Part shown: in pieces, positions 1 to 62,090 of the stretch | Position numbering within the stretch: the stretch's first letter is position 1 | How the letters are laid out: every line of letters begins with the position of its first letter | Origin: a virus | Lineage: Duplodnaviria > Caudoviricetes | IMG/VR virus record: IMGVR_UViG_3300021138_000028 | Coordinates: 1 to 62,090 of that record | DNA length: 62,090 bases | Reading direction: 5' to 3' (one strand) | Translations under genes and position numbers: made by a program | Notes under the pieces: model-generated | Told to the model about the DNA's origin: nothing | Databases searched by the model: none | The model's input: only the letters and a program-made list of their open reading frames with translations

Positions 1-84
1 GACCCAAGCATCACCACAGACCCGAGCGTTGTCACGGACCTCAGCATTGTCACGGACCTCAGCATCGCCGTAGACCCAAGCATT
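1..84. repeat. terminal direct repeat / assembly overlap (copy 1)
   Basis: 1-84 identical to 62007-62090; joining restores an in-frame minus-strand ORF. Confidence 0.85.
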
Positions 85-346
85 GCCATAGACCCAAGCA
101 TCACCACAGACCCGAGCGTTGTCGTAGACCTGAGCACTGCCAGAGACCTCAGCATCGCCGTAGACCCAAGCATTGCCATAGACCCAAGCATCGCCGTAGA
201 CCCAAGCATTGCCATAGACCTGAGCATTGCCATAGACCCAAGCATCACCACAGACCCGAGCGTTGTCACGGACCTCAGCATTGTCACGGACCTCAGCATC
301 GCCGTAGACCCGAGCATCACCATAGACCTGAGCATTGCCATAGACA
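1..346 (-). repeat. 18-bp coding tandem repeat, ~19 units
   Basis: units such as gacccaagcattgccata translate on the minus strand to V-x-G/D-N/D-A-x. Confidence 0.95.
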
Positions 347-477
347 ATTCCTTCTAGGTAGACAGTAGGTTCAACGGATGCCGTCTTATACTTCCATCCT
401 TTTCCGTTTTCGTGCTGCGTCCAATCCTCGGCTATTGTGCCGGGGAACATTTCTAAGATTTGGTTAATAGTTCTCAT
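1..477 (-). CDS. hexapeptide-repeat (left-handed beta-helix) protein, 5' part; continues 62006->61707, ~258 aa in total
   Basis: ATG at 477 overlaps the stop of 474..707 (ATGA); MRTINQILEMFPG...VYGNAQVYGDARVYGDAE...; not in the ORF track because it crosses the window edge. Confidence 0.85.
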   Translation of the reverse strand, partial: MRTINQILEMFPGTIAEDWTQHENGKGWKYKTASVEPTVYLEGIVYGNAQVYGDARVYGDAEVRDNAEVRDNARVCGDAWVYGNAQVYGNAWVYGDAWVYGNAWVYGDAEVSGSAQVYDNARVCGDAWVYGNAWVYGDAEVRDNAEVRDNARVCGDAWV

Positions 478-707
478 TCTTTGTCTCCGTCGATTTCCTG
501 CCATCCATCGGGTACTTGGGGGTAAATCCCTAGAACTGCGTCAATCTTTCCTGCGACATTGGTTACAACATCAGCGGATTCCAGTTCAGGGTCTAATTCG
601 ATTCCATAGACATCGACAACAACGTCAAAAGCAAACTCTTCTAGTTTCTCTCTGGATAACTGCGATATTGCTTGCCGTAGTTCTGATTCGGTCTTGATTA
701 TTGGCAT
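474..707 (-). CDS. hypothetical protein
   Basis: GGAGG SD; operon-like packing. Confidence 0.7.
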   Translation of the reverse strand: MPIIKTESELRQAISQLSREKLEEFAFDVVVDVYGIELDPELESADVVTNVAGKIDAVLGIYPQVPDGWQEIDGDKE

Positions 708-916
708 TCGATGATTCCTCCCATAAAGATAGTCGTTGCGTAAACAGAGCAGGTTAGTTCTTGCCCAAGGTATGACTTAGAACATAGGTAGCGAACCTCA
801 ACGATCTCGCCTTTGAGATTGGTGGTAGTCAGTTCGTCCTTGACTGTCCAGATCGCTTTATCTTTACCGCGCATTTGGAACTGAGTCCCTACTGTGATTC
901 TTGGATCGTGTGGCAT
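698..916 (-). CDS. hypothetical protein (start revised to MPHDPR)
   Basis: AAGGAG upstream of ATG 916. Confidence 0.65.
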   Translation of the reverse strand: MPHDPRITVGTQFQMRGKDKAIWTVKDELTTTNLKGEIVEVRYLCSKSYLGQELTCSVYATTIFMGGIIECQ

Positions 917-926
917 TTCTCTCTCC

Positions 927-1100
927 TTACCGGCGTCTCTTCCCGCATGGATGCTTGGGCGTAGCTGTCTTGCAACCGTGGGAGGAAAATCCACGGTAGT
1001 CAGATCCTGGCCGCATTGCCCGTCGAATATCGCCATTCTGCATAGGTCCCATTGAAGCAAGTAGGGACATGGCTGCGATTGGGAAAGTTGATAGTTTCAT
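927..1100 (-). CDS. small hypothetical protein (57 aa)
   Basis: MKLSTFPIAAM...GKRRR fills the gap; AAGGAG SD. Confidence 0.5.
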   Translation of the reverse strand: MKLSTFPIAAMSLLASMGPMQNGDIRRAMRPGSDYRGFSSHGCKTATPKHPCGKRRR

Positions 1101-1105
1101 AGTTG

Positions 1106-1750
1106 TTAGTTCTCCTTCGTGATTGTTGTAGTAGCGATAGCATTTGCGAGAATGGCGTCCATTTCCTTGCGTTTTTTCGCCATTAGTTCTTCGTGTACCT
1201 TCTTGTCCCGTTCACGTTCTCCGTCGAAACAGTAGTTGGCTAGGGGGAACGTTCTAATCTCGTATGCCAAGTCTCGAAGATGCTGGGCGTAGTAGGCTTT
1301 GTCAAAATGAGGTTCCAGTTCATTCCAGATAGCTTGAATTTGATCCTCTGGGAACAGTGCGCGGATCTTGTTCATCCTGATATCCGTGATGTTGGTATCG
1401 GTGCTGCCGATCTCGACTCGGAAATCAACGGCATTCCATCGTTTAGCAATAACGACGGATACTCGTTTTAATGTCATGCCTGCAAATTTGTGTTCTCGGT
1501 CATGTTCGTAAGGCTCAATCTGTCCGGTGATAGTGATAGTTCGAGTTGAATTGTAATCGCCTCCGTCGCTGACGCAGATTGAGAAGGTGAACGTGCCAAG
1601 CTCGTTTGTGATTGTCAACCGGGGAATATCCTTGATCGCTTCGTCTGCCTGGGCAAGTAACGCAGACTTCTCTGCCTCTAGCTTCGATTCAAGGGCCTTG
1701 CGAATAGCGTTAAAACGGTTCTGGTTCTGGATATGTTGTTCAATGGTCAT
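1106..1750 (-). CDS. hypothetical protein
   Basis: 214 aa; AAGGAG SD. Confidence 0.75.
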   Translation of the reverse strand: MTIEQHIQNQNRFNAIRKALESKLEAEKSALLAQADEAIKDIPRLTITNELGTFTFSICVSDGGDYNSTRTITITGQIEPYEHDREHKFAGMTLKRVSVVIAKRWNAVDFRVEIGSTDTNITDIRMNKIRALFPEDQIQAIWNELEPHFDKAYYAQHLRDLAYEIRTFPLANYCFDGERERDKKVHEELMAKKRKEMDAILANAIATTTITKEN

Positions 1751-1752
1751 GG

Positions 1753-1983
1753 TTAGAGTTCTCCTTCGGTTCCTGTCAGTCGTTCAATATGTTGGTAGTA
1801 GTCGCGTCGGTACTGGTCGCGGATTCGTTTCAACTCCTTAATCTCTCGCTGGGTCTGGATTTTCTGAGCGAGAGTAAAGGCGCTAGACTTAGATACTTTC
1901 TCGGTCTGTTCGATCAGAACGCTCAATCGGGCCGTCACATAGCGGACAACCGTAGCTGCTTCGTCTTGTGTCGGCTTGCTCAT
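1753..1983 (-). CDS. hypothetical protein
   Basis: ATGA overlap; GGAGG SD. Confidence 0.7.
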   Translation of the reverse strand: MSKPTQDEAATVVRYVTARLSVLIEQTEKVSKSSAFTLAQKIQTQREIKELKRIRDQYRRDYYQHIERLTGTEGEL

Positions 1984-2336
1984 TTCAAAGCCTCCGGTAT
2001 CACGTATTTGGTTCCGTCGTGCTGTCCCATGTCTTGCCTGATACGGATCAGGCTAGTGATGATTTGATCCAATTGGTCCTGCGCGGATTTAAGCGCAACA
2101 ACATTCGGGGATTGTCCATCTTCTCGCGGACTCGGGCCATACATTTCATGGCTGCCAAGTGTTGCATCGTTGAACCATAACCGGATTCGGTTACACGATC
2201 CCATCATTAAAGAGTGGGCTCGATTCAATTCGTCGGTCGCAATGCACCATGAACCCACGTTTAGGTTCTTATTCCAGTTGTTGTAAACCTTCCGAACATT
2301 CTGACAATGCTTGTGGTATGGGATCGCCATTTTCAT
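1980..2336 (-). CDS. hypothetical protein
   Basis: ATGA overlaps at both ends. Confidence 0.7.
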   Translation of the reverse strand: MKMAIPYHKHCQNVRKVYNNWNKNLNVGSWCIATDELNRAHSLMMGSCNRIRLWFNDATLGSHEMYGPSPREDGQSPNVVALKSAQDQLDQIITSLIRIRQDMGQHDGTKYVIPEALK

Positions 2337-2953
2337 GCTTCGATCTCCTGAGCCTCATTGACTGCTTCCAATGCTTGAATTGCCAGCGCATCGAATTCGT
2401 CTGCATCACAGTAGGCAATCAGCCGCAAAGGGGAATGATCTAGGTGCCAGTCAATATTCCTAGCATCCAAGAATCCAGCCATTGCATCAGTCCATATCTT
2501 TCGGTTTGTTTCGATACTTTTCAGATCGCCTGAGCCAAAATAGTTCGCAGTTTCTAGATCATTGAACTGGACAACGTGTTTGCCTGAATCTCCAATCCAA
2601 TAGCCTCTGACTGAATCAGAGATAACATCGCTAAGCAATTCCAGTTCTTTAGCGTCTGCACTGGACTCGTCGGCAAACCAATAAGTTTCTCCGTCTGCGT
2701 CTGATACTTGGTAGTTGAATCGTCCATCAGTGTTACTCCAAGCCTCCTGCCCGTAAAGTTCTACAAACTCGTCTTGGTCGTAAACATCGCTGACAAGTTC
2801 GGCATGGGAACAAACAATGGGGCATTGGGATTCGAATTTGAGCCCATGACCAAAGCTATCAAAGATGTAGGCTCTGATTTCCGCATCAGTGTTAGCTGTA
2901 AATTCACGGTGGAGGCTGCCGTTGCTTGAGCGGTAGTAAAGTGTTCGCTTCAT
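2333..2953 (-). CDS. hypothetical acidic protein
   Basis: 206 aa; coupled to neighbours. Confidence 0.75.
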   Translation of the reverse strand: MKRTLYYRSSNGSLHREFTANTDAEIRAYIFDSFGHGLKFESQCPIVCSHAELVSDVYDQDEFVELYGQEAWSNTDGRFNYQVSDADGETYWFADESSADAKELELLSDVISDSVRGYWIGDSGKHVVQFNDLETANYFGSGDLKSIETNRKIWTDAMAGFLDARNIDWHLDHSPLRLIAYCDADEFDALAIQALEAVNEAQEIEA

Positions 2954-3267
2954 GCTGACACCTTCTTAGCTTCAAAGAACTTGATCGCATCATCTTTTGA
3001 GGTAAACGACTGCCCGAACATTGCGTTCATAGCATAGTCAAAGAACGTCACACTGTACTTACGGTTCGTCCATCGGGCCATTGATCCAGCAGGTTCGAAA
3101 CCTGGCTCATGCTGTTTGAACTTCCAAACTCGGTTAGCTTCGTCAATGGTCTGGTCAAGGATCGTAACCTGTGACATTTTGCCTTTAGCGTCGGCATAGT
3201 CAGCAATCAAAATCTTCCCTGCTGGGATATTGCGCTCTTGAATCTCAATCATGGTGTCGTATTTCAC
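2950..3267 (-). CDS. hypothetical protein, first gene of operon (start may be ATG 3252)
   Basis: AAGGAG nearby; 5' hairpin tgagcctg...caggctca and AT-rich promoter-like region upstream. Confidence 0.7.
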   Translation of the reverse strand: MKYDTMIEIQERNIPAGKILIADYADAKGKMSQVTILDQTIDEANRVWKFKQHEPGFEPAGSMARWTNRKYSVTFFDYAMNAMFGQSFTSKDDAIKFFEAKKVSA

Positions 3268-3402
3268 TCCTTTGTATGCCTTTTGAGTCTGAGCCTGCTT
3301 CGACGTGAATTCAGGCTCAAACCCATCAAACTACATATTTATAATACACTAATTCTTTGATTTCGTGCATTATTATTTTCATTTTATCGTGTGTTTTGCC
3401 AA

Positions 3403-4152
3403 TTATTCATGCTCGATCTCCTTCTTCTTGATTTGGTACGCCATCGTGCCTTTGTGTTTGAACCTGACAACTCCTAGGTCAGACTTAGCCTGCTCCATTG
3501 TCCTCCGAGAGATATTGAGTTCGGCTATTGCGCTAGTAATCTGCCTGCCTGATACCTTGTGTGGGTAAGTGCAATTCTCTTTGAGCCAGTCCTTTGCGTG
3601 TTGCCTTGCTTTGAGCCTATTTTGCTTCCTGACACGCTCTAGTCTGGACATTCGAACCTTAGCACCATAATCTCGAACTGCATCAGAGACCTTAATGTTA
3701 AAGTCAAATTGGTTCTCGGTCGCTATGACGTACTTCTTGTTGATCCAAAATAGGACATCACAGACTCTGACTCCTTGGAGCGCGGCAAACTCAGCTATTC
3801 CGATTGTCTCTCGGGAGTAATAGATTCGTCCATTAGGTGCCTTGACACCGGGAGGCTCTTTGACATAACTCCATCGACCCAATAGTTCGGGCTTACGGTG
3901 CTCTGCACCGGGCCAATCAACATCTGGCGTCATTGTGTCAACGATGGTCATTAACCACTTGCCTTGAAACCCTGGCTGCTTGACAGATTTGACTCCTATT
4001 CGGTCCTTGACTGCGATATATGTGGATCGTTTAATTCCGTGTGATTTCATCGCTTTGAGGACATCGACGGACGGGACTAATACTCCCGTTAGCATCAAAC
4101 GAAGCACTGATTCACACCTATCTGCGGGTTTAATGGATTCTTGCGTCTGCAT
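3403..4152 (-). CDS. putative DNA-binding protein: two winged-helix-like repeats flanking an excisionase-like HTH
   Basis: GIKRSTYIAVKDRIGVKS and NISRRTMEQAKSDLGVVR repeats; IAEFAALQGVRVCDVLFWI; TAACCT 6 nt before ATG. Confidence 0.6.
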   Translation of the reverse strand: MQTQESIKPADRCESVLRLMLTGVLVPSVDVLKAMKSHGIKRSTYIAVKDRIGVKSVKQPGFQGKWLMTIVDTMTPDVDWPGAEHRKPELLGRWSYVKEPPGVKAPNGRIYYSRETIGIAEFAALQGVRVCDVLFWINKKYVIATENQFDFNIKVSDAVRDYGAKVRMSRLERVRKQNRLKARQHAKDWLKENCTYPHKVSGRQITSAIAELNISRRTMEQAKSDLGVVRFKHKGTMAYQIKKKEIEHE

Positions 4153-5320
4153 TCACACAGGTTAGCACACTTCCATTTCGACCGTCAATTCATTGGGGTA
4201 ATGAGTCTGCACGTTTGAACCTAGCCTATGTTGATCTCCCCTTTGCACACAGTATTGAATTTCTCAGCATTAGCCAATGGATACATTTATCCTAACTTAA
4301 ACTCTGCGAGCTTATGTTGTGTATGCCTTTGCATGAGGGGAAGATTTGGGAAGTGATGTAAGTTTGCGCACAATAGGTTCAACTCTAAGCACTGAACTAT
4401 AGGGTAAGAATGCTAAGAATCCACAGGGCAATTTTCAAGTGTGCAACGAACCGGGGAATTTCAAGGCTTGAAATAAGATTCTTTCACAGAAAAACCTTGT
4501 TCCTCCTGACACCGGGAGACTTTTGGGGAAGTGCTGTTTTTTCCTTGCACATATGGTACAATGCCGTCGTACCTCTAGAAAGGGGGAAAGGGGGAAAGTG
4601 TATTTCAGCTTTCGCCCGATTACGATTTATGCGATAGACCCTTTGACTGTTTTCAAAAAGTAAGAGTTTGAAGAGTTCGTTTTTTGGATGTGGTTTGAGT
4701 CTTGGAAAATCATTCAAAATAGGCTTTGCATAGAATCAGGTTGGGGGAATGGGCCTATCGGCATCCAATCAGTAATCTTTTCCGGATCGCTTCGCTCATA
4801 CATGAAAACTTTCCGGATGTTCCCTCGCTCTGCTCGGATCACACCTGCTACGCTTCGCGGTAAGGGACGACTTTCAACCATATCAGATAAAAGGTTATTG
4901 AGGACGTTTAAAAGGGCGCTCGGCGCTCTACAACCGTTTGGTTGGGGGAATTGCGCTGAAACGGGCGTCTGGGCGGCAAAAAGTGGCAATTCTCGCGGGG
5001 TAAGAATCCTGCTTGAAAATGGTCACTCGGTCCTGGCTGCCTTCTGAGTTCTCGGAGGTTGACTGATTTCATTGGGGGAGTTCGATTGTCGGCTCGATCT
5101 GGGCCAGCTGCGAACTTCAACCGGGGAATCCTCACGTCGGGCTGAATTCCTTGCCTATTCCCAACTTCTATATAGAACTGCCACATTTCCACGTCTGTCT
5201 ACTGCATGATTTTCGAGGGTCCGGCGAGCGAACGCGAGCGGGTGATACTTAAACACTCATTTGACTATCGCCTCATACACCCAATAGTCTATCAACTAAG
5301 TAGACTATTCGCTTGACGTA
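4153..5320. other. 1.2 kb non-coding region, candidate replication origin
   Basis: no credible gene; 8 co-oriented GGGGAA motifs, CGCTTCGC twice, extended -10 TGGTACAAT at 4554-4562. Confidence 0.45.
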
Positions 5321-5356
5321 AAATAAAATCCACGGGGAGTAGACCTCCCGTGGATT
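5321..5356 (-). terminator. intrinsic terminator of the leftward early cassette
   Basis: aatccacggg...cccgtggatt stem, U-rich tail on the minus strand. Confidence 0.75.
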
Positions 5357-5381
5357 GGTTGCTTTCAGGTTCGCGTAGTCG

Positions 5382-5600
5382 CTAGCGATAGATACAAGGC
5401 TCTATCGTCCATCCATAGGTAGGGTGGTTCCATACTCGGAACTGCCTATCGGATAGCTGCACGAAAGTGTGGTGACCGGGGCCGCTGCGTAGGTGCATCT
5501 GTCCAGCAGGTGAGTCTATCCATTCCTGGAACGCTTGTTCCTCTTTCTCGAATAGCCAATACTTTCTGCCTTTGAAGTCGATCGGGGTTTGGTTGCTCAT
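5382..5600 (-). CDS. hypothetical early protein
   Basis: GAGG SD; ATGA overlap. Confidence 0.7.
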   Translation of the reverse strand: MSNQTPIDFKGRKYWLFEKEEQAFQEWIDSPAGQMHLRSGPGHHTFVQLSDRQFRVWNHPTYGWTIEPCIYR

Positions 5601-5836
5601 AGACTTCTGTTCCTCTCGTGGAATGTGTCAAGGTCTATAGCTCCTACTCTTAGTAGAAGTACGTTGTGAAAATAGGCGGCGTCCCGTTGGTTTCCCTTGG
5701 CTTGCGCGTCTTCCACGTCGGCGCAAGATACTGCAATCGATCGGTTATAGTCGGGGCCATACTCCCGGTATTTAGAGTATGGCGATAGGTCGTATTTGGT
5801 GGTGGTTGGCACTAGATGTATCCCTGCCGTGGCCAT
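5597..5836 (-). CDS. hypothetical early protein (start uncertain)
   Basis: fills the operon gap. Confidence 0.6.
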   Translation of the reverse strand: MATAGIHLVPTTTKYDLSPYSKYREYGPDYNRSIAVSCADVEDAQAKGNQRDAAYFHNVLLLRVGAIDLDTFHERNRSL

Positions 5837-6081
5837 ACGATCTTGTTATCCTTGAACCGTAGGCTTGAATAGTGGCACGATCGTACGCGTATCCAGCAGT
5901 TTGATTCCTTCCCCCATGTTTCTTTCCGTAGGCTTATGGCTTGGAACTTGTACCGGTACTTGGTCCCGTCTGGTAGCGTCTTAACGTAGTGACCGAATTT
6001 ATCTTTGGTGAATCCGTAGGTTGTTAGAATCGCGATAGCTTGCGCGATATTTTGGCTCTGTGTTGTCTTGGTTGTTCTCAT
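5812..6081 (-). CDS. hypothetical early protein (MRTTK...)
   Basis: AAGAGGA SD. Confidence 0.75.
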   Translation of the reverse strand: MRTTKTTQSQNIAQAIAILTTYGFTKDKFGHYVKTLPDGTKYRYKFQAISLRKETWGKESNCWIRVRSCHYSSLRFKDNKIVWPRQGYI

Positions 6082-6098
6082 TTGTTCCTCTTAAAATC

Positions 6099-6440
6099 CT
6101 AATAATTAGACAAACTAGTCCAACATGATGGACGGTGCCCGTCTGATGGACGCGCAAAATCTTCCACTACGTTGCCTGCGGCCAACCATATAGCATAGGT
6201 ATGTAGGGTTTCGGTTGTCATCTCGTCTATGGCTTCGACACCATAACTTTTAAGGCATTCGCGATAGAACGTGTCTGGCACTCGTGCTAATTGCCGATGG
6301 CACATACGTGCATAGAATAAACAGGCTTCCTCGCATTGTCCTTGGTGGTAGCACTCTTGAGCCATTGCTAGGGGAATGTAGAATTCAACGTCTGAGCCTC
6401 CCAGTGGCTGCACTTTGAATCTTGGTTTTGTTGTTCTCAT
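6099..6440 (-). CDS. hypothetical early protein (start revised to MRTTKPR)
   Basis: GAGGT SD; ATGA overlap with the upstream gene. Confidence 0.7.
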   Translation of the reverse strand: MRTTKPRFKVQPLGGSDVEFYIPLAMAQECYHQGQCEEACLFYARMCHRQLARVPDTFYRECLKSYGVEAIDEMTTETLHTYAIWLAAGNVVEDFARPSDGHRPSCWTSLSNY

Positions 6441-6739
6441 TTGGCTGATACCTCTAGTCGATCGTAAGTCGCGCAAGCATCCATATGTGCCTGATTCCAA
6501 AATATTCGCGCACGCTCCAAGCTGGTAGTACCTGCACATTCCCATAAGTTTAAGCCTCCACATAGGCGCAAGGATTCACGGAAATATGCACGTCTGATTT
6601 TAAGGAATAGTGGAGTAGATTTTATCCGTTTGTGACTATCTCCACCAGTCCAAGCTATCCGGTTGTACGTGATACCGTCAACCTTAACAGTTGTTAGTGT
6701 TGTATCACTCAGAGTAGGTTGTACGTCAAATCGCTTCAT
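6437..6739 (-). CDS. hypothetical early protein
   Basis: ATGA overlaps. Confidence 0.7.
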   Translation of the reverse strand: MKRFDVQPTLSDTTLTTVKVDGITYNRIAWTGGDSHKRIKSTPLFLKIRRAYFRESLRLCGGLNLWECAGTTSLERARIFWNQAHMDACATYDRLEVSAK

Positions 6740-7029
6740 AGCTTACCTACCGCCTTTAAGTGTCGTAGCTGATACTCACCTTCAGCTACGGCGCGGGCTG
6801 TCATCCCGATAGCGAAGACCCTTAGAAACTCGTCGGCTTCGGCTTGGGCTAGCCACCGATTTGTAAACTTGCCGCCGATCAGTGACTCGTTAGCTGGTTG
6901 GCCATTAACTACGAAGCGGTAGCGGTACATGTCGGGTGGTATCACTAGGTCGGTATCTACTTGTATATCGACCGAGACACAATGCGACTGCATAGCCTTA
7001 ATTACCTTCAGTGTTTCGGTTAGCGTCAT
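6736..7029 (-). CDS. hypothetical early protein (start MTLTET)
   Basis: TAATG coupling to a short upstream ORF. Confidence 0.65.
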   Translation of the reverse strand: MTLTETLKVIKAMQSHCVSVDIQVDTDLVIPPDMYRYRFVVNGQPANESLIGGKFTNRWLAQAEADEFLRVFAIGMTARAVAEGEYQLRHLKAVGKL

Positions 7030-7216
7030 TACCTTGTGCCCCATCGGGTCGCAGACTTTGCGCGTCTGGCTAGTCGGATAGTGTATTTAGCTGATGTTTT
7101 GGGCTTATCGCCGTATCGTCGTGTATTCATAGGTTGTGTATCCTCTTAACTCACTTGGAGCAGACTTCGGACTGCTCTTGTGGTTTACAACCTCTTGCGA
7201 GGTTGCCGTCACCATA

Positions 7217-7477
7217 CTAACTAACTAGCTCTCGCATCATATCATTTAGCTCTGCGATGCATAATTCCGTGCCTCCAAACTTGAAGCCATCAGGTGTACG
7301 GTCCTCAGCCATGCCGTACTGCTTAATGAACGAACGATACGGCGTTCTGCCCTTGTAGGACTGCATAAATCCGCAGGCCATTCTGTATAGTGGTTCGTCG
7401 TTGCCTATCCATAAGGCAATATTCCATGTCGCACGGTTCTTCCATCCGTTGTATCGCTCTGTCGTCTTAGTTGTCAT
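7217..7477 (-). CDS. conserved phage early protein (YNGW.N..TWN.ALW..NDE family, DUF7249-like)
   Basis: YNGWKNRATWNIALWIGNDEPLY motif. Confidence 0.75.
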   Translation of the reverse strand: MTTKTTERYNGWKNRATWNIALWIGNDEPLYRMACGFMQSYKGRTPYRSFIKQYGMAEDRTPDGFKFGGTELCIAELNDMMRELVS

Positions 7478-7478
7478 A

Positions 7479-7664
7479 CTATTTACCTACCTTGTTGCAA
7501 GCTGCTCGGAACTTTGCCGCGTCGAATAGTGGATTGGTAGCATTTAGGTCTAACGTCAAACGATGAACTAGGATATCCAATACGTCTTGTGCTTCTGAAT
7601 GCTGATTCATGGCTCTAGCCTCTCGAATAGCATTGGCGATGAGTTGGTAGTCTTTGCGTGTCAT
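7479..7664 (-). CDS. conserved small phage protein (MTRKDY.LIA...NP.FD..KF..AC family)
   Basis: recognisable motif. Confidence 0.75.
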   Translation of the reverse strand: MTRKDYQLIANAIREARAMNQHSEAQDVLDILVHRLTLDLNATNPLFDAAKFRAACNKVGK

Positions 7665-7861
7665 TGTTGCTCCAAAATAAAGAAGTCGCTAGGCTTACCG
7701 TTAAGGGTAATGCCGTCTGCCCATGTTAAGCCGATGATATAACCGTTATCACATACAATTAAAAATCGGCTTAAACGGTCAAGCATTACCTTGTAGTTTT
7801 GGTTCCCGCAGTAAACGGTCTTACCGTCTGCTACTGCGTCTTTGATCTCGTGGAGTGTCAT
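7661..7861 (-). CDS. conserved small phage protein, first early gene
   Basis: MTLHEIKDAVADGKTVY...IGLTWADG motif; AAGGA SD. Confidence 0.75.
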   Translation of the reverse strand: MTLHEIKDAVADGKTVYCGNQNYKVMLDRLSRFLIVCDNGYIIGLTWADGITLNGKPSDFFILEQQ

Positions 7862-7890
7862 TTGTTTATCCTTGTCTTACTGACATATAT

Positions 7891-7921
7891 ATTATACACG
7901 TATGATAGCATATAGCAGTAA
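7891..7921 (-). promoter_or_regulatory. leftward sigma70-type early promoter
   Basis: TATAAT (7896-7891) ~30 nt upstream of ATG 7861. Confidence 0.55.
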
Positions 7922-8333
7922 GAATTTTTGCTATCCTGACCGCAATAATCTATAGCATCCATCCATCATATCAGTCCTGGGAAAGCCGTCCAGCGTGGCC
8001 GATCGGGACTGCTTGGATGTAACCGTCCCTATGTTCCTGCTCGGATAATCGGGTTACCTATAGGGGGTGGGGGTACCCAGCTTTTCCCCGATCGACTCTA
8101 GGCGACAAGCCTCCTTCCGCATCTCAACCTATTTTGGGATGCCGAAACTTTTTCCATTAAAATCGGAGGTTTAACTTTTGGAGACTTTTCGATCAAGGGT
8201 CGGATGATTAGTTGCCAAGTATCGCAGGTTCCCTTGTTATCAGAATTCATTGGTGATAAGATGTTGAAGGCCGCAGCCACTTTCGTAATCATGGAAGCGA
8301 CACCCAGACAGGTAGGATGCGGCCCTATCTCCT

Positions 8334-8393
8334 AACTCAAGAATCCAAAGGCAAAATTAAGAAACCAGAGTCAAAATCAAGAAACCAAAGGTT
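8334..8393. repeat. three imperfect 20-bp tandem repeats
   Basis: aactcaagaatccaaaggca / aaattaagaaaccagagtca / aaatcaagaaaccaaaggtt. Confidence 0.75.
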
Positions 8394-8440
8394 CAAATAC
8401 TGGGAAACCCGAAGGGGTAAACAAAATTTGGATTGTTGTA

Positions 8441-8477
8441 TTGACTTGTGGTGTCGAAAGGTCGTAGGATGTTGTTG
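8441..8477 (+). promoter_or_regulatory. sigma70-like promoter P1
   Basis: TTGACT-18-TAGGAT; 17-bp GTCGTAGGATGTTGTTG shared with P2. Confidence 0.7.
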
Positions 8478-8631
8478 AGCGAGATGTTCACACGTTAGCT
8501 TGCCCTGGTCGTTAGTCGTATTTCCTCCGGGGCTTTTAGGTTTTATTGGTGACTGGTCATTAAAGATCGGCGGTTCCTCCCTCTCAATTGGGCCTTGCGA
8601 GTTTTCATATCCTCGCAGGGTTCTTTTTTTT
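8477..8631 (+). ncRNA. candidate sRNA 1 (~155 nt) carrying two UUCCUCC anti-SD motifs
   Basis: lies between P1 and a terminator; no credible ORF. Confidence 0.5.
8591..8631 (+). terminator. intrinsic terminator
   Basis: ggccttgcgag...ctcgcagggtt followed by T8. Confidence 0.8.
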
Positions 8632-8641
8632 CTGTTAGGGG

Positions 8642-8678
8642 TTGACGGGACTTAATGGGATGTCGTAGGATGTTGTTG
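8642..8678 (+). promoter_or_regulatory. sigma70-like promoter P2
   Basis: TTGACG-18-TAGGAT. Confidence 0.7.
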
Positions 8679-8744
8679 CTTAGTTGATTGGGTTTGGTGT
8701 TCTCAGTGGTTCTGGATTGGGGTTCTCTTAGGAGAACCCCTTTT
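8678..8744 (+). ncRNA. candidate sRNA 2 (~67 nt)
   Basis: lies between P2 and a terminator; no ORF. Confidence 0.5.
8719..8744 (+). terminator. intrinsic terminator
   Basis: ggggttctc-ttag-gagaacccc perfect 9-bp stem plus TTTT. Confidence 0.8.
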
Positions 8745-8772
8745 CTGTTTATGGTGTTATGATGGTGTCGTC

Positions 8773-9090
8773 ATGGGATTTTTAAAGACTTATGTGTTGA
8801 CCACACAGGATGGTTTGTTTGTTTGTCGGACGTTGGAGGATCGGGATGTGAAGGAGTTCGGGAAGCGAATTCACTCTGACGGTGGTTTTGTTCATGGGGT
8901 ATTGAAGTCGACTTGGGTTCCTGTGGGACGGGTGGAGAGAATTTCGGCATTGGGGGATGTTAGGGGGATGAAGCCTTTGGAGACTAAGGCTGTGATTGAG
9001 TATTCGAAGGATCGAGAGGCATCGGAGGGTATTGAGAGCATAGATTGGGTGGTTAAGAACTACGGAGGTGTATCTGATGGTGTTGAGTGA
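8773..9090 (+). CDS. hypothetical protein
   Basis: 105 aa; TGnTATGAT 9 nt upstream, no SD. Confidence 0.65.
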   Translation: MGFLKTYVLTTQDGLFVCRTLEDRDVKEFGKRIHSDGGFVHGVLKSTWVPVGRVERISALGDVRGMKPLETKAVIEYSKDREASEGIESIDWVVKNYGGVSDGVE

Positions 9091-9694
9091 CGCTGGGAAT
9101 TATGTTGGGATAGATACGGTGGGTTCGACTTTTGAGAAGGCTCATGCTTTATATGATCTTGGTGTTAGGGTGGTTTTCAAGTATTCGGAGAACACTCATA
9201 CTTATCCTGAGAAGACTTTTGACCGGGATATGATTGTTGGGTTATCTACGATGGGCATTCGTCGTGGGTATATCTTTGAGCGATTTGATACGGTGGCTGA
9301 GTTTGCCGATGGGAATGCGGAGGTTTATGCTCGGATAGCGTCAGGGAAGATGAATGCTGACGGGGCTAGGCAGAATACTTTGTGTGTATTTTGTGTGGAT
9401 TTTGATGCGAGTGATGATGAGTTGGAGAACTTGATTGTGCCGTTCTTTGAGAAGGTACATGGGCTTATGAAGGCTGCTGGTTACTTCATTGGTGTTTATG
9501 GGTCAGGGAAAGTTTGTGCTCGGGTGAAAGGATTGGGGTTTGCTCATTGTTCGTATCTTGCTCAATCGAGTGGATGGGAAGGGACGAGTGAGTATGAGGA
9601 CTGGGATATTAAGCAGCATGAGAGTGCTACGGTATGTGGACTTGATGTTGATTGGATCGAAGTAAAACCTAGCGTGTTGGCTTATCTTGCATAG
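9068..9694 (+). CDS. endolysin, DUF1906 / GH25-like glycoside hydrolase (start likely ATG 9077)
   Basis: GIDT, FCVDFDA, GYFIGVYGSGKVC, YLAQSSGW motifs; GGAGGT SD. Confidence 0.75.
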   Translation: MYLMVLSDAGNYVGIDTVGSTFEKAHALYDLGVRVVFKYSENTHTYPEKTFDRDMIVGLSTMGIRRGYIFERFDTVAEFADGNAEVYARIASGKMNADGARQNTLCVFCVDFDASDDELENLIVPFFEKVHGLMKAAGYFIGVYGSGKVCARVKGLGFAHCSYLAQSSGWEGTSEYEDWDIKQHESATVCGLDVDWIEVKPSVLAYLA

Positions 9695-9728
9695 GTGGTG
9701 TATTCTGTTGTCGGCTGAGGGGTCTTAG

Positions 9729-10013
9729 ATGATGGTGGATTCCAAAGAGATGATAGGGTTAACAGCTACTTTCGGTGTTTTCTTTTTGTCCCTAGCCGCT
9801 GGTGGCTTGATTAGTTATTCGAAGATGGCTGGTAGGATGCTGGCACTTGAAGGGCAGGTTCAGGTATTGACTACAGCTTTGGCTGTCGCTCAGAAAACTG
9901 CGGACGAGATTAAGGGAATGGTTATAGCTATTCAGATCGCTCAAGCTAAGACTGATACAAGGGCAGAGACATTGCAAGCTATTCAAAGTGCCGTTCATCC
10001 AGGGCACCCTTAA
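9729..10013 (+). CDS. membrane protein, holin-like
   Basis: N-terminal TM plus coiled coil, next to the lysin. Confidence 0.55.
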   Translation: MMVDSKEMIGLTATFGVFFLSLAAGGLISYSKMAGRMLALEGQVQVLTTALAVAQKTADEIKGMVIAIQIAQAKTDTRAETLQAIQSAVHPGHP

Positions 10014-10040
10014 CGCTTTTATGTAGGGTACAAAGTACGC

Positions 10041-10304
10041 ATGGGTCGTACTGGTGGATGGATAAGTTGGCTGGTACTCTTGTTTACGCTACTCGCGTCG
10101 ACCTTGAGTGGCATTTCGTTGTATGTTGAGCTTCATGCTCCATCGAATGCCGAACTTGAATCCAAGATCAAAGGATTAGAATCTCAGAATGATGGGTTCA
10201 GGGAGCAGATCAAATACTTGCGCGGCAGGCAGGATCAGAATGATAAACTGCGGCAGGGTTTGAATGACCTCTATATAGAACTCAAGAAGGAAGGGAAATT
10301 ATGA
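10041..10304 (+). CDS. membrane-anchored coiled-coil protein
   Basis: N-terminal hydrophobic helix plus heptads. Confidence 0.6.
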   Translation: MGRTGGWISWLVLLFTLLASTLSGISLYVELHAPSNAELESKIKGLESQNDGFREQIKYLRGRQDQNDKLRQGLNDLYIELKKEGKL

Positions 10305-10507
10305 ATGGTTTAACTCAGGCAGAATGTCAGCAGTTTTTAGATCTTGGTGGTAATGCTCAGACTGATTTGGGCGCACCAAGTACGGTTGCAGCAACGGCTT
10401 TGGCTATTTGGTCTTGGATTGATGGCTTGACAAATGTAACCGATCATTTGAATAAGCTGAATTTGATTCGGGCCTTTATTCGTGCGAACGGTGGCACTAG
10501 CAACTAA
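10301..10507 (+). CDS. hypothetical protein
   Basis: ATGA overlap; AAGGA SD. Confidence 0.65.
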   Translation: MNGLTQAECQQFLDLGGNAQTDLGAPSTVAATALAIWSWIDGLTNVTDHLNKLNLIRAFIRANGGTSN

Positions 10508-10666
10508 CGATGGAAGAGAAGGATGAACGAGAAGATGAGTTTGAGATGGATCACTTTATCTCGGGCTGGATTATCTTGTTTGTGATCGGGTTCATCTTTG
10601 CTGTTGCGGTTTATCTCCTTGCTCCATTCTTGCCACCAGTTATCAGTTTGGGATAGGATGGTGGCT

Positions 10667-10846
10667 ATGAGCAAGGGGAGATTCTTGTTTGAGGTAGGTC
10701 TTTATGCTGGCATTGCTGGCTTGACAGCTTACTTATCTGCGCCAGATCCTATAACCAAGCGGGGTGTGGTGATGATTTTGATTCCGATTCTGACCGTAGT
10801 GAAGGCGAAACTTTCGCCTGGGAGTAAGACAGATGGTAATTCGTAG
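10667..10846 (+). CDS. small two-TM protein, holin candidate (start MSKGRF)
   Basis: two hydrophobic segments; TAGGAT 7 nt before ATG. Confidence 0.55.
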   Translation: MSKGRFLFEVGLYAGIAGLTAYLSAPDPITKRGVVMILIPILTVVKAKLSPGSKTDGNS

Positions 10847-11207
10847 TTTGATTTGCGCTGGTGCTTTAGCGGTAGCTGCTTGTTCGATGGGCCAGTCGCT
10901 TGCAGGTTATGTGAGTAAGGGACAAGCTTATGTGGTCAATGTGACTCCACTCAAGACTGTGTTTTCCAGAGGAAATGTATCGGTTAAGACTGATATGCTC
11001 GTAGGACTCAAGGCTACCGATCCTGCTGGTGCTTTCGGGTTTGGTGGGACACTGACTTATCAGGTCAATAAGACTTATGGGGTGTTCGTTGGACTGGCTG
11101 AGGTTCAGGATACGGCTACTTGGTCGACCAAGAATTTGAGCCTGCAACGGGCACGATTGTTCGTTGGGATTAGTGGACCGATCAAGCTAGGCATTTTTGG
11201 GCTCTAA
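10833..11207 (+). CDS. exported/membrane beta-rich protein
   Basis: signal-peptide-like N-terminus. Confidence 0.6.
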   Translation: MVIRSLICAGALAVAACSMGQSLAGYVSKGQAYVVNVTPLKTVFSRGNVSVKTDMLVGLKATDPAGAFGFGGTLTYQVNKTYGVFVGLAEVQDTATWSTKNLSLQRARLFVGISGPIKLGIFGL

Positions 11208-11624
11208 ATGACCAAGGTTCAAGTTGTTGTGGAGTCCTGGTTTGGGCTCTTGTATTCAAAATGGGGCGGGATCGCCCGATACTTTCAGCATTGGAATGAT
11301 GCGAAGGTAGCAAGTGAGGTTGATATGGCATCAGTAAGTTTGAAAATTAGTGCGCCGACGTTTACCAATCCGATTGTGATTGCGATTGATCCGAGTGAGA
11401 TTGCTTCCCCAATTCCTGTGGATGCGACGTTCAAGGCTTTCAGTCCTGCCGGTTCTGCGAACTTGGAGACGATCACGGTGGATTTGAGCATCGGTGGATT
11501 GGAGATCGTCAAGAACCATGTGATTGATTCTTTCCCGATTGATCTTGGCGTCAAACTTGGATGGGTTGGTTCAATCGTAAAAGCGGCTGACGCGACTATC
11601 GAACTGGACATCGTAGCGGGTTAA
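11208..11624 (+). CDS. hypothetical protein (start may be internal MASVSL)
   Basis: GAGG before the internal ATG. Confidence 0.55.
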   Translation: MTKVQVVVESWFGLLYSKWGGIARYFQHWNDAKVASEVDMASVSLKISAPTFTNPIVIAIDPSEIASPIPVDATFKAFSPAGSANLETITVDLSIGGLEIVKNHVIDSFPIDLGVKLGWVGSIVKAADATIELDIVAG

Positions 11625-11632
11625 ATACGGAC

Positions 11633-12034
11633 ATGACAAACGAAGAGAATGTTCCTATTGAAGAAGTTGCTCCTACCGAAGAAGTGACTACCGAAGCTCC
11701 TGCGGTGGAAGAGGCTCCTGCCGTTGAAGCAGAAGTAACTTCCGAACCGGAACCAGAGGTTAAGCCAGAAGGTGAGCATGTTGCTCCTGCGGTGGAAGAT
11801 CAGGAATCTGATGTTCAACCAGAGGAAGTTGCGGCTCCGGTAGAGGAAGATGTTCCTACGGTAAAAGAGTTTCAGCCTGAGTGGAATGAAGTTATCCATG
11901 AAGAGAAGCATCGTATTGAATGGTGCCTCTTGGAGAATGGAAAATTTCGTATTCGGCCTATTTCTTTTCAAGGCCCGACGTATGACAGTGATACGTTGGA
12001 AGAAGGGCTCGCTCGGGTTCCTTTGCTTTACTAA
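11633..12034 (+). CDS. acidic Glu/Pro/Val-rich low-complexity protein
   Basis: APAVEE-type repeats. Confidence 0.7.
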   Translation: MTNEENVPIEEVAPTEEVTTEAPAVEEAPAVEAEVTSEPEPEVKPEGEHVAPAVEDQESDVQPEEVAAPVEEDVPTVKEFQPEWNEVIHEEKHRIEWCLLENGKFRIRPISFQGPTYDSDTLEEGLARVPLLY

Positions 12035-12058
12035 GGGCTGCCTGGTCAGTAGTCGATT

Positions 12059-12090
12059 GGGGCTCGTGCTTTCACCACGATGCCCCTTTT
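12059..12090 (+). terminator. intrinsic terminator
   Basis: ggggctcgtg...cacgatgcccc plus TTTT. Confidence 0.65.
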
Positions 12091-12137
12091 CTTATGCCTT
12101 CTTGCTTGGTTCTGGCAACCTCGGTTTATAATGTGGC

Positions 12138-12773
12138 ATGGCTCTATATGACAACTTACCGGACGAGACCCCGGCACAGAAGCGACCAAAGGGATTGACC
12201 GACCAAGAATGGATGCTTGTTGTTGAGTATTCGGCTTGCAAAAATAAGCGTCGTGCGCTAGATAAGGCGGGGTATCCCAAACACGCTTTGCATATTTTAG
12301 AACAACCTCACATTCGGATTGCTATTGCCGCTGAGGTCAAGAGCCAGATTTCTAGGGCTCGAAAGACGGCTGATGAAGTCATTAAGGCTTGCGAAGACGT
12401 GGTGTTCTCGGACATTGAGGATTTGATCTTTGTCGACGCTGAGGGCAAGATTCGATTGAAGCCATTGGACGAGATTCCTGACGATAAGAAGGCATTGATC
12501 CAAGGTTTGATTATTCGCAGGGATGGTTCGATTGACCTAAAGATCCCAGAGAAAGCGGTGATGATGCGGCTACTGATGACGGCACATGGGCTGCTTACGG
12601 ATCGTGTTGAACACGTTACCGAAGATAATGTGCTCCATAAGATGTATGCCGTCGCTATGGCTCGGAATGGGATCAGTGAATCGGTTGCAGGTTCGATCAT
12701 TATTGATGTTCAGAGGCAGATTGAACTTATGCCTCGAGCAACCAAGAATATGACACCAAAGGAAGATGAGTAA
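12138..12773 (+). CDS. terS: terminase small subunit
   Basis: LT..E...V.EY, A..KAGY, SDIEDL...LKPLDEIPDD...K...LL..HGLL.DRVE pattern; precedes terL. Confidence 0.8.
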   Translation: MALYDNLPDETPAQKRPKGLTDQEWMLVVEYSACKNKRRALDKAGYPKHALHILEQPHIRIAIAAEVKSQISRARKTADEVIKACEDVVFSDIEDLIFVDAEGKIRLKPLDEIPDDKKALIQGLIIRRDGSIDLKIPEKAVMMRLLMTAHGLLTDRVEHVTEDNVLHKMYAVAMARNGISESVAGSIIIDVQRQIELMPRATKNMTPKEDE

Positions 12774-13566
12774 GACCAACTTACCTATTCGATCCATGCG
12801 GGAAACCGTTGCGATCAAGAATATCACGAAGGATGCTATGGCGGCATTCCGATCAGCCCAATCTCCATCGGAGCGTCCGATGTGGCCTGATGAGTACATG
12901 GGCGATGATCCAGAATCAGCATTTAGGTTCGTAACTGAATGCTGGTGGACGGACAATGAAGCAGACAGGAAGATTGAACTGATTCCTAAGCGGGAATTTG
13001 TTTATGACTTCTGTGTGGAATGGGTGAATGCCTATCGACTTCGACAACCTATGATCTGCGAGAAGTCTCGACGTATCACGATTTCGTGGATATGCCGGGG
13101 ACTTGAAACTTGGGTCATGGGAAAGCAACGTGGATCGTGGATTATCATTGACCAAACTCATAAGAACGCTGCCGAACATCTGTGGCGAATTGATTTCTCG
13201 CTGAATCAGTTAAAGAACAGGAAGCCTGAGTACAACATTGAGTTCGAAACTCGTGGATCGGTTTTGATAAAGGAGCCGACGAACATCATTCTCGGAAATG
13301 GTTCGATGATTACGCAAGGTCACCAAGATGCAGGATCAGCACAAGGTAAAGGTAAGACGGGTGTTACACTTGAAGAGGTTTCAAAGTATGCGAACCCTAG
13401 TGAGTTTTGGGGACAAGCATTGATCGTTACTCAAGGTTCTGGTGAAGGGTCTGGTGGTTGGGTCTGTGGCATTGCCAATGCTTCTCCCAACGCTGACTGG
13501 CTCAAGATCAAGCATAACATGAGGGCTAGAGCCTTCCTTGGGATAGATGATAAGGATTGGATCTAA
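12766..13566 (+). CDS. terL: terminase large subunit, N-terminal ATPase half
   Basis: Walker A-like EKSRRITISW, Walker B GVTLEE. Confidence 0.75.
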   Translation: MSKTNLPIRSMRETVAIKNITKDAMAAFRSAQSPSERPMWPDEYMGDDPESAFRFVTECWWTDNEADRKIELIPKREFVYDFCVEWVNAYRLRQPMICEKSRRITISWICRGLETWVMGKQRGSWIIIDQTHKNAAEHLWRIDFSLNQLKNRKPEYNIEFETRGSVLIKEPTNIILGNGSMITQGHQDAGSAQGKGKTGVTLEEVSKYANPSEFWGQALIVTQGSGEGSGGWVCGIANASPNADWLKIKHNMRARAFLGIDDKDWI

Positions 13567-14438
13567 TGGCGCATCCTGGTCATCCAGTTAAGGGTACCGA
13601 TCTTGCCGATGGGACTCGATATGTGGCTATTCATTTCTCTGCCGATTCGACCAAAGGGCAGGAATGGGAGCAAAAGAAAGCTCGTGGTATTCCCGAAAGA
13701 TCGTGGAAACGTGAAATGGGGATGCACGATGATGTCTATGAAGGAGAACCCGTATTCTCCGATTACTCGGACGTTAGGCATTGTCCTTTCAGTATTCGTG
13801 AGACAGGTATTCCGATCTTTCCCAACTCGGTCTATATCGGTGGTTGGGATAATGGGCTCACTCCTGCCTTTACGCTACTTCAAATTACGCCACTATTCCA
13901 AGTCCAGTGTATTTTGGAGGTTACGTCGGGTGGTGATGATCCGATGGAAACGTTTGCGCCAAAGGTTCTCAATGCTATCGCTAGAAGAATCCCCGGCGCA
14001 TGGGACGAGGTTTACCATATTGGTGATCCGTCGATCTGGAACAGGACTGCAACGACGGGTGATAGTCCTGGACTATTAGCCAAGCGGAAATTTGGGATCA
14101 ACATTCGACGGGCAAGTAACGTTTGGGGCGTCAGACAGTCTGCCGTGACATGGCTTTTGACCGATCAGATTGATCCGAAGACTGAACGATTTATTCTTGA
14201 TGCCAAACATTGTCCAATTTTGAGAATTGGTTTCCAAGGCGCATATCAATTTGAAATTTCGCCTCGTGGAGATACGATTGGACCGGGGCGTATTCTTATG
14301 GAACCATTGAAAAATGGCTACTCACACGTACATGACGGGCTCCAAGCAGCAGCACAAGCGGCTAGAAAGTTCTGCGAGGGCAAATTAGCTCTCGGGATGG
14401 GCCTTCATCATGATACAATGCCAAAACGATGGCACTAA
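13566..14438 (+). CDS. terL: terminase large subunit, C-terminal RNase H-like nuclease half
   Basis: GWDNGLTPA, IGDPS, SHVHDGLQ; TAATG coupling and AAGGA SD. Confidence 0.75.
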   Translation: MAHPGHPVKGTDLADGTRYVAIHFSADSTKGQEWEQKKARGIPERSWKREMGMHDDVYEGEPVFSDYSDVRHCPFSIRETGIPIFPNSVYIGGWDNGLTPAFTLLQITPLFQVQCILEVTSGGDDPMETFAPKVLNAIARRIPGAWDEVYHIGDPSIWNRTATTGDSPGLLAKRKFGINIRRASNVWGVRQSAVTWLLTDQIDPKTERFILDAKHCPILRIGFQGAYQFEISPRGDTIGPGRILMEPLKNGYSHVHDGLQAAAQAARKFCEGKLALGMGLHHDTMPKRWH

Positions 14439-15373
14439 TTGACCAAAAAGTTCCTCAAGACATCGTAGATAGAGCGATTGCGAAAGCTCGCAACGTATTT
14501 ACGTGTCCTCATTGTGGCGCACCAAAAGGACAGCAATGTCGAAACGTCGGGTTAGACGATATTCATGATGTTCGGATGCCAAAAGGGATTGGATTTGCCG
14601 ATTTCCTTGACCTTGAAGCTAATTCTCCCAAGCTAGAGCAGATTGCACCTATGCTATTCGCTAAGAGGCTTGAAACGGTTAGGGTTCCCAAGCAGATTAC
14701 TCGTGGAGATATTGATTACAAGACTGCATCTGAGTCCGTAAGGGTTTTGGATGGTCGAATTCTTGTTGAAATGCTTCCTTCTGCGAAGCGATCTATTTTG
14801 ATTCCAGAATCAGTGGAGAGTAAACTAAGACCTCACCTTGGAGTCGTGTTGCAGTCGATGGAATACGCGACCCCGCGATGCGGAACTTACGTTTATCCTC
14901 CCAATCCGGGAACGATTGTGATTGTCAGGAGAACGGACGGTACTTGGATTACTGATGCTTACATGGGTGGCTATCAACCTCAAAATGAGGTTCGAGTTTA
15001 CGGTGTATATGGTGAGTTTCGGGGTCATCCTCAGATTTATGACTGGTGGGATTCTGTTCTTGCATCATATAATGAAGATATGGCTGCATGGGTACCCTAT
15101 GGGGATAAGATCCTCTTTCGACGTGATGCAAGTTTTGAAACAAGCGAAGGTGGGATTTATCTCCCTAATGGCTCACACCGTAGAACGGCAGAAGCAACTG
15201 TTGTTGCTGTCGGGCCGCTGGAAATGGATGTGAAGGTTGGCGATCGTGTTTGCTATGATCCATTCCATATTGAGCAGGTTGGCATTGAAGTCGACGGTGA
15301 AGTAGACATTGATCTTTTGATCGGTAGCCAACTTTCGATCAACTATGTGATCCCTGAGAAGGTGGTGGCATGA
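14429..15373 (+). CDS. Zn-finger plus two GroES-like (co-chaperonin) domains
   Basis: CPHCGAPKGQQC...H..R; VLDGRILVE...ILIPES...GVV; PYGDKILF...SEGGIYLP...ATVVAVGP...VKVGDRV. Confidence 0.7.
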   Translation: MALIDQKVPQDIVDRAIAKARNVFTCPHCGAPKGQQCRNVGLDDIHDVRMPKGIGFADFLDLEANSPKLEQIAPMLFAKRLETVRVPKQITRGDIDYKTASESVRVLDGRILVEMLPSAKRSILIPESVESKLRPHLGVVLQSMEYATPRCGTYVYPPNPGTIVIVRRTDGTWITDAYMGGYQPQNEVRVYGVYGEFRGHPQIYDWWDSVLASYNEDMAAWVPYGDKILFRRDASFETSEGGIYLPNGSHRRTAEATVVAVGPLEMDVKVGDRVCYDPFHIEQVGIEVDGEVDIDLLIGSQLSINYVIPEKVVA

Positions 15374-15498
15374 ATACTCGTTACCTTCAATGGTGGGACA
15401 ATCATCTAGCGTTACAGTTGCTTATTATCGGTGCAGGATTAGCACTCGTTTTGTATTTCGTTGTATCCAAACAAGTCAAAAAGAAGGGTCTTAAATGA
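15370..15498 (+). CDS. small TM peptide (42 aa)
   Basis: ATGA overlaps at both ends; hydrophobic core, basic tail. Confidence 0.55.
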   Translation: MNTRYLQWWDNHLALQLLIIGAGLALVLYFVVSKQVKKKGLK

Positions 15499-15707
15499 AC
15501 ATACCAAGACAATACGCTCCATCGGAGCATGAGAAGGCATTCAGCAAGATTGGCGACCTTTGGGCTGGCAATAAAGCCATTGCCTTTATGGAAGAGAAGC
15601 GCAAGGAATTGAACAATACCTTAGCCGCTTGGATCGACCTCGACAACGATAAACAAGAAATTATCGTGATGTGGGACCCAAGCAAAGCGATTCCTGAGAC
15701 AGAATAG
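15495..15707 (+). CDS. hypothetical protein
   Basis: coupled ORF. Confidence 0.65.
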   Translation: MNIPRQYAPSEHEKAFSKIGDLWAGNKAIAFMEEKRKELNNTLAAWIDLDNDKQEIIVMWDPSKAIPETE

Positions 15708-15713
15708 AAGCAC

Positions 15714-17180
15714 ATGGCATTAGTTGAACTCTCAGACGACATGAAGGGCAAGATCGGAAGGAAACTTCTGATGTATGTCGACGCAGGGCTCAACGCTATG
15801 GGCAGAATGCCTCAATGGTGGCTTGATGTTGAAAGGCAATACCGGAATGAAAATCCTGGCTTGAACCAAGGGCCTGATGGACAGAATAAGGGATACGATG
15901 AATTCCATATACCTTTGACTCAACCAAGGCTTGATATGCTTACGGCTCAAGTCACCACCGTTATTGGCAAGCAGAACCCGTACATGACGGACATGACCGA
16001 TCCAGAAGCTATCAGTGAACCCAAACAGCAATTGGTTCACTCGATATGGAAGGATGCTGGATTTGAAACCAAGATCCGTGATGCGGCAACAATTGTAGGA
16101 TGTACTGATGTTGCGTTCTATCGGCTATGCCCGAATTATGCCCAACGTGGCGCGGTAGACCTTGATGTTATTCACCCTGACTCGATGATCGTCTACCCTG
16201 CTTTGCCGAAAGGAATTCAAGCAGCGACTTGTGTTGGTCATAGGCTTGAAATGCGTCGATACTTAATTGAGTCGATGCAGGATGGAAAGACCTACTATAA
16301 AGGTGATCCTCCTACAACTTCATCTCAAGATGAGCATGATGCTGACCGTGAGCAAATGCACACTGGCGCAAATCTTGGTGATCTTGCTCCTGATGATGCT
16401 ACGGAACTTTGCGAGATTTGGCCTTTGGTCGTTCGGCTTGACCTAAAGCATATTGAAGATCCTTATACCAAGGAAAGAAACGAACGACTTTACCAAGCGA
16501 CGTTGGATTATAAGTCTGGTCGGCTCCTTCGACTTGAAGAGTATGACTTCGACTATATTTGGTATTTCAGGTCGCAGTACATTGGCTCACCACGCTATTT
16601 CTATTCTGGACAGTCAGTAGGTAGGAACCTTTATCCTGTTCAGGATATGTATAACTCCTTGTGGTCTGGATTCTTTGCTGGTGCCATGCAAGCGGCCTCG
16701 GGTGGTCCGGTAATTGGAGAAGGATTAACTTCTGGTGAGAAGTATCAGAAGTTTGGAATGACGACGGTTATTGAGTCTGATTCCCCTGTGACTCCGTGGC
16801 AAGGTTCAGTTCATTTTGACGGACAACCTTTCCCCCGTATGATTGCTTCTTGTGAAGAGATAGCAGATAAGATTGCTCGTATCTCTCAGAACACTCAGGG
16901 AGCGCAAGCACAAGGATCAACGACAGCTACGGAACAGTCGATCATCGCGGCTGGTGTTGCTGTTGGTATCGAACAGTTTATCGCTCGATTCTCTCAAGAC
17001 TTTCCTGCTATGGCGGCATTGACTTGCCAGATAGCCGCATCGGATTTTGAAGGGTTCTCTCAGAGGTATGGTCAGGATATTGTGATTCCTGATGATCTTG
17101 GAGGACCAGATTTAACCAACTTAGTTGGAAGCAACGTGGACGTATCACCTAACATCGTGGAGGCTCCAATTGGACAATAA
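15714..17180 (+). CDS. portal protein, N-terminal 488 aa
   Basis: position; YFYSGQSVG..L...Q...N.L and G.Q.QGSTTATE motifs typical of podovirus portals. Confidence 0.75.
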   Translation: MALVELSDDMKGKIGRKLLMYVDAGLNAMGRMPQWWLDVERQYRNENPGLNQGPDGQNKGYDEFHIPLTQPRLDMLTAQVTTVIGKQNPYMTDMTDPEAISEPKQQLVHSIWKDAGFETKIRDAATIVGCTDVAFYRLCPNYAQRGAVDLDVIHPDSMIVYPALPKGIQAATCVGHRLEMRRYLIESMQDGKTYYKGDPPTTSSQDEHDADREQMHTGANLGDLAPDDATELCEIWPLVVRLDLKHIEDPYTKERNERLYQATLDYKSGRLLRLEEYDFDYIWYFRSQYIGSPRYFYSGQSVGRNLYPVQDMYNSLWSGFFAGAMQAASGGPVIGEGLTSGEKYQKFGMTTVIESDSPVTPWQGSVHFDGQPFPRMIASCEEIADKIARISQNTQGAQAQGSTTATEQSIIAAGVAVGIEQFIARFSQDFPAMAALTCQIAASDFEGFSQRYGQDIVIPDDLGGPDLTNLVGSNVDVSPNIVEAPIGQ

Positions 17181-17700
17181 CACTCCTGCTCCGATTGAGC
17201 AAGCGTCAAGAACACTGTCCTTGCAAAAGACAGACCTATTGACTCATGTGAATTGGGAACCGACAGGTAAGAGCCCTGGTAATACGCCACAAGCCAAGTT
17301 GCAAGCGGCACAAATGTTCTTGCAGATGTTGGCTAATCCGTCGATTGCTCAATATATTAACCTACCTGCCCTGCTTACGATCATCCTAAAGGATGGTCCG
17401 TTGCAGAATGCTACCAATGTGTTGAAGTCTCAGCAAGAGGTTCAACAAATGGCGCAACAGCAACAGCAAGCGCAAATGGCTCAAATGCAAGCGCAACAAG
17501 GACCACCTAATGACCAATCTCAGCCGACAACAGCACCAGCTATTGATTCAGGGGCAGTTCCCGGACCTCCAGCGTCTCAAGGAGTTCCTGATGGGACCGG
17601 AATGGGAAGTATGTCAGGCGTACCTAATGCACCACCTATCAATAGCGGAATCCCGATGCCTGGATCTGGACCCGATTTCCCAGGCGTCATCCATCGCTAG
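17170..17700 (+). CDS. portal C-terminal segment in the +1 frame (separate gene or recoded continuation)
   Basis: LQAAQMFLQMLANP...QQMAQQQQQAQMAQMQ tail typical of portal C-termini; GGAGG-6nt-TTG. Confidence 0.6.
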   Translation: MDNNTPAPIEQASRTLSLQKTDLLTHVNWEPTGKSPGNTPQAKLQAAQMFLQMLANPSIAQYINLPALLTIILKDGPLQNATNVLKSQQEVQQMAQQQQQAQMAQMQAQQGPPNDQSQPTTAPAIDSGAVPGPPASQGVPDGTGMGSMSGVPNAPPINSGIPMPGSGPDFPGVIHR

Positions 17701-17815
17701 GGAGCAAGGTAAGGCTAAGTTTTTGAGACGATTCGAGACACCGGATAGCACTTTTACGGAAGTAAAAGATTTCTGGGAAAAGGAAATGAAGGAAAAATGG
17801 AAGACGAAATTGTAG
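17510..17815 (+). CDS. small post-portal helical protein
   Basis: usual slot between portal and scaffold; AAGGA SD. Confidence 0.6.
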   Translation: MTNLSRQQHQLLIQGQFPDLQRLKEFLMGPEWEVCQAYLMHHLSIAESRCLDLDPISQASSIAREQGKAKFLRRFETPDSTFTEVKDFWEKEMKEKWKTKL

Positions 17816-18480
17816 AAGTCCCTGCTGACTATACCGGGGCAGAAACCCCTGTGAATTCGACCACCGTTGCTACAGAATCCCAAGCGGTTACCCCGCCTCC
17901 GATTATTGCGGCACCAGATTTTGAAGCACTTCGGGCGCAAGCTATCGAGGAAGGACGACGACTGGCACGAGAAGAGTTATTGGCTTCTCAGCAAGTTGCT
18001 CAAACTCCTGCTCCGGTAGCCACACCTAAGAGTGAATTGCCACCGGAGTTTTTTGAAGATCCAGAAGGGTACATGGATCGTAAAGCGGCTGCCCAAGCCA
18101 AACTTGCCGTTGAGCAAGCAATGGCGACGGTGATGCCGTATATCCAGCGTACTCAGTCTGATGATGTTGTTGGTAAGGTAGCAAAGGGCCTAACTCCTGA
18201 TGCTCAAGACTTTGCTCGTAAGATCGCAAGTCAAATTGCACCGGGCGTTAAGCTGGAAGGTGAAGCATTGGATCTTATACAACGTGCTACTCGTGACTAT
18301 GATCGTGAGGTCCGCGAGAAGCAAGCAAAGACAGTTGAACCAGCGGTAGCGGAAACGGCTACGGTTCGTATGAATTCTGACATGATGGATACGTTCAAGG
18401 CAAATAACGCTTTTCGCGCTAAACACAATTTGCCTCCTATGTCTGCGGCTGAATTCAAGGCCCAAATGGAGAAACAATAA
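17797..18480 (+). CDS. capsid scaffolding protein (putative)
   Basis: acidic, Pro/Ala-rich, helical; upstream of the capsid genes. Confidence 0.65.
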   Translation: MEDEIVEVPADYTGAETPVNSTTVATESQAVTPPPIIAAPDFEALRAQAIEEGRRLAREELLASQQVAQTPAPVATPKSELPPEFFEDPEGYMDRKAAAQAKLAVEQAMATVMPYIQRTQSDDVVGKVAKGLTPDAQDFARKIASQIAPGVKLEGEALDLIQRATRDYDREVREKQAKTVEPAVAETATVRMNSDMMDTFKANNAFRAKHNLPPMSAAEFKAQMEKQ

Positions 18481-18848
18481 TGGCAATCGTTAAGTCTCAA
18501 ACAGAAGCTCCACGAGGGCGTATTGCTCGTGATCCAGATCGTCACTATATCAAGATTCAAAAGGATGCTCCCTTGATGGGATATGACACTCCTATTCATG
18601 ACTACTTGGACATCAGTAGTATTGAGAATCCTGATGAACCGATGTACCGAATCGACTCAGAATCGGCTCGTGACACGGGTTCTTCGCAGATGATTTTGTT
18701 GTCCTGTTCAAAGACGGACCACAAACTTGCTATCAAGCAACTCGCTGATATTGCCAAGCGCAATGAAGGGGCTGTCAATACAGATAGCGACGAAAAATCA
18801 GAAGGATATGAGGAAATTACGCGAAAAAGATCAGCAATTAGTTCCTAA
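18480..18848 (+). CDS. hypothetical head-module protein
   Basis: TAATG coupling. Confidence 0.65.
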   Translation: MAIVKSQTEAPRGRIARDPDRHYIKIQKDAPLMGYDTPIHDYLDISSIENPDEPMYRIDSESARDTGSSQMILLSCSKTDHKLAIKQLADIAKRNEGAVNTDSDEKSEGYEEITRKRSAISS

Positions 18849-18911
18849 TCGCGTATCATAAAGACAATTGGACCCCTTATGGCTGGGGGGTGGGTCGCTG
18901 AAAGGAGAAAA

Positions 18912-19514
18912 ATGGCGGCACAAAGAGCTTTAGGTGTAGCGGGTCCGATTCCAGTTAGGATTGAGTGGTATCCCGTATACGCGTCTGCAACATTCGTCCA
19001 AGGGGATTTTCTTGTTCTACAAGGAACGACAACTGGTGTTACTATCGCGGCTGCGGCAGGTAATAACTTCACTACCCCTACTTCGCAAACTACAGCAATC
19101 GTTGGACGTGCAGAAGCACCTTCTAGCATCCAAACGGCTGATGCAACGTCGGTACAATGTACTTGGGTTCCGGTAACGGTAGCATCCCCCGATGTGTGGT
19201 TCCAGATTCCATTGTATTCGGCAACTGCGGCTAATGCTGTTGGCCTACTTGCTGAGATCGGGCGAGACTACGGTGGTCGCCAGGTAACCGCAAACTATCC
19301 TGCGGTCAACATTGACACGGTTGTTTCGGCAACAACTAACCCTACGACTGGCATTTTCCGAATTATGTCAATCGACTCTGCCGATAATCCCGGTTGGGCT
19401 ACGAGTGCAACTGGTACGGCTTATGCCGCTGGTACGACTCAGTTCTGTAACGTTTATGCCTCGGTTACCGCTCCCGCTTGCTTACTGTCGGGCGCAAGGA
19501 TGGTTGCTTACTAA
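18912..19514 (+). CDS. capsid decoration / minor head protein
   Basis: AAGGAG SD; F.QGD.LV motif; directly before the MCP. Confidence 0.6.
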   Translation: MAAQRALGVAGPIPVRIEWYPVYASATFVQGDFLVLQGTTTGVTIAAAAGNNFTTPTSQTTAIVGRAEAPSSIQTADATSVQCTWVPVTVASPDVWFQIPLYSATAANAVGLLAEIGRDYGGRQVTANYPAVNIDTVVSATTNPTTGIFRIMSIDSADNPGWATSATGTAYAAGTTQFCNVYASVTAPACLLSGARMVAY

Positions 19515-20429
19515 ATGGCTATTCTCGTACCTACACTCGCACTTGCGAGAAAGAACATTCTTGAAGTGTTCGTTGTCGAAGCTGATAAGCTCGAAAAGCA
19601 ATGGGACTTTGTTGTCGGAAAGGAATTCGACACAACTCAGGCTTTTGAAGTCTTTAAGCAGATCAAGCCATTGAGCCCTGCACAGCAGACGCCAGAAGGT
19701 CAGACTGTTGCTTACGATGATCTTGCTCAGATTTACACTCAGGCTTTCTATCCTGTCATGTTCACGAAAGGCTTGAAGTATTCAAAGCTATTTGCTTTCA
19801 CACTTCAATATCAGGACGTAATGAACAAGCAGGATCAGTTTGCTCGTGCGTTCACTCAGAAGAAGAACATCGTTGCGGCGAATATCAACAACCTTGGCTT
19901 CACGTCAACCACCTACGGTATGAACTCAGAGACTTTGTACTCGACGGCTCATAGCCAAGGTGCAGGTAACCCGACGTTCTCTAACCGTCCTGCCGCTGAA
20001 CTTCCGTTCGGGCCTCTTGCTCTTGAGCAGGGCCTTCAAGAACTTCGCGCACAGATCGATCCGGTTGGACAGCCAATGATGCTCACTGGTAAGGTGTTGC
20101 TTACTGTTCCGATTCAGAAGCAGGGTGTTGCTACTCGTGTCGTGAATTCGTTGAAGCTGGCAACCACGAACAACAACGACGTTAATACGTTCATCAAGGA
20201 TCGTATTGACTTTGAAGTTATCGACTACTACACCAGCTCAAACGCTTGGTTCCTTCGTATGCAGAAGGCTGGTGTCGGTGGACATGGACTGTTCATGTTG
20301 AACCAGATGCCATACGACATGGAACAGCTTGCTCGTGACGATGCCCTTATGGACAAGTGGGTCGGTTCCGAGTCTTACACTGTCGGTTGGAAGGATGCTC
20401 ACGGTTCTTGGGGAACCCTCGGGCAGTAA
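19515..20429 (+). CDS. major capsid protein (HK97 fold, Mu gpT-like family)
   Basis: TPEGQTVAYD, LYSTAH, LTVP, NDVN, YYTSSNAWFL, ESYTVGWKDAHG.WG motifs. Confidence 0.8.
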   Translation: MAILVPTLALARKNILEVFVVEADKLEKQWDFVVGKEFDTTQAFEVFKQIKPLSPAQQTPEGQTVAYDDLAQIYTQAFYPVMFTKGLKYSKLFAFTLQYQDVMNKQDQFARAFTQKKNIVAANINNLGFTSTTYGMNSETLYSTAHSQGAGNPTFSNRPAAELPFGPLALEQGLQELRAQIDPVGQPMMLTGKVLLTVPIQKQGVATRVVNSLKLATTNNNDVNTFIKDRIDFEVIDYYTSSNAWFLRMQKAGVGGHGLFMLNQMPYDMEQLARDDALMDKWVGSESYTVGWKDAHGSWGTLGQ

Positions 20430-20438
20430 GGAGAAAAA

Positions 20439-21518
20439 ATGCCCTCAGAAGGTACCCAATTTAAGAATAAGGTCTTCGGCATTCAGCCTCAATACGTCAA
20501 CGGGCTTCCAACCCTGTATGAAGGCTTGAACGTGCCGGGAACTTTTGCTTCGGCAACGTTCCTTGCGGGGACAGGTAACTCGACAAATCCAGTCAGCGGT
20601 ATTGGTGATATAGCCTATACCGCAACGACTCCAACCGTGTTGATCCCTGACAGTGCCGTTCCTTCGGGAATGCGCTGTTATATCACTCGATGCGACATTG
20701 ATATGCAGGGAAATACCCCTTGGGCAAACACAGGCTTCAATGCCTACTGTATGCTCTCGGACACGGCAAGCCATCCGCTTGTTTACGTTCCTCGTGCGGC
20801 TCTACAATGGGGCTTGTCGGAGTATGAACTTCCTCAAGCTAATATTGAAGTGCCATTACAGGTCACAGTGTCCTCGTATGCGGCGGCAACTGGTGTTATT
20901 ACTGTTCCGTCGATCTTTACGGCTGGTGCAGTAGCGGCTGCTAACCCTCCAATGAACAACACTCCGTTTACGGTTGTGGCTGGAACTGGACAGGGACAAA
21001 GCGCAATCATCAGTTCGTTTACTGCGACAACGGTAACTCCTGTTGGTGGTGCGGCGGCATTCCCAGTAGCCTTGGACAATACAAGCGTCTTGGCGTTTTG
21101 GTATTGGCCTGTTCAGGTCGGTGGTAGCTCAACGGTTATTAGTCTTTCTACTTTGAATACTAGCAACACGTTTGCGGCGAACTCACTCGACAATGGATTC
21201 AACCTCCTTGGTATTTCCTACCAGAGTGGTGCGGCTAGTGGAACGGTTCGTCCGATCCTATCTAATCAGGTGTACTCGGCTAACACGAGTGTTCCGACCG
21301 TCACAGCGGCTTTCGCCTTCAATACTAACCCTTCGGCTTATGACGTGATACAAATTACGAATAACACTGAAATGGCTGGTATTGTCGACATGGCAGTTGT
21401 GGATAAGTGGGCCGCTTCGCAGACAGGTAAGGGAATTCAGTTCACTACTGGTCCGGTTGGAACTTGGACTTCGGGATCTCCGCTCCGCATTTATGTGGAA
21501 GGATTCTTCGCGGTATAA
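20439..21518 (+). CDS. virion structural protein
   Basis: T/S/G-rich beta protein; AAGGAG SD. Confidence 0.7.
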   Translation: MPSEGTQFKNKVFGIQPQYVNGLPTLYEGLNVPGTFASATFLAGTGNSTNPVSGIGDIAYTATTPTVLIPDSAVPSGMRCYITRCDIDMQGNTPWANTGFNAYCMLSDTASHPLVYVPRAALQWGLSEYELPQANIEVPLQVTVSSYAAATGVITVPSIFTAGAVAAANPPMNNTPFTVVAGTGQGQSAIISSFTATTVTPVGGAAAFPVALDNTSVLAFWYWPVQVGGSSTVISLSTLNTSNTFAANSLDNGFNLLGISYQSGAASGTVRPILSNQVYSANTSVPTVTAAFAFNTNPSAYDVIQITNNTEMAGIVDMAVVDKWAASQTGKGIQFTTGPVGTWTSGSPLRIYVEGFFAV

Positions 21519-21542
21519 TCGCCTTACTTTCCAGGAATCAAG

Positions 21543-21575
21543 AACCTCGGTGGCTTATAACTATCGGGGTTTTTT
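21543..21575 (+). terminator. intrinsic terminator after the capsid genes
   Basis: aacctcggtgg...ctatcggggtt plus T run. Confidence 0.7.
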
Positions 21576-21598
21576 GGTATTTGGGATAGAATAAGTCA

Positions 21599-22186
21599 AT
21601 GCCAACTTACACAAATACTGCTGGATCAGTTAAAAACGTAGCGAGAGCTAGTTCTGTTGGTGTATGGTCAAATGCTGGTGCAGTTTGGAATGGAGCAAGC
21701 CAAGGTGCATATTATCAATTTACTGACTATCTTTGCTTTTACAATTTTGGATTTTCGATCCCATCTACAGAGAGTATTGTTGGAATTCAGGTTCAATATC
21801 CTATTTACAATTCCCCTGATACGAACGAAAAAGCCTGTGATAGTTCAGTCGTTTTAACGGCTGATGCTTTAACTCAAATTGTAGGATCAGTTGACCATGC
21901 AACTGCAACACCATATAGTAATATCTCCTTGACAACTCAATATCACGGCACTTCTGCGGATACATGGAGTGCTAGCCTTACTTATGCTCAGGCAAACTCT
22001 TCAAACTTTGGATTCATGCTATCTTGCAAGGAAACAACTGGTGGTGTTTCTGGCCCGACAAGTCAAGTCGCAAGTGCGACCCCAACGATTGTAATAACTA
22101 CTGTGGTAAACCCCACGTTGGTTCCAAATGCGTCTACAATGTATCAGGCAGGAATTATGCCGGTTAATGGTTCAAGGATTTTCTAA
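21599..22186 (+). CDS. virion structural protein
   Basis: NFGFSIP...IVGIQV...G.SADTW...NSSNFG phage structural motif; TAGAAT 6 nt before ATG. Confidence 0.7.
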   Translation: MPTYTNTAGSVKNVARASSVGVWSNAGAVWNGASQGAYYQFTDYLCFYNFGFSIPSTESIVGIQVQYPIYNSPDTNEKACDSSVVLTADALTQIVGSVDHATATPYSNISLTTQYHGTSADTWSASLTYAQANSSNFGFMLSCKETTGGVSGPTSQVASATPTIVITTVVNPTLVPNASTMYQAGIMPVNGSRIF

Positions 22187-22708
22187 ATGGCAGCAGGAAA
22201 CGCAACTCCAAATCCAGTTTACGGTCAAGCTTATCGCTTCCCATTCAAGATCGTATCTCTTGCGACGGGAAACCCGATCACTGGTGGCTTAACTGGCCTT
22301 TCGACCTCTGGTAACTGCCAAGTAAGCAAAGATGGAGCAACGTTCGTCAACACAACGAATAATCCAGTGGAGATAGGAACTAGCGGCTATGGATACCTTG
22401 ATCTTACTGCCGCTGAGATGTCGTATTCATCATTGATCGTCCGAATTGCGGCAACCAACTCCAATGCCGTTGAATTCTCGATCACCATTCCAATCTGCTA
22501 TCTCCAACCAACGGCAGGTCGGGCCGACCAAGCAACGATTGTCCGAGTGGAACAGCTATTCCTTCAAGAATTCTATTTCTGGTTTAACAAGCAAGTTATC
22601 TCGTCTAACGTCCAGACGGTTTATCTCCCAGATGGTACAACGCCTTTAGCTTCGGGCGCCGTCTCAAACGATGGGAACGGTGGGTCAGTAAGGAACACAA
22701 TACAGTGA
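22187..22708 (+). CDS. virion structural protein
   Basis: SKDGATF......EIG.SG..YL.LTAAEM motif. Confidence 0.7.
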   Translation: MAAGNATPNPVYGQAYRFPFKIVSLATGNPITGGLTGLSTSGNCQVSKDGATFVNTTNNPVEIGTSGYGYLDLTAAEMSYSSLIVRIAATNSNAVEFSITIPICYLQPTAGRADQATIVRVEQLFLQEFYFWFNKQVISSNVQTVYLPDGTTPLASGAVSNDGNGGSVRNTIQ

Positions 22709-22977
22709 CGTACTTCCCTGCTTTCTCGAATGCTCCCCAAGGAACTTATCAAGCTCCTGCGGCAATGGCGGCATTATTCACGACGATGATCTTTACCTAC
22801 GTTCCTGACTCGGTAATCGTGAATACGCTTGATGTTGTTCCGAATTATGATGAGACAGGGGGTATCTGCCAACGAACAGGAAAGTGGTATGGTTCATCCC
22901 AATTAGTGAAAGACGGAACTGGACGAATAGTGGGTTCGGATCATGCTCTTGATGGAGGAAATAATTGGCTTTTCTAG
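22705..22977 (+). CDS. hypothetical protein
   Basis: GTGA overlap. Confidence 0.6.
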   Translation: MTYFPAFSNAPQGTYQAPAAMAALFTTMIFTYVPDSVIVNTLDVVPNYDETGGICQRTGKWYGSSQLVKDGTGRIVGSDHALDGGNNWLF

Positions 22978-23624
22978 TCAGTGATGTAACCGCTCAAGTT
23001 CGGCTTCACATGAGCGACTTTCCTTTGGACACCGATCCAGTGGCTTTGTCTATCGTAAATCTAGCATACAGTGACATCGTAGCAAAGGTCCGTCTTTATC
23101 CGACTTCGGCATTAACGATTTATCCAATTGCCAACCAACAAGAGTACACGCTACCTTCTTCAATCGTGCGTATCTGGTCAGCGAGATGGTGGACAAGTTC
23201 TACGACATCTATTCCAATCATGGAAACGTCAATTGACGAACTCGATTACGAGAATCCAGTATGGCGATCGGTCTCACCAAGCAATCAGCCATATAAATAC
23301 TACGAAGATGGAGGACAACTTGGATTCTTCCCGGCTCCAAGTACAACGGTAGCTTCAGGCTACCCTTGCGTGATTCTTCAAACTACGCTTTTTACTCCTT
23401 ACGCTACGATTTCCGATCCCCTTCCAACATATCTATTGAACGTTGATGCTTGGGTATGGGGAGTGTGCGCTCGATGGTCAGCGATGCAACACCATGATTC
23501 GGCAGATTACTTTGCGAATCTTGCTCTTAATGCTCGTGCTGAACTTATTGCATCCAGAAACAACTTGCTTGTCAGACAAAAGCCAATGGTGAAGGCTTCC
23601 TATAACGGTCCTCGTAATAGGTAA
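22965..23624 (+). CDS. head-tail adaptor / tail tubular protein A-like
   Basis: QQEYTLP...P.KYY.....LGFFPAP motif; GGAGG-TTG start. Confidence 0.7.
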   Translation: MAFLVSDVTAQVRLHMSDFPLDTDPVALSIVNLAYSDIVAKVRLYPTSALTIYPIANQQEYTLPSSIVRIWSARWWTSSTTSIPIMETSIDELDYENPVWRSVSPSNQPYKYYEDGGQLGFFPAPSTTVASGYPCVILQTTLFTPYATISDPLPTYLLNVDAWVWGVCARWSAMQHHDSADYFANLALNARAELIASRNNLLVRQKPMVKASYNGPRNR

Positions 23625-23712
23625 TTCAGTGGGATCTAGTTTCCTTGTTACGACCCCAGCCAGGGTGAGACGACGATCCCATTGAAAGAGATTCATGCGA
23701 TAATAAATTACG

Positions 23713-26628
23713 ATGATTCCAAAGTCGCGTAACCCTCGGATTAAGGCCCCTGCTCAACAATTGATGCCATTCATGTCACCGGGCATGATTAAAGGGTTCA
23801 AATCATTTCCTGCGGCTTCATCTTTGACGCCTGACTATGCGGCATTACTTGGGAACACTCGTCTTGGGAACCAAGGGGTGCAAGCTAGAAACGGAAATGC
23901 GTCGGTATCGACTAGCCTTTCTGGAATTGTGCGTGGTGTCTATTCCTGCTCATTCAATGGGGTGCCTACGATTTTTGCCGCGACTTGGGATGGATCGACC
24001 CATATCTCAATTTACAGTTCAACAGACGAAGGTGCAACTTGGACCAACATCTCACCGACCTCTGGGAAATATGGAGACACTAGATTAACGGGTTCGGCTT
24101 CCTCTGGTCCTGTCTACTTCTCGGTGGTGACTGATAATGATATTTCTGGCACAAATCGGGATATGCTCATTATTGAAAATGGTACCGATACTCCTAGAAT
24201 TTACGGTTACAATGAAGTCTCGGCTATCACTGTTACGATGTCTGAGGCAATTCAGCCTCCTGCGGTTCCTAATACATCGAACCTCTATCAGCAAGCAGGA
24301 TTTGCCAATTTCTTCAATGTAAAGAATTTCGGATCACAGACCATTACAAATGGTGGTGGTGCGACTCCACCAACAATCACAAATGCGGCTGGTGCGGCAA
24401 TTGATTTAGCTATCGTTGCTGGCACAACTCTGAACAGTTGGGCGCAAGTTGTCTTTTCGTCGTCGGTAGATTTCAGCAAGTCAACCCAGCTAACGATGAT
24501 TGTTGACCAAGCATTGACGCTAACTGCGTCCTCTTATGCTTCGACTACGGGTGTGATTACATTCCCCGCAAACTCATTCAATACTGGTGGTCTTGTTGGT
24601 ACAACGGCCTATGTGTCGGCAGGAACAGGGGCGCGACAATCATTCACTGTTCAAGCCAATACTGCGACGACGGTAACTCCGACCAATATACCGACTGTAG
24701 CGTTGGATAACACGAGTGTAATCAAGTTTGCCGTGATGCCCGATCCTCAATTGCTTTACCAGAAACTAAAAATTGAGATTGGAGACGGTACGAACCGACA
24801 GACTTGCTTTGACCCATCCAACAACATCGGTAGCATTTTGGTTACGTCGTATCCATCGACGGTAAGTTCCACGGCACTTCAAATTGCGGTCCCGATGCCA
24901 ACGGCTTCGCCTTTGACTCTTTCGGCTATCACAACGATTCGCATTAGCTATGTTTCAAGTGCCGTCGTCAAGACTGATGCCCAATTCTATGTCATGGCTG
25001 CCGGGGGCATTACTCAGGGTGGCGCATCTTTTGGTGCCGCATATCATTCCTCGGGTTCTCACCAGACAGGACCGGGAACAGTTATCACCAACAAAAATCA
25101 AGTTCCTCTAAGCCAACTATCGGCAGGAACAGGCTACGGAAACCTGTATCTTATTGAAGATCAGCGATTCTTCTACGACTATCTTGTGAGTGCTGATATT
25201 CCATCTTCGACTTACACAACGCAAGGAATAGACATCTTGATCGTCTACCGTGAAGATGTTGGACAAGGATACTTCTACTTTGCGACCTATGGAATCTTTG
25301 CTACCTACTCGGCATCAAACTGGATTCTGTGGAATGCCGGCACAACAACAGTAACCGTTGGCTTGCTAGGAAATGCAGGTCCGGTAGGTGGAGGAAACTG
25401 CGGAAATCTAGTCAACTTCGGAAAACCACTCCCGAATGCTGGGAATGTATGCCTCCCTGTCGGTACAGCTTCTTTATGGATTGACGGACGTTGTTTTGTC
25501 TGTTCTGGATCAACACTGTGGATCTCGGAATACTCTCAGCCATTCCTATTCACCAAGGCCCAACGGTTCTTATCACCGGGCAATCCTGACCCTCTTTCTG
25601 GAACCACGATCCTCAAGTCAGGGGAGACGATTCAGCAAATAGTTGCCATTGGTGCAAGCCCAACATCTTCGACTTCGCTTGGTGGACCTCTGGACGGAAC
25701 CGGAACGGTTTACTTCTGGACAGACAAGAACTTCTACAAGGTCTTGGGGTTCTCTGCTCAAGGGTTGGATCAAACTTCACTGGTTGGAACTCATGGCACA
25801 TTGAGCCCAAACTCAGTCGCAAGGAATCGAACTGGAATCTATTGGCTTGATAACTTCGGGCAAGTTTGCTATTACACTGCTGGAATGTCCATGATTTACG
25901 GAGTCTCGATCCCCGATCAGCAAATCAATGTCATCTCGCTCTATAAGGTCGACAATGACATTCCGTACATCCCAAGCAATACTGGGTCTTCACCTTACAA
26001 TCGGAAACAATTTGTCGCAGGAGCTTGCAACAATAACCGCTATTACATGGCATACACCAAGTCAAGCGGGACAGCGAACGTCCAGGCCCTTGTGTTCTGC
26101 GAACAGTTGGGCACCTTCGATAGCTTGGATGACTTTGCTTATAGCGGGTCGACTTATAGTGCTGAATTTATCCTGCCTTACTATTCAGCATCGGCGGGAC
26201 GCGTCAAGACTCTCTATTTCTCACCAGCAACGACAACTACGAATGTCTTGGAGCATGAAGTACCGGGCAACACGAACACCGTGAACTATAAGTTCACGAC
26301 TCGTCAAATCTTTGACAACTTCGCAAATGCGATGGAGATTGATACGGTCACCGTAGGTATCTCAAATGACAATGCTAGTGGCTTTGCGCTCACCGTGGAT
26401 CGCTACTATATCACTCAGCTTGGTCAAACGACTCGAACGAGTACGCTTAACTTTTTGTCGCAAGGTGGCACTCCATCGTATCAAGTTCTGACTGATGGAC
26501 CTATAGGTGACACTGGAACGACGGCTCAACTTTCGATCTATGGAGCAGTACCAGGAGGCACAACTTTCCTTTCGCTTAATGCCGTCGTCCAAAGAACTAA
26601 GACAACCAACTATGTGAGAAGCACTTAG
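23713..26628 (+). CDS. tail nozzle / stabilisation protein (beta-propeller, P22 gp10-like)
   Basis: 971 aa after the adaptor; GTLSPNSV...GIYWLD motif. Confidence 0.65.
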   Translation: MIPKSRNPRIKAPAQQLMPFMSPGMIKGFKSFPAASSLTPDYAALLGNTRLGNQGVQARNGNASVSTSLSGIVRGVYSCSFNGVPTIFAATWDGSTHISIYSSTDEGATWTNISPTSGKYGDTRLTGSASSGPVYFSVVTDNDISGTNRDMLIIENGTDTPRIYGYNEVSAITVTMSEAIQPPAVPNTSNLYQQAGFANFFNVKNFGSQTITNGGGATPPTITNAAGAAIDLAIVAGTTLNSWAQVVFSSSVDFSKSTQLTMIVDQALTLTASSYASTTGVITFPANSFNTGGLVGTTAYVSAGTGARQSFTVQANTATTVTPTNIPTVALDNTSVIKFAVMPDPQLLYQKLKIEIGDGTNRQTCFDPSNNIGSILVTSYPSTVSSTALQIAVPMPTASPLTLSAITTIRISYVSSAVVKTDAQFYVMAAGGITQGGASFGAAYHSSGSHQTGPGTVITNKNQVPLSQLSAGTGYGNLYLIEDQRFFYDYLVSADIPSSTYTTQGIDILIVYREDVGQGYFYFATYGIFATYSASNWILWNAGTTTVTVGLLGNAGPVGGGNCGNLVNFGKPLPNAGNVCLPVGTASLWIDGRCFVCSGSTLWISEYSQPFLFTKAQRFLSPGNPDPLSGTTILKSGETIQQIVAIGASPTSSTSLGGPLDGTGTVYFWTDKNFYKVLGFSAQGLDQTSLVGTHGTLSPNSVARNRTGIYWLDNFGQVCYYTAGMSMIYGVSIPDQQINVISLYKVDNDIPYIPSNTGSSPYNRKQFVAGACNNNRYYMAYTKSSGTANVQALVFCEQLGTFDSLDDFAYSGSTYSAEFILPYYSASAGRVKTLYFSPATTTTNVLEHEVPGNTNTVNYKFTTRQIFDNFANAMEIDTVTVGISNDNASGFALTVDRYYITQLGQTTRTSTLNFLSQGGTPSYQVLTDGPIGDTGTTAQLSIYGAVPGGTTFLSLNAVVQRTKTTNYVRST

Positions 26629-26674
26629 TTCTATCTCCCGTTGTATAATGAGGTTGGCTGGGCATGGGGTAACT

Positions 26675-27667
26675 ATGCTTTCTCAATCTTACGGAACTGC
26701 ATCCAACGAATTTGGAACATCTCAAAAGAACCCATATGCGATAACTCCGACTAAGCAACCTGCGACTGACAATAGTGCAGGTTCGATCATCAATGGTATG
26801 TCACAGCCATCTGCGACTGCCAACCCATATGCTGTTTCAAAGGCGCAAGCAACAAGCACTGGTGCGACTCCGCCGACCGCGAATACAGTTGCACCAAAGA
26901 CTGCGGCTTCGACCACGACTACGCCTCAGCTTGCGATCAACCAAAATGCTCAAGGGTATTACAATAATCCAATCAACTACCAGAGTTATAGCGGCAACCC
27001 TCTGTTCTCGATCATTGCGTCTCTGGGCCGATACATGGCACCTTTAGCTGGTCAGCAAGCGCAATTCGCTGGGCAAATGGAATCTGGACGAGAAGGAGCA
27101 TTGCAGAATTTCATCAATCAGTTTTCTCCACAATCTCAGCAAGCACAAGTAGCGACCTACGGTAGCCAAGCGAACGAAAATGCTGGGAAAGCGGCTCAAT
27201 ATGCGGCTGCTCAAGGAGCATCACAAGGTATCAGCCCTGCTTATACCGCTGGCAACACGGCATCTGAGTTTAATAATGCCGCGAACGCTACGAATCAGTA
27301 TCAAGCACAAGTCAATTCTCCACAATATCAGCAACAAGTTCTTCAATCGGTACTTGGTGCCTATGGACAGGCGCAACAAAATCCAACGTTGCAAGCGATT
27401 CTCGGTATGCAACCGGGTATTCAGAATCAGGAGCAGATCAATGCTCAGTCTGCATCTCAAGGCGGGATGCTTGGTGGACTCGGCGGCATTCTTGGTGCGC
27501 TAGGTGGTGGGGGTGGACTCAGTTCGATCCTCAATATGTTTGGTGGTGGTAGCGGTAGTTCTGCTAATACTTCACCAGCGGCAAATCCGTCGACACAAGG
27601 CTTCCAAGGACCTTTAAGCCCTGCACAACAAAATTACCAAGATTGGTACAACTATGGAGTGTGGTAA
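26675..27667 (+). CDS. internal virion / ejection protein
   Basis: Q/A/N-rich with a Gly-rich hydrophobic segment. Confidence 0.6.
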   Translation: MLSQSYGTASNEFGTSQKNPYAITPTKQPATDNSAGSIINGMSQPSATANPYAVSKAQATSTGATPPTANTVAPKTAASTTTTPQLAINQNAQGYYNNPINYQSYSGNPLFSIIASLGRYMAPLAGQQAQFAGQMESGREGALQNFINQFSPQSQQAQVATYGSQANENAGKAAQYAAAQGASQGISPAYTAGNTASEFNNAANATNQYQAQVNSPQYQQQVLQSVLGAYGQAQQNPTLQAILGMQPGIQNQEQINAQSASQGGMLGGLGGILGALGGGGGLSSILNMFGGGSGSSANTSPAANPSTQGFQGPLSPAQQNYQDWYNYGVW

Positions 27668-27670
27668 CCA

Positions 27671-29707
27671 ATGGCAATTAACGGTCTGCTATCAGCATTG
27701 TCGGCGGCAACGAACGCAGTAGGCAACTCGGCAACGGTTCCTTCTCCGAGTATGACTACGGATGCTTCTCAGGTCACAGCACAACCAATCAGCCCGACTC
27801 CGCAAGGTCAGTCGGTTGTCAATAAGGCAACAAAAGCGGCTAATCCTCCGGTGCCCAAGCAATCAGCGGCAACTCCGTCGACACAAGGTTTTCAAGGTCC
27901 GGTTCAGCCACAACCTTCCGTAAGTTCTCCAATGCCTAGCACGTTGGGTACTGGGCCAGGGCCGATCCATGCTCTAACAGCACTGGCAACGTTGCTCAAT
28001 CATCCTGAGTTTACGTCGGCTATGGCGAATACTGGTGCGCCGATCGTAATGCCTCCTGCGGCACAATCTTATAGTGATCCTCGGGCCGCAATCATGGGCG
28101 GCATGACTCAGCCTGCTGAATCACAACCAACGACTTCTGGTTACACTCAGCAATTCATGGCTGGTCCTCAATCTCAGGATCAGTCACAAGCAAATGATGC
28201 AGATTTAAGTGCTGTTCGCAGTTCTACGGATAAGTTGAATCAGGCAATTACTGATGCGGCTAAACAGAATATGCCTACGCCTCCCACTTTTCAGCAATTG
28301 GGTCCGTGGGACGATCAACAGAAGTTCATGGACTTGTTGAAGCAAGCCAACACTATGCGACTGCAAGCGGCAAACCAACCTGTTCCCAGGCAGCAACAGA
28401 TGAGCCCATTGCTTGCCTTACTCGCGGGTGCCTTAGCAACCGGTGATCGGTCAGGCAATTTTGCGAACAATTTCTTGCAAAACTTCAACCAGTCGGCTCA
28501 ATCTGCGAATCAAGGTGCGCTACAGCAATACCAAGAGAATCAGACTGCGGCAGGTATTGGGGCTCAACTCCCAGAACAAGAAGCTCAGAACTTACTGCAA
28601 CAACGAACACAGGCATTCCAGCAAATGGTGGATATGAATAAGAATGCCGTGGAGCAGTATAAAGCTGAACTTGGATATAACGGCAAGGTCAATCCAGCGG
28701 TCATTCGTGGATTGGTTTCTACAAACAATGCTCAAGTTCAAGCACAAGCAAGACAAACTGCGGCTGATATTCTTGCGAACTCTCATGTTCTCGCAGCGGG
28801 AACTACTTCTGCATGGAAGGTCTTTGGTGATCCGGTAGCTTCACAAGGGCAGAAGCAAGCGGCGTTGCAGGAAATCATGTCCAATAATCCAACGGTGTTT
28901 GGGGGCATGAGTCCAGAGGCCGTAGATGCCATTCTTTCGTCGGCTTCGCCCAAGCAAGTCGAATTGCTTGCCAAGGCTGATACGGATAAGGCTCGGGCCG
29001 CTTTCCTCTATGGCAAGACGGCAAATCTTCCATTGGAAGCACAGCAAGTTATTGCTCAGATTGGTCAGATTCAATCTAAGACAAACCTGTCTGATGCCCA
29101 GATGGGTCTAATAATGAAGCAGATTCAGAACTACGACACGAAATTCCAAGGGGATGCGGCTAAAGTTGCGGCTGAAACTGAATTGATTCGACAAAAGATA
29201 GCGAACGGTGGTGCAAGTGATCCTACCGATCAAATCAAGATCCTAAGTGCGGCAAATAATTCATTGAAGCAGGAAGCGGATATAGCGCAAAGGCAAATCA
29301 ATGAAATCAAGAAAAGTTATGGTGGGAATGCACCTCCTGATGGAAGCCCTGACACTAACCGATACATTGGGTTCAAAGCTATAGTCGATGCGGCTCCAAA
29401 GCAGATTGCAACTAATGTTGCGGCTATGAATGGTTTATTTGTAAAGCCAGTTGCGACTCAGACTCCAACACTAGGGGGTGCAGTGGGTTCTGGTATCGCC
29501 CATAACGTTCAATCGGGTCAGCCTCAGCAATCTCAAGCAGATCAAGCGGCCAAAGCTACAACTCCTTGGAATACGATGTATGTTCGACCAGGACTCCCAT
29601 CCGTTCGCGGGGATGTGTACTATCTAAGTCTAATTAAGCAAGGGTATCCTCCCGATAGGGCTCAGGCGATATTGCGAGATATGTATAACAGAGTAAACTC
29701 AAAATAG
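27671..29707 (+). CDS. internal virion / ejection protein
   Basis: 678 aa, Q/A-rich helical. Confidence 0.65.
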   Translation: MAINGLLSALSAATNAVGNSATVPSPSMTTDASQVTAQPISPTPQGQSVVNKATKAANPPVPKQSAATPSTQGFQGPVQPQPSVSSPMPSTLGTGPGPIHALTALATLLNHPEFTSAMANTGAPIVMPPAAQSYSDPRAAIMGGMTQPAESQPTTSGYTQQFMAGPQSQDQSQANDADLSAVRSSTDKLNQAITDAAKQNMPTPPTFQQLGPWDDQQKFMDLLKQANTMRLQAANQPVPRQQQMSPLLALLAGALATGDRSGNFANNFLQNFNQSAQSANQGALQQYQENQTAAGIGAQLPEQEAQNLLQQRTQAFQQMVDMNKNAVEQYKAELGYNGKVNPAVIRGLVSTNNAQVQAQARQTAADILANSHVLAAGTTSAWKVFGDPVASQGQKQAALQEIMSNNPTVFGGMSPEAVDAILSSASPKQVELLAKADTDKARAAFLYGKTANLPLEAQQVIAQIGQIQSKTNLSDAQMGLIMKQIQNYDTKFQGDAAKVAAETELIRQKIANGGASDPTDQIKILSAANNSLKQEADIAQRQINEIKKSYGGNAPPDGSPDTNRYIGFKAIVDAAPKQIATNVAAMNGLFVKPVATQTPTLGGAVGSGIAHNVQSGQPQQSQADQAAKATTPWNTMYVRPGLPSVRGDVYYLSLIKQGYPPDRAQAILRDMYNRVNSK

Positions 29708-29715
29708 GATGAATT

Positions 29716-32700
29716 ATGTCTGATGAATCCCAGAAGCCTTTAACGAATCCCGATGATGTAATCAAGGCATACGGCATTCCAAAGTATCAACCGTCAATCA
29801 CTACACCGGATGATGCTATCAAGGCGTATGGAATTCCAAAATATGATGCAACAAAACCTTTAACGAATCCCGATGATGTAATCAAGGCATACGGCATTCC
29901 AAAGTATCAAAAAGGGGCTCAACCTCCATCCATACCGGGTGCAGGTTTCGGTACTCCATCGGGCACAATTGGCACTCCTTCTCAGCCGATGAGTCCTAAC
30001 GACATCTCGGGTGCGCCTGATGTTCCTCCTGCCACAATGCCCGAACTTGGGTTAGCCTCAAGCATCCTGCCTGAGTTGGTTCAACCATACGCTAAAGCAT
30101 TTCAGCAAGCGGCGAATCAACAACACGCTGCTCAAGTCGCACAGCAAGCACCACAGGCAAATCAGCAATACCAATCGGTGCAGAACTTTTTGAATCAAGC
30201 ACGACAGCGATTCAGTGGGAACATGGGCAATATGTTGCCTACACAGCAAGCATCACAGCCCGTACAAAATGGTGGCGATGAATTGCTTCAAAGTCTCGGA
30301 ATTACACCTCCGAACGTCAATCCACAACCTGCCAAGGTGAAGCCAAAGAACGTTCGAGAACTGTTCCAAGGACAAACGTTGCCGCAGATGCAACAAACGA
30401 TTCAGCAATCGGCACAACAACCTCAGAATTGGGAAGTGCCGGGAATGGAGAACCATAACGTTGCTCCATCGTTAGAGGATGCTTCTAAGGCATTTCATGA
30501 CCAGATTGGAGTAGCCAATGACTATCTAAATAAAATCGGTCCCATTGGTCAGTTGTCAGCATTCGTCAAAGGGCTATTCCCGAATACTTCCAATAATGTT
30601 GACGCCATTCAAAAAGCACAATCGGGTGTTGGTGGCGCAATGAGCAATCTAGTCAATCCATTTATGCTGATGGATATGGTCACGAAAGGTAATACCGTCG
30701 ACCAAGTGATCCAAGCGGCACAAGACTTTCAAAATAGCAACTCTCCGATGGAAGGATTATCCAATGCTGTTCTGCATAATGCGGTAACGGGTTCGGCTGT
30801 AAATCCAAACTTGCAATTCTTAATGCCGTCGACGGTCACCAAAGATGTTATGGGTACATCGGCTCAAGGTATGCCAATTGTCAAGGCCCAAGAGTTTGAC
30901 CCACAAGCATACGGTGAAGCGGCAGGTAACGCTTTCATCATGGCAAAGGGAGGACTAGAAGGTCTTCATGCTATGCGTGGGGTTCCCAAGGCTGGGCCAG
31001 TAAGCGAAACGATTACTCCACCACCATTCCCGCAGGAATCAGTAGCCGAACCCGCTTCTGTGACTCAAAATCAATACTTGACGCACGATGATTTACTTAA
31101 CAATGTTAAGAATTCAATTAAAGAAATTCAAGATTATGTGGTTCAAAATGCACCAACACCAGAACACGCTGAATACTGGTCTACCCCGCTAAATGTGACG
31201 GGGATGGGAGCTTTCAGTACCGCAAAATCAGCTATTGATACGTTAAAGGATTACGCAAAACAACTAAAAGGTGAAGCAAGAACTAATGCAATTGACTCAA
31301 TAAATAAAGTAGAAAGCGTGAATCAAGCAGGAGGGGAATCAGGTTCACTATCTACACAACGTATATCCCCTGAAGGTGAACCATTTACGGTTCCAGAAGA
31401 AAAGGTGATTCAAGGTGTAGCCGATGCGCTAGTTCATCAATTGAAAGGGACACCAGATATTAATGGTTCGCGCTCTATACTTTTATCGCGATTCATGAAC
31501 GAATTGCAAAGTGGACAATACTCTGCGGAGATATTCAGCAAAATACAAAAGCTAATTGGTGAAGATAATCCTGAATTAGCAAAAAGCACGAACCCAGATG
31601 AATTAAGAGCAATAGCTGAACAGCAAGGCAAGAATGCGCTAGATAAAATTATGCAAGAAGGGGGTAAGCCTCAAGCCACAACTCCTACTCCTGAGCCGCA
31701 ATCGGCTCCAACTAAGCCACAAACGAATTCTGCACCTAAGCCTTATACCGCAAGCAATTGGCGGCAAGTAGCGCAAGAGAATATTGAGACTGCGAACCAT
31801 GCGTTGCAGAATATCAATCAGCGTGACGACCTAACCAACAGCCAAAAGCGTGGGTTGGCAATGGAACTTCGTGAGGTACGAAGTCAGTTGCAGGATTCAC
31901 TTGACTTCAATGAGCCTGCGCCATTTATGATTGACGAAATGAACGATGCTCACCAAGCATCGGGCATGGATGTTCATGATCTAGTTAAGCAACTTGTTAA
32001 CCACCAGCGGGATGTTTACGATATTCATCCAGATGAAATCCCTGCGGCAACGGACAAGATGTATTCTGACTTACGAGAATCGGGCGGCAAGATTACTCCC
32101 GATATGTTCTCGCATTATGAGGGTCGCATTGAACCCGAATCAGACATTCAGGAAAACCCAGCGCAAGAAAATACTGAAACTCATCTTGAGAATGGATCGG
32201 TAATTAAGCCTGAACCTGTAAGCGAAGCAGAACCAACGGAATCGAATCCTACTGATACGACTCGTGAGTCGATCACAACGAAACCTGCCAAGCCTAAAGC
32301 TGAACCTAAGCCACAGAAACCTCGTGGTGGAGCAAAAGCACTTATCGGAATGTCTCCAGATAGTGATGTTTTTGATCCGTTCAGCGACGACTACGATCCA
32401 GGGATTGTAGAGGCAGTTCTCAATCAGTTCGGGCCTCCTGATACTACTTATGACTACCACGAGGCAGGAAGTGCAGCAAGCCATTATCTTCAAGCGGCAC
32501 AAGAGGCACAGAGAGATGAAGACCTATATTTTGAGCAACGTGCAAACCGCTATGACACCTTTGGTAGTGAACTTAAAAATGTATTAAGCGATCCTCAAGT
32601 AATGAATTGGGGTGGTTGGAACAAATGGTCGAAAGTATACGGAAAAAGTAAATACGGAATAGCAAATAAAGTTATTTGGAAGCCAACTGGATTCATTAAA

Positions 32701-35700
32701 GGTGTCCCTTCTAACGGGATTGACCCAATTGTCAATGAAATGCTTGCGGAACACGCAACAAGGAATTACGGTGACCCAGAGTACCGATTAGCAAATAGCG
32801 AACAACATAAAGAAGCGTTAAATTCGGGCAATAAAGGCACAACAAAAATCGGGAAAAAACTTGACCGTATTCTTTCCAATCGAGATACGCCTCCATCTGG
32901 ATCAAAGATGGTTAGTGAAGTTGCATTGGATGACTATGGCGGGAATCGCCATATGTGGCCTTTGCCTCTTGTCCTAGACTTTATCAAGTCTGGTGACATT
33001 CCAATGACTGATCCAAGGCTCGAAGCCCCAACAAAAAGAAGAGGATTTACAAGTGCAGAAACAGAGCAAGCCCAACGATACTATTCCAAGCGTCCCAACG
33101 CTAAAATCACCAACGACCTCGACGTTAACCGTACCACCCAACCCTCCGGTGCCACAAGTGAACCAGTCGGTAACAATCAACCCACCGAAGTACGACCCAC
33201 AAGTGGAAGCGATCAAGCAACAACTTCGGGCAGGACGAATGCCGTCGTTGAAAACCCTGTTGGGGATCATAGCGGACGCGAAAATGGAGCAAATGAACCA
33301 GCACGATCAAATGGTTCATCAGAACCGAATGCAAAGCCAAGCACAAAGCAACTCAACCCAGACAGCGTTGCCGCAGTTGCCGCAGCTAGGCAAGACATTC
33401 AAGACGCCACCAACTTCTTAGCTCGGCTCGGAGCCAAAGTCAGTAGCGGCGTTGACATTACTGAGATCCCAGAAGCACTTACCCATCTTGGCAAGATGGC
33501 TAAAGCATGGGTAACTATTGGTGAAGTTCATGCACTCGATCTTGTTGACAAGGTAAATGATTGGCTAAAAGAGAACAACCTTACGATTTCGAAGGATGCT
33601 CTCAATAAAGTTCTTGCCGACCATGATCTTCTTCATCCATCTGAGTCTACGGAAAGTGCAGAAGCAAGCCAAGCGGTTACGCCACTACCTTTGAACGAAA
33701 ATGGTCGACCAACAACAACGGGTGGATCACGACGAGTCATCGAGGAACACGTTGCCGCTGGCGCATTGAAGCCTATCCCTAAAGGAACTTGGGATTCACC
33801 ACAGGAAACGATCAAGAAAGCTCAAGAATGGGTCGCAAACGGTGGTTCTCCTGATGCGCTCCTAGATGAGTTGGAGCAGAATAAGCGTCCAGCAAACGGC
33901 ATTGAGGTTCGTATTCTGGAAGAAGGCGATCTTGCCAAGCAACGGGCTATCAACAAGGCTCAATCAGAAGCATCGTCAACCAATGATCCTGCAAGGAAAG
34001 CGGCACTTCAAGCAGAAGTTTCTCGGCTGTCTGACGACTTACAGCAGTTCAAAGAACGACAACAAAAGATAGCGTCTCAAGCAGGAAACGTACTTGCTCA
34101 GTTCCAAGGGAATCGTGAGATTGACACTGGAAACTTTGCTCAAGTTCAAGCGGCAATAGAGAAGTCTCAAGGACGTAGCCTGTCAGCACCAGAACGAGAA
34201 CAGTTGCATCATATAATTGAGCAGTTAAAGTCTGACGATGCAGAACACAGGGACAATCTTGCAAGCCTGACTGAGAAACTTCACCAGCATGAACAGACTA
34301 TTCGTGAGACACAAGCACAGCTCGAACTCAATAAGTCGGTGCGAGAAACCCGAACCAAGGCTACTCGTGCATCGCTCTATGACGAAAGACAGAAGTTATT
34401 CCAAGATCTTGCTCGGGTCGGTTCACGTTTAAGTTCCAATCCTGCCGATGAAGTAGCAAACGGTTTTGTTATCCTCGGGAAACTGGCAAAGAACATTGCG
34501 GCAGAAGGGGTCTTGTCGATTGACGACTTGATGAGCAAGATCAAGACTCAACTTGCCGACAACAAGATCGATTTCCATTTCACAAAGAAGGATCTCATTG
34601 ACTCCATTATTGGAGACAACGGTAAAGAGAAACCAGTACAAAGCGAACAGCAAAAGAATTCCGCTGATGTTGTCAAAATGGCAAAGCTCCATGATGCCAT
34701 TGATGACATCTGGGAGAATGGGAACAAGGAATCTCCACCCAAAGTAAAGCAACCCGAACATCCAGAGGTAGCAAAGCTCAAAGCTGAATTCAAGTCAATC
34801 AAAAAGGCAACGGCACCTGCTAATGCTTCGCTTGATTACGTGGTTAAGAATGCGGCTGAAACGGGCAATTCCGATCTTAATGCACTCCTAGAGAAAGTCA
34901 AAAAGTCTTATCCGAATGCGACTCTTCGAGATGTTGTCGAATCGCTGTCCCCAAAAGAAGGCCGACCCAATACGCTTACACCTGAAAGCGCGAACCTGCG
35001 GGACGCACGAATGCAGGCCGATCTGACAAAGAAAATCGCAGATCAAGAAGTTAAGACTCCACGAAAGAACCCGTTAGAGAAACCTATTCCTGACAGTCCA
35101 GAGGTCACTCGGCTCAAGGGCCTTCTGGATGAAGCGCGGAAGAATAATCCTCAACCCAAGGTCTATAAGCCAACGGGCAATACAGTGAAGGACACGCTTA
35201 ATACGACCAAGGTTGGATCGTTCTCCGATCTCGTCAAAGAAGTTCAAGCCAAGCATCCTGAAATGAGCGAAGAGGACATTTACAATGCACTCTTAGAAAA
35301 GAAAGCGTCGGCTCAAGAATCGGCACGTCAAGTCACGAATCGGACTATTCGCAGCCAAGCGAAAATGATCAAAGATATTCGTGATCTTGAATCACAACTC
35401 AAGATGGGTAAGGCCGCTGAGTCAATCAAGGAGGCTGCCAAGACCAAGGATGCTGAATCGCAAGCACTTGAAACTAGACGAAAGAATCTCCAAAGTCTTG
35501 TTCGCAGCATGAGTCAATCGCAAAAGCCTACGAACCTTGCGGCAGTTTTGGCAGAAGGAGCTCGGTTTATAATTATGGCGAATCCAAGGTCTATTGCCCA
35601 TATTGCTCTTGCTGGTCCTGCGACAATGGCTATGGATGAGGCAGGCAAGATTCCTGCTGGAATTCGCAATACCGTCAACTCAGGTTTATACAAAGTATCT

Positions 35701-37002
35701 GGTGGCAAACTTGGAACGAATCAAATCCTCAATGCTGGGCCAAATTTGCCTGATTATATAAGGTCTGCCGCTACTGCACTTAAAGTCAAAGATGCGGCGA
35801 AATACGCATGGCGAGGTCAGAGTGAAGCGGAAATGCAACTCAATCAATCGCCCGATCAATACTATGGATCACATGGTCTTCAAACTCCTGCTAATAAAAT
35901 CAGAAACATGATTCGCAACCCAGAAGCACGAACCACGCAAAACACATTGAAAACTATTGAAGAACTCGAACATAGTGTTGGAACTTTGCATGGTGCCCTT
36001 CAACAACTTACAGCTAAGAATCCAGGCATGATGCGAACGGTCTTGGAGCAATCAAAGCTAATGGCGCATAACCTAAGTGAGCCTGAATTGCAAAGTCTTA
36101 GCCCAAGCCTCAAGAACCTCACAGGCAAACAGCTTCGATCTGCGGCTCAAACATATCTTGCGGAAAATCCAACCGCCGAAACAAAACAGAAAGGACTCGA
36201 TTATGGCAATCGTATTGCCAATATGAGCGACAACAACATCAATAAGCTTGTGGCAAACGTGCGAAGCAGTCTCGGGAAGACGGGTGAAACCGTCAATGAA
36301 ATCGGAGGCAAGAATAATGCGTCCAAACTTGCTAATGCTGGCATTACTTACGCTATGCCCGTTGCCAAGCCAAGTATCAATCAAGCGTTTATAAACGCTG
36401 AATATTCTCCGCTCGGTATAGCTCGTGGTGGATTTTCCCTTTTGTCTGATAGTTTGCACAATGCGACAAAGAACCTAGAACCTGGACAAAAGCCTTCTGC
36501 TAGTGCTTGGTCTAAATTGTCCGACGTGCTTCATGACACAACAACGAAACTTACGACAGAAGAGAAAGCGAATGCACAACGATTATTCGACCATGGGCTC
36601 GTAGGCACTGGCATGATTTACCTCGGAGCGCAAATGTACCTAAAGAACATGGCTACAGGTTCTTATCTTGGGCCGCAAGATAAAGAGCGGGCCGCAAACG
36701 CAAAGAGAGCAAAGCAGAATGCTACTGGCATCGTGCCTTCAGTTCTTGACACTGACAAAGGAATGGGTGTCGTTCCTGTTGGTGGAGGGATCGGACTACC
36801 ACTTCATATGTTTGGTGCGCTTGGGGCTGCTTTACTTGCTGGTGTCAACTTCGCAAAGCAACTTCTCGACGGACATCCTAATGAAGCACCAGAGGCTTTA
36901 GCTCATAGAATATATGAATCGTTACTGAACGACTACAATCCGATCAGTCCAATCATGAGCGCAATGGACAAGTTAAAGAATCTTTTCAAGCCAAAGAAGT
37001 AA
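29716..37002 (+). CDS. giant internal virion / DNA-transfer protein (2428 aa)
   Basis: size, position and composition typical of podovirus ejectosome proteins. Confidence 0.65.
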   Translation: MSDESQKPLTNPDDVIKAYGIPKYQPSITTPDDAIKAYGIPKYDATKPLTNPDDVIKAYGIPKYQKGAQPPSIPGAGFGTPSGTIGTPSQPMSPNDISGAPDVPPATMPELGLASSILPELVQPYAKAFQQAANQQHAAQVAQQAPQANQQYQSVQNFLNQARQRFSGNMGNMLPTQQASQPVQNGGDELLQSLGITPPNVNPQPAKVKPKNVRELFQGQTLPQMQQTIQQSAQQPQNWEVPGMENHNVAPSLEDASKAFHDQIGVANDYLNKIGPIGQLSAFVKGLFPNTSNNVDAIQKAQSGVGGAMSNLVNPFMLMDMVTKGNTVDQVIQAAQDFQNSNSPMEGLSNAVLHNAVTGSAVNPNLQFLMPSTVTKDVMGTSAQGMPIVKAQEFDPQAYGEAAGNAFIMAKGGLEGLHAMRGVPKAGPVSETITPPPFPQESVAEPASVTQNQYLTHDDLLNNVKNSIKEIQDYVVQNAPTPEHAEYWSTPLNVTGMGAFSTAKSAIDTLKDYAKQLKGEARTNAIDSINKVESVNQAGGESGSLSTQRISPEGEPFTVPEEKVIQGVADALVHQLKGTPDINGSRSILLSRFMNELQSGQYSAEIFSKIQKLIGEDNPELAKSTNPDELRAIAEQQGKNALDKIMQEGGKPQATTPTPEPQSAPTKPQTNSAPKPYTASNWRQVAQENIETANHALQNINQRDDLTNSQKRGLAMELREVRSQLQDSLDFNEPAPFMIDEMNDAHQASGMDVHDLVKQLVNHQRDVYDIHPDEIPAATDKMYSDLRESGGKITPDMFSHYEGRIEPESDIQENPAQENTETHLENGSVIKPEPVSEAEPTESNPTDTTRESITTKPAKPKAEPKPQKPRGGAKALIGMSPDSDVFDPFSDDYDPGIVEAVLNQFGPPDTTYDYHEAGSAASHYLQAAQEAQRDEDLYFEQRANRYDTFGSELKNVLSDPQVMNWGGWNKWSKVYGKSKYGIANKVIWKPTGFIKGVPSNGIDPIVNEMLAEHATRNYGDPEYRLANSEQHKEALNSGNKGTTKIGKKLDRILSNRDTPPSGSKMVSEVALDDYGGNRHMWPLPLVLDFIKSGDIPMTDPRLEAPTKRRGFTSAETEQAQRYYSKRPNAKITNDLDVNRTTQPSGATSEPVGNNQPTEVRPTSGSDQATTSGRTNAVVENPVGDHSGRENGANEPARSNGSSEPNAKPSTKQLNPDSVAAVAAARQDIQDATNFLARLGAKVSSGVDITEIPEALTHLGKMAKAWVTIGEVHALDLVDKVNDWLKENNLTISKDALNKVLADHDLLHPSESTESAEASQAVTPLPLNENGRPTTTGGSRRVIEEHVAAGALKPIPKGTWDSPQETIKKAQEWVANGGSPDALLDELEQNKRPANGIEVRILEEGDLAKQRAINKAQSEASSTNDPARKAALQAEVSRLSDDLQQFKERQQKIASQAGNVLAQFQGNREIDTGNFAQVQAAIEKSQGRSLSAPEREQLHHIIEQLKSDDAEHRDNLASLTEKLHQHEQTIRETQAQLELNKSVRETRTKATRASLYDERQKLFQDLARVGSRLSSNPADEVANGFVILGKLAKNIAAEGVLSIDDLMSKIKTQLADNKIDFHFTKKDLIDSIIGDNGKEKPVQSEQQKNSADVVKMAKLHDAIDDIWENGNKESPPKVKQPEHPEVAKLKAEFKSIKKATAPANASLDYVVKNAAETGNSDLNALLEKVKKSYPNATLRDVVESLSPKEGRPNTLTPESANLRDARMQADLTKKIADQEVKTPRKNPLEKPIPDSPEVTRLKGLLDEARKNNPQPKVYKPTGNTVKDTLNTTKVGSFSDLVKEVQAKHPEMSEEDIYNALLEKKASAQESARQVTNRTIRSQAKMIKDIRDLESQLKMGKAAESIKEAAKTKDAESQALETRRKNLQSLVRSMSQSQKPTNLAAVLAEGARFIIMANPRSIAHIALAGPATMAMDEAGKIPAGIRNTVNSGLYKVSGGKLGTNQILNAGPNLPDYIRSAATALKVKDAAKYAWRGQSEAEMQLNQSPDQYYGSHGLQTPANKIRNMIRNPEARTTQNTLKTIEELEHSVGTLHGALQQLTAKNPGMMRTVLEQSKLMAHNLSEPELQSLSPSLKNLTGKQLRSAAQTYLAENPTAETKQKGLDYGNRIANMSDNNINKLVANVRSSLGKTGETVNEIGGKNNASKLANAGITYAMPVAKPSINQAFINAEYSPLGIARGGFSLLSDSLHNATKNLEPGQKPSASAWSKLSDVLHDTTTKLTTEEKANAQRLFDHGLVGTGMIYLGAQMYLKNMATGSYLGPQDKERAANAKRAKQNATGIVPSVLDTDKGMGVVPVGGGIGLPLHMFGALGAALLAGVNFAKQLLDGHPNEAPEALAHRIYESLLNDYNPISPIMSAMDKLKNLFKPKK
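29737..29910 (+). repeat. three 60-bp-period coding repeats; units 1 and 3 share 54 identical bp
   Basis: LTNPDDVIKAYGIPKY / ITTPDDAIKAYGIPKY / LTNPDDVIKAYGIPKY. Confidence 0.9.
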
Positions 37003-37057
37003 GGCCCATTCATAATTCAGAATTCAATCGTAAAATAATCAAGGCAGGAATATCAAA

Positions 37058-37498
37058 ATGGCAGAATCAGGAAATTGGATCGCAGGCGCAACAAAGAACA
37101 AGGGTGCATTACATCGTAAGCTCGGAGTACCAGAGGGTGAGAAGATCCCAAATAAAAAGATCGTTGCCGCCGAAAAGAAGGGGGGTACCATCGGTAAAGA
37201 AGCGCGACTTGCGGAAACACTTAAAGGTTTCCACAAAGAAGGAAATAAGGACGATATGAAAAAGCCAGAAGAAAAGAAGTTCGAGAAGTCTAAGTCGGAC
37301 AAAGACAAGGGTATGAAAGAAGATTCCAAGGCCGATAAGAAGGCCGACAAGAAGGCCGACAAGAAGGAAATGAAGTCGGAACCGAAAGGCAAGATCATCG
37401 GCTATGTTGGCAAAGAGATGAAAGGATCTCCTGACACTCTCGAAGGTCGACAAAAAGAAATGGCTGCAATCAAAGCCAAAATGCTCGGAAAGAAGTAA
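37058..37498 (+). CDS. Lys-rich small phage protein (WI.GA.K.KGALH..LGVP family) with a K/D/E-rich tail
   Basis: recognisable N-terminal motif. Confidence 0.7.
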   Translation: MAESGNWIAGATKNKGALHRKLGVPEGEKIPNKKIVAAEKKGGTIGKEARLAETLKGFHKEGNKDDMKKPEEKKFEKSKSDKDKGMKEDSKADKKADKKADKKEMKSEPKGKIIGYVGKEMKGSPDTLEGRQKEMAAIKAKMLGKK

Positions 37499-37567
37499 GG
37501 CAATCGCCCCACTACCGTTTGAATTCATCCCTTATGGCTGGGGGAGGGATAACACAGGCAACAAACT

Positions 37568-37915
37568 ATGTCAGGTTATCCAACTATTCGGGCCGACGGT
37601 CTAATTTCAGCCAACTACGATTATGCGCTAGGTTCGACAACCTATCAGCAAATCTCGGGTGGAAGCACAGCTTTAACTGTTCTGAACAATAAACTCCCTA
37701 GCACTGTTCGGCAGTCGATTATTGTTTCCAATCCACCAACATCTATTGGCACGTTGTATATCAGCACTGTCAGCACGTTGACCAACACTGGCGGCAAATC
37801 ATTTGCTCAACTTGCGCCTGGTCAAATGATGATTCTCGCTGTCAATGGGCTCTTTCCTCTTTATGTTCTTGGTAGTGCATCAGGAACCCTTGTGACCGTA
37901 TTGGAGGTCCAGTAA
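37568..37915 (+). CDS. small virion protein
   Basis: RQSIIVSNP....LYI motif; T/S/G-rich. Confidence 0.65.
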   Translation: MSGYPTIRADGLISANYDYALGSTTYQQISGGSTALTVLNNKLPSTVRQSIIVSNPPTSIGTLYISTVSTLTNTGGKSFAQLAPGQMMILAVNGLFPLYVLGSASGTLVTVLEVQ

Positions 37916-37916
37916 C

Positions 37917-38807
37917 ATGATCGGATTTAAGGATGCTACGGTCAACAATACGATTACTACTCCATCGTATGTTGACATCAGTGATGGAACGTCGGCAACG
38001 AACGTAATCTCGCCGGGTACAACTCCTGCGGGTGTCAATGCACTTCTGACTGCTGGAACTTATTGGACTCCTACGGACTTTACGCCTACCGCATTAAACC
38101 AAAACCAGATTTACGATGTCGGAGCTTTCAAGAGTGTATCTCTTACTCAGATGACGTCGGGCACTACTGCGACTGTTGCGTTTCAAGTTTCCAATGATCC
38201 AACATTCTCTGTAAATGCTACCCTATTCTTGAATTTGACAACCACTACAATTGCCGGTGGATTTGTAAGTGGTTCTACCCAGTTTGCAAATACCCAAGGG
38301 CAAGCTTCCTTCTCAGGTTCCTTGCAGGGGTATAGGTACTTCCGATTGTACTGTACGGCGTATACTGCCCAGCCGACGTTCAAGATTTGTTTCTCGGCGA
38401 CTCCTGCCGCTGTGCCACCTGCGTTCAGAACTCCTACTCCCATAGCAGCGGACCCTTCTTCTTCTTACGGTGCCCTGACTTATATTGGCGCAGTATCCTC
38501 GGGATACAATGGTTGGGTGGGTGGAGTGTTAACCCAGATTAAAGCTACCGCAGGATTATTCTTTGGCGCGAAACTTTACAATCCAAACGCTTTTGTGGTC
38601 TATGTTGGAATCTTCAATGCCTCATCTATTACATACGGAACTACTGTTCCTTTGGAATGGATTGAGATCCCTGCTACCTCTTATGTTTCCTTTGACTCCC
38701 CTCTGGGAACTGGATTTAGCTCTGCCATGTACTACACCGTTAGTACTTCGCCAACAACGTTAACTGCTCCAGGAGCCGCTATTCAAGGCACAGCAAGGTA
38801 CATCTAA
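37917..38807 (+). CDS. tail fibre/spike-like structural protein
   Basis: beta-rich; IKATAG.FFG..LYNPNA..VYV.IFNA C-terminal module. Confidence 0.6.
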   Translation: MIGFKDATVNNTITTPSYVDISDGTSATNVISPGTTPAGVNALLTAGTYWTPTDFTPTALNQNQIYDVGAFKSVSLTQMTSGTTATVAFQVSNDPTFSVNATLFLNLTTTTIAGGFVSGSTQFANTQGQASFSGSLQGYRYFRLYCTAYTAQPTFKICFSATPAAVPPAFRTPTPIAADPSSSYGALTYIGAVSSGYNGWVGGVLTQIKATAGLFFGAKLYNPNAFVVYVGIFNASSITYGTTVPLEWIEIPATSYVSFDSPLGTGFSSAMYYTVSTSPTTLTAPGAAIQGTARYI

Positions 38808-39025
38808 TGCAACACTGCTACGTAGATTCAAACGGGACATACTTTCAACCTCAGGCACCTAATGGGGATATTACGTATGTATTATTTTGCCAATCCGACG
38901 GAGGAAGGGCAACTATGACTATGCTTACTTCAGGTGTTCCAGATCCTTCTTGGGCGATTGCCCCCGGGCTTACTGATGTAGGCGGGGGTGTATGGGTAAA
39001 CGGAAAGCTTGTCGATCCTAGCTGA
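38807..39025 (+). CDS. hypothetical protein
   Basis: TAATG coupling. Confidence 0.6.
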   Translation: MQHCYVDSNGTYFQPQAPNGDITYVLFCQSDGGRATMTMLTSGVPDPSWAIAPGLTDVGGGVWVNGKLVDPS

Positions 39026-39083
39026 CGTTCACTATTCGCAAATAGTAAATAGCCTCTTTCTCTTATTGAGTCAGGGGCCTTTC

Positions 39084-39353
39084 TTATTTACAGTCCCATT
39101 TCTTGAGAGACTTGTTGATTCTGCTATTTGGGTCTTTGGCTGTCTTCTCGCTGGTCAACTTTTCTTTCATGCCTTCCATACGAGAGCAGAAACTTTTCCT
39201 GCGTTCTGCGGCTTTAGGTGACTTCTCTGCTTCTTTCTTTGAGACGGGTGGTTTAAGGTTATGACCTTCTGCTTTGGCCGATGCTCGACCTTTAGCGTTC
39301 AGCCCACCTTTAGGGTTCTTACCTTCTTTTCGTTGCCATGCTGGACTACTCAT
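39084..39353 (-). CDS. DUF6321-like small basic phage protein
   Basis: PAWQRKEGKNPKGGLNAKGRAS...RRKSFC.RM.GMK...DPNSRINKSL.KWDC. Confidence 0.85.
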   Translation of the reverse strand: MSSPAWQRKEGKNPKGGLNAKGRASAKAEGHNLKPPVSKKEAEKSPKAAERRKSFCSRMEGMKEKLTSEKTAKDPNSRINKSLKKWDCK

Positions 39354-39411
39354 AAGTCTAGTTTACAACGGTTCTCTCCAATCATCAGAAACAGTCATAC
39401 AGATATACCGT

Positions 39412-39729
39412 TCAAAGAATCGTTTCCATAGTGTTTTTAGCTTGGTCATTTGGTTGATCCTCCACGATTTCAGTGTCTACGGTCTCAACAACCACCTTTG
39501 GGCGGCAGAGTAATACCTTGTAGCAAGAAGGATTTTTTGAGCACCTCATAAGATCGCTTATTTGAGAATAGCCTTGATTGAAATAATGCTCGTAAGCGTT
39601 ATAGATAGCTTCCGCTGGTCCGTATTTTGCTCGTATCACGTCTATCTCAGGGATCGCCACAATCACGTAATCGTTTTTGTCTCTTTGGATTGGCTGAATA
39701 GGGTTAAAGGTTGCTAGTAGATCGCTCAT
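39412..39729 (-). CDS. hypothetical protein
   Basis: ATGA overlap. Confidence 0.6.
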   Translation of the reverse strand: MSDLLATFNPIQPIQRDKNDYVIVAIPEIDVIRAKYGPAEAIYNAYEHYFNQGYSQISDLMRCSKNPSCYKVLLCRPKVVVETVDTEIVEDQPNDQAKNTMETIL

Positions 39730-40091
39730 TCCTTCACCCCAAACGTCTCTTTCCATTCGCAGAACAGATCTAGAATCGTAATGGGTTCTAAGTTATCAAC
39801 CTCAAGATTCATCACTTGAGATCGAAGCCAATAAATTTGCTCGCTATAAGTCAAACCCATAAACCCGTTGTCCTTATCCCAAGTCCGCATCTCATTCAAT
39901 GCCCATGCAGAGGCGTAGAGAATGGTTTCATCAAACTGTTTTAGGTGGTTGGTTAGGCTCCAATCATATTCTGAGTCATTTTCAATGTTGGTAAGAGAGA
40001 AGGACGCATACCAACCATCATCGACAACCGCGAAAGCAAACCTCTCCGGTGCCACATTACAAAGCCTTTCGGCTAGGTCTCTAGTTACCAT
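39726..40091 (-). CDS. hypothetical protein
   Basis: overlapping operon ORF. Confidence 0.65.
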   Translation of the reverse strand: MVTRDLAERLCNVAPERFAFAVVDDGWYASFSLTNIENDSEYDWSLTNHLKQFDETILYASAWALNEMRTWDKDNGFMGLTYSEQIYWLRSQVMNLEVDNLEPITILDLFCEWKETFGVKE

Positions 40092-40372
40092 CCTGCTATT
40101 ACCTCTGCTTGAATGCCGTTCTTTGCTAGCACGTCATAAACCATACGTCTTAGCATTTCATCCCCTTCTCTTACCTTGGCAATCACAACACTCCAATATG
40201 GTTGAGCGCCTTGCGGGTCCATTCTTAAAAATGGTTGGTGTAGTTCTACCGACACGGGTGGTCGTTGACTTGCATCAAAAGACACTTTCCATTGATTTGA
40301 ACCATCTCGCAAAATTTGATCCACGATCGTGTAAATGTGCTTGGCTTCTTTGGCTGGTTGTTCACCGTTCAT
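40085..40372 (-). CDS. hypothetical protein
   Basis: AGGAGG SD. Confidence 0.65.
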   Translation of the reverse strand: MNGEQPAKEAKHIYTIVDQILRDGSNQWKVSFDASQRPPVSVELHQPFLRMDPQGAQPYWSVVIAKVREGDEMLRRMVYDVLAKNGIQAEVIAGW

Positions 40373-40538
40373 TCAAATCCTCCTTTGTACGTTCCTGTTC
40401 CTTCTTGTCTTGTACCGTTCGATTCCCTTGGCAGTATTCGCATAATCCGTGGTTACGGCAATGGTGCGAAACAGCTTTCGCTTTACGGTATGGTTTCCGC
40501 TTCTCTTTACCGTGTTCGATTGCTTTATCTAGGCTCAT
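40362..40538 (-). CDS. conserved 58-aa phage protein, putative Zn-binding
   Basis: MSLDKAIEHGKEKRKPYRK...CRNHGLCEYCQGNR; GAGGT SD; below the ORF-track cutoff. Confidence 0.7.
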   Translation of the reverse strand: MSLDKAIEHGKEKRKPYRKAKAVSHHCRNHGLCEYCQGNRTVQDKKEQERTKEDLNER

Positions 40539-40542
40539 TCAC

Positions 40543-40779
40543 TTACACCTCGTAATCGAACGGCACGGTCACAACTTCAAAGTCATCACTCAACCAACCA
40601 TAAGGCTCTGATGGCATGGCCTGCTCGGTGCCACACGGCCAGCGTCGAATCTGCTTAGTCTCCTCTTCGGGTTCAACCACTTGGCAGTTCACGCCCCCGC
40701 AGGATTGGCACTGAGTGTGAGTAAGGGCGGTCATGGGTCCAACCCAAACCATTAAGCCGCCACAGTAAAAACAGGTCAT
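40543..40779 (-). CDS. Zn-ribbon protein
   Basis: CFYCGG...CQSCGG. Confidence 0.6.
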   Translation of the reverse strand: MTCFYCGGLMVWVGPMTALTHTQCQSCGGVNCQVVEPEEETKQIRRWPCGTEQAMPSEPYGWLSDDFEVVTVPFDYEV

Positions 40780-41066
40780 TTCTTGCCCCCTACAATGACT
40801 TCTGCGGGTTCGTTAAGTTGTTCTGCGACAATACACCCATCAGGATGTTTTACGCAGTCCTCAACGATTAGACGGGTCTGATGATCGACGTAGAAATAGA
40901 CTTTTCCTTTCTTGTTCAGTTGCCAAACTTCTCGACTTATGGCCCCTTCTGGATGATGGGTTTTGTAAGCATGAACATTGAAAACCCATACAGCACCCAT
41001 CATGCCAAGTCCAAATAGAAGCAAGGCGCAACAGGCATAGTAAAAAATTGAGGTGAATTTAATCAT
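40776..41066 (-). CDS. membrane protein
   Basis: N-terminal TM; ATGA overlaps. Confidence 0.65.
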   Translation of the reverse strand: MIKFTSIFYYACCALLLFGLGMMGAVWVFNVHAYKTHHPEGAISREVWQLNKKGKVYFYVDHQTRLIVEDCVKHPDGCIVAEQLNEPAEVIVGGKK

Positions 41067-41353
41067 TTCTCCCCTTCCTTTGGTTCAGTAAATGGGGGAG
41101 CGATGGCTTTTCTTAGTTGCTTAATTCGCTCAGGCCCACCGTTGGTATACGGATCAAGGCCCCAGTTGCAAAGATACGAGTGAGTTCGGTCGCAAAGTTC
41201 TTCTATTGACTCTCCCGGCTCCCATCCTTCACGGTGAGCTGAATTATAAAGGTCCACGATTAGCAAATGAGCCATGTTCAATTCATGGCGAAGATTGACC
41301 ACCTCTTTAACTAAGGAATCACAGTTAGGGCAGACGTTTTTCTCGGCTCTCAT
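41063..41353 (-). CDS. hypothetical protein
   Basis: ATGA overlaps. Confidence 0.65.
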   Translation of the reverse strand: MRAEKNVCPNCDSLVKEVVNLRHELNMAHLLIVDLYNSAHREGWEPGESIEELCDRTHSYLCNWGLDPYTNGGPERIKQLRKAIAPPFTEPKEGEK

Positions 41354-41532
41354 TTAGCACTCCCTTTAGCCCAAGAAACAGATGGATGGCCGTATTTGCT
41401 GTAGCACCCGGTAACCAGAATCCCAGCCACAAATGCAACCACGACGATAACAACGATTAGGAACATACAACCCTGAACTGCACCATCAAACATTCCAGGA
41501 CCGATACCTCCGCGAATTCTAAAACGCTTCAT
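41350..41532 (-). CDS. small membrane protein
   Basis: single TM; ATGA overlaps. Confidence 0.65.
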   Translation of the reverse strand: MKRFRIRGGIGPGMFDGAVQGCMFLIVVIVVVAFVAGILVTGCYSKYGHPSVSWAKGSAK

Positions 41533-41894
41533 TTCCCCTCCAATGCGTCTAAGGCACCTTTATCTGGTTTCAGAATCCCTTCCTCAATGGCGTAGGCTCG
41601 GCAAGCGTCGGTGCAACCGTTTAGCCACTGATTTACTAGGTCCGGTTGCCCATCGGTCACCAGGATGCAAAGCGGGCAATCTAGAATGCGTCCATTAAGT
41701 CCAGGGCTTTGAACCATGGCGGCGTTGATTCGCGACCAGCACCCCATTAGAGGATCAAAAATAGCGTCGTTGGTTTCGACCTCTTGCTTTATGTTTTGGA
41801 AAAGTTCTTGCCCTGATTTGGCCCCGAGTTCGTCAAGCCCTTTTGCTTTAAGCATCGCTTTCAAATCATCCCAATGTTCTTGGCACCAATTCAT
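41529..41894 (-). CDS. conserved hypothetical protein
   Basis: C..HW..L...GL...FDPLM...CPLC motif. Confidence 0.7.
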   Translation of the reverse strand: MNWCQEHWDDLKAMLKAKGLDELGAKSGQELFQNIKQEVETNDAIFDPLMGCWSRINAAMVQSPGLNGRILDCPLCILVTDGQPDLVNQWLNGCTDACRAYAIEEGILKPDKGALDALEGK

Positions 41895-42208
41895 TTCTTT
41901 ACCTCGTGTTGCTCTTTGACAACGTTTGCTAGGCGTTCCTTATATGCCTTAATCGCGCCCGGTATCTCTATTGTGTGTACGTGATGATGCTCAATCCTGA
42001 AGAGCAAGTCTTCGGCCATTGACCGGCGACGGTTGGCGAATCCTAATTCATCTTTAAGCCGTTGCACTTCTTCACGTAGAGAGGTGAGTTCGGCTGTCAG
42101 TTTGTCGTTTTCATCGCAAAGCCTTAGAACGTGGTCAATGCACTCGTCTTTGGTTCGATTGCGAAGATATTGCGGTGTGATTGTTGATCGGATTTCGATA
42201 ATGCTCAT
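41891..42208 (-). CDS. coiled-coil hypothetical protein
   Basis: ATGA overlaps. Confidence 0.65.
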   Translation of the reverse strand: MSIIEIRSTITPQYLRNRTKDECIDHVLRLCDENDKLTAELTSLREEVQRLKDELGFANRRRSMAEDLLFRIEHHHVHTIEIPGAIKAYKERLANVVKEQHEVKK

Positions 42209-42792
42209 TGCGCTATCACCTCAACAACTTTTGGAATAACGGCATAGCCTGTCTTTACTTTGATGATCGTGTCACCCTTGCGGAATGGCATCCAACCAAA
42301 CTGATCTGAACTAACTTTGCCGCCTGTCAAAGTGTTTGAATTCCATTGACAATGATCGCCTTTTGTGCCGATCCATTTCTGAATAATGGAGGAACTATCG
42401 CCTGTCCCGTCAAACGTAACACCATCGCTAGGTTCTTCATGCTTATCGGGGTTCTGCTCCCATAACGTTTGATTCGTCATGGCGCATTGGAGAAAACTAT
42501 TCAACCTGAATACATCGCAAGTAATGTCGGAGCCGTCAAGAAGTTCACGCAACTTGCCACCTGAAATACTGCCAGAGCAATATGCGGCGGCGAGCATAAA
42601 CCCTTCGATGAAGTACCCAGCATGGCCTGATCCTGACAGCCAATTCAGACCAAAGAAGTTCGTATCCTTCGTTACTGGAATTTCTACTTTCCAATCTCCA
42701 AAGTCAAACTCTCGGCAAATAAAGTTATGAGCATGGATAGCCCGTTCCAGTGCGCTAAAACTGCGCGGGTTCTTGTTAATGTCTAGCTTCAT
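42205..42792 (-). CDS. hypothetical protein
   Basis: 195 aa; coupled. Confidence 0.7.
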   Translation of the reverse strand: MKLDINKNPRSFSALERAIHAHNFICREFDFGDWKVEIPVTKDTNFFGLNWLSGSGHAGYFIEGFMLAAAYCSGSISGGKLRELLDGSDITCDVFRLNSFLQCAMTNQTLWEQNPDKHEEPSDGVTFDGTGDSSSIIQKWIGTKGDHCQWNSNTLTGGKVSSDQFGWMPFRKGDTIIKVKTGYAVIPKVVEVIAQ

Positions 42793-43304
42793 ACGTTGCC
42801 ATATTCCTTCGGAACCATGTCCGCATAAATTGATAATCCTTCATCGGTTGGCACGTATCCACCGATTCTTTCCCCGTCGCTGGTTTTAGAAATACCGTGG
42901 CCTTTTCGATAGGCAATTAGCCTTTTTTCAATCAACGATTGTTTAGCCTGTTTAGACATAAGGTCGCCAGCAAAAACTGGATAGCCATCGCAGATGTTTC
43001 TTAGTTGTTCGCATTCTAGTTTTGACAGTTCAACCATTGGTCTTTTTCTCCATGTATGTAATCCAGGCTCTATCTGCACTGGTGGTCTCTGGCATGACTG
43101 GACCGCCTTGGCTTTCTCGCACATGACGCAAAGGTTTGGCGAGTCAATCTGAATCTTTTCCCCGGACAAGATTGCCCCAGCTTCGAGCGGGTCCAAGTCA
43201 AACGGGTTGGTGGTCAAAACCGTGCTGGCGAATCGGTGCTTGTTGTAGATCGGCAGACGATGCCCACACTTGAACTCGATGTATGGTTGCGGGTGCAAGC
43301 TCAT
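42789..43304 (-). CDS. hypothetical protein (start MSLHPQ)
   Basis: GGAGGT SD; CGH...CVMC plus a winged-helix-like C-terminus. Confidence 0.65.
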   Translation of the reverse strand: MSLHPQPYIEFKCGHRLPIYNKHRFASTVLTTNPFDLDPLEAGAILSGEKIQIDSPNLCVMCEKAKAVQSCQRPPVQIEPGLHTWRKRPMVELSKLECEQLRNICDGYPVFAGDLMSKQAKQSLIEKRLIAYRKGHGISKTSDGERIGGYVPTDEGLSIYADMVPKEYGNV

Positions 43305-43702
43305 TTCGTGACCTCCGATGCTTGTTTCACGAGTCGGTACATTCCGCAATCGGCTGCCCGAACACTATGAACTCCATTCATAGGATCAGCGACGAGAAGT
43401 GTTCGATCTGGTGTCCATGACTGCCTCACTGTAAATAAGTGTCCGGTGCCTCCAATATGCTGAATAACGTCGTCTTTCTGTAATGCTTTGAATTCGATTC
43501 TGGTCAATGTTCTATCTCCTGTCTGTGTGTATTTCCCGCAATCCATGATTCGGAAAAAGTAAGCGCGGTTACCGTCAAGTGGTCTTGCTCTAAGCGCCCG
43601 TCGTGTATTCCAAACTCCAACAACTCGCCATACCCTTCCTCCACCTTTGGCTAAGACAAAGTGGGTACCTAATTTCATCTCTCTCCATTCAGTCTTGGTC
43701 AA
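43301..43702 (-). CDS. protein with two SH3/KOW-like internal repeats
   Basis: LTKTEW...DCGKY and LTRIEF...DCGMY; GGAGG-TTG start. Confidence 0.6.
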   Translation of the reverse strand: MTKTEWREMKLGTHFVLAKGGGRVWRVVGVWNTRRALRARPLDGNRAYFFRIMDCGKYTQTGDRTLTRIEFKALQKDDVIQHIGGTGHLFTVRQSWTPDRTLLVADPMNGVHSVRAADCGMYRLVKQASEVTK

Positions 43703-44186
43703 GTGATTGAACCCTCCCTTGTTTAAGCCAATCGGGATGGAACTTCCATTTCCCAACGGTGGTCGATAAGTATTCGTTGACTTCTCCATGATTTCGACAA
43801 CGGTTCAATGGGAGAAGCAATTCGTGATTCATATGAACCCAAGCGTCAAACTCTTCTGGATTGCATTGGAGAATATCAATACCTCCTTCCCTGGGACCAT
43901 AGAAGAGGCACTTCGCGGCTTGGATACAATGTCCTTCGTTGATATGCGAGAAAAGGAATGCTCGGGCCGATTCGACGGTCACTTTTGGCTTAGTCCGTTC
44001 TCGCTGATTCATCATCTCGATTACGCTTAGGTCTTCGCCTGGTCGCAACCATCCATCTCTCTTGACTCTTGCTGTGAGTTGCGAAGCGGCTAGCCCAAAC
44101 TCTTCCATGATTTGCATTCGCGGCTTATCTGTCTGGGTATAGGCTTTCTTGATCTTCGCCCAATTCAATTTTCTTCCGTTGCTCAT
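43689..44186 (-). CDS. HTH DNA-binding protein
   Basis: NWAKIKKAY...IMEEFGL....L..RVKRDGW. Confidence 0.6.
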   Translation of the reverse strand: MSNGRKLNWAKIKKAYTQTDKPRMQIMEEFGLAASQLTARVKRDGWLRPGEDLSVIEMMNQRERTKPKVTVESARAFLFSHINEGHCIQAAKCLFYGPREGGIDILQCNPEEFDAWVHMNHELLLPLNRCRNHGEVNEYLSTTVGKWKFHPDWLKQGRVQSLDQD

Positions 44187-44198
44187 GTTTCGTATTTC

Positions 44199-44927
44199 CT
44201 AAAAGCGTGTGTACTCGGGTGCGACAAACGTTGGGATGCCAGTTGCCTTCTCTACTTCTCGCTTGAACTTCTCAGCGTCAGCGTTTGCCGATGATAGATG
44301 GAGTAAGTGGATCTCGCGGCATGATCTCATATCATTCGCCTTGACCATTTCAATCACAGTATCAAGGCTCATGTGCGTCTCTAACGTTCGCTGGTATCTC
44401 GCTCGGTTTATCTCGTCGTTGAATGTTTTGTTCTTAATGATGTCCTTGTCATAGTTGCACTCAATAGCCAGAATGTCCATATCTGGGATCGTGTACTTCA
44501 CATACTGAGTGTCCGTGATATAGACAAGTCTTTCCCTACTCGAAGTGGAATCTATCACGAATCCAAAGGTGCCGTCTGAATCATGTTGAACCTCAAAAGG
44601 TGTGACAACCCAATTCGCTCCTACTGCGTGTGCATGATTGGCTTCGATGCAGGACACCCAAGGCGAGCTGTAGATGCCAAGTTGCTTCGCTGCTTCGTAG
44701 CTGGTGAAGATGGGTACGGTCTGTTTAATCATCTGTTGTACCGACTTAGCATGGTCACCATGACCATGTGATATTAGGCACCCATCCAGCGACGAGAGCG
44801 TAAATCCCGTCGCTTTCTGAATGTCTCCAAACTTGATTCCGCATTCGATCGCCAGTGAATCATCTCCATCTCGAACGACATAGAAGTTGCCACCAGAACC
44901 GGACGCGAACGCTTGGAAGTCGATCAT
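44199..44927 (-). CDS. MBL-fold metallo-hydrolase (putative exonuclease)
   Basis: ASGSGGN, SHGHGDH, VQHD, YITDT, IECNY, HMS, LLHLS. Confidence 0.9.
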   Translation of the reverse strand: MIDFQAFASGSGGNFYVVRDGDDSLAIECGIKFGDIQKATGFTLSSLDGCLISHGHGDHAKSVQQMIKQTVPIFTSYEAAKQLGIYSSPWVSCIEANHAHAVGANWVVTPFEVQHDSDGTFGFVIDSTSSRERLVYITDTQYVKYTIPDMDILAIECNYDKDIIKNKTFNDEINRARYQRTLETHMSLDTVIEMVKANDMRSCREIHLLHLSSANADAEKFKREVEKATGIPTFVAPEYTRF

Positions 44928-44928
44928 T

Positions 44929-45933
44929 TTAGAACTCTTCGCCTTCCTCTGCGTCACCAAATGGATCAGCTTTGACTTCTACTTCGGCCTCGACCTCGGG
45001 CTCCTGTCGTGGGTCTCCACCAGCCGCTTCCGTTGTCATTGGTTCAGATACCGGAACAGCATCCTTCTTCTTGCTTGCCTTCGTCTCCGCAGGAGCCTTG
45101 TCTGGGACTGGAAGTGCTTGCGTGTTAGCGTTGGTTGTGATCTCTTCCGTGACCTCTGCGTCGATAGAGTCAAGGTCTTGTCGCTTGATTGATTCGAGGA
45201 CAACCATATCAGCCGATGAGTTGATGATCGGCTTGCAGTATCGTCTGAGTACCGTTCGACAACAAGCGATGTCAGGCTGTTCGGTATGGAACGTACCTCC
45301 ATATTGAAGGGTCTTAGACTTCTTCCATGATGTCTTGATCTGGTCAATGTCCATCAGTTCGATGCCCCATTCCTCAACCTCACCAGTATCAGGATTGGTA
45401 TAAGTGCCACCAGCATAGGCGCCGATGATCTCTTTCGACTTGCGCGGGAAGTCGATACTGTGTTCGCCAACAACGGTAATCAACCCTCGCTTGGATCGAA
45501 CCTTTTGAGGCTTAAATGTCTCACCCTTGTAGATAACGTCGGCATAGATTTTGAGTCCCGGTACGGCTCGTTCGGCTACGGCAATATCGCCAAAGTAGGA
45601 TCGCTGACCTTGAAGTTGATTACCATAGACAATCGGATAGATTTGCTTCTTGGCTACGTTCAATCCCTGGACTGCCATGTCAAACAGGAAGTTCACAATG
45701 GACTCCTGAGTGACAATTCCGGTGGGTCTACCGTTGGGATCGAGGATTCTCTTCTTCTCCTTGTTCTCGACGGTCAGAAGGGCAATCTTGGCTGACGCCA
45801 TAGCGTTTGCCACGTTGTAGTCGGGCGGGAATGTAAGTCCTCGCTGATTGACTGCAAGGTCAATCTGATGTTGTACCATCGCAAATACTGTCGGTGGCTT
45901 TTGGTCGGTGTTCTTAGCTAGCTCGTTGCTCAT
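44929..45933 (-). CDS. recT: RecT-family single-strand annealing recombinase
   Basis: DMAVQGLNVAKKQIYPIVYGNQLQGQRSYFG. Confidence 0.85.
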   Translation of the reverse strand: MSNELAKNTDQKPPTVFAMVQHQIDLAVNQRGLTFPPDYNVANAMASAKIALLTVENKEKKRILDPNGRPTGIVTQESIVNFLFDMAVQGLNVAKKQIYPIVYGNQLQGQRSYFGDIAVAERAVPGLKIYADVIYKGETFKPQKVRSKRGLITVVGEHSIDFPRKSKEIIGAYAGGTYTNPDTGEVEEWGIELMDIDQIKTSWKKSKTLQYGGTFHTEQPDIACCRTVLRRYCKPIINSSADMVVLESIKRQDLDSIDAEVTEEITTNANTQALPVPDKAPAETKASKKKDAVPVSEPMTTEAAGGDPRQEPEVEAEVEVKADPFGDAEEGEEF

Positions 45934-47900
45934 TAAAATAGGGAGTCCTTGTTGCCTACGGCAACGGTCTTTGCCGATGGAACAAAACGCATGGTCTTGT
46001 CATTGGCACTAACGATAAGTCGAATTTGCTGTCCTCTCGTGGGTAGCAAGTCGGTTACGGATTCTGCTCCGTCTACAAAGATCGGAGGCGCGAACCCAAA
46101 ATGTTCTGAAAGGACGTTGATTACATCCAGTCCTGAGTTGATACAAGATGCGTGATTCAATCCTGCATCGTAGGCGACGTTGTTCACCATCGGAGTGCAA
46201 CATGGTTGGATACCACCATTTATATTCTCTTCAAATAGTCTGAACGTCGTGATCTTAAATCGTGAGTTGATTCGGTCAGTCAGAAGGTTACATTTCGTTC
46301 GGATAAACAGATCAATCAAGAATAGTTCCTTCTCAGCCTGCTCAAACTCCTTAGCGTATTCCTTCTGCTTGGTAGCCAATTCATCGACTCGGGCCTTTAC
46401 AGTAGCATTCCTGCTCTGCATGGCAACGTACTCTCTTGACTGCCTCAATAGTTCGTTGGCACGATTGATTTCTGCGTCAATGCTATCAAGCTCGCCTTGA
46501 ACCGATTCCTTAGCGGCAACGATTCGATTCTTCAAGTCTGCCTTCTCATTAGCAAGACTCACATACTCTGGATCAGATGTCGGGTCAGCTACAACATCAG
46601 ATGCGGCAGGGATGACAATGCTCTCGTAAGTAGCTTTTGTCTTTCCCAACATATCATTGAACTCGTCAAGTTCAACCAACTTAGCGGCTAGTTCCTCCTT
46701 CTTGGTATCCAGTTGCAGTCGAATCTGTTTCCCTTCGGAAATGATGTGCTCTCGGCTAGACGCCTTGATTGCATTCCATTCCTCTCGCTGGGATTCAATC
46801 TTGTCGGCAGATAATGGCTGATGACAAGCAAAGCAATTAGAATCGGGCGAGAACTCCTTTGCAGACAAAGTATCCAGTTCTGCTTTCTTTCCTGCTCGTC
46901 TTGTTTCGAGTCCTTGAATATCAACCTCAATCAAATGAGCCTGAGACTTAGTGCGTCCAATAGCTAATTCAAGTTCAGCAATTTCACGCTCAACATTGGC
47001 TTGCTTACGCAATGCTTCGTCTCTCGCAGGGTTACCTTGATTCAGGTATCGGTTCTTGATACTGATTTGCTTCCCTTCGATCTCCAAGACTTTGTTTTGA
47101 AGATCAGCAATAGCACCACCAGCATTCGCTTGCGCTCTTTTCTCTTGGAACGATGCAACTCGTGCTTCTCGCAATAGAACCTCGGCGGCATGATCCCCTG
47201 CTGGGATTTCCACGATAGAACGATTGGCTTCGTCAATCCGCAATGGAGTCGACTTCATCTCGTCGTTCAGTTCCTTGCGCCTTGCAATCAGAACGGTCTT
47301 GTGATCGTCGGGAGTACGACCATTCAATGCCTTTGCTAGTGGCTTGAGCCTTGGGTCCAAGTTCATAACATCGGAATCCAAGATGCTCGGTTCGGAGGCA
47401 AGTAGGATCTTGCGTCGATCCTGCCAAGGCAAAAGGGAGTTGAAGTACGTCGGATCAGTCAACGCACGAAATGTCTTTTCGTCGCAAAGTTCCTCGACTC
47501 GCTTCTTGTATTCAGTCGCGTTACATGGCACTCCGTCGACCCAATACGATGTCTCGTGTCCAGTAAATTCCTTTGACTCGCTACCACGCTTTTGCTCCCA
47601 TTTCTCGCGGTAAGTCCGCTTCAATGTGAGTGTCCTACTGTCAAGTTGAAACTCACCTTCAACCGTATGATCAATCATAGGAATAGGCTGTCCATCGGGT
47701 CCGTTCGTCTTGATTTGGAAGTCTGCTCGTTGCAAGGAATCCTTACCGAACAGCAACCACGAGAAAGCATCGGCCAACGTTGTCTTACCGACTCCGTTTG
47801 ACGCAAAGATGTCATAGTCCTGACCCAGCGGTTTGAATTCAAAGTCACGAACCGACTTGAAGTTAGTCAGTCTGAGAGAGATAAGATTGAGATTGGTCAT
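45933..47900 (-). CDS. SMC/Rad50-like ATPase (AAA_23)
   Basis: LTNFK, ASNGVGKTT, coiled coil with CFAC hook, PIFVDGAES. Confidence 0.9.
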   Translation of the reverse strand: MTNLNLISLRLTNFKSVRDFEFKPLGQDYDIFASNGVGKTTLADAFSWLLFGKDSLQRADFQIKTNGPDGQPIPMIDHTVEGEFQLDSRTLTLKRTYREKWEQKRGSESKEFTGHETSYWVDGVPCNATEYKKRVEELCDEKTFRALTDPTYFNSLLPWQDRRKILLASEPSILDSDVMNLDPRLKPLAKALNGRTPDDHKTVLIARRKELNDEMKSTPLRIDEANRSIVEIPAGDHAAEVLLREARVASFQEKRAQANAGGAIADLQNKVLEIEGKQISIKNRYLNQGNPARDEALRKQANVEREIAELELAIGRTKSQAHLIEVDIQGLETRRAGKKAELDTLSAKEFSPDSNCFACHQPLSADKIESQREEWNAIKASSREHIISEGKQIRLQLDTKKEELAAKLVELDEFNDMLGKTKATYESIVIPAASDVVADPTSDPEYVSLANEKADLKNRIVAAKESVQGELDSIDAEINRANELLRQSREYVAMQSRNATVKARVDELATKQKEYAKEFEQAEKELFLIDLFIRTKCNLLTDRINSRFKITTFRLFEENINGGIQPCCTPMVNNVAYDAGLNHASCINSGLDVINVLSEHFGFAPPIFVDGAESVTDLLPTRGQQIRLIVSANDKTMRFVPSAKTVAVGNKDSLF

Positions 47901-48475
47901 TAGCTCTCCTTTGTGCCTTTTCCTTCACTGTCATTCTCAAACGTCAGTTTGAATAATGCGGCATTTTGGGAATGGAATATCACGATCCCTTCTGGGCTCA
48001 TAAACTTAGGGCTGGCGCTACTGCCTTTTGATCGCAATGATTCAAAGCATTCATTGATGAGTACCGAATCAAATGTAGCAAAGGTCGCTAGTGCCGGCAC
48101 AACATGGCAGACAGGAGCTTCGATACATCTCCAATCATCATCAGGTGATCCATGCCATTTCCTGACATCGAATAGAGAAAACCGTTTCTCACCTTTTGTT
48201 AATCCATATCCTCGTTTAATACCTGAGCCCCACCATTCGCCAAAGTGCAATCCAATGCCAAGTTGCTCAATAAGTGCATCCTTGTTTTCGGTTCCCCATC
48301 TCGCAAAATTGAAGTTATCGTCTTGCGGTGTGATGAGTCGCTTGCGTGACTGAAAGTGAATTTCGAGATCGGGAGTAATCACGATTGCCGCATTGGTGCC
48401 GTCAATCTTTTCTGTGATAACTACCTCACGTCGCAATCGAGCAATCTTAGTAAACGGGGTAAATTCAATACTCAC
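47900..48475 (-). CDS. RNA-ligase-like nucleotidyltransferase (adenylation domain only)
   Basis: TEKIDGTN, GEWWG, FSLFD, EGIV, LFK motifs I-V. Confidence 0.85.
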   Translation of the reverse strand: MSIEFTPFTKIARLRREVVITEKIDGTNAAIVITPDLEIHFQSRKRLITPQDDNFNFARWGTENKDALIEQLGIGLHFGEWWGSGIKRGYGLTKGEKRFSLFDVRKWHGSPDDDWRCIEAPVCHVVPALATFATFDSVLINECFESLRSKGSSASPKFMSPEGIVIFHSQNAALFKLTFENDSEGKGTKES

Positions 48476-48810
48476 TGTCCTTCCTCCTTTGGTTCAAACG
48501 GGAAAATCTCAGCCGCGTCTGCTGGGTGAACCTTCTCAAACGGGAACGGAGGATTCTTTCGATCCTTGCCGATGATGTGATGGATTACATAGCTCCCTTC
48601 GCTACCGGGCTTCTCTTCCCCAATAGCTTCATTGCGATCTTTCGCTGAAACTGTGTTATCGAAGTGGTGCGCTGGGACTCCGGTATAGCGATAAACGCCA
48701 TTCGGGAACTCCATATACATATGTTGTTTTGATGGATCGTAAGCAATTCGTGACACGTTGCCAGATGACGAAAGCGTATGCCTTTTAAGGTTATTCATGG
48801 TCTTCATCAT
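48472..48810 (-). CDS. KTSC domain protein
   Basis: SGNVSRIAYD....MYMEF.NG.YRY.GVP...S.GSY. Confidence 0.8.
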   Translation of the reverse strand: MMKTMNNLKRHTLSSSGNVSRIAYDPSKQHMYMEFPNGVYRYTGVPAHHFDNTVSAKDRNEAIGEEKPGSEGSYVIHHIIGKDRKNPPFPFEKVHPADAAEIFPFEPKEEGQ

Positions 48811-48839
48811 GATAACAGAACCGAGAGAAAATATGTCAA
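48809..48839 (-). promoter_or_regulatory. leftward promoter at the divergence point
   Basis: TTGACA-19-TATCAT with extended TG. Confidence 0.5.
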
Positions 48840-48879
48840 AGATTTGGAGGAAATCTGGAAAATAATGTATATTGGTTCG

Positions 48880-49089
48880 GTGGAAGAAGAAATACTACGT
48901 CGGAAACCTTTGGGGCGAATCTGCCGGGTTGACGCGGATCAGGCAAAGAAAGTCTTCGGTCTCTATATGACTATGCCATTAGAGGATGTCGCAGACCATT
49001 TTGATTTGTCTCGCAACCGTGTCAGGTACCTGATTCAGTGGTATCGAACTCGACCCCAAACAAGAAACATGGAGAAAACTCATGAGTAA
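48880..49089 (+). CDS. small HTH regulator (start uncertain)
   Basis: PLEDVADHFDLSRNRVRYLI; TATATT 6 nt before GTG. Confidence 0.6.
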   Translation: MEEEILRRKPLGRICRVDADQAKKVFGLYMTMPLEDVADHFDLSRNRVRYLIQWYRTRPQTRNMEKTHE

Positions 49090-49426
49090 GCCAGTTGAAA
49101 CAATCAACCTTGTCGATGCGATTCTCGGGCTCGAAGGTGGTCAAACCATTGAAGAGTTTAAGGATCAAGTTCGTCTCGTCGTTCGCAAAGTCTTGGAAAC
49201 ACGTAAACCAGGCGCAGTTAGTTTGACTCTCAAGATCGAACTAGCGAATCCTGCCAATCCAAGTTCCTGCCAATTGAAGATCGGAGACGATGTGAAAGCA
49301 TCTGTTCCACGCATTGCAGGATCGACCCCATTCTACGGTACGGAAGATGGAAACCTTTCGCACTTTGACCCATTGCAGCCGTCGTTTGACGAACTGCGAG
49401 AACAGAACCGCAGAGGTAACAGGTAA
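49082..49426 (+). CDS. conserved partner of DUF2303 proteins
   Basis: K.GAVSLTLKI...K..VP.....FY.TEDGNL...DP.Q. Confidence 0.75.
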   Translation: MSKPVETINLVDAILGLEGGQTIEEFKDQVRLVVRKVLETRKPGAVSLTLKIELANPANPSSCQLKIGDDVKASVPRIAGSTPFYGTEDGNLSHFDPLQPSFDELREQNRRGNR

Positions 49427-50247
49427 TGGAAGAAGGTAGTTTGAAAGATGCCTTGGAGTACGTTGTTGGGCTAGAGACTGATAAGCCAGTCCAGATCGAA
49501 GTGGAAGGGCACCAGTTCGTTTACACCCGCAACAACTCAGGATTGCTGTCGGTTGTTGACTTTGAAAACACTCTTGCTCCTTTGCGCCCTACTCCACGTC
49601 GGACGGTTGCCCATCCTCAGTTCATTACGGTGGAATCATTCGCTGAATACTTTGAGGCTTTTGCTCCTGATGTCGCAGTTGGTCGTGGCATTCTCGTCCA
49701 AGGATCAATCGACAAGGCTGAGGTTCGTGCGACCCTTGACTATCATGCGGTGGATCATCCTGCATGGTGCGACCATACCGCGACTCTCATTTCCAAGCGA
49801 ACTCCTGAATGGGTTGAATTCAAGGCCGCAAGCGGTGTCCATAAGTCGCAGAAGGAATTCGCTGATTTCATTGACAAGTGGGGAGCATGGGTTATTGATC
49901 CAGTCCCGACTGAACTCATTAAGATCATTGAGGACCTAGAAGGACATACAGGTGGTGCTTGGGGTTCCAAGGTTGTCAGACAGAACGGAGCATTCCGGTT
50001 CTCTTACACTGAGGAAACGGTAACCAATATCACGGTGCCGACCAAGTTCGTCGTCCAGATTCAGCCGTTCTATTCGTCGGCTCCAATCAAAATCGACGTG
50101 AAGCTCCAATATCGCGTCAACAAGGAAGGTGGGATAACCTTTGCGATGATCCTCGACAATCCGCTGAACGTGGAATACAAGTGTCTGATGGAGACGTTTG
50201 CATCGGTGGAGTCTCTTATCAATACTCGTGTTCTCGTCGGGCCTTAA
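49426..50247 (+). CDS. DUF2303 (YfdQ-like) protein
   Basis: A.LDYH...P.WCDHTATL...TPEW..F......SQ.EFADFI. Confidence 0.85.
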   Translation: MEEGSLKDALEYVVGLETDKPVQIEVEGHQFVYTRNNSGLLSVVDFENTLAPLRPTPRRTVAHPQFITVESFAEYFEAFAPDVAVGRGILVQGSIDKAEVRATLDYHAVDHPAWCDHTATLISKRTPEWVEFKAASGVHKSQKEFADFIDKWGAWVIDPVPTELIKIIEDLEGHTGGAWGSKVVRQNGAFRFSYTEETVTNITVPTKFVVQIQPFYSSAPIKIDVKLQYRVNKEGGITFAMILDNPLNVEYKCLMETFASVESLINTRVLVGP

Positions 50248-50257
50248 TCAACGACCA

Positions 50258-50285
50258 AAGGGCTTCTGGCTGGGGAGCCCTTTTC
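50258..50285 (+). terminator. intrinsic terminator with TGGCTGGGG in the loop
   Basis: aagggct...agccctt plus T run. Confidence 0.7.
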
Positions 50286-50291
50286 TATTTT

Positions 50292-50876
50292 ATGAACCTA
50301 TTCACTGACCCACAAGAAGAAGTCGACCCATTTGATACAGGCAAGCCTCATGCTTTCACTGGTGCGCTAGATAATTTACTTGATCGTGGTGGCGCTATTG
50401 ACGATGCAAGCGAACTGCTTCGGGACTACCTGAAAGAAGAGAAGGTAAAGAAAGGTCCGAAACTCGTAAAGGATGCCGCGCAATATCGTCGATCAATCAA
50501 GGACATCAATGCGATGTATCCTGGTTGGTATACCAAGTCGGAACATTATGCTCCTATCTATGGTGGCGGCATGGTCAAGCGAGATTTTGGTGGCTTTGCC
50601 GACTTATGCGGCGTTTCAAACTCAAAGTTCGTTGCGGTACAGGTTACAACCGTCGACCAAGTTGGTCCTCATATCCGCAAGTATGTCTCTGATGCTAAGT
50701 CCGGTGGGCTCGGAGACATAACGATTGAACAGAACCTACGTGCTTTCTTGCAGAACGGGGGAGTGTTCGTTATTCTTGGCTACCATAAGCCTGCCTCCCG
50801 ATGGGAATGCAAGCCTCTTGTCGTTACTGAGGCAACACTGGATGCGGCTATCGCAAGGAAAAGGAAATCAAAATGA
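50292..50876 (+). CDS. PD-(D/E)XK nuclease, Holliday-junction-resolvase-like
   Basis: RDFGGFADLCGV...VAVQVTT. Confidence 0.65.
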   Translation: MNLFTDPQEEVDPFDTGKPHAFTGALDNLLDRGGAIDDASELLRDYLKEEKVKKGPKLVKDAAQYRRSIKDINAMYPGWYTKSEHYAPIYGGGMVKRDFGGFADLCGVSNSKFVAVQVTTVDQVGPHIRKYVSDAKSGGLGDITIEQNLRAFLQNGGVFVILGYHKPASRWECKPLVVTEATLDAAIARKRKSK

Positions 50877-51325
50877 CCATACAAGACTATCAGAACGTAG
50901 CGTTCGGTACGACTCTTATTGTCGGGATCGCTGCTCACTTACTCGAAGTAAAGAACTACAATAAGTCCAACGATGAACTCAAAAAGAATGCAACTTATTG
51001 GGCTCGGGAAGCGACTAAGCTCCAAGAATTGCTAGACGAAAAACGGATAAAGGAAGAGTCTGTTAATTCTGATGTCATTTGGAGCCACGATGGTTGGACA
51101 ATTATGTCGTCAATCGAAGAGTTAGAGTCTAACGTAAGCGAGTGGCTTTGCCCGATTTGCGGACCTAACTTATCCAAAAGATTTAAGTCGATCAAGGCAT
51201 TGGAAAGCCATAAAAGACAGATGCACGATCCGCAGAATCATGATTGCGAATGTGGAAGATCCTTTACCTCTAAGCAAGGGTTAGGGCGTCATCGTCTCGC
51301 TTGCAAGGGTCCGAAAGACAAGTAA
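50873..51325 (+). CDS. TM + coiled coil + two C2H2-like Zn fingers
   Basis: CPIC...F.....L..HKRQMH; CECGRSF.SKQGL.RH...C. Confidence 0.7.
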   Translation: MTIQDYQNVAFGTTLIVGIAAHLLEVKNYNKSNDELKKNATYWAREATKLQELLDEKRIKEESVNSDVIWSHDGWTIMSSIEELESNVSEWLCPICGPNLSKRFKSIKALESHKRQMHDPQNHDCECGRSFTSKQGLGRHRLACKGPKDK

Positions 51326-51583
51326 ATGGGGTTAAGGCTGACTCCTGTGAATCCTCACTCTTGGCGTGGTCGGTCACGTCAAGAGATTTATCGGCTTGTC
51401 ATACAATGGCAATCTGAGTTAGAATGCGACCCACTTGAAGATTTCCTTCGACTTGTCGATTCTTGCTATCCGTTTGGTGAGCGCAAAGGCGCACCGCATA
51501 AGGCTTGGCAGAAGGAATTTGGTCAGTGGTGCGCGTATCTTCGTGGTGTCGGACAGATGCCAGATGTAACGATTTTTGAATGA
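51326..51583 (+). CDS. conserved hypothetical protein
   Basis: YPFGER...PHK.W..E motif. Confidence 0.7.
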   Translation: MGLRLTPVNPHSWRGRSRQEIYRLVIQWQSELECDPLEDFLRLVDSCYPFGERKGAPHKAWQKEFGQWCAYLRGVGQMPDVTIFE

Positions 51584-51590
51584 TAGGGAA

Positions 51591-51727
51591 CTAGCCGGTG
51601 GTGCGGCTTAAAGAGATGCAGATTTATAAACAACTTCAAGGGCATAGTTGCCCGTCGTCAATATCATCAACCGGGGCTAGGACAGCGGATACTCGTCCGT
51701 GGCACCACCACGTCCGAACCTCGGTTC
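51591..51727 (+). ncRNA. structured intergenic element with a tRNA-like end (uncertain)
   Basis: ggtggtgc/gcaccacc pairing, ends ACCA, several hairpins. Confidence 0.25.
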
Positions 51728-51746
51728 ATGATTCAAGGGTGGGAAT

Positions 51747-51941
51747 ATGACCACCAAGCCAAGACTACTTGATTTGTTTTGCTGTGCTGGTGGATGCGGC
51801 ATGGGTTATCATCGTGCAGGATTTGAGGTTGTGGGGGTGGACATTAACCCTCAGCCTAGATACCCGTTTGAGTTTCATCAAGGGGATGCACTTGAATATA
51901 TTGGTAAGCAATTACTAGAGATTTTGGAGATTCCCGAATGA
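51747..51941 (+). pseudogene. internally deleted C5-cytosine DNA methyltransferase
   Basis: motif [11 protein letters not shown]...GDALEY joined directly to the C-terminal EYIGKQLL; catalytic PC absent. Confidence 0.75.
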
Positions 51942-53785
51942 CGCTGGACGAGTTTGCGTCAAGGCTACAGAAAGCCAAACCCAAAACATTCAAGGACGGT
52001 CCCGGTTATACCGCTTGCTGTCCAGCCCATGAAGATTCAAGCCCATCGTTCCGAGTCTGTGAGAAGGACGGTTGGCTCCATGTCAAATGTCTGACTGGTT
52101 GCACTGAGGATCAGATTTTATCCTCGATGGGTCTGACTGGTGAAGATCGTAGGGTTGTCCCATTTGTTCCTCATACCAATCAATCGAATGGGACGGTTCC
52201 CAAGAGTGGATACCGAAAATTCGTTTGTTCTTATACCTATACCGACGAGAAGGGACGATACCTGTTTGACAAGATGCGCTATGTCGATAGTGCGACGGGT
52301 AAGAAAGACTTCTTGCAGAAGGACAAGAACCGTGAGGATGGAAAGTTCGGGGTCGATCATCTTGGTGCGAACGCGAAGATCCTTTACCGCTATCACAAGG
52401 TCTTGGATGCCAAGGCTCGTGGACTCACGATCTACCTCCATGAAGGGGAGAAAGCCTGTGATCGCATGGAGAAGGAAGGGTATGTCTCGACCTGTCAACC
52501 GGGCGGCGCTACCAAAGATGCGATAAATAAGAGGTGGCTCCCACAACACACGAAAGCTCTAACTGGATGCCATGTTGTCATGGTCATGGACCCAGATGAA
52601 GCAGGAATGGCTTACGCTGCCTACGTTGCCGAACAAGTTCGTCCAGTAGCAAAGAGTTTCAGACTTGTCCAGTCCGCGACCAAAGGGGAGAAAGACGATG
52701 CTTACGATCATCTTGAAGCAGGATTTACCGTCGATCAGTTTATTGATCGGTCTGACCTTTTACCTGCTCGTGGATTCGAGCTAACAAAGATTGAAGATTT
52801 CGAGATTAAGCCTGTCGAATTCCTGATTGGAAGTCATATCCGTATTGGGCAGATTAACCTGCTTGACGGGGACGGGGCAGCCGGAAAATCGACGGTTGCT
52901 TTAGCTATTGCGGCTTGTGGATCAAATGGGTGGGACCCCATTACTCGAAAACAAATTATACCCTTCCGAACTCTTTATTTTGGTAGTGAAGATGAAGGAG
53001 CAGACATACGTTATGTCTATGAGTCACTTGGTGGTAAGCCTGGATTCTTAGAGGTTATGAGTGAGTCTTTCCCGCTTGACGCTCACCACCTAGCACTCCT
53101 TGAAGAGACGATTCACGATGGAGATTTCAAACTTATCATCTTTGATGCCGTGGCTTATTATCTCGGTGGCTTAGTCAAAGACCTCAACAACGCAGTCGAT
53201 CTTGTAGGGCCTCTTGGTGGGCTCCGTGATGTCGCTATGCGAACTATGTCGGCAGTCCTTAATCTGCGTCACACAGGCAAGGGGAAGGACGGAAAGCCTA
53301 TATCTGAATTAGGTATTGGATCAGTCCAGATCAGGAATGCTCATCGATCCCAGCTAGTCTTACGCTACCATCCTGATGAAGAGAACTATCCTGGTCTTCG
53401 TGTCATCACTCACGAGAAGGGTTCGATCCGTGTAGCTCGTGGTCCGATGTTCGCTTGGAAGTATGAGGACAATGAATTCCGCTGGGTCTATGACATAGAC
53501 GAGGCGACTCTGAACTATATTCCGAAGAAGGTTGGGGAAGATCCTTCCCATGCTATTGCTCGTCGTCAGATGATTGAGACTTGGATGCTTGCCAACTTGT
53601 CAGGGAAATACGTCATAGTGCGTGAAATGGTAGAACATCTCAAGTCGCTTGGTGCGAGTATGAAGCAGATAGAAGCAGCTAGGGCGAAGCTCAAGGTGCA
53701 ATCTATGATGCGCGGCAATGAACGGTACGCTCATATCGACCCATTTGCCGACGATGCGTTTGAAGGTGATGAGTCTGATGAGTAA
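51938..53785 (+). CDS. primase-helicase (Zn-binding + TOPRIM + AAA_25/RecA-like)
   Basis: [43 protein letters not shown]. Confidence 0.9.
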
Positions 53786-54050
53786 GATCAGTAAGATTAG
53801 TCCTGAGACTTACGAGGCTTGCTTGCGGACTGCGGCTAGAATCCGCAAGTCAAATGGATTCGACTTCATACCTGCTCGTGTCGAATTCTTCTCGGTTACA
53901 GACAATGGTTCCCCGGTCTACAAAGTGTTTGGATCTCGGAACACAAAGAAGCCTGCTCAAGATGGAGGATTGTTTGGCAATCTCTTTGAGCAGGCTGAGT
54001 CAGAGTCTATTGAAGATTGGCTCTATGTATGGTCTTGGCAGATAAATTAG
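53778..54050 (+). CDS. hypothetical protein
   Basis: overlaps the primase stop. Confidence 0.55.
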   Translation: MSKISKISPETYEACLRTAARIRKSNGFDFIPARVEFFSVTDNGSPVYKVFGSRNTKKPAQDGGLFGNLFEQAESESIEDWLYVWSWQIN

Positions 54051-54349
54051 TCACGGCCTTCTCTGGCTTTCTGGTTACGGTTCTTGACTATCTCAAACTT
54101 CTTTTCGACCTCTGCCTCCCAATTATTCCCAAGCATCTGTTTCGCTCGATAACTGAGCCCGATGGCTGCAATAATCACATCGGCTAGTTCTTGCCTGAGC
54201 CCTTGGGTTAAATAGTAGTCAGTCTCTATAACTTCAATGGCTTCCGCTTGGCATTTCAATGCTTGTTTGAGAAGCATGATAACATCAGTGTCTTCGTTGA
54301 ACGTTGCGAGATTCCATTTCCCTATTCGATCTTCAATGGATTCATTCAT
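54047..54349 (-). CDS. MazG-like NTP pyrophosphohydrolase
   Basis: K...EAIE...QELADVIIA. Confidence 0.7.
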   Translation of the reverse strand: MNESIEDRIGKWNLATFNEDTDVIMLLKQALKCQAEAIEVIETDYYLTQGLRQELADVIIAAIGLSYRAKQMLGNNWEAEVEKKFEIVKNRNQKAREGRD

Positions 54350-54774
54350 GCTTTCACATCCTTATCCAATGATGCGGAAACAAGTGTTCCGACTGGATTC
54401 GGTACGGTTCGATTGTACGTGGCTCTAAGTGTCACTTCTGGCACGATCTTGATCGTAGGAGATTCGTCCTGACCATAAGATCGCAACTCAATACAATCTC
54501 CTTTGCGTCCCCAAACGAACGCTCCCCTGAAAGCATCCTTATCCAAGGTGAACCGATCGCCTGCATGAATCGGGCCTCGATAGAATGGTTGTCCTGGTCG
54601 TGGCTTCGGTTGCCTTGTAACTCCATTTGTCTTACGTTGCCTTAGAATCTTATGGCAATCTGTCTTCCATTTCATCTTTGCGTAGCAGGTACAGCAAAGA
54701 CCATTACCTTTATGGGGCAAGTCAGTTTTCTGACAGGAAGTGCATCGGTCAAACTTCTTAGACCAGCGGGTCAT
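54346..54774 (-). CDS. Zn-finger protein
   Basis: WS..FD.CTSC....H.G.GLC.TCY. Confidence 0.65.
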   Translation of the reverse strand: MTRWSKKFDRCTSCQKTDLPHKGNGLCCTCYAKMKWKTDCHKILRQRKTNGVTRQPKPRPGQPFYRGPIHAGDRFTLDKDAFRGAFVWGRKGDCIELRSYGQDESPTIKIVPEVTLRATYNRTVPNPVGTLVSASLDKDVKA

Positions 54775-54980
54775 GCCGCACACTCCCAATCTGCAACTCG
54801 TCTCACTTCCTCCCATACGCGTAAATGAGGGGCATAAAGAGCCCGTTTAATATGGCCTGTCTTGGCGATAATAAAGGTCGGGTGAATCTGTGTAACAAGC
54901 CATGTTCGATTCTTACGTGGGCTTGTCACATGGTCTTTTAGCCTAAGCCTCATTCCTAATTTTATTTGGTTGATTTCCAT
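54771..54980 (-). CDS. small SH3/KOW-like protein
   Basis: IKLGMRL...W.VT.I pattern. Confidence 0.55.
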   Translation of the reverse strand: MEINQIKLGMRLRLKDHVTSPRKNRTWLVTQIHPTFIIAKTGHIKRALYAPHLRVWEEVRRVADWECAA

Positions 54981-54983
54981 GGT

Positions 54984-55247
54984 TTAGTGGTGCCTCATAT
55001 CATGGTGCGCTCGGAATAGAAGTTAAAGGTTCAAGTGATCGTGTCTCAATTCAGGATGCGCCGCTTTGGTCTTTAGGTGGTGAACGTCGATAGGACCAGA
55101 ACATCCACCTAAATGAGCATCGAACCATACTAAACCGTGGAGACTAATCAATTCCTTTTTGGTCTTAGCATCTTCTATTTTGTTACGCTTTCCCATCTTA
55201 CCTAATTTAGATATAAGGGTGCGCCTTAATGGTTTGGAGCGTTTCAT
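54984..55247 (-). pseudogene. degenerate HNH endonuclease with an internal stop
   Basis: DVHHLK....PELRHD..NL*LLFRAHHDMRHH*. Confidence 0.7.
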
Positions 55248-56152
55248 TCGTCGTCGGAATCGTCATTCGATGGGTCTTTGAGTAAAGGTTCTTCATCGCC
55301 CCAGTTAAACTCACATTGTCCGGCATCCAGTAATGCCATGTTTCGAGTCATTTGCTCAAAGTAGGACTGTTTGAGTTCCACGGCCCATGCCTTTCTACCT
55401 AGCTTGACTGCGGTAAACGGTTCTGATCCAATACCACCAAACGGACTAGCGACAACATCGCCGACGTTCGTCCAAAGAAGAATGCCGCGTTCAATAACGT
55501 CGAGTTGAAGAGGGCATATATGGCGCTCATCTTCATTCTCTCTCGCTGATCCCTTTTGAAGTGTGTTGGATTGCTTAATGTCCATCCAAACGGGAGAAGC
55601 GTATTGTTGCCACATACCCACGGGAAATGATTCGTTAGTATGTGTTACTGGTTCCAAGTTCTCGCCCGGTTTCCGCATAGTCACCAAATAATCAGGGATA
55701 CCTTGACGGCTCATGCACGAATCCTTTTTGATCTGCTTGTGAAGCAATCCGAGCGCTTTGGTTCGTTGCATAGCGGTAACTGGATCTTTCCAAATGCAAA
55801 CCTCAGAGTGAAAGATAAACCCGCATTCTTGGAATATCCGAATCATCATTCCGCGAAAGTCTTTGATCCCGATAAATCCGTCCCGTTCTTTGGAGTAGGG
55901 AAGATTCATACAATGGAATGACAGCAACCTACCGGGCTTGAGTGTTCTGTACAACTCAGGGACCAGAAACTTAAAGTGCTGATAGAACTCCTCATCTGTT
56001 GAACAGTTCCCCATATCTTTTGGTGATGCACTGTATGTATACAGTGATGCAAAAGGAGGACTAAAGATATAATAGTGAATGGAATCATCATCTAACTTTG
56101 CAACTTCCTCAACGCAATCACCGTGAACTAATTCATATCTTCCTTCAATCAT
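55244..56152 (-). CDS. N4/N6 DNA methyltransferase (beta class)
   Basis: FSPPFASLY, HICPLQL, SPFGGIGS. Confidence 0.9.
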   Translation of the reverse strand: MIEGRYELVHGDCVEEVAKLDDDSIHYYIFSPPFASLYTYSASPKDMGNCSTDEEFYQHFKFLVPELYRTLKPGRLLSFHCMNLPYSKERDGFIGIKDFRGMMIRIFQECGFIFHSEVCIWKDPVTAMQRTKALGLLHKQIKKDSCMSRQGIPDYLVTMRKPGENLEPVTHTNESFPVGMWQQYASPVWMDIKQSNTLQKGSARENEDERHICPLQLDVIERGILLWTNVGDVVASPFGGIGSEPFTAVKLGRKAWAVELKQSYFEQMTRNMALLDAGQCEFNWGDEEPLLKDPSNDDSDDE

Positions 56153-57438
56153 CTCAAAACACCTCCGCAATACTTTTTAATCTCAATCGCCATATCATCA
56201 AAAGCCATCTGCTTTAGATCGACTGACGCCTTTACGCTTTCTAGCTCGTTGCATATCACCATATGGATATTAACGGGCCTTTTTTGACCGTAGCGCCACG
56301 ATCTACGGATGCCTTGGTATATTTGCTCAAACGAATAGGTAACACCGCAATTAACCTGCCTAGCGCAAATTTGAAAGTTCATCCCTTGTCCGGCGATCTT
56401 TAACTTGGTAATCAATCGCTTATACCGGCCATCGGCAAACCCGGATAACCGATCAACTTTCTTATCTGTGTCCAGTGACCCGTAAACACTGACAGCATCA
56501 GGGATCAACTTCTCTAGCATCCGTTGTTCTTTGTCCGTGTGGCACCAAATCAGCCATGACTCATCAGGCTCATCGTTGACCAGCCGTTGAACAACTTTCG
56601 CGCGTTCTTCTCCTGAGTTATTGAGAACCTTATACAAGTTCGTAGCTGACACATCATCACCAAACAATGACCCACCAACTAACGGGTCAACGTCAACGGT
56701 ATGAGTAAATAACTCCAATGGTGGCAAATCGTATCCATCCATCTCGTAACCTAAATCACGGGGATGATTAAATACCACCGCCCAACTGGAAACCCATCGC
56801 CAAAAGTCTCCTACTGCGTGTCTTTTGAGTCGCCATTTAGAAGTATCGGCCCCATCGTGACAGAAATAGGTAGCCAACATTTCTTGACGGGTTAACGCTC
56901 CCACAAACTCAGAATGAGTTCCTAACTCCATGTAATCGTTAGGCGCAGGAGTCGCGGTACATGCTAACTTGTACTGTGTTCCATCGAATCGGTCTTGAAT
57001 GTATTTCCGGTAATGACCATCGAACGATTTCAAAATGCTCGACTCATCAATAATGATTACGTCTACCGGGCATTCTATTTTCTCCAACCGTTCATAGTTA
57101 GTGATATAGATGCCTGACCCTTGGATGTCCTTGTCAGTGTTTGCTCGTTTGATAGTCACTTTGTTGTGAATCTCACCCTCATGAATTGTTTGTTCTGTAA
57201 CGCCCAACGGAGCAACGATTAAACGAACTCCGTCATGTTGTTTGGCAAACTCCGTCTGCATGACGGTCTTTCCTGTTCCGGTTCCACCAAAGATGCAAGA
57301 TCGGCCCTTCTTTAATGACCACTCCACTACGTCTTTTTGGAAATCATAGAGACATGGGGATAGACTAGATCTTTTGACCTTTGCGCCGTCGCCAGTAAAC
57401 GTTTTTGCTTTGGATGCTAGGAATTCTTCATATATCAT
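56149..57438 (-). CDS. SF2 (SNF2-like) helicase paired with the methylase
   Basis: TGTGKT, DESS, TATPAPND, GMNFQ, RRSWRYGQ. Confidence 0.9.
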   Translation of the reverse strand: MIYEEFLASKAKTFTGDGAKVKRSSLSPCLYDFQKDVVEWSLKKGRSCIFGGTGTGKTVMQTEFAKQHDGVRLIVAPLGVTEQTIHEGEIHNKVTIKRANTDKDIQGSGIYITNYERLEKIECPVDVIIIDESSILKSFDGHYRKYIQDRFDGTQYKLACTATPAPNDYMELGTHSEFVGALTRQEMLATYFCHDGADTSKWRLKRHAVGDFWRWVSSWAVVFNHPRDLGYEMDGYDLPPLELFTHTVDVDPLVGGSLFGDDVSATNLYKVLNNSGEERAKVVQRLVNDEPDESWLIWCHTDKEQRMLEKLIPDAVSVYGSLDTDKKVDRLSGFADGRYKRLITKLKIAGQGMNFQICARQVNCGVTYSFEQIYQGIRRSWRYGQKRPVNIHMVICNELESVKASVDLKQMAFDDMAIEIKKYCGGVLR

Positions 57439-57444
57439 AGCGTC

Positions 57445-57654
57445 TTAACCTATCCCTATCCCAATCTCCAATTCCCTTGTTTTATCGGCAAAATGCTTAC
57501 TGATTAAACCGGGTAAATCGTGCTTGTCGCACAAGTCGTCAAGTATCTCTCTAGCCGCTTCGAGTCCCATGACAAAACCTGCTTCTACGTCGGCAGGGTT
57601 AGAGCCTTTGGAAATTAGGGCTTTGAATTGTCTAAGGTAGGTGTAGAAGCTCAT
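57445..57654 (-). CDS. hypothetical protein
   Basis: ATGA overlap. Confidence 0.6.
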   Translation of the reverse strand: MSFYTYLRQFKALISKGSNPADVEAGFVMGLEAAREILDDLCDKHDLPGLISKHFADKTRELEIGIGIG

Positions 57655-57899
57655 TCTCCACCTTTCTTTTGACTCATCCTATACTCAGCACTCCCATCTA
57701 TTGGAAGCAATGGGTTTTGAATTGGGTTTACATGATTCCACCATTTGGTAGCCTTCTTTGGAGTTGGCTCTGAGCTAATTGAATAGCCGCATCCGTGGCA
57801 CGTATACCAATAACAAACTTTGCGGCCCTTGTTGGTAATCCCTTCCCACCATTGTAGTTTTGGTTCGCCGTTGCATTTTTGGCATCGGTTTACTTTCAT
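57651..57899 (-). CDS. Lar-like Zn-ribbon protein
   Basis: CQKC...CHGC...A.KWWN. Confidence 0.6.
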   Translation of the reverse strand: MKVNRCQKCNGEPKLQWWEGITNKGRKVCYWYTCHGCGYSISSEPTPKKATKWWNHVNPIQNPLLPIDGSAEYRMSQKKGGE

Positions 57900-58570
57900 T
57901 CCTGCACCTTCCCAGTTCCCTTGCAGTGAGGGCACGTCTGTTCTACTTTGCGGTAAAGGGGGCCACCGGCGGAGGTTGAATCAGCATTTTTCAAATATTC
58001 GATCTCTTCCGCGCTAAATTCAGACGTGCGTTTTGATGGACCATACTTTGCTACCGTCTTGCGGGCTGCAGCAATCAGTCCGTCAAAATCCAATCCCTCT
58101 TCTTCCGCACATAATCGTCCTTCTTCCCAGATTTGAACCATCAATTTGTCGATGTCCAAAGGACCATCGGCGACACGCACGTATATCCAACCTTCAAAGC
58201 TCGGTGCCGTCCTTGTATTGATTTGTTCTTGATCTACTGTATTGGTAATGGGTTTGAACCAGACTAAGCCATACAATTCGTATGCTTCGCCTATTGTTCC
58301 GCATAGAGGATAAACACCGTTAAGCGTTGCATCTATCCAAACTGGTTTCCAACTTGGATGAGGCATATCATCCATATCCGTCACAAGTTCGTAACCTTCT
58401 GGTGCTGGAATTGGTTTGGCGTAGGTATTGAAATCTGATCTTTTGCCGTCTGGACACACTGTTTTCCATTTGCCAATCCAGTTTTGGTATTTCCAATTGT
58501 CTTCTTTCTTCTCGTCAGGGTCCGTTACCAGCATATAGCCGTAAGGTGGTTTGATCGTCATTTCGCTCAT
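57896..58570 (-). CDS. hypothetical protein with a duplicated P.GY.LVTD module and a C-terminal CxxCxGxG
   Basis: PPYGYMLVTD / APEGYELVTD; CPHCKGTG. Confidence 0.65.
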   Translation of the reverse strand: MSEMTIKPPYGYMLVTDPDEKKEDNWKYQNWIGKWKTVCPDGKRSDFNTYAKPIPAPEGYELVTDMDDMPHPSWKPVWIDATLNGVYPLCGTIGEAYELYGLVWFKPITNTVDQEQINTRTAPSFEGWIYVRVADGPLDIDKLMVQIWEEGRLCAEEEGLDFDGLIAAARKTVAKYGPSKRTSEFSAEEIEYLKNADSTSAGGPLYRKVEQTCPHCKGTGKVQE

Positions 58571-58794
58571 TCGACCCTCCAAACTCTCGTTCCTTTGATT
58601 CCATCCTCAGTTGCGGTTCTAGTCGTGAACTTCATTGGTTTTGCTTGGCTCAAGAGTCCCGAGATAGTGGACGCCATACGGGGGATAAAGACTGAATCAC
58701 CGACCTCCATTTGTCTAAATGGATACTTCGATGTTCGTCCTCGTACATTTGGTTCTGGAACTGGAATTCCCTTGTCAATCTTGTATTCGCTCAT
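58567..58794 (-). CDS. small conserved phage protein (DUF7303-like)
   Basis: IDKGIPVP...KYPF..MEVGDS....RVWR. Confidence 0.8.
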   Translation of the reverse strand: MSEYKIDKGIPVPEPNVRGRTSKYPFRQMEVGDSVFIPRMASTISGLLSQAKPMKFTTRTATEDGIKGTRVWRVE

Positions 58795-59033
58795 TATTTC
58801 CTCCATCCCATCGGTCTAATGGGAAACGTATCTTCAATCTCTGCTTTACTATATCCCATATCATAGGCGTATGGGTGTTCTTTATTCAATTCGTCGCAAC
58901 GATCCATCGCTTGTTTCTCGTTGTAGTAGAACTCCATCGGGATAGCGGCCTGGAACCAGTACGGGTAGAACACGATGAATCGGTTGTGCGTCTCTGCCTT
59001 GACAGAGAACTTGTTTCGGTCAATGCTACTCAT
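58794..59033 (-). CDS. hypothetical protein
   Basis: ATGA / TAATG coupling. Confidence 0.55.
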   Translation of the reverse strand: MSSIDRNKFSVKAETHNRFIVFYPYWFQAAIPMEFYYNEKQAMDRCDELNKEHPYAYDMGYSKAEIEDTFPIRPMGWRK

Positions 59034-59251
59034 CGGGTCAGCCACACAAGATAGCAAGCTCCAAGGCAAGCGGCATAGAAGCAAATCCATCCAATAATGG
59101 GCACGATAGATGATCGAATTTTGACTTCCTTCTGGACTCGTTTGATCCCTTGATTGATCTCTACGGTATCGACATAACGGCCTTTGAATAAAGCGTCGGA
59201 ACACTTTGCCTTGTACTCGTCAATGATTTCTTGCTTGGTAATTTCATTCAT
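59030..59251 (-). CDS. hypothetical protein with a C-terminal TM
   Basis: GGAG SD. Confidence 0.6.
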   Translation of the reverse strand: MNEITKQEIIDEYKAKCSDALFKGRYVDTVEINQGIKRVQKEVKIRSSIVPIIGWICFYAACLGACYLVWLTR

Positions 59252-59459
59252 TGGTTATTTCTCCCTTGCGCTCCCGGCGTAAATCCCTAACTGCGAAACT
59301 AAGTGCAGCTTTCGCATGGTCATAGTTGAATCCAAGATCCTTGCGGATTTCTTTCTTCACTTCATCGGGTAGTTCCGATGCTTTGTTTGCTTTCAGTGCC
59401 ATCTTGCAATCCTGCCAGTCCTCGGCGCACTGGATCAGGTACTTCTCGGCCTTTGTCAA
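59244..59459 (-). CDS. hypothetical protein
   Basis: AGGAGG-TTG start. Confidence 0.65.
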   Translation of the reverse strand: MTKAEKYLIQCAEDWQDCKMALKANKASELPDEVKKEIRKDLGFNYDHAKAALSFAVRDLRRERKGEITNE

Positions 59460-59914
59460 TCGTTTCCTCCTTTGGATCTCATAGGTAAAGATAATCGTCT
59501 TGACCCATCCATATTTCGATCACCGACAATGATCTCCTTGGCTATCTTTCGGTAATCCTCCATCCTGGAAAACCAGCAACCTCGACCAGAACCCATTTTT
59601 CGGTTGAGAGTGTAGCCTCGACGTATTGAATTACAATAACTGCAATTACAATTGGAACGCGCGGGGTATCTTTCGGAAAACCAATTTTGAGTGAACTGTT
59701 CGGGAAGCATTACTCGGTGGGCAATTTGCCATGAAATGAACTTTTGGCTATATGGGTAACTGTAACGGCAATAAGCCTCGAATTCAAGTCGATTCACATA
59801 TCGCTTTGCCGCTTGAATATAAGCATCAATCTCGTTGTTGTAGCCTCTACCGTAGATGTAATACCGCTTTACGGTTTTGACCCTTACGACTGATTTATCA
59901 ATTCGTTTCCCCAT
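59456..59914 (-). CDS. hypothetical protein
   Basis: AGGAGG SD. Confidence 0.65.
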   Translation of the reverse strand: MGKRIDKSVVRVKTVKRYYIYGRGYNNEIDAYIQAAKRYVNRLEFEAYCRYSYPYSQKFISWQIAHRVMLPEQFTQNWFSERYPARSNCNCSYCNSIRRGYTLNRKMGSGRGCWFSRMEDYRKIAKEIIVGDRNMDGSRRLSLPMRSKGGND

Positions 59915-60623
59915 CGTTTCCTCCTTCGATCACTCGGGGAATGGTCTTGCATCGGATAGTGCAGCCATATTCGCCTAAGAACAGGGTAATGAACTTGGTC
60001 ATGTCCATTGCAATCCCTCTGTCGGTCTTTCTCTCGCTAGGTTTCATAAATCGCCACAAGGCTTTCCGTAAATCCTCTTCTGCGGCTAAGATTCCTGCGC
60101 GGCCTTCCACCAATTCCCATTGCCATTTTATGTTGGCAATCACATAACGCTTAACTGCTGGTCGGACTCGTTCAACCTGCTCCAATACTCGGGTCAATCC
60201 ATCCGCTAGAGGATCAGATGTCACAGTGATGTCCAGCAAGTCAATAAGTTCGGTGTAGGTGTAACGATTCAAGCAAGCCTGAATTTCTCGTTCAATGGTA
60301 CGTCTCTCTCGATCTACCTCGAACTTCCCGTCCACGAGGTTGAATTCCGATCTACGCTTATACCTGGCGTCTCTGAGTGCTGAAATGTCTGCATCAGCAA
60401 TCAGATTGTTCATCTCGTCCACACTCAGGAATAAGTTGCATCGCTTCCGTCGAATCCTTCGGATAAGTTTCACTTTCCGACGCTTCAACCTGTTAAGTAG
60501 GGCTCGGTGCGTGATTTCGAGAACTTGAGCCGCAATCGACGTGTGGATCATAGGTTTGCCTGAATCATAATCAGTCACCTCGACCACCTTGGTTCCGAAC
60601 CGAATAAGGTTAGGGTTCGTCAT
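59898..60623 (-). CDS. basic, putative DNA-binding protein (start MTNPNL)
   Basis: AAGGA SD; HTH-like TSIAAQVLEITHRALLNRL. Confidence 0.6.
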   Translation of the reverse strand: MTNPNLIRFGTKVVEVTDYDSGKPMIHTSIAAQVLEITHRALLNRLKRRKVKLIRRIRRKRCNLFLSVDEMNNLIADADISALRDARYKRRSEFNLVDGKFEVDRERRTIEREIQACLNRYTYTELIDLLDITVTSDPLADGLTRVLEQVERVRPAVKRYVIANIKWQWELVEGRAGILAAEEDLRKALWRFMKPSERKTDRGIAMDMTKFITLFLGEYGCTIRCKTIPRVIEGGNDGETN

Positions 60624-60642
60624 TGGGCATATTCCTTGTCGC

Positions 60643-60855
60643 TCATGCTGACCTACCCGGTAATTCACACCAGTAACTACCGAAGTGCCAATGGAAAGCC
60701 GTATCATCTCGATTGCCTGCGGTTTCTCCTTTCATAACTCTCCATGCAACCACTCCACCAAGGGCATCGTATCCAACTAGAATTTCCCTATCCATTGGGG
60801 CGTCCTGCATCCCGTCGTGGATGATGGTCATAAACATTTTGTTCATGATCCCCAC
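60643..60855 (-). CDS. hypothetical protein
   Basis: DAPMDREILV...HW....W.ELP pattern. Confidence 0.6.
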   Translation of the reverse strand: MGIMNKMFMTIIHDGMQDAPMDREILVGYDALGGVVAWRVMKGETAGNRDDTAFHWHFGSYWCELPGRSA

Positions 60856-61067
60856 TCCTGGGCTTCTCTAGCTTCTGCAATCCTCGTAGCTTCGCCCATT
60901 GTCTTGTAGCATCCAAGGCACAATGCCACACGGGTAATTGGGTTCCACGCATACATATCGTGTCGCATGATCCAGACTCCGCAACGACATTTACCGTCAC
61001 GGTTAGCGTTCGGCACAACACTGTAATCAAAATACGAACCGATGGAAAACCCTCGTCTGAATTTCAT
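60843..61067 (-). CDS. Zn-binding hypothetical protein
   Basis: CRCG...CLGC. Confidence 0.6.
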   Translation of the reverse strand: MKFRRGFSIGSYFDYSVVPNANRDGKCRCGVWIMRHDMYAWNPITRVALCLGCYKTMGEATRIAEAREAQEWGS

Positions 61068-61246
61068 CGTGCCTGATGCTCCATCTTGATCTCGGTCTGG
61101 ATTTCCTTGATAAGTTTAACGGATACGCTGACAAACTTCTGGACGGCAATTCGCTGCGCTAGGATTTCAGGCTTCATGTAGGCTAGGTCAACGTCCTGGG
61201 CTATCATCTGTCTGATTGCTTGTTCATGTACTGGATCGTGGTTCAT
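61064..61246 (-). CDS. hypothetical protein
   Basis: AAGGA SD. Confidence 0.6.
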   Translation of the reverse strand: MNHDPVHEQAIRQMIAQDVDLAYMKPEILAQRIAVQKFVSVSVKLIKEIQTEIKMEHQAR

Positions 61247-61254
61247 GGTTTTCC

Positions 61255-61710
61255 TTAGTCGATAGGTACGGGAATGCCGATGGTCTGATAAAGGGAGTCG
61301 ATTCGATACCCTTCTTTGACTTCATCAGCGAGATAGAGGTAGATAGGGCATCCTCTTGGATCACCTTGGACGTAGACTGCAAAGCCAATTTCGGCAGCAA
61401 TCTTTCGACACTCTTCGATCATTCGGTTAGCTCGTTCTTCGTTTCTTTTCTCTCCTTCTGGATCGGGAACTTCGATAGTTCGATACAACTTCTTTAAGCT
61501 AGGGGGAATGGTATATTCCTGGTCGATCGTCTTTCGGATACCATTGCACTCTCGTTCAAACGCAAAGCGAATAGACTTCGCCCGAACAACCAGTTCAATA
61601 CCAGCCTCGACCAAAGAGTAGTAACTAGCTTCAACCGTTTGCTTCTGATTCACTCGGTTAATGAACAAAGCGAACTGGCGCATCTGGTTTCGATTGAATG
61701 TTCGGCTCAT
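61255..61710 (-). CDS. conserved phage protein (E.ECNG...QGDPRG family)
   Basis: ERECNG, YVQGDPRGCPIY. Confidence 0.75.
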   Translation of the reverse strand: MSRTFNRNQMRQFALFINRVNQKQTVEASYYSLVEAGIELVVRAKSIRFAFERECNGIRKTIDQEYTIPPSLKKLYRTIEVPDPEGEKRNEERANRMIEECRKIAAEIGFAVYVQGDPRGCPIYLYLADEVKEGYRIDSLYQTIGIPVPID

Positions 61711-62090
61711 TCTTCGTCTCCTTTTTCGGATGCTGCCTGAGTCCCAAAAATAGCGGTGTCTCTCTTGGCGAACAGTTCAATGTAAAGACCATACTCTTCG
61801 ATTTGTGCCTCCGTGTAACCTTCTTTCTGCCCAATATCCTTGTATCGTTTCTGCCATGTGCTAATCCTATGACAATGGCATCCGATTTGGATATAACCAT
61901 GCTTGCAGTGAGTCAATGAATGGCGAGTGCCTAAAATGTGAAGTGGGGGTAATTCCCAAGCATTGCCACAGACCCGAGCATCGCCGTAGACCTGAGCATT
62001 GCCATAGACCCAAGCATCACCACAGACCCGAGCGTTGTCACGGACCTCAGCATTGTCACGGACCTCAGCATCGCCGTAGACCCAAGCATT
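61707..62090 (-). CDS. 3' part of the hexapeptide-repeat protein that starts at 477
   Basis: repeats run in frame into ...IQIGCHCH..W...GYT..QIEEY. Confidence 0.85.
   Translation of the reverse strand, partial: NAWVYGDAEVRDNAEVRDNARVCGDAWVYGNAQVYGDARVCGNAWELPPLHILGTRHSLTHCKHGYIQIGCHCHRISTWQKRYKDIGQKEGYTEAQIEEYGLYIELFAKRDTAIFGTQAASEKGDEE
62007..62090. repeat. terminal direct repeat / assembly overlap (copy 2)
   Basis: identical to 1-84. Confidence 0.85.

What the first reader, a model, noticed from the sequence alone, without database searches (positions are those of the whole stretch)
8642..8744. Candidate sRNA 2 complementary to the start codons of the two MRTTK early genes
Seen: a second ORF-less unit whose promoter shares 17 identical bp (GTCGTAGGATGTTGTTG) with the first, ending in a perfect 9-bp terminator. 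TTGGGTTTGGTGTTCTCA (8688-8705) matches 6422-6439 at 16/18 and its last 12 nt match 6068-6080 with one bulge, i.e. it is antisense to AUGAGAACAAC at both starts. Inference: a co-regulated sRNA pair shuts off the early cassette, which would explain why unrelated genes share first codons. Caveat: G/T-rich low complexity raises the chance of a spurious match.
Basis: partly seen in the sequence, partly recalled or inferred. Interest (0 to 1): 0.72.

Follow-up and report, generated by a model that had tools for sequence, protein, structure and literature searches.

The report
Short terminated RNA unit before phage late genes
A small promoter-plus-terminator unit sits directly in front of the lysis and packaging genes of an uncultured freshwater phage; it probably makes a short RNA, but the idea that this RNA silences two early genes is weakly supported.

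Summary
The sequence facts hold. A TTGACG-N18-TAGGAT promoter-like site lies at 8642-8671. It shares an exact 17-mer with a twin at 8461-8477. A perfect 9-bp GC-rich hairpin plus T-tract (8719-8749) follows. The 18-mer at 8688-8705 matches 6422-6439 at 16/18 and 6068-6080 with one bulge.

By identity the match is nominally unusual: 5 of 400 shuffles and 1 of 102 composition-matched natural windows do as well. By pairing energy it is not. Twenty-two transcript sites pair at least as well as the best target, and start regions are not enriched.

In the only relative found (98-99% identical) the RNA is unchanged. One target start there reads MTSTTQ, and the other match falls to 14/18. The two MRTTK starts are near-identical 15-nt repeats at the edges of a swappable gene cassette (6067-6424), which explains the shared codons without an RNA.

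The unit ends 27 nt before an operon that starts with lysis genes and runs into terminase and structural genes. My best reading (0.4) is a lambda PR'/6S-like terminated leader, one of two tandem modules. A free-standing regulatory RNA remains possible. No expression data and no diverged relative were reachable.

The parts
8642..8671 (+). P2: promoter-like site, TTGACG (8642-8647), 18-bp spacer, TAGGAT (8666-8671)
   Evidence: sequence
8662..8678 (+). 17-mer GTCGTAGGATGTTGTTG, identical to 8461-8477; covers the -10 element and the predicted start
   Evidence: 2 exact copies, 0 of 100 shuffles gave 3 or more hits
8678..8745 (+). predicted ~65-70-nt RNA. The 5' end is inferred from the -10 spacing and the 3' end from the T-tract; neither end is measured
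   Evidence: MFE -24.1 kcal/mol, z -2.71, 2 of 200 shuffles fold as well; most of the energy is the terminator hairpin
8688..8705 (+). G/U-rich stretch proposed as seed. It is part of an internal repeat: GATTGGG at 8686-8692 and 8715-8721, GTTCTC at 8699-8704 and 8722-8727
   Evidence: the repeat was read by eye
8719..8749 (+). T2: intrinsic terminator, 9-bp stem, loop TTAG, tail TTTTCTGTT
   Evidence: (I7)
8441..8632 (+). Twin module: P1 (TTGACT-N18-TAGGAT, 8441-8470), then a ~60- or ~150-nt RNA with hairpin+T-tract at 8502-8542 and a stronger one at 8590-8632. TTCCTCC motifs at 8522-8528 and 8574-8585
8234..8262 (+). P0: TTGTTA-N17-TGaTAAGAT, a member of the GGTnnTAnGATGnTG motif set
   Evidence: sequence; the motif was defined after seeing the sites
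8755..8763 (+). P3: extended -10-like TGtTATGAT, between T2 and the first late ATG
   Evidence: (D2); sequence
8334..8391 (+). three direct repeats spaced 20 bp apart (AAGAAnCCAnAG core), 50-107 bp upstream of the -35 of P1
   Evidence: D1
8773..9090 (+). first gene of the rightward operon (105 aa, no family), no Shine-Dalgarno upstream. It is followed by an endolysin-like gene (9068-9694), membrane proteins, a lipoprotein and terS (12138)
6422..6440 (-). proposed target B: start of the 113-aa gene (ATG at 6440-6438), 16/18 to the seed
6068..6081 (-). proposed target A: start of the 89-aa gene (ATG at 6081-6079), 12 nt with one bulge
6067..6424 (-). exchangeable cassette, replaced by 473 other bases in the relative. 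Its two edges carry the ATGAGAACAAC(A/C)AA repeats
   Evidence: joint 6066 to 6425
7883..7899 (-). leftward promoter-like GTGTATAATATATATGT (perfect TATAAT). A second copy with 2 mismatches lies at 3333-3349

Best explanation
8642-8749 is a real small transcription unit. A sigma-70-type promoter (P2) probably fires at about 8678, and an intrinsic terminator (T2) stops the RNA after about 65-70 nt.

Its main role is probably in cis. It is the last of two tandem promoter-plus-terminator modules placed directly in front of the rightward operon, which runs from lysis genes into terminase and virion genes. It would work like the lambda PR'-tR' arrangement. The promoter makes a short terminated RNA by default. 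The late genes are reached only when polymerase is made terminator-resistant, by a phage factor not yet identified, or when it starts at the weak extended -10 site P3 just behind T2. On this view the short RNA is first of all a by-product. It may have gained trans targets, as the PR' leader RNA StxS has.

Shown: the sequence elements, their positions, and the content of the downstream operon. Inferred: that P2 fires, that T2 terminates, and that read-through is regulated.
For: Position. T2 ends at 8749 and the first ATG of the rightward operon is at 8773.

Operon content. That operon opens with an Rv2525c-like glycoside hydrolase (PF08924, 1.1e-17; a PHROG endolysin family at 1.1e-4). Then come three proteins with membrane-spanning stretches and a lipoprotein with a VAAC lipobox, then terS (PF03592), a weak terL match, an SU10-type portal and an adaptor. 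This is the lambda late order, lysis then packaging then virion, as recalled from textbook knowledge.

Further terminators. Terminator-like hairpins lie inside the operon at 12087 and 21570. A terminator-resistant polymerase would be useful there too.

Shared core. Both modules have an identical 17-bp core promoter and initial transcribed sequence, found nowhere else in the genome. This is more than sigma recognition requires and would suit a factor that loads at the promoter.

Contrasting leftward promoters. The leftward promoters differ, with a perfect TATAAT. The two directions could therefore be controlled separately.

Precedent. The StxS abstract (PMC7547250) states that PR' is terminated at tR' immediately downstream, and that this by-product RNA became a regulatory sRNA. 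Passages of bioRxiv 10.1101/2024.10.31.621285 report two Hfq-bound small RNAs, the ~194-nt 6S RNA and the ~63-nt LPR2, close together at the lambda late operon. They also report that the 6S terminator is overridden by Q with NusA.
Against: No antiterminator, sigma factor, repressor or integrase family was found among 95 ORFs scanned with Pfam or 55 scanned with PHROGs. The gene upstream is divergent, unlike lambda Q.

I found no convincing -10-like pause element in the first 20 nt after P2 (inspection).

Two tandem promoter-terminator modules are not needed for a simple gate.

P3 plus the missing Shine-Dalgarno before 8773 suggests the late mRNA may start behind T2, nearly leaderless. In that case T2 would only insulate, and the short RNAs would be made for their own sake.

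Promoter-like hits are not enriched in the region (12 found, 9.0 +/- 2.4 expected).

There is no expression evidence of any kind.
Confidence: 0.4

Rival explanations
1. First reader's model. sRNA2 (with sRNA1) is a trans-acting antisense RNA. Its G/U-rich stretch pairs across the AUG and codons 2-6 of the two MRTTK early genes and blocks their translation. Selection for this pairing keeps the shared first codons.
For: The 16/18 match lies exactly on a start codon and is the only such match in the genome. Equal matches antisense to a start region are rare in controls: 5 of 400 shuffles, 13 of 1826 natural windows, and 1 of 102 composition-matched windows. The stretch is predicted to be only weakly structured. 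There is precedent of kind: passages of the lambda RIL-seq preprint say the late-operon 6S RNA has one lambda early-operon target.
Against: By energy, 22 sites pair at least as well as target B and 59 at least as well as target A, without enrichment at starts. The start regions rank 4th and 13th of 94. Of 2939 internal windows, 169 reach -27.3 kcal/mol or better, against -26.9 for B. The longest uninterrupted pairing is 8 nt. In the relative the RNA is unchanged, target A is gone (MTSTTQ) and B' keeps 14/18, a value that 37 of 102 control windows had as their best match. The shared starts coincide with cassette junctions. G/T-richness is regional, not specific to the RNA: GC skew is +0.32 over 8001-10000. 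The seed also duplicates the terminator's own 5' arm.
Confidence: 0.12
2. Free-standing regulatory RNA with other targets. P0-P3 form one promoter family, so sRNA1 and sRNA2 are made together with the late mRNA, which starts at P3. T2 only separates the units. sRNA2 acts on host or other phage transcripts not identifiable here.
For: The 15-nt motif GGTnnTAnGATGnTG occurs on the + strand at 8252, 8460, 8661 and 8753, and only once more (9828) in 62 kb. That is 5 hits against 1.12 expected, with 0 of 100 shuffles giving 5 or more. The motif was derived from these sites, so the test is circular for them. P3 has TGn before its -10, and gene 8773 lacks a Shine-Dalgarno. The twin RNA carries two TTCCTCC anti-Shine-Dalgarno motifs and a weak full-length resemblance to the mmgR model (16.7 bits, gathering 41). 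Tandem self-contained units are hard to explain unless the RNAs matter. Weak full-length resemblance to NsiR1 (20.7 bits).
Against: Both Rfam scores are far below gathering. The host is unknown, so no target search was possible. There is no conservation signal: the relative is identical here, but so is almost all of 8608-11000, with only 2 differences. The T-tract has only 4 uninterrupted T.
Confidence: 0.25
3. No dedicated RNA. P2 is a chance or decayed duplicate of P1. The hairpin is simply a second terminator or insulator that stops transcription from upstream before the late operon, or the repeated 15-17-mers are protein-binding sites on DNA.
For: Promoter-like sites are no more frequent than in shuffles. 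The 18-bp spacer and TAGGAT are suboptimal. The repeated motif set and the three 20-bp-spaced repeats look like protein-binding arrays.
Against: -35, spacer length and -10 are all kept in both copies, and each copy is followed by its own strong terminator. A duplicate with no function would not be expected to keep an exact 17-mer.
Confidence: 0.15

Closest known systems
Lambda-type late leader: PR' promoter, 6S RNA (~194 nt), terminator tR', Q antitermination; includes StxS of Stx phages
   Same: A promoter lies directly before the lysis, packaging and virion operon, with an intrinsic terminator a short distance downstream, so a short RNA is the default product. StxS (abstract) and lambda 6S/LPR2 (passages) show that such RNAs can also act in trans, and that two small RNAs can lie side by side there.
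   Different: No Q-like gene was found and the upstream gene is divergent. There are two tandem modules with identical core promoters, and the RNA is much shorter. The phage shows no integrase or repressor match and has no cultured relative. There is no sequence similarity.
NsiR1 (Rfam RF02596), ~60-nt cyanobacterial sRNA encoded in tandem copies, each with its own promoter
   Same: Similar size, a G/U-rich 5' part followed by a terminator hairpin, and tandem units with individual promoters (passages of PMC9045159). The covariance model aligns end to end over 8691-8742.
   Different: The score is 20.7 bits against a gathering score of 35.7 (E 0.2-0.66), so it is not a member. The two units here differ in their RNA bodies. 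The host is unknown.
Short conserved junction sequences at gene boundaries of mosaic phage genomes (recalled from the lambdoid-phage literature; no paper was read here)
   Same: Two unrelated genes share a ~15-nt sequence exactly where two haplotypes exchange a cassette.
   Different: Here the junction lies inside the first five codons rather than between genes. Only two haplotypes were seen.
Protein antiterminators of lytic phages that use host polymerase, e.g. Thermus phage P23-45 gp39
   Same: A lytic phage lets host polymerase pass intrinsic terminators to reach later genes (PMC3351154; only the abstract start in the search listing was seen).
   Different: No homologue was identified here. 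That system is not tied to a promoter-proximal leader.

Membership tests
Lambda PR'-tR' type terminated late leader | sigma-70-type promoter directly upstream of the lysis/packaging/virion operon | tested here: met
   TTGACG-N18-TAGGAT at 8642-8671; operon content. This is a consensus match only; activity was not measured.
Lambda PR'-tR' type terminated late leader | intrinsic terminator between the promoter and the first late gene | tested here: met
   9-bp GC-rich hairpin plus T-tract at 8719-8749; first ATG at 8773
Lambda PR'-tR' type terminated late leader | Q-type antiterminator gene, normally just upstream | tested here: not met
   No antiterminator family among the Pfam hits of 95 ORFs or the PHROG hits of 55 ORFs. 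The upstream neighbour is divergently oriented. Most ORFs have no family, so an unrecognised factor is not excluded.
Lambda PR'-tR' type terminated late leader | -10-like pause element in the initial transcribed region and a factor-binding element at the promoter | tested here: inconclusive
   I saw no clear TAnnnT hexamer in the first ~20 nt after 8678. The exact 17-mer shared by P1 and P2 could be a binding element.
Lambda PR'-tR' type terminated late leader | regulated read-through of the terminator | not testable with these tools
   No RNA data: no RNA run is listed for this sequence.
Rfam RF02596 (NsiR1) | covariance-model score at or above gathering (35.7 bits) | tested here: not met
   20.7 bits
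Trans-encoded base-pairing sRNA (generic) | own promoter and intrinsic terminator, no ORF | tested here: met
   (sequence level only)
Trans-encoded base-pairing sRNA (generic) | target complementarity beyond chance | tested here: inconclusive
   Identity metric: 5 of 400, 13 of 1826 and 1 of 102 controls do as well. Energy metric: 22 and 59 equal-or-better sites, with no enrichment at starts.
Trans-encoded base-pairing sRNA (generic) | conserved seed with co-varying targets in relatives | tested here: not met
   Only one relative, 98-99% identical. The RNA is identical, target A is lost, and B is reduced to 14/18. No diverged relative's DNA was reachable.
Trans-encoded base-pairing sRNA (generic) | the RNA is detectably made | not testable with these tools
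   only DNA contigs were available

The most novel reading that the evidence does not exclude
An RNA-based early-to-late switch in a lytic phage that lacks any recognisable transcription factor. Two small RNAs would be driven by the same promoter family as the late operon. They would gate that operon through their terminators. They would also shut down earlier genes in trans: sRNA1 through anti-Shine-Dalgarno motifs, and sRNA2 through pairing with the A/C-rich first codons that several genes share (MRTTK, MTTK).
Probability: 0.1. Interest if true: 0.7.

Novelty: new member of a known kind. Interest (0 to 1): 0.35.

Why it matters
This phage is far from anything cultured. Nucleotide and portal searches of 50,697 phage records found nothing, and most of its proteins have no family.

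If the two tandem promoter-terminator modules do gate its late operon, that would extend the lambda-style 'terminated leader' logic to an unrelated, apparently lytic freshwater phage. It would also point to an unrecognised antitermination factor among its orphan genes.

If the RNAs act in trans instead, they would add to the few known phage regulatory RNAs.

The negative part matters too. Start-codon complementarity of a G/U-rich RNA in a genome with A/C-rich gene starts is easy to over-read. Here the shared first codons are better explained by cassette exchange.

Tried and rejected
Relatives.
- Single-protein scans of viral contigs with the two genes next to the unit, alignment-based scans and the exact 17-mer returned only one related record, 98-99% identical. 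The 17-mer also gave one unrelated single hit.
- The metagenome scan gave 3 weak loci. Two of them are parts of DUF1501 proteins and are not syntenic.
- The genome scan gave none.
- A relaxed promoter pattern gave 66 stretches, about what chance predicts by my rough estimate. Only the known relative has two copies, and none of the other 65 resembles the window by blastn. The tblastx step returned nothing and may not have run.
- 51 loci sharing the DUF7249 gene share no part of the 911-nt gap beyond matches of 26 nt or less.
- Protein searches show that a relative about 77% and 52% identical in the first two late genes exists on a 50,110-bp contig of another archive.

Expression. No RNA holder is listed. 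Laying four DNA runs showed only the two known haplotypes.

Other checks.
- Haplotype differences are uninformative about constraint. There are 0 in 8608-8772, but only 2 in 8608-11000.
- The shared tail TTTTCTGTT of both terminators is not significant (25 of 100 shuffles).
- The Atlas search on the 105-aa protein gave nothing usable.
- Gene A has no homologue beyond itself.
- Of 17 relatives of gene B that I read, out of 29 found, none starts MRTTK; 2 start MRT.
- The earlier-findings tool was not open.
- complex prediction and structure prediction were not used.

Full report
WHAT THE WINDOW IS

The window is a whole virus record of 62,090 bp whose ends repeat. The repeat is an exact 84-bp overlap, and open reading frames run off both ends. 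I therefore read it as a circular assembly.

It has no nucleotide match in 50,697 phage records. Its portal has no tblastn match there either. DNA runs that hold it are labelled freshwater metagenomes.

- A leftward block of small genes, mostly without a family, runs from 7861 down and across the ends.
- A rightward block starts at 8773. It opens with a 105-aa orphan, then an Rv2525c-like glycoside hydrolase (endolysin-like).
- Next come three proteins with membrane-spanning stretches and a lipoprotein with a VAAC lipobox.
- Then come terS, a weak terL match, an SU10-type portal and adaptor, and a 2428-aa orphan.
- No integrase, repressor, sigma factor, polymerase or antiterminator family was found.

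The finding lies in the 911-nt gap (7862-8772) between the two blocks.

THE OBSERVATION

All stated features are present.
- The 17-mer occurs exactly twice, at 8461-8477 and 8662-8678.
- Both copies sit in TTGAC(T/G)-N18-TAGGAT.
- The hairpin at 8719-8740 is a perfect 9-bp stem followed by TTTTCTGTTT.
- 8688-8705 matches 6422-6439 at 16/18. This is the only such match in the genome.
- Its last 12 nt match 6068-6080 with one extra T.
- Both genes begin ATGAGAACAAC.
- The predicted 71-nt RNA folds to -24.1 kcal/mol (z -2.7), nearly all of it from the terminator. This leaves the G/U-rich part weakly structured.

IS THE COMPLEMENTARITY MEANINGFUL?

Two metrics disagree.

By ungapped identity, a 16/18-or-better match antisense to a start region is rare.
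- It was seen in 5 of 400 dinucleotide shuffles of the RNA. Any such match anywhere in the genome appeared in 11.75% of shuffles.
- It was seen in 13 of 1826 natural 68-nt windows, in 3 of 47 windows with G+T>=0.65, and in 0 of 9 with G+T>=0.70.
- It was seen in 1 of 102 thinned windows with G+T>=0.66.

That is a nominal 1-6%, before allowing for a threshold chosen after seeing the match.

By nearest-neighbour energy with G-U pairs, the seed binds target B at -17.3 kcal/mol and target A at -16.0.
- 22 distinct sites in the phage's sense transcripts are at least as good as B, and 59 are at least as good as A.
- Only 2 and 4 of these lie at starts, where 5.8% would be expected by length.
- With the 41-nt 5' part, the start region of B ranks 4th and that of A ranks 13th of 94. 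Of 2939 internal windows, 169 reach -27.3 or better.

The + strand is G/T-rich over the whole 8-12 kb stretch, and gene starts are A/C-rich. Besides the two MRTTK genes, two others start MTTK. The seed also repeats the terminator's own 5' arm (GATTGGG...GTTCTC occurs twice). Its fit to GAGAAC may therefore be a side effect of that repeat.

THE RELATIVE AND THE SHARED FIRST CODONS

The only relative found is a 24-kb record, 98-99% identical where alignable. The same haplotype occurs as a contig in one DNA run. It has an identical sRNA2.

Its leftward block differs by whole cassettes.
- Window 6067-6424 is replaced by 473 other bases.
- Window 6699-7024 is absent.
- Window 7134-7473 is replaced by 274 bases.

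The first exchange has its junctions 15 nt inside each MRTTK gene. The conserved flank supplies ATGAGAACAACAAAAC to whatever gene follows. In the relative this is an unrelated gene starting MRTTKRP, which matches the seed at 14/18. The window's cassette carries its own ATGAGAACAACCAAG for the next gene. In the relative that next gene starts MTSTTQ.

So the two MRTTK starts are near-identical direct repeats at the edges of a swappable cassette. The sister haplotype keeps the RNA while losing one 'target' and weakening the other.

Relatives of gene B do not share the start. Of 17 that I read, out of 29 found, none begins MRTTK and 2 begin MRT.

The partner RNA's anti-Shine-Dalgarno stretch ranks the two genes 24th and 39th of 94. 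The pair therefore does not converge on them.

WHAT THE UNIT MOST LIKELY IS

The gap holds an ordered series on the + strand.
- P0 (8234-8262).
- A hairpin without a T-tract (arms at 8269-8278 and 8315-8324, I6).
- Three repeats spaced 20 bp apart (8334-8391).
- P1 (8441-8470).
- Two hairpin-plus-T-tract sites (8502-8542 and 8590-8632).
- P2 (8642-8671).
- T2 (8719-8749).
- An extended -10-like site, P3 (8755-8763).
- The ATG at 8773, which has no Shine-Dalgarno.

The leftward promoters look different, with a perfect TATAAT.

A promoter and a strong terminator placed immediately before a lysis, packaging and virion operon is the lambda PR'-tR' layout. Two papers show that such by-product RNAs exist and can gain trans roles. 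These are the StxS abstract and passages on lambda 6S and LPR2. Terminator-like hairpins inside the operon (12087 and 21570) would also call for terminator-resistant transcription. I therefore put a cis 'terminated leader' first, at 0.4.

Several points count against it.
- No Q-like gene was found.
- I saw no clear pause element.
- The duplication of the module is unexplained.
- Late mRNA may start at P3 behind T2.

If late mRNA does start at P3, the two RNAs are made for their own sake (0.25).

COMPARISON WITH KNOWN FAMILIES

Rfam gives only sub-threshold resemblances. These are NsiR1 at 20.7 bits against 35.7 for sRNA2, and mmgR at 16.7 bits against 41 for the twin. Neither is a membership.

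The unit works like a lambda late leader in layout, but it fails the Q-gene test.

LIMITS

There is no RNA evidence, no known host, and no diverged relative's DNA. A relative about 77% identical exists in another archive but could not be fetched.

VERDICT

It is a new member of a known kind, of moderate-to-low interest.

Noticed in passing
window 7160-7213 (-): Type-P5 twister ribozyme, 50.1 bits against a gathering score of 37.6. It lies inside the leftward operon just downstream of the DUF7249 gene (7217-7477). The whole 7134-7473 cassette is replaced in the relative. None of 20 other DUF7249 loci (of the 51 found) has a twister.
   Followed up: partly
window 8477-8632 (+): The twin RNA has TTCCTCC motifs at 8522-8528 and 8574-8585, complementary to GGAGGAA ribosome-binding sites. 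It also has a weak full-length match to the mmgR model (16.7 bits, gathering 41). Its best predicted partners are start regions of genes at 58-60 kb and 47.9 kb that carry AAGGAGGAA. It contains an earlier hairpin plus T-tract (8502-8542), so it may be ~60 nt rather than ~150 nt.
   Followed up: partly
window 8334-8391 (+): Three direct repeats exactly 20 bp apart (AAGAAnCCAnAG core), upstream of P1. This looks like a protein-binding array.
   Followed up: no
window 8252-8767 (+): The motif GGTnnTAnGATGnTG occurs four times within 516 bp and only once more in the genome. It is a possible rightward promoter family or the binding site of one factor. The motif was defined after seeing the sites.
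   Followed up: partly
window 6067-6424, 6699-7024, 7134-7473: Three cassette-level differences from the 98-99% identical relative in the leftward block. The flanks are 90-98% identical.
   Followed up: partly
window 7875-7923: A 14-nt inverted repeat (TCTTACTGACATAT / ATATAGCAGTAAGA) brackets the leftward TATAAT promoter and may be an operator.
   Followed up: no
window 12766-14438 (+): The large-terminase match is weak and confined to the 266-aa ORF 12766-13566 (phrog_2, 5.3e-5). A 293-aa ORF with no family overlaps its end. The terminase may be split or very divergent.
   Followed up: no
window 29716-37002 (+): A 2428-aa ORF with no PHROG or Pfam match. Most virion-region proteins also have no family.
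   Followed up: no
window 1-84 and 62007-62090: The 84-bp terminal overlap consists of imperfect 18-nt tandem units (read by eye). Open reading frames run off both ends.
   Followed up: no
window 8667-8689 versus the NsiR1 consensus printed: GGATGTTGTT, inside the shared 17-mer, is identical to positions 2-11 of the NsiR1 consensus line. With the predicted start at 8678 it would lie mostly outside the RNA. It may be coincidence in G/T-rich sequence.
   Followed up: no

Follow-up and report, generated by a model that had tools for sequence, protein, structure and literature searches.

A phage portal probably made from two genes in a clade of SU10/T7-like podophages

The window analysed here, i.e., the whole stretch of 62,090 nucleotides, encodes the portal of an SU10/T7-like podophage that is most probably made from two genes, by fission of one ancestral portal gene (we put the probability at roughly 0.86). 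The portal is a hallmark protein of tailed phages and herpesviruses and, to our knowledge, has been regarded as a 12-mer of a single kind of chain. The break in the window falls in the loop that joins the last body helix of the portal to the crown. An earlier note on this DNA had listed a true two-chain portal third, after a ribosome hop and a +1 frameshift; this option is the one supported, by the separate start signals, the homology of both pieces and the conservation of the split in a clade.

The body and crown genes and their junction

The portal body gene (ORF1, 15714..17180, plus strand) encodes a 488-aa protein with the wing, stem and clip of an SU10/T7-type portal and without the crown. 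It matched the Pfam family SU10_portal (PF23899) at 34.1 bits, above the curated cut-off of 30 bits, over profile positions 186–456 of 593, and aligned with residues 27–452 of the continuous portal P0019 at 36% identity. The portal crown gene (ORF2, 17170..17700, plus strand) starts with TTG and encodes 176 aa, with a putative docking segment, crown helices and a tail rich in Gln, Pro and Gly; the name "crown" was assigned by position, not from the domain boundaries of solved structures. ORF2 alone had no Pfam match, and matched the C-terminal part of PHROG 449 (profile positions 432–510 of 520) and of PHROG 332 (460–547 of 560). Its motif WEPTGKSPGNTP occurs in continuous portals of 577–628 aa, and its W29 aligns with W468 of P0019. 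The description of this piece as a portal-like C-terminus in the earlier note is thus borne out by the PHROG matches and the shared motif, and the worry raised there, that ORF2 might not be homologous to portal C-termini, is answered by the homology found.

A database protein (P0028, 176 aa) matches ORF2 with 100% identity and coverage, and a second one (P0029, 174 aa) is 80% identical and also begins with MDNN. The most conserved crown motif, WEPTGKSPGNTPQAKLQ (ORF2 residues 29–45; 17254..17304, plus strand), is invariant at 15 of 17 positions across nine stand-alone crown proteins and was found in fused portals too; a total of 30 crown columns are invariant across the nine.

At the junction, ORF1 ends with GAG GCT CCA ATT GGA CAA TAA (APIGQ and stop, with TAA at 17178–17180). 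The +1 frame relative to ORF1 is open from 17125 to 17700 and contains GCT CCG ATT GAG CAA at 17188–17202 (APIEQ); the TTG at 17170–17172 lies in this same frame, which encodes the portal C-terminal part. A Shine-Dalgarno sequence for the crown gene, GGAGG (17159..17163, plus strand), sits within the ORF1 codons for Val-Glu-Ala, 6 nt ahead of the TTG, and no further ATG, GTG or TTG is present in the ORF2 frame from 17125 to the conserved motif. Read directly from the sequence, the two genes overlap by 11 nt including the TAA (17170..17180, plus strand), a layout typical of translational coupling. The elements pointed out in the earlier note, i.e., the APIGQ-TAA end, APIEQ 25 nt further on, the matched CAA codons at 17175–17177 and 17200–17202 and the GGAGG-6 nt-TTG arrangement, are all present.

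TTG is a weak start codon, which we counted against the two-gene reading. The same GGAGG-6 nt-TTG arrangement, however, opens the SU10-type adaptor gene downstream of the portal genes (22965..23624), whose Pfam match runs from residue 5, and this use elsewhere in the genome makes a TTG start plausible here. There are 89 GGAGG sites in the window, and 19 of them are ahead of a start codon that opens an ORF of 60 codons or more.

The new termini on both sides of the break are fast-evolving except across the overlap with the start signal. The C-terminal tail of ORF1 (residues 454–488; 17073..17177, plus strand) follows the last conserved helix, which ends in RYG. Against P0001, 414 of 434 body residues are identical; in the tail, differences fall at 12 of the first 25 residues and at none of the last 10 (hypergeometric P = 0.006); the last ten codons, over the Shine-Dalgarno sequence and the crown start, are unchanged. 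Tails of other clade members are variable in length and Pro/Gly-rich. On the crown side, 7 of the first 20 residues differ between ORF2 and P0029, versus 2 of 70 at residues 21–90.

The split among relatives

Of 27 ORF1 homologues, the 15 closest full-length ones (40–93% identity) and one 343-aa fragment are without the crown, and all 11 at 37% identity or less carry it. Among 60 classified crown matches, 19 are stand-alone proteins with starts of their own (109–176 aa, with the crown beginning within the first 20 residues) and 41 are fused. In a tree of the body domain (57 sequences) the split state requires one change, and 15 of the 16 split sequences fall into a single clade (SH-aLRT 100) that lies within the 41 fused portals. 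Resolution is poor in the crown-only tree, which gives five changes, only one of which is forced by well-supported branches. Judged from these sequences, the split is a trait of the clade, and a single origin fits the body tree. The suggestion that the two chains arose by a short duplication found no support, as the split is old and common to the clade down to about 40% identity, and the repeat in question is absent from a 93%-identical relative.

Scans of viral contigs yielded only two relative lineages besides the window's own near-copy, and junction DNA of relatives comes from two lineages (L003/L006/L010/L011 and L004/L012); a metagenome scan gave three loci, one duplicating L003, one truncated and one of the fused type. 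In L004, the TAA of the body gene is followed by a 3-nt gap (gcc) and the ATG of the crown gene, with the two halves in the same frame. In L003, an ORF of 146 aa lies between the body and crown genes, and the crown gene has its own ATG. An ATGA overlap preceded by a GGAGG links the inserted ORF to the body gene, and the junctions of this locus are that overlap and one of 23 nt. L011, a near-copy of L003, covers the crown gene together with the latter half of the inserted ORF. The inserted ORF had no Pfam or PHROG match; an Atlas search gave a weak lead to SprT-like or M78 HExxH peptidases. Two further protein pairs hint at body and crown on one contig, with P0009 and P0035 both on 5485-nt contigs and P0010 and P0095 both on 63845-nt contigs. 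No match was obtained in 50,697 GenBank phage records by blastn of 15714–17700 or by tblastn of ORF1 and ORF2.

The linker between body and crown is about 25–60 residues long in the fused relatives P0043, P0049, P0053 and P0057, and this variable size suggests that the site tolerates a break. In all its sequence features the junction resembles an ordinary gene fission with translational coupling: the 11-nt overlap and the GGAGG 6 nt ahead of the start match it, both halves are conserved as separate ORFs in relatives, and the break is in a variable interdomain linker. The difference from such cases is the protein affected, i.e., the portal.

Predicted assembly of the two chains

An AlphaFold model of the fused homologue P0019 (pLDDT 83) gave Foldseek matches of about 600 columns to the VP1, N4, SU10 and T7 portals, with E values down to 1e-16. 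All top matches were phage portals, showing a whole-length portal fold for P0019 rather than for the window's own chains. The portals of SU10 (PDB 7Z44), VP1 (8ZKM), N4 (9YF8) and T7 (gp8; 6QWP and 6R21) share the family and fold, at a sequence identity to the P0019 model of only 10–14%. Each matched solved portal aligns as a single chain over the whole P0019 model, whereas the crown region in the window is a separate gene product. A PDB sequence search with P0020 returned nothing useful.

A model of the body–crown complex reached an ipSAE of 0.64, versus 0.00 for the best of three controls; 116 of 157 solved complexes attained this mark, as did 2 of 215 mismatched pairs. The runs agreed in at least 88% of contacts, with a partner pLDDT of at least 69. 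The model supports a placement of the crown N-terminal segment on the body, and since it may recall solved single-chain portals, its score shows likeness rather than binding.

If both genes are expressed as their layout suggests, ribosomes ending the body gene at the TAA (17178–17180) would start the crown gene directly or expose its start, and this coupled start would give similar amounts of the two chains. Crown residues 13–39 (LQKTDLL..WEPTGKSPGNTP), a conserved N-terminal segment, would then dock on the last long helix of the body (415–456) and on its 79–107 segment, and the resulting portal ring would consist of 12 body and 12 crown chains. A broader claim, to which we give somewhat better than even odds, is that such rings, with body and crown as two different chains (12 of each), are built throughout a clade of uncultivated freshwater podophages, with the layout kept to about 40% identity, an unrelated gene inserted between the halves in one lineage, and perhaps repeated fission at the same boundary. 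If so, these phages would have the first natural two-chain portal, its crown separately made and potentially separately dosed.

Alternatively, the crown piece could be a decaying remnant or have another role, with a portal that works without a crown. Portal C-terminal regions do vary widely in size among phages (431–701 for the fold-search targets), but the invariant columns of the stand-alone crown proteins, the near-identity of the crown core to that of P0029, a crown ORF with a start codon retained in every lineage seen, and the predicted docking of the crown on the body make this unlikely.

Under the two-gene reading, the conserved split at the body–crown boundary indicates that a covalent link between the two is dispensable, and the split portal is a natural way to study the role of the crown in packaging and genome retention. 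It also marks a trap for annotation: in this clade a portal of about 480–550 aa is no truncated form, and the small downstream gene no orphan.

Recoding or an assembly artefact as unlikely readings of the junction

The headline of the earlier note was bypassing of the T4 gene 60 type, in which ribosomes would take off at CAA 17175–17177, land at CAA 17200–17202 and resume at GCG 17203 to make a portal of about 650 aa. In T4 gene 60, an essential gene is interrupted by a stop codon that immediately follows a codon repeated further on in the frame where translation resumes, and the gap is 50 nt. The window junction is similar in that an essential gene is interrupted and TAA comes directly after a CAA that recurs downstream, with the putative landing codon in the ORF2 frame. 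It differs in its gap (about 22–25 nt versus 50), in a hairpin that is not significant, in the Shine-Dalgarno sequence and start of the downstream piece, and in relatives that have plain two-gene layouts.

The matched codons belong to an imperfect 15-nt direct repeat (17163..17202, plus strand) with copies at 17163–17177 and 17188–17202, identical at 12 of 15 positions at an offset of 25, which encode APIGQ and APIEQ. The repeat core, CCAATTGG, is palindromic and gives a weak predicted hairpin (17167–17197) with the TAA in its loop, which would favour a hop, and the TTG in its stem. The 91-nt junction RNA, however, folded no better than shuffled sequences (−17.9 kcal/mol, z = −0.45; 58 of 200 shuffles folded at least as well), short of the stable stem-loop expected at a take-off site. 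Repeats of this kind occur in about 3% of 45-nt neighbourhoods in the window, and position-offset repeat matches number 447 per 62 kb versus about 18 in shuffles. The junction repeat is mildly unusual for a chosen site, and not compelling. In-frame recurrence of a codon within the next few codons is probably not rare by chance.

Comparison with relatives also speaks against a hop. The last ten ORF1 codons, unchanged in P0001, would also fit a recoding signal, and IEQ is retained in P0029, but the APIGQ/APIEQ repeat as such is absent from the closest relative (P0001/P0029), the P0029 crown protein starting with MDNNSPNVIEQ. A nascent-peptide signal upstream of take-off would lie in the ORF1 tail, which is poorly conserved. 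The relatives show separate ATG starts, with an in-frame stop in one case and an entire gene between the halves in another, and with junction layouts that differ in this way there is no hop signal common to them. In the window, the downstream piece is opened by a Shine-Dalgarno sequence and TTG of its own, and it exists as a separate 176-aa database protein. Given these separate starts and the lack of a shared recoding signal, we found no support for the hop, which we regard as highly improbable. Because the crown piece is a gene with its own start signal, neither a hop nor a frameshift is needed to account for the interruption. Low-level fused chains may still arise, in the window through a hop and in L004 if the in-frame TAA is read through. 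Before relatives have been compared, a matched codon followed by a stop is only weak evidence of bypassing.

A programmed +1 frameshift in the 17125–17180 overlap would also yield a fused portal, and ORF2 is indeed in the +1 frame and open from 17125, leaving 56 nt for the shift. On inspection, re-pairing of the P-site tRNA in the +1 frame is impossible at each of the codons before the TAA (GCT, CCA, ATT, GGA and CAA), and we recognised no slippery site or known shifty-stop motif at the junction. Nor is the frame relation conserved in relatives, as body and crown share one frame in L004 and have a gene between them in L003; lacking support on both counts, this reading is barely credible.

Just as implausible is that an assembly or sequencing indel broke a normal single portal gene. 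A one-base indel would look alike in any single assembly, but a second assembly (L001/L002/L009) carries the same junction, with 18 SNPs and no gaps versus the window over 8464 nt; it is identical across 16515–18380, and its ten SNPs in ORF1 all leave the protein unchanged. An indel of this kind, which had been named in the earlier note as a possible undoing of its reading, is thus not in evidence. A Logan contig of X1, which is the sole sequencing run covering the junction and may be the source sample, also matches without an indel (depth 15.7); runs X2, X4 and X6 gave no contig over 16972–17311. Relatives as distant as 40% identity have the split as well. Compared with the short linker of fused forms, ORF1 has 35 extra residues and ORF2 about 13–17, and with additions on both ORFs no single indel would restore the fusion.

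In the open literature, phrase searches turned up no paper describing a split portal, and the search with "gene fission" gave one joint match, concerning a tape-measure protein. The large terminase of the genome in the window (12766..13566 and 13566..14438) is split likewise, at a TAATG overlap.

Two portal pieces and their junction

The portal body gene ORF1 (15714..17180, + strand, 488 aa) ends with GAG GCT CCA ATT GGA CAA TAA, and GCT CCG ATT GAG CAA follows at 17188-17202 in the +1 frame. GGAGG (17159-17163) lies 6 nt before TTG 17170, from which the +1 frame is open until 17700 (the crown gene, ORF2), overlapping ORF1 by 11 nt. The earlier note had read the APIGQ-TAA end, the +1-frame repeat and the GGAGG-6 nt-TTG arrangement correctly, and had proposed a T4 gene 60-like ribosome hop, a +1 frameshift or a true two-chain portal. 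From the sequence comparisons below, we consider it very probable (about 0.86) that the interruption reflects a conserved fission of the portal gene in the linker between body and crown, and that translation of the crown gene is coupled to that of the body gene. No account of a split portal turned up when the open literature was searched by phrase.

ORF1 was above the Pfam SU10_portal cut-off (34.1 bits vs 30; profile positions 186-456 of 593), and the downstream frame matched two portal PHROGs, in each case only towards the C-terminal end (432-510 of 520 and 460-547 of 560), which answers the concern that ORF2 might not be homologous to portal C-termini. We tested each of 27 ORF1 homologues with a body HMM and a crown HMM. 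Fifteen (P0001-P0015; 40-93% identity to ORF1, 465-553 aa) had the body and no crown, stopping soon after a conserved ...DYDAFAxRYG helix with variable, often Pro/Gly-rich tails. Eleven (P0017-P0027; 26-37% identity, 577-850 aa) ran unbroken into ...W-E-x-N-G-K-(S/T)-P-G-N-T-P..., a motif found at ORF2 residues 29-40; the other, P0016, is a 343-aa fragment and uninformative on the crown. In P0019, a continuous portal, residues 27-452 align with ORF1 and W468 with ORF2 W29, so the break falls inside a linker of ~15 residues. An AlphaFold model of P0019, built on a 32-sequence alignment (pLDDT 83, pTM 0.74), placed this linker between helix 444-455 and a short helix (459-462) plus strand (467-470), the strand being followed by three C-terminal helices, and matched the VP1, N4, Pan3, SU10 and T7 portals over ~550-650 columns (E 1e-16 to 1e-11). 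"Crown" names the ORF2 part by position only. The body-crown linker of another fused portal, P0043, is ~60 residues long and rich in Pro, Gly and Met, resembling the tails of split body genes, and may show how the linker looked before fission.

When ORF1 (13-row alignment) was modelled in complex with ORF2 residues 1-100 (9-row alignment), the ipSAE was 0.64, against 0.00 for the best of three controls; 116 of 157 solved complexes reach this mark, as do 2 of 215 mismatched pairs. Contact agreement between runs was at least 88% and the partner pLDDT at least 69, with predicted contacts between ORF2 residues 13-39 and ORF1 residues 79-107 and 415-456. The pieces are halves of a protein with solved relatives, so the pass may reflect the predictor's memory of those solved structures, and the modelled complex shows likeness, not binding.

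Crown gene start and the relatives' junctions

From its last stop to the conserved motif, the +1 frame has just two start codons: TTG 17125, upstream of which no SD-like sequence was seen by inspection, and TTG 17170 with its GGAGG. The adaptor gene of the same genome served as an internal control for this start type: its TTG 22965 has the same layout (GGAGG, 6 nt spacer, 13-nt overlap with the ORF before it), and the Pfam match of its product starts at residue 5. Of 434 body residues, 414 are the same in the closest relative (P0001). The ORF1 tail differs from this relative at 12 of its first 25 residues and at none of its last 10 (P = 0.006), whose codons cover the SD, the crown start and the overlap; ORF2 differs from the relative's crown protein (P0029) at 7 of its first 20 residues and at only 2 among residues 21-90. 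Thus the new termini drift, with the junction signals and domains conserved. That the crown piece is non-functional or re-purposed appears improbable.

The ORF2 search returned nine proteins of 147-176 aa, all with Met at the start. One (176 aa) matches the product translated from TTG 17170 with 100% identity and 100% coverage, and another (174 aa, 80% identical to ORF2) starts MDNNSPNVIEQ. The crown profile had 63 matches among 1.84 billion representatives. Keeping those covering at least 55 of 81 profile positions, and removing fragments, doubtful and low-complexity matches, left 60 proteins: 41 fused portals (>450 aa) and 19 stand-alone proteins (<200 aa) with the crown starting within the first 20 residues.

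The DNA of related phages settles the question of mechanism. In L004, a 555-aa body gene is followed by TAA, 3 nt (gcc) and the same-frame ATG of a 148-aa crown gene (junction 5088..5096); here, readthrough of the stop might in principle yield a fused chain. In L003, a 505-aa body gene is joined by an ATGA overlap, behind GGAGG, to a 146-aa ORF (4934..5374, + strand) inserted between the portal halves, and the ATG of the crown gene overlaps the end of this ORF by 23 nt. L011, a near-copy of L003 from another data set, covers the latter half of the inserted ORF (3..314) and the crown gene. The inserted ORF carries a HELLH (HExxH) motif and matched no Pfam or PHROG family; Atlas points only weakly to SprT-like or M78 peptidases. 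At L008, a more distant locus (33% identity), the portal is continuous (617 aa). The window, L003 and L004 represent three lineages with three junction layouts, each with its own start codon and with no recoding signal common to them.

A ribosome hop would draw on the APIGQ/APIEQ pairing, a 15-nt direct repeat across the junction with 12 of 15 positions identical at an offset of 25. A comparable repeat is present in ~3% of 45-nt neighbourhoods of the window, making this one mildly unusual for a chosen site. The pairing is absent from the closest relative (APIGQ + NVIEQ), and predicted folding of the 91-nt junction RNA is no stronger than that of shuffled sequences (z = -0.45; 58 of 200 as good). 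With crown genes having their own starts in relatives and no shared signal, bypassing is very unlikely. A +1 frameshift, for which the frame relationship of the two ORFs is suitable, fares no better, given the differing layouts and last ORF1 codons that, by inspection, do not allow +1 re-pairing. An assembly indel is equally remote: a near-identical phage assembly (L001/L002/L009) differs from the window by 18 substitutions and 0 gaps over 8464 nt, with all 10 substitutions in ORF1 silent at the protein level and an identical junction, and a Logan contig from run X1, which may be the source sample, matched without indels at a depth of 15.7. The junction is not an artefact.

A weak predicted hairpin at 17167-17197, owing to the palindromic repeat core CCAATTGG, carries TAA in the loop and TTG in the stem, and could help couple crown initiation to ORF1 termination.

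Phylogeny of the split

We built a maximum-likelihood body tree of 57 sequences (16 split, including the window, and 41 fused), leaving out P0016 and other rows covering <380 profile positions. The split state needs one change on this tree and is nested among fused forms, so it is derived and old; a single clade contains 15 of the 16 split rows (SH-aLRT 100; 70 with P0013 added). With the split shared by a clade and stand-alone crowns having their own starts, the two-chain option is supported at the gene level. The crown-only tree, based on short sequences, is poorly resolved, grouping 13 of 19 stand-alone crowns (support 91) and three others (93); it needs five changes, of which well-supported branches force only one, and fission may have occurred more than once at this boundary. 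Six divergent stand-alone crowns (P0047, P0048, P0055, P0038, P0070 and P0090; 109-172 aa) fall outside the main group on this tree and may mark further independent portal fissions.

The phage and its split terminase

The window is recorded as a complete virus, 62,090 bp long and with direct repeats at its termini, and runs containing its sequence are freshwater and lake metagenomes. Neither portal piece had a match among 50,697 GenBank phage records. The SU10-type head-tail module comprises small terminase, large terminase, a GroES-like gene and portal, with an SU10-type adaptor (22965..23624, + strand, TTG start) further on. The gene directly upstream of the portal (14429..15373, + strand) encodes a phage zinc-finger domain (PF24623) fused to a GroES/Cpn10 domain (PF00166, E = 1e-12), and homologues also lie ahead of the portal in L003, L004 and L007. 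In the tail and virion module, a single 2428-aa ORF (29716..37002, + strand) had no Pfam match at E ≤ 0.001. A 150-aa protein (50873..51325, + strand) matches C2H2-type zinc fingers (PF13912, PF13894, PF00096), which is unusual in a phage.

The large terminase is also split, into an ATPase part (12766..13566, + strand, 266 aa; phrog_2, E = 5e-5) and a nuclease-like part (13566..14438, + strand, ~290 aa). The two are joined by TAATG (stop 13564-13566, ATG 13566-13568) behind AAGGA, a junction style like that of the portal split. Downstream-frame stops (TGA and TAA, 13548-13553) lie just before the ATG, leaving only four codons for any frameshift. The near-identical assembly L002 has the same split. 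The L004 terminase is one 544-aa ORF and that of L003, cut at the locus start, is unbroken across the split point, so the terminase fission in the window is recent.
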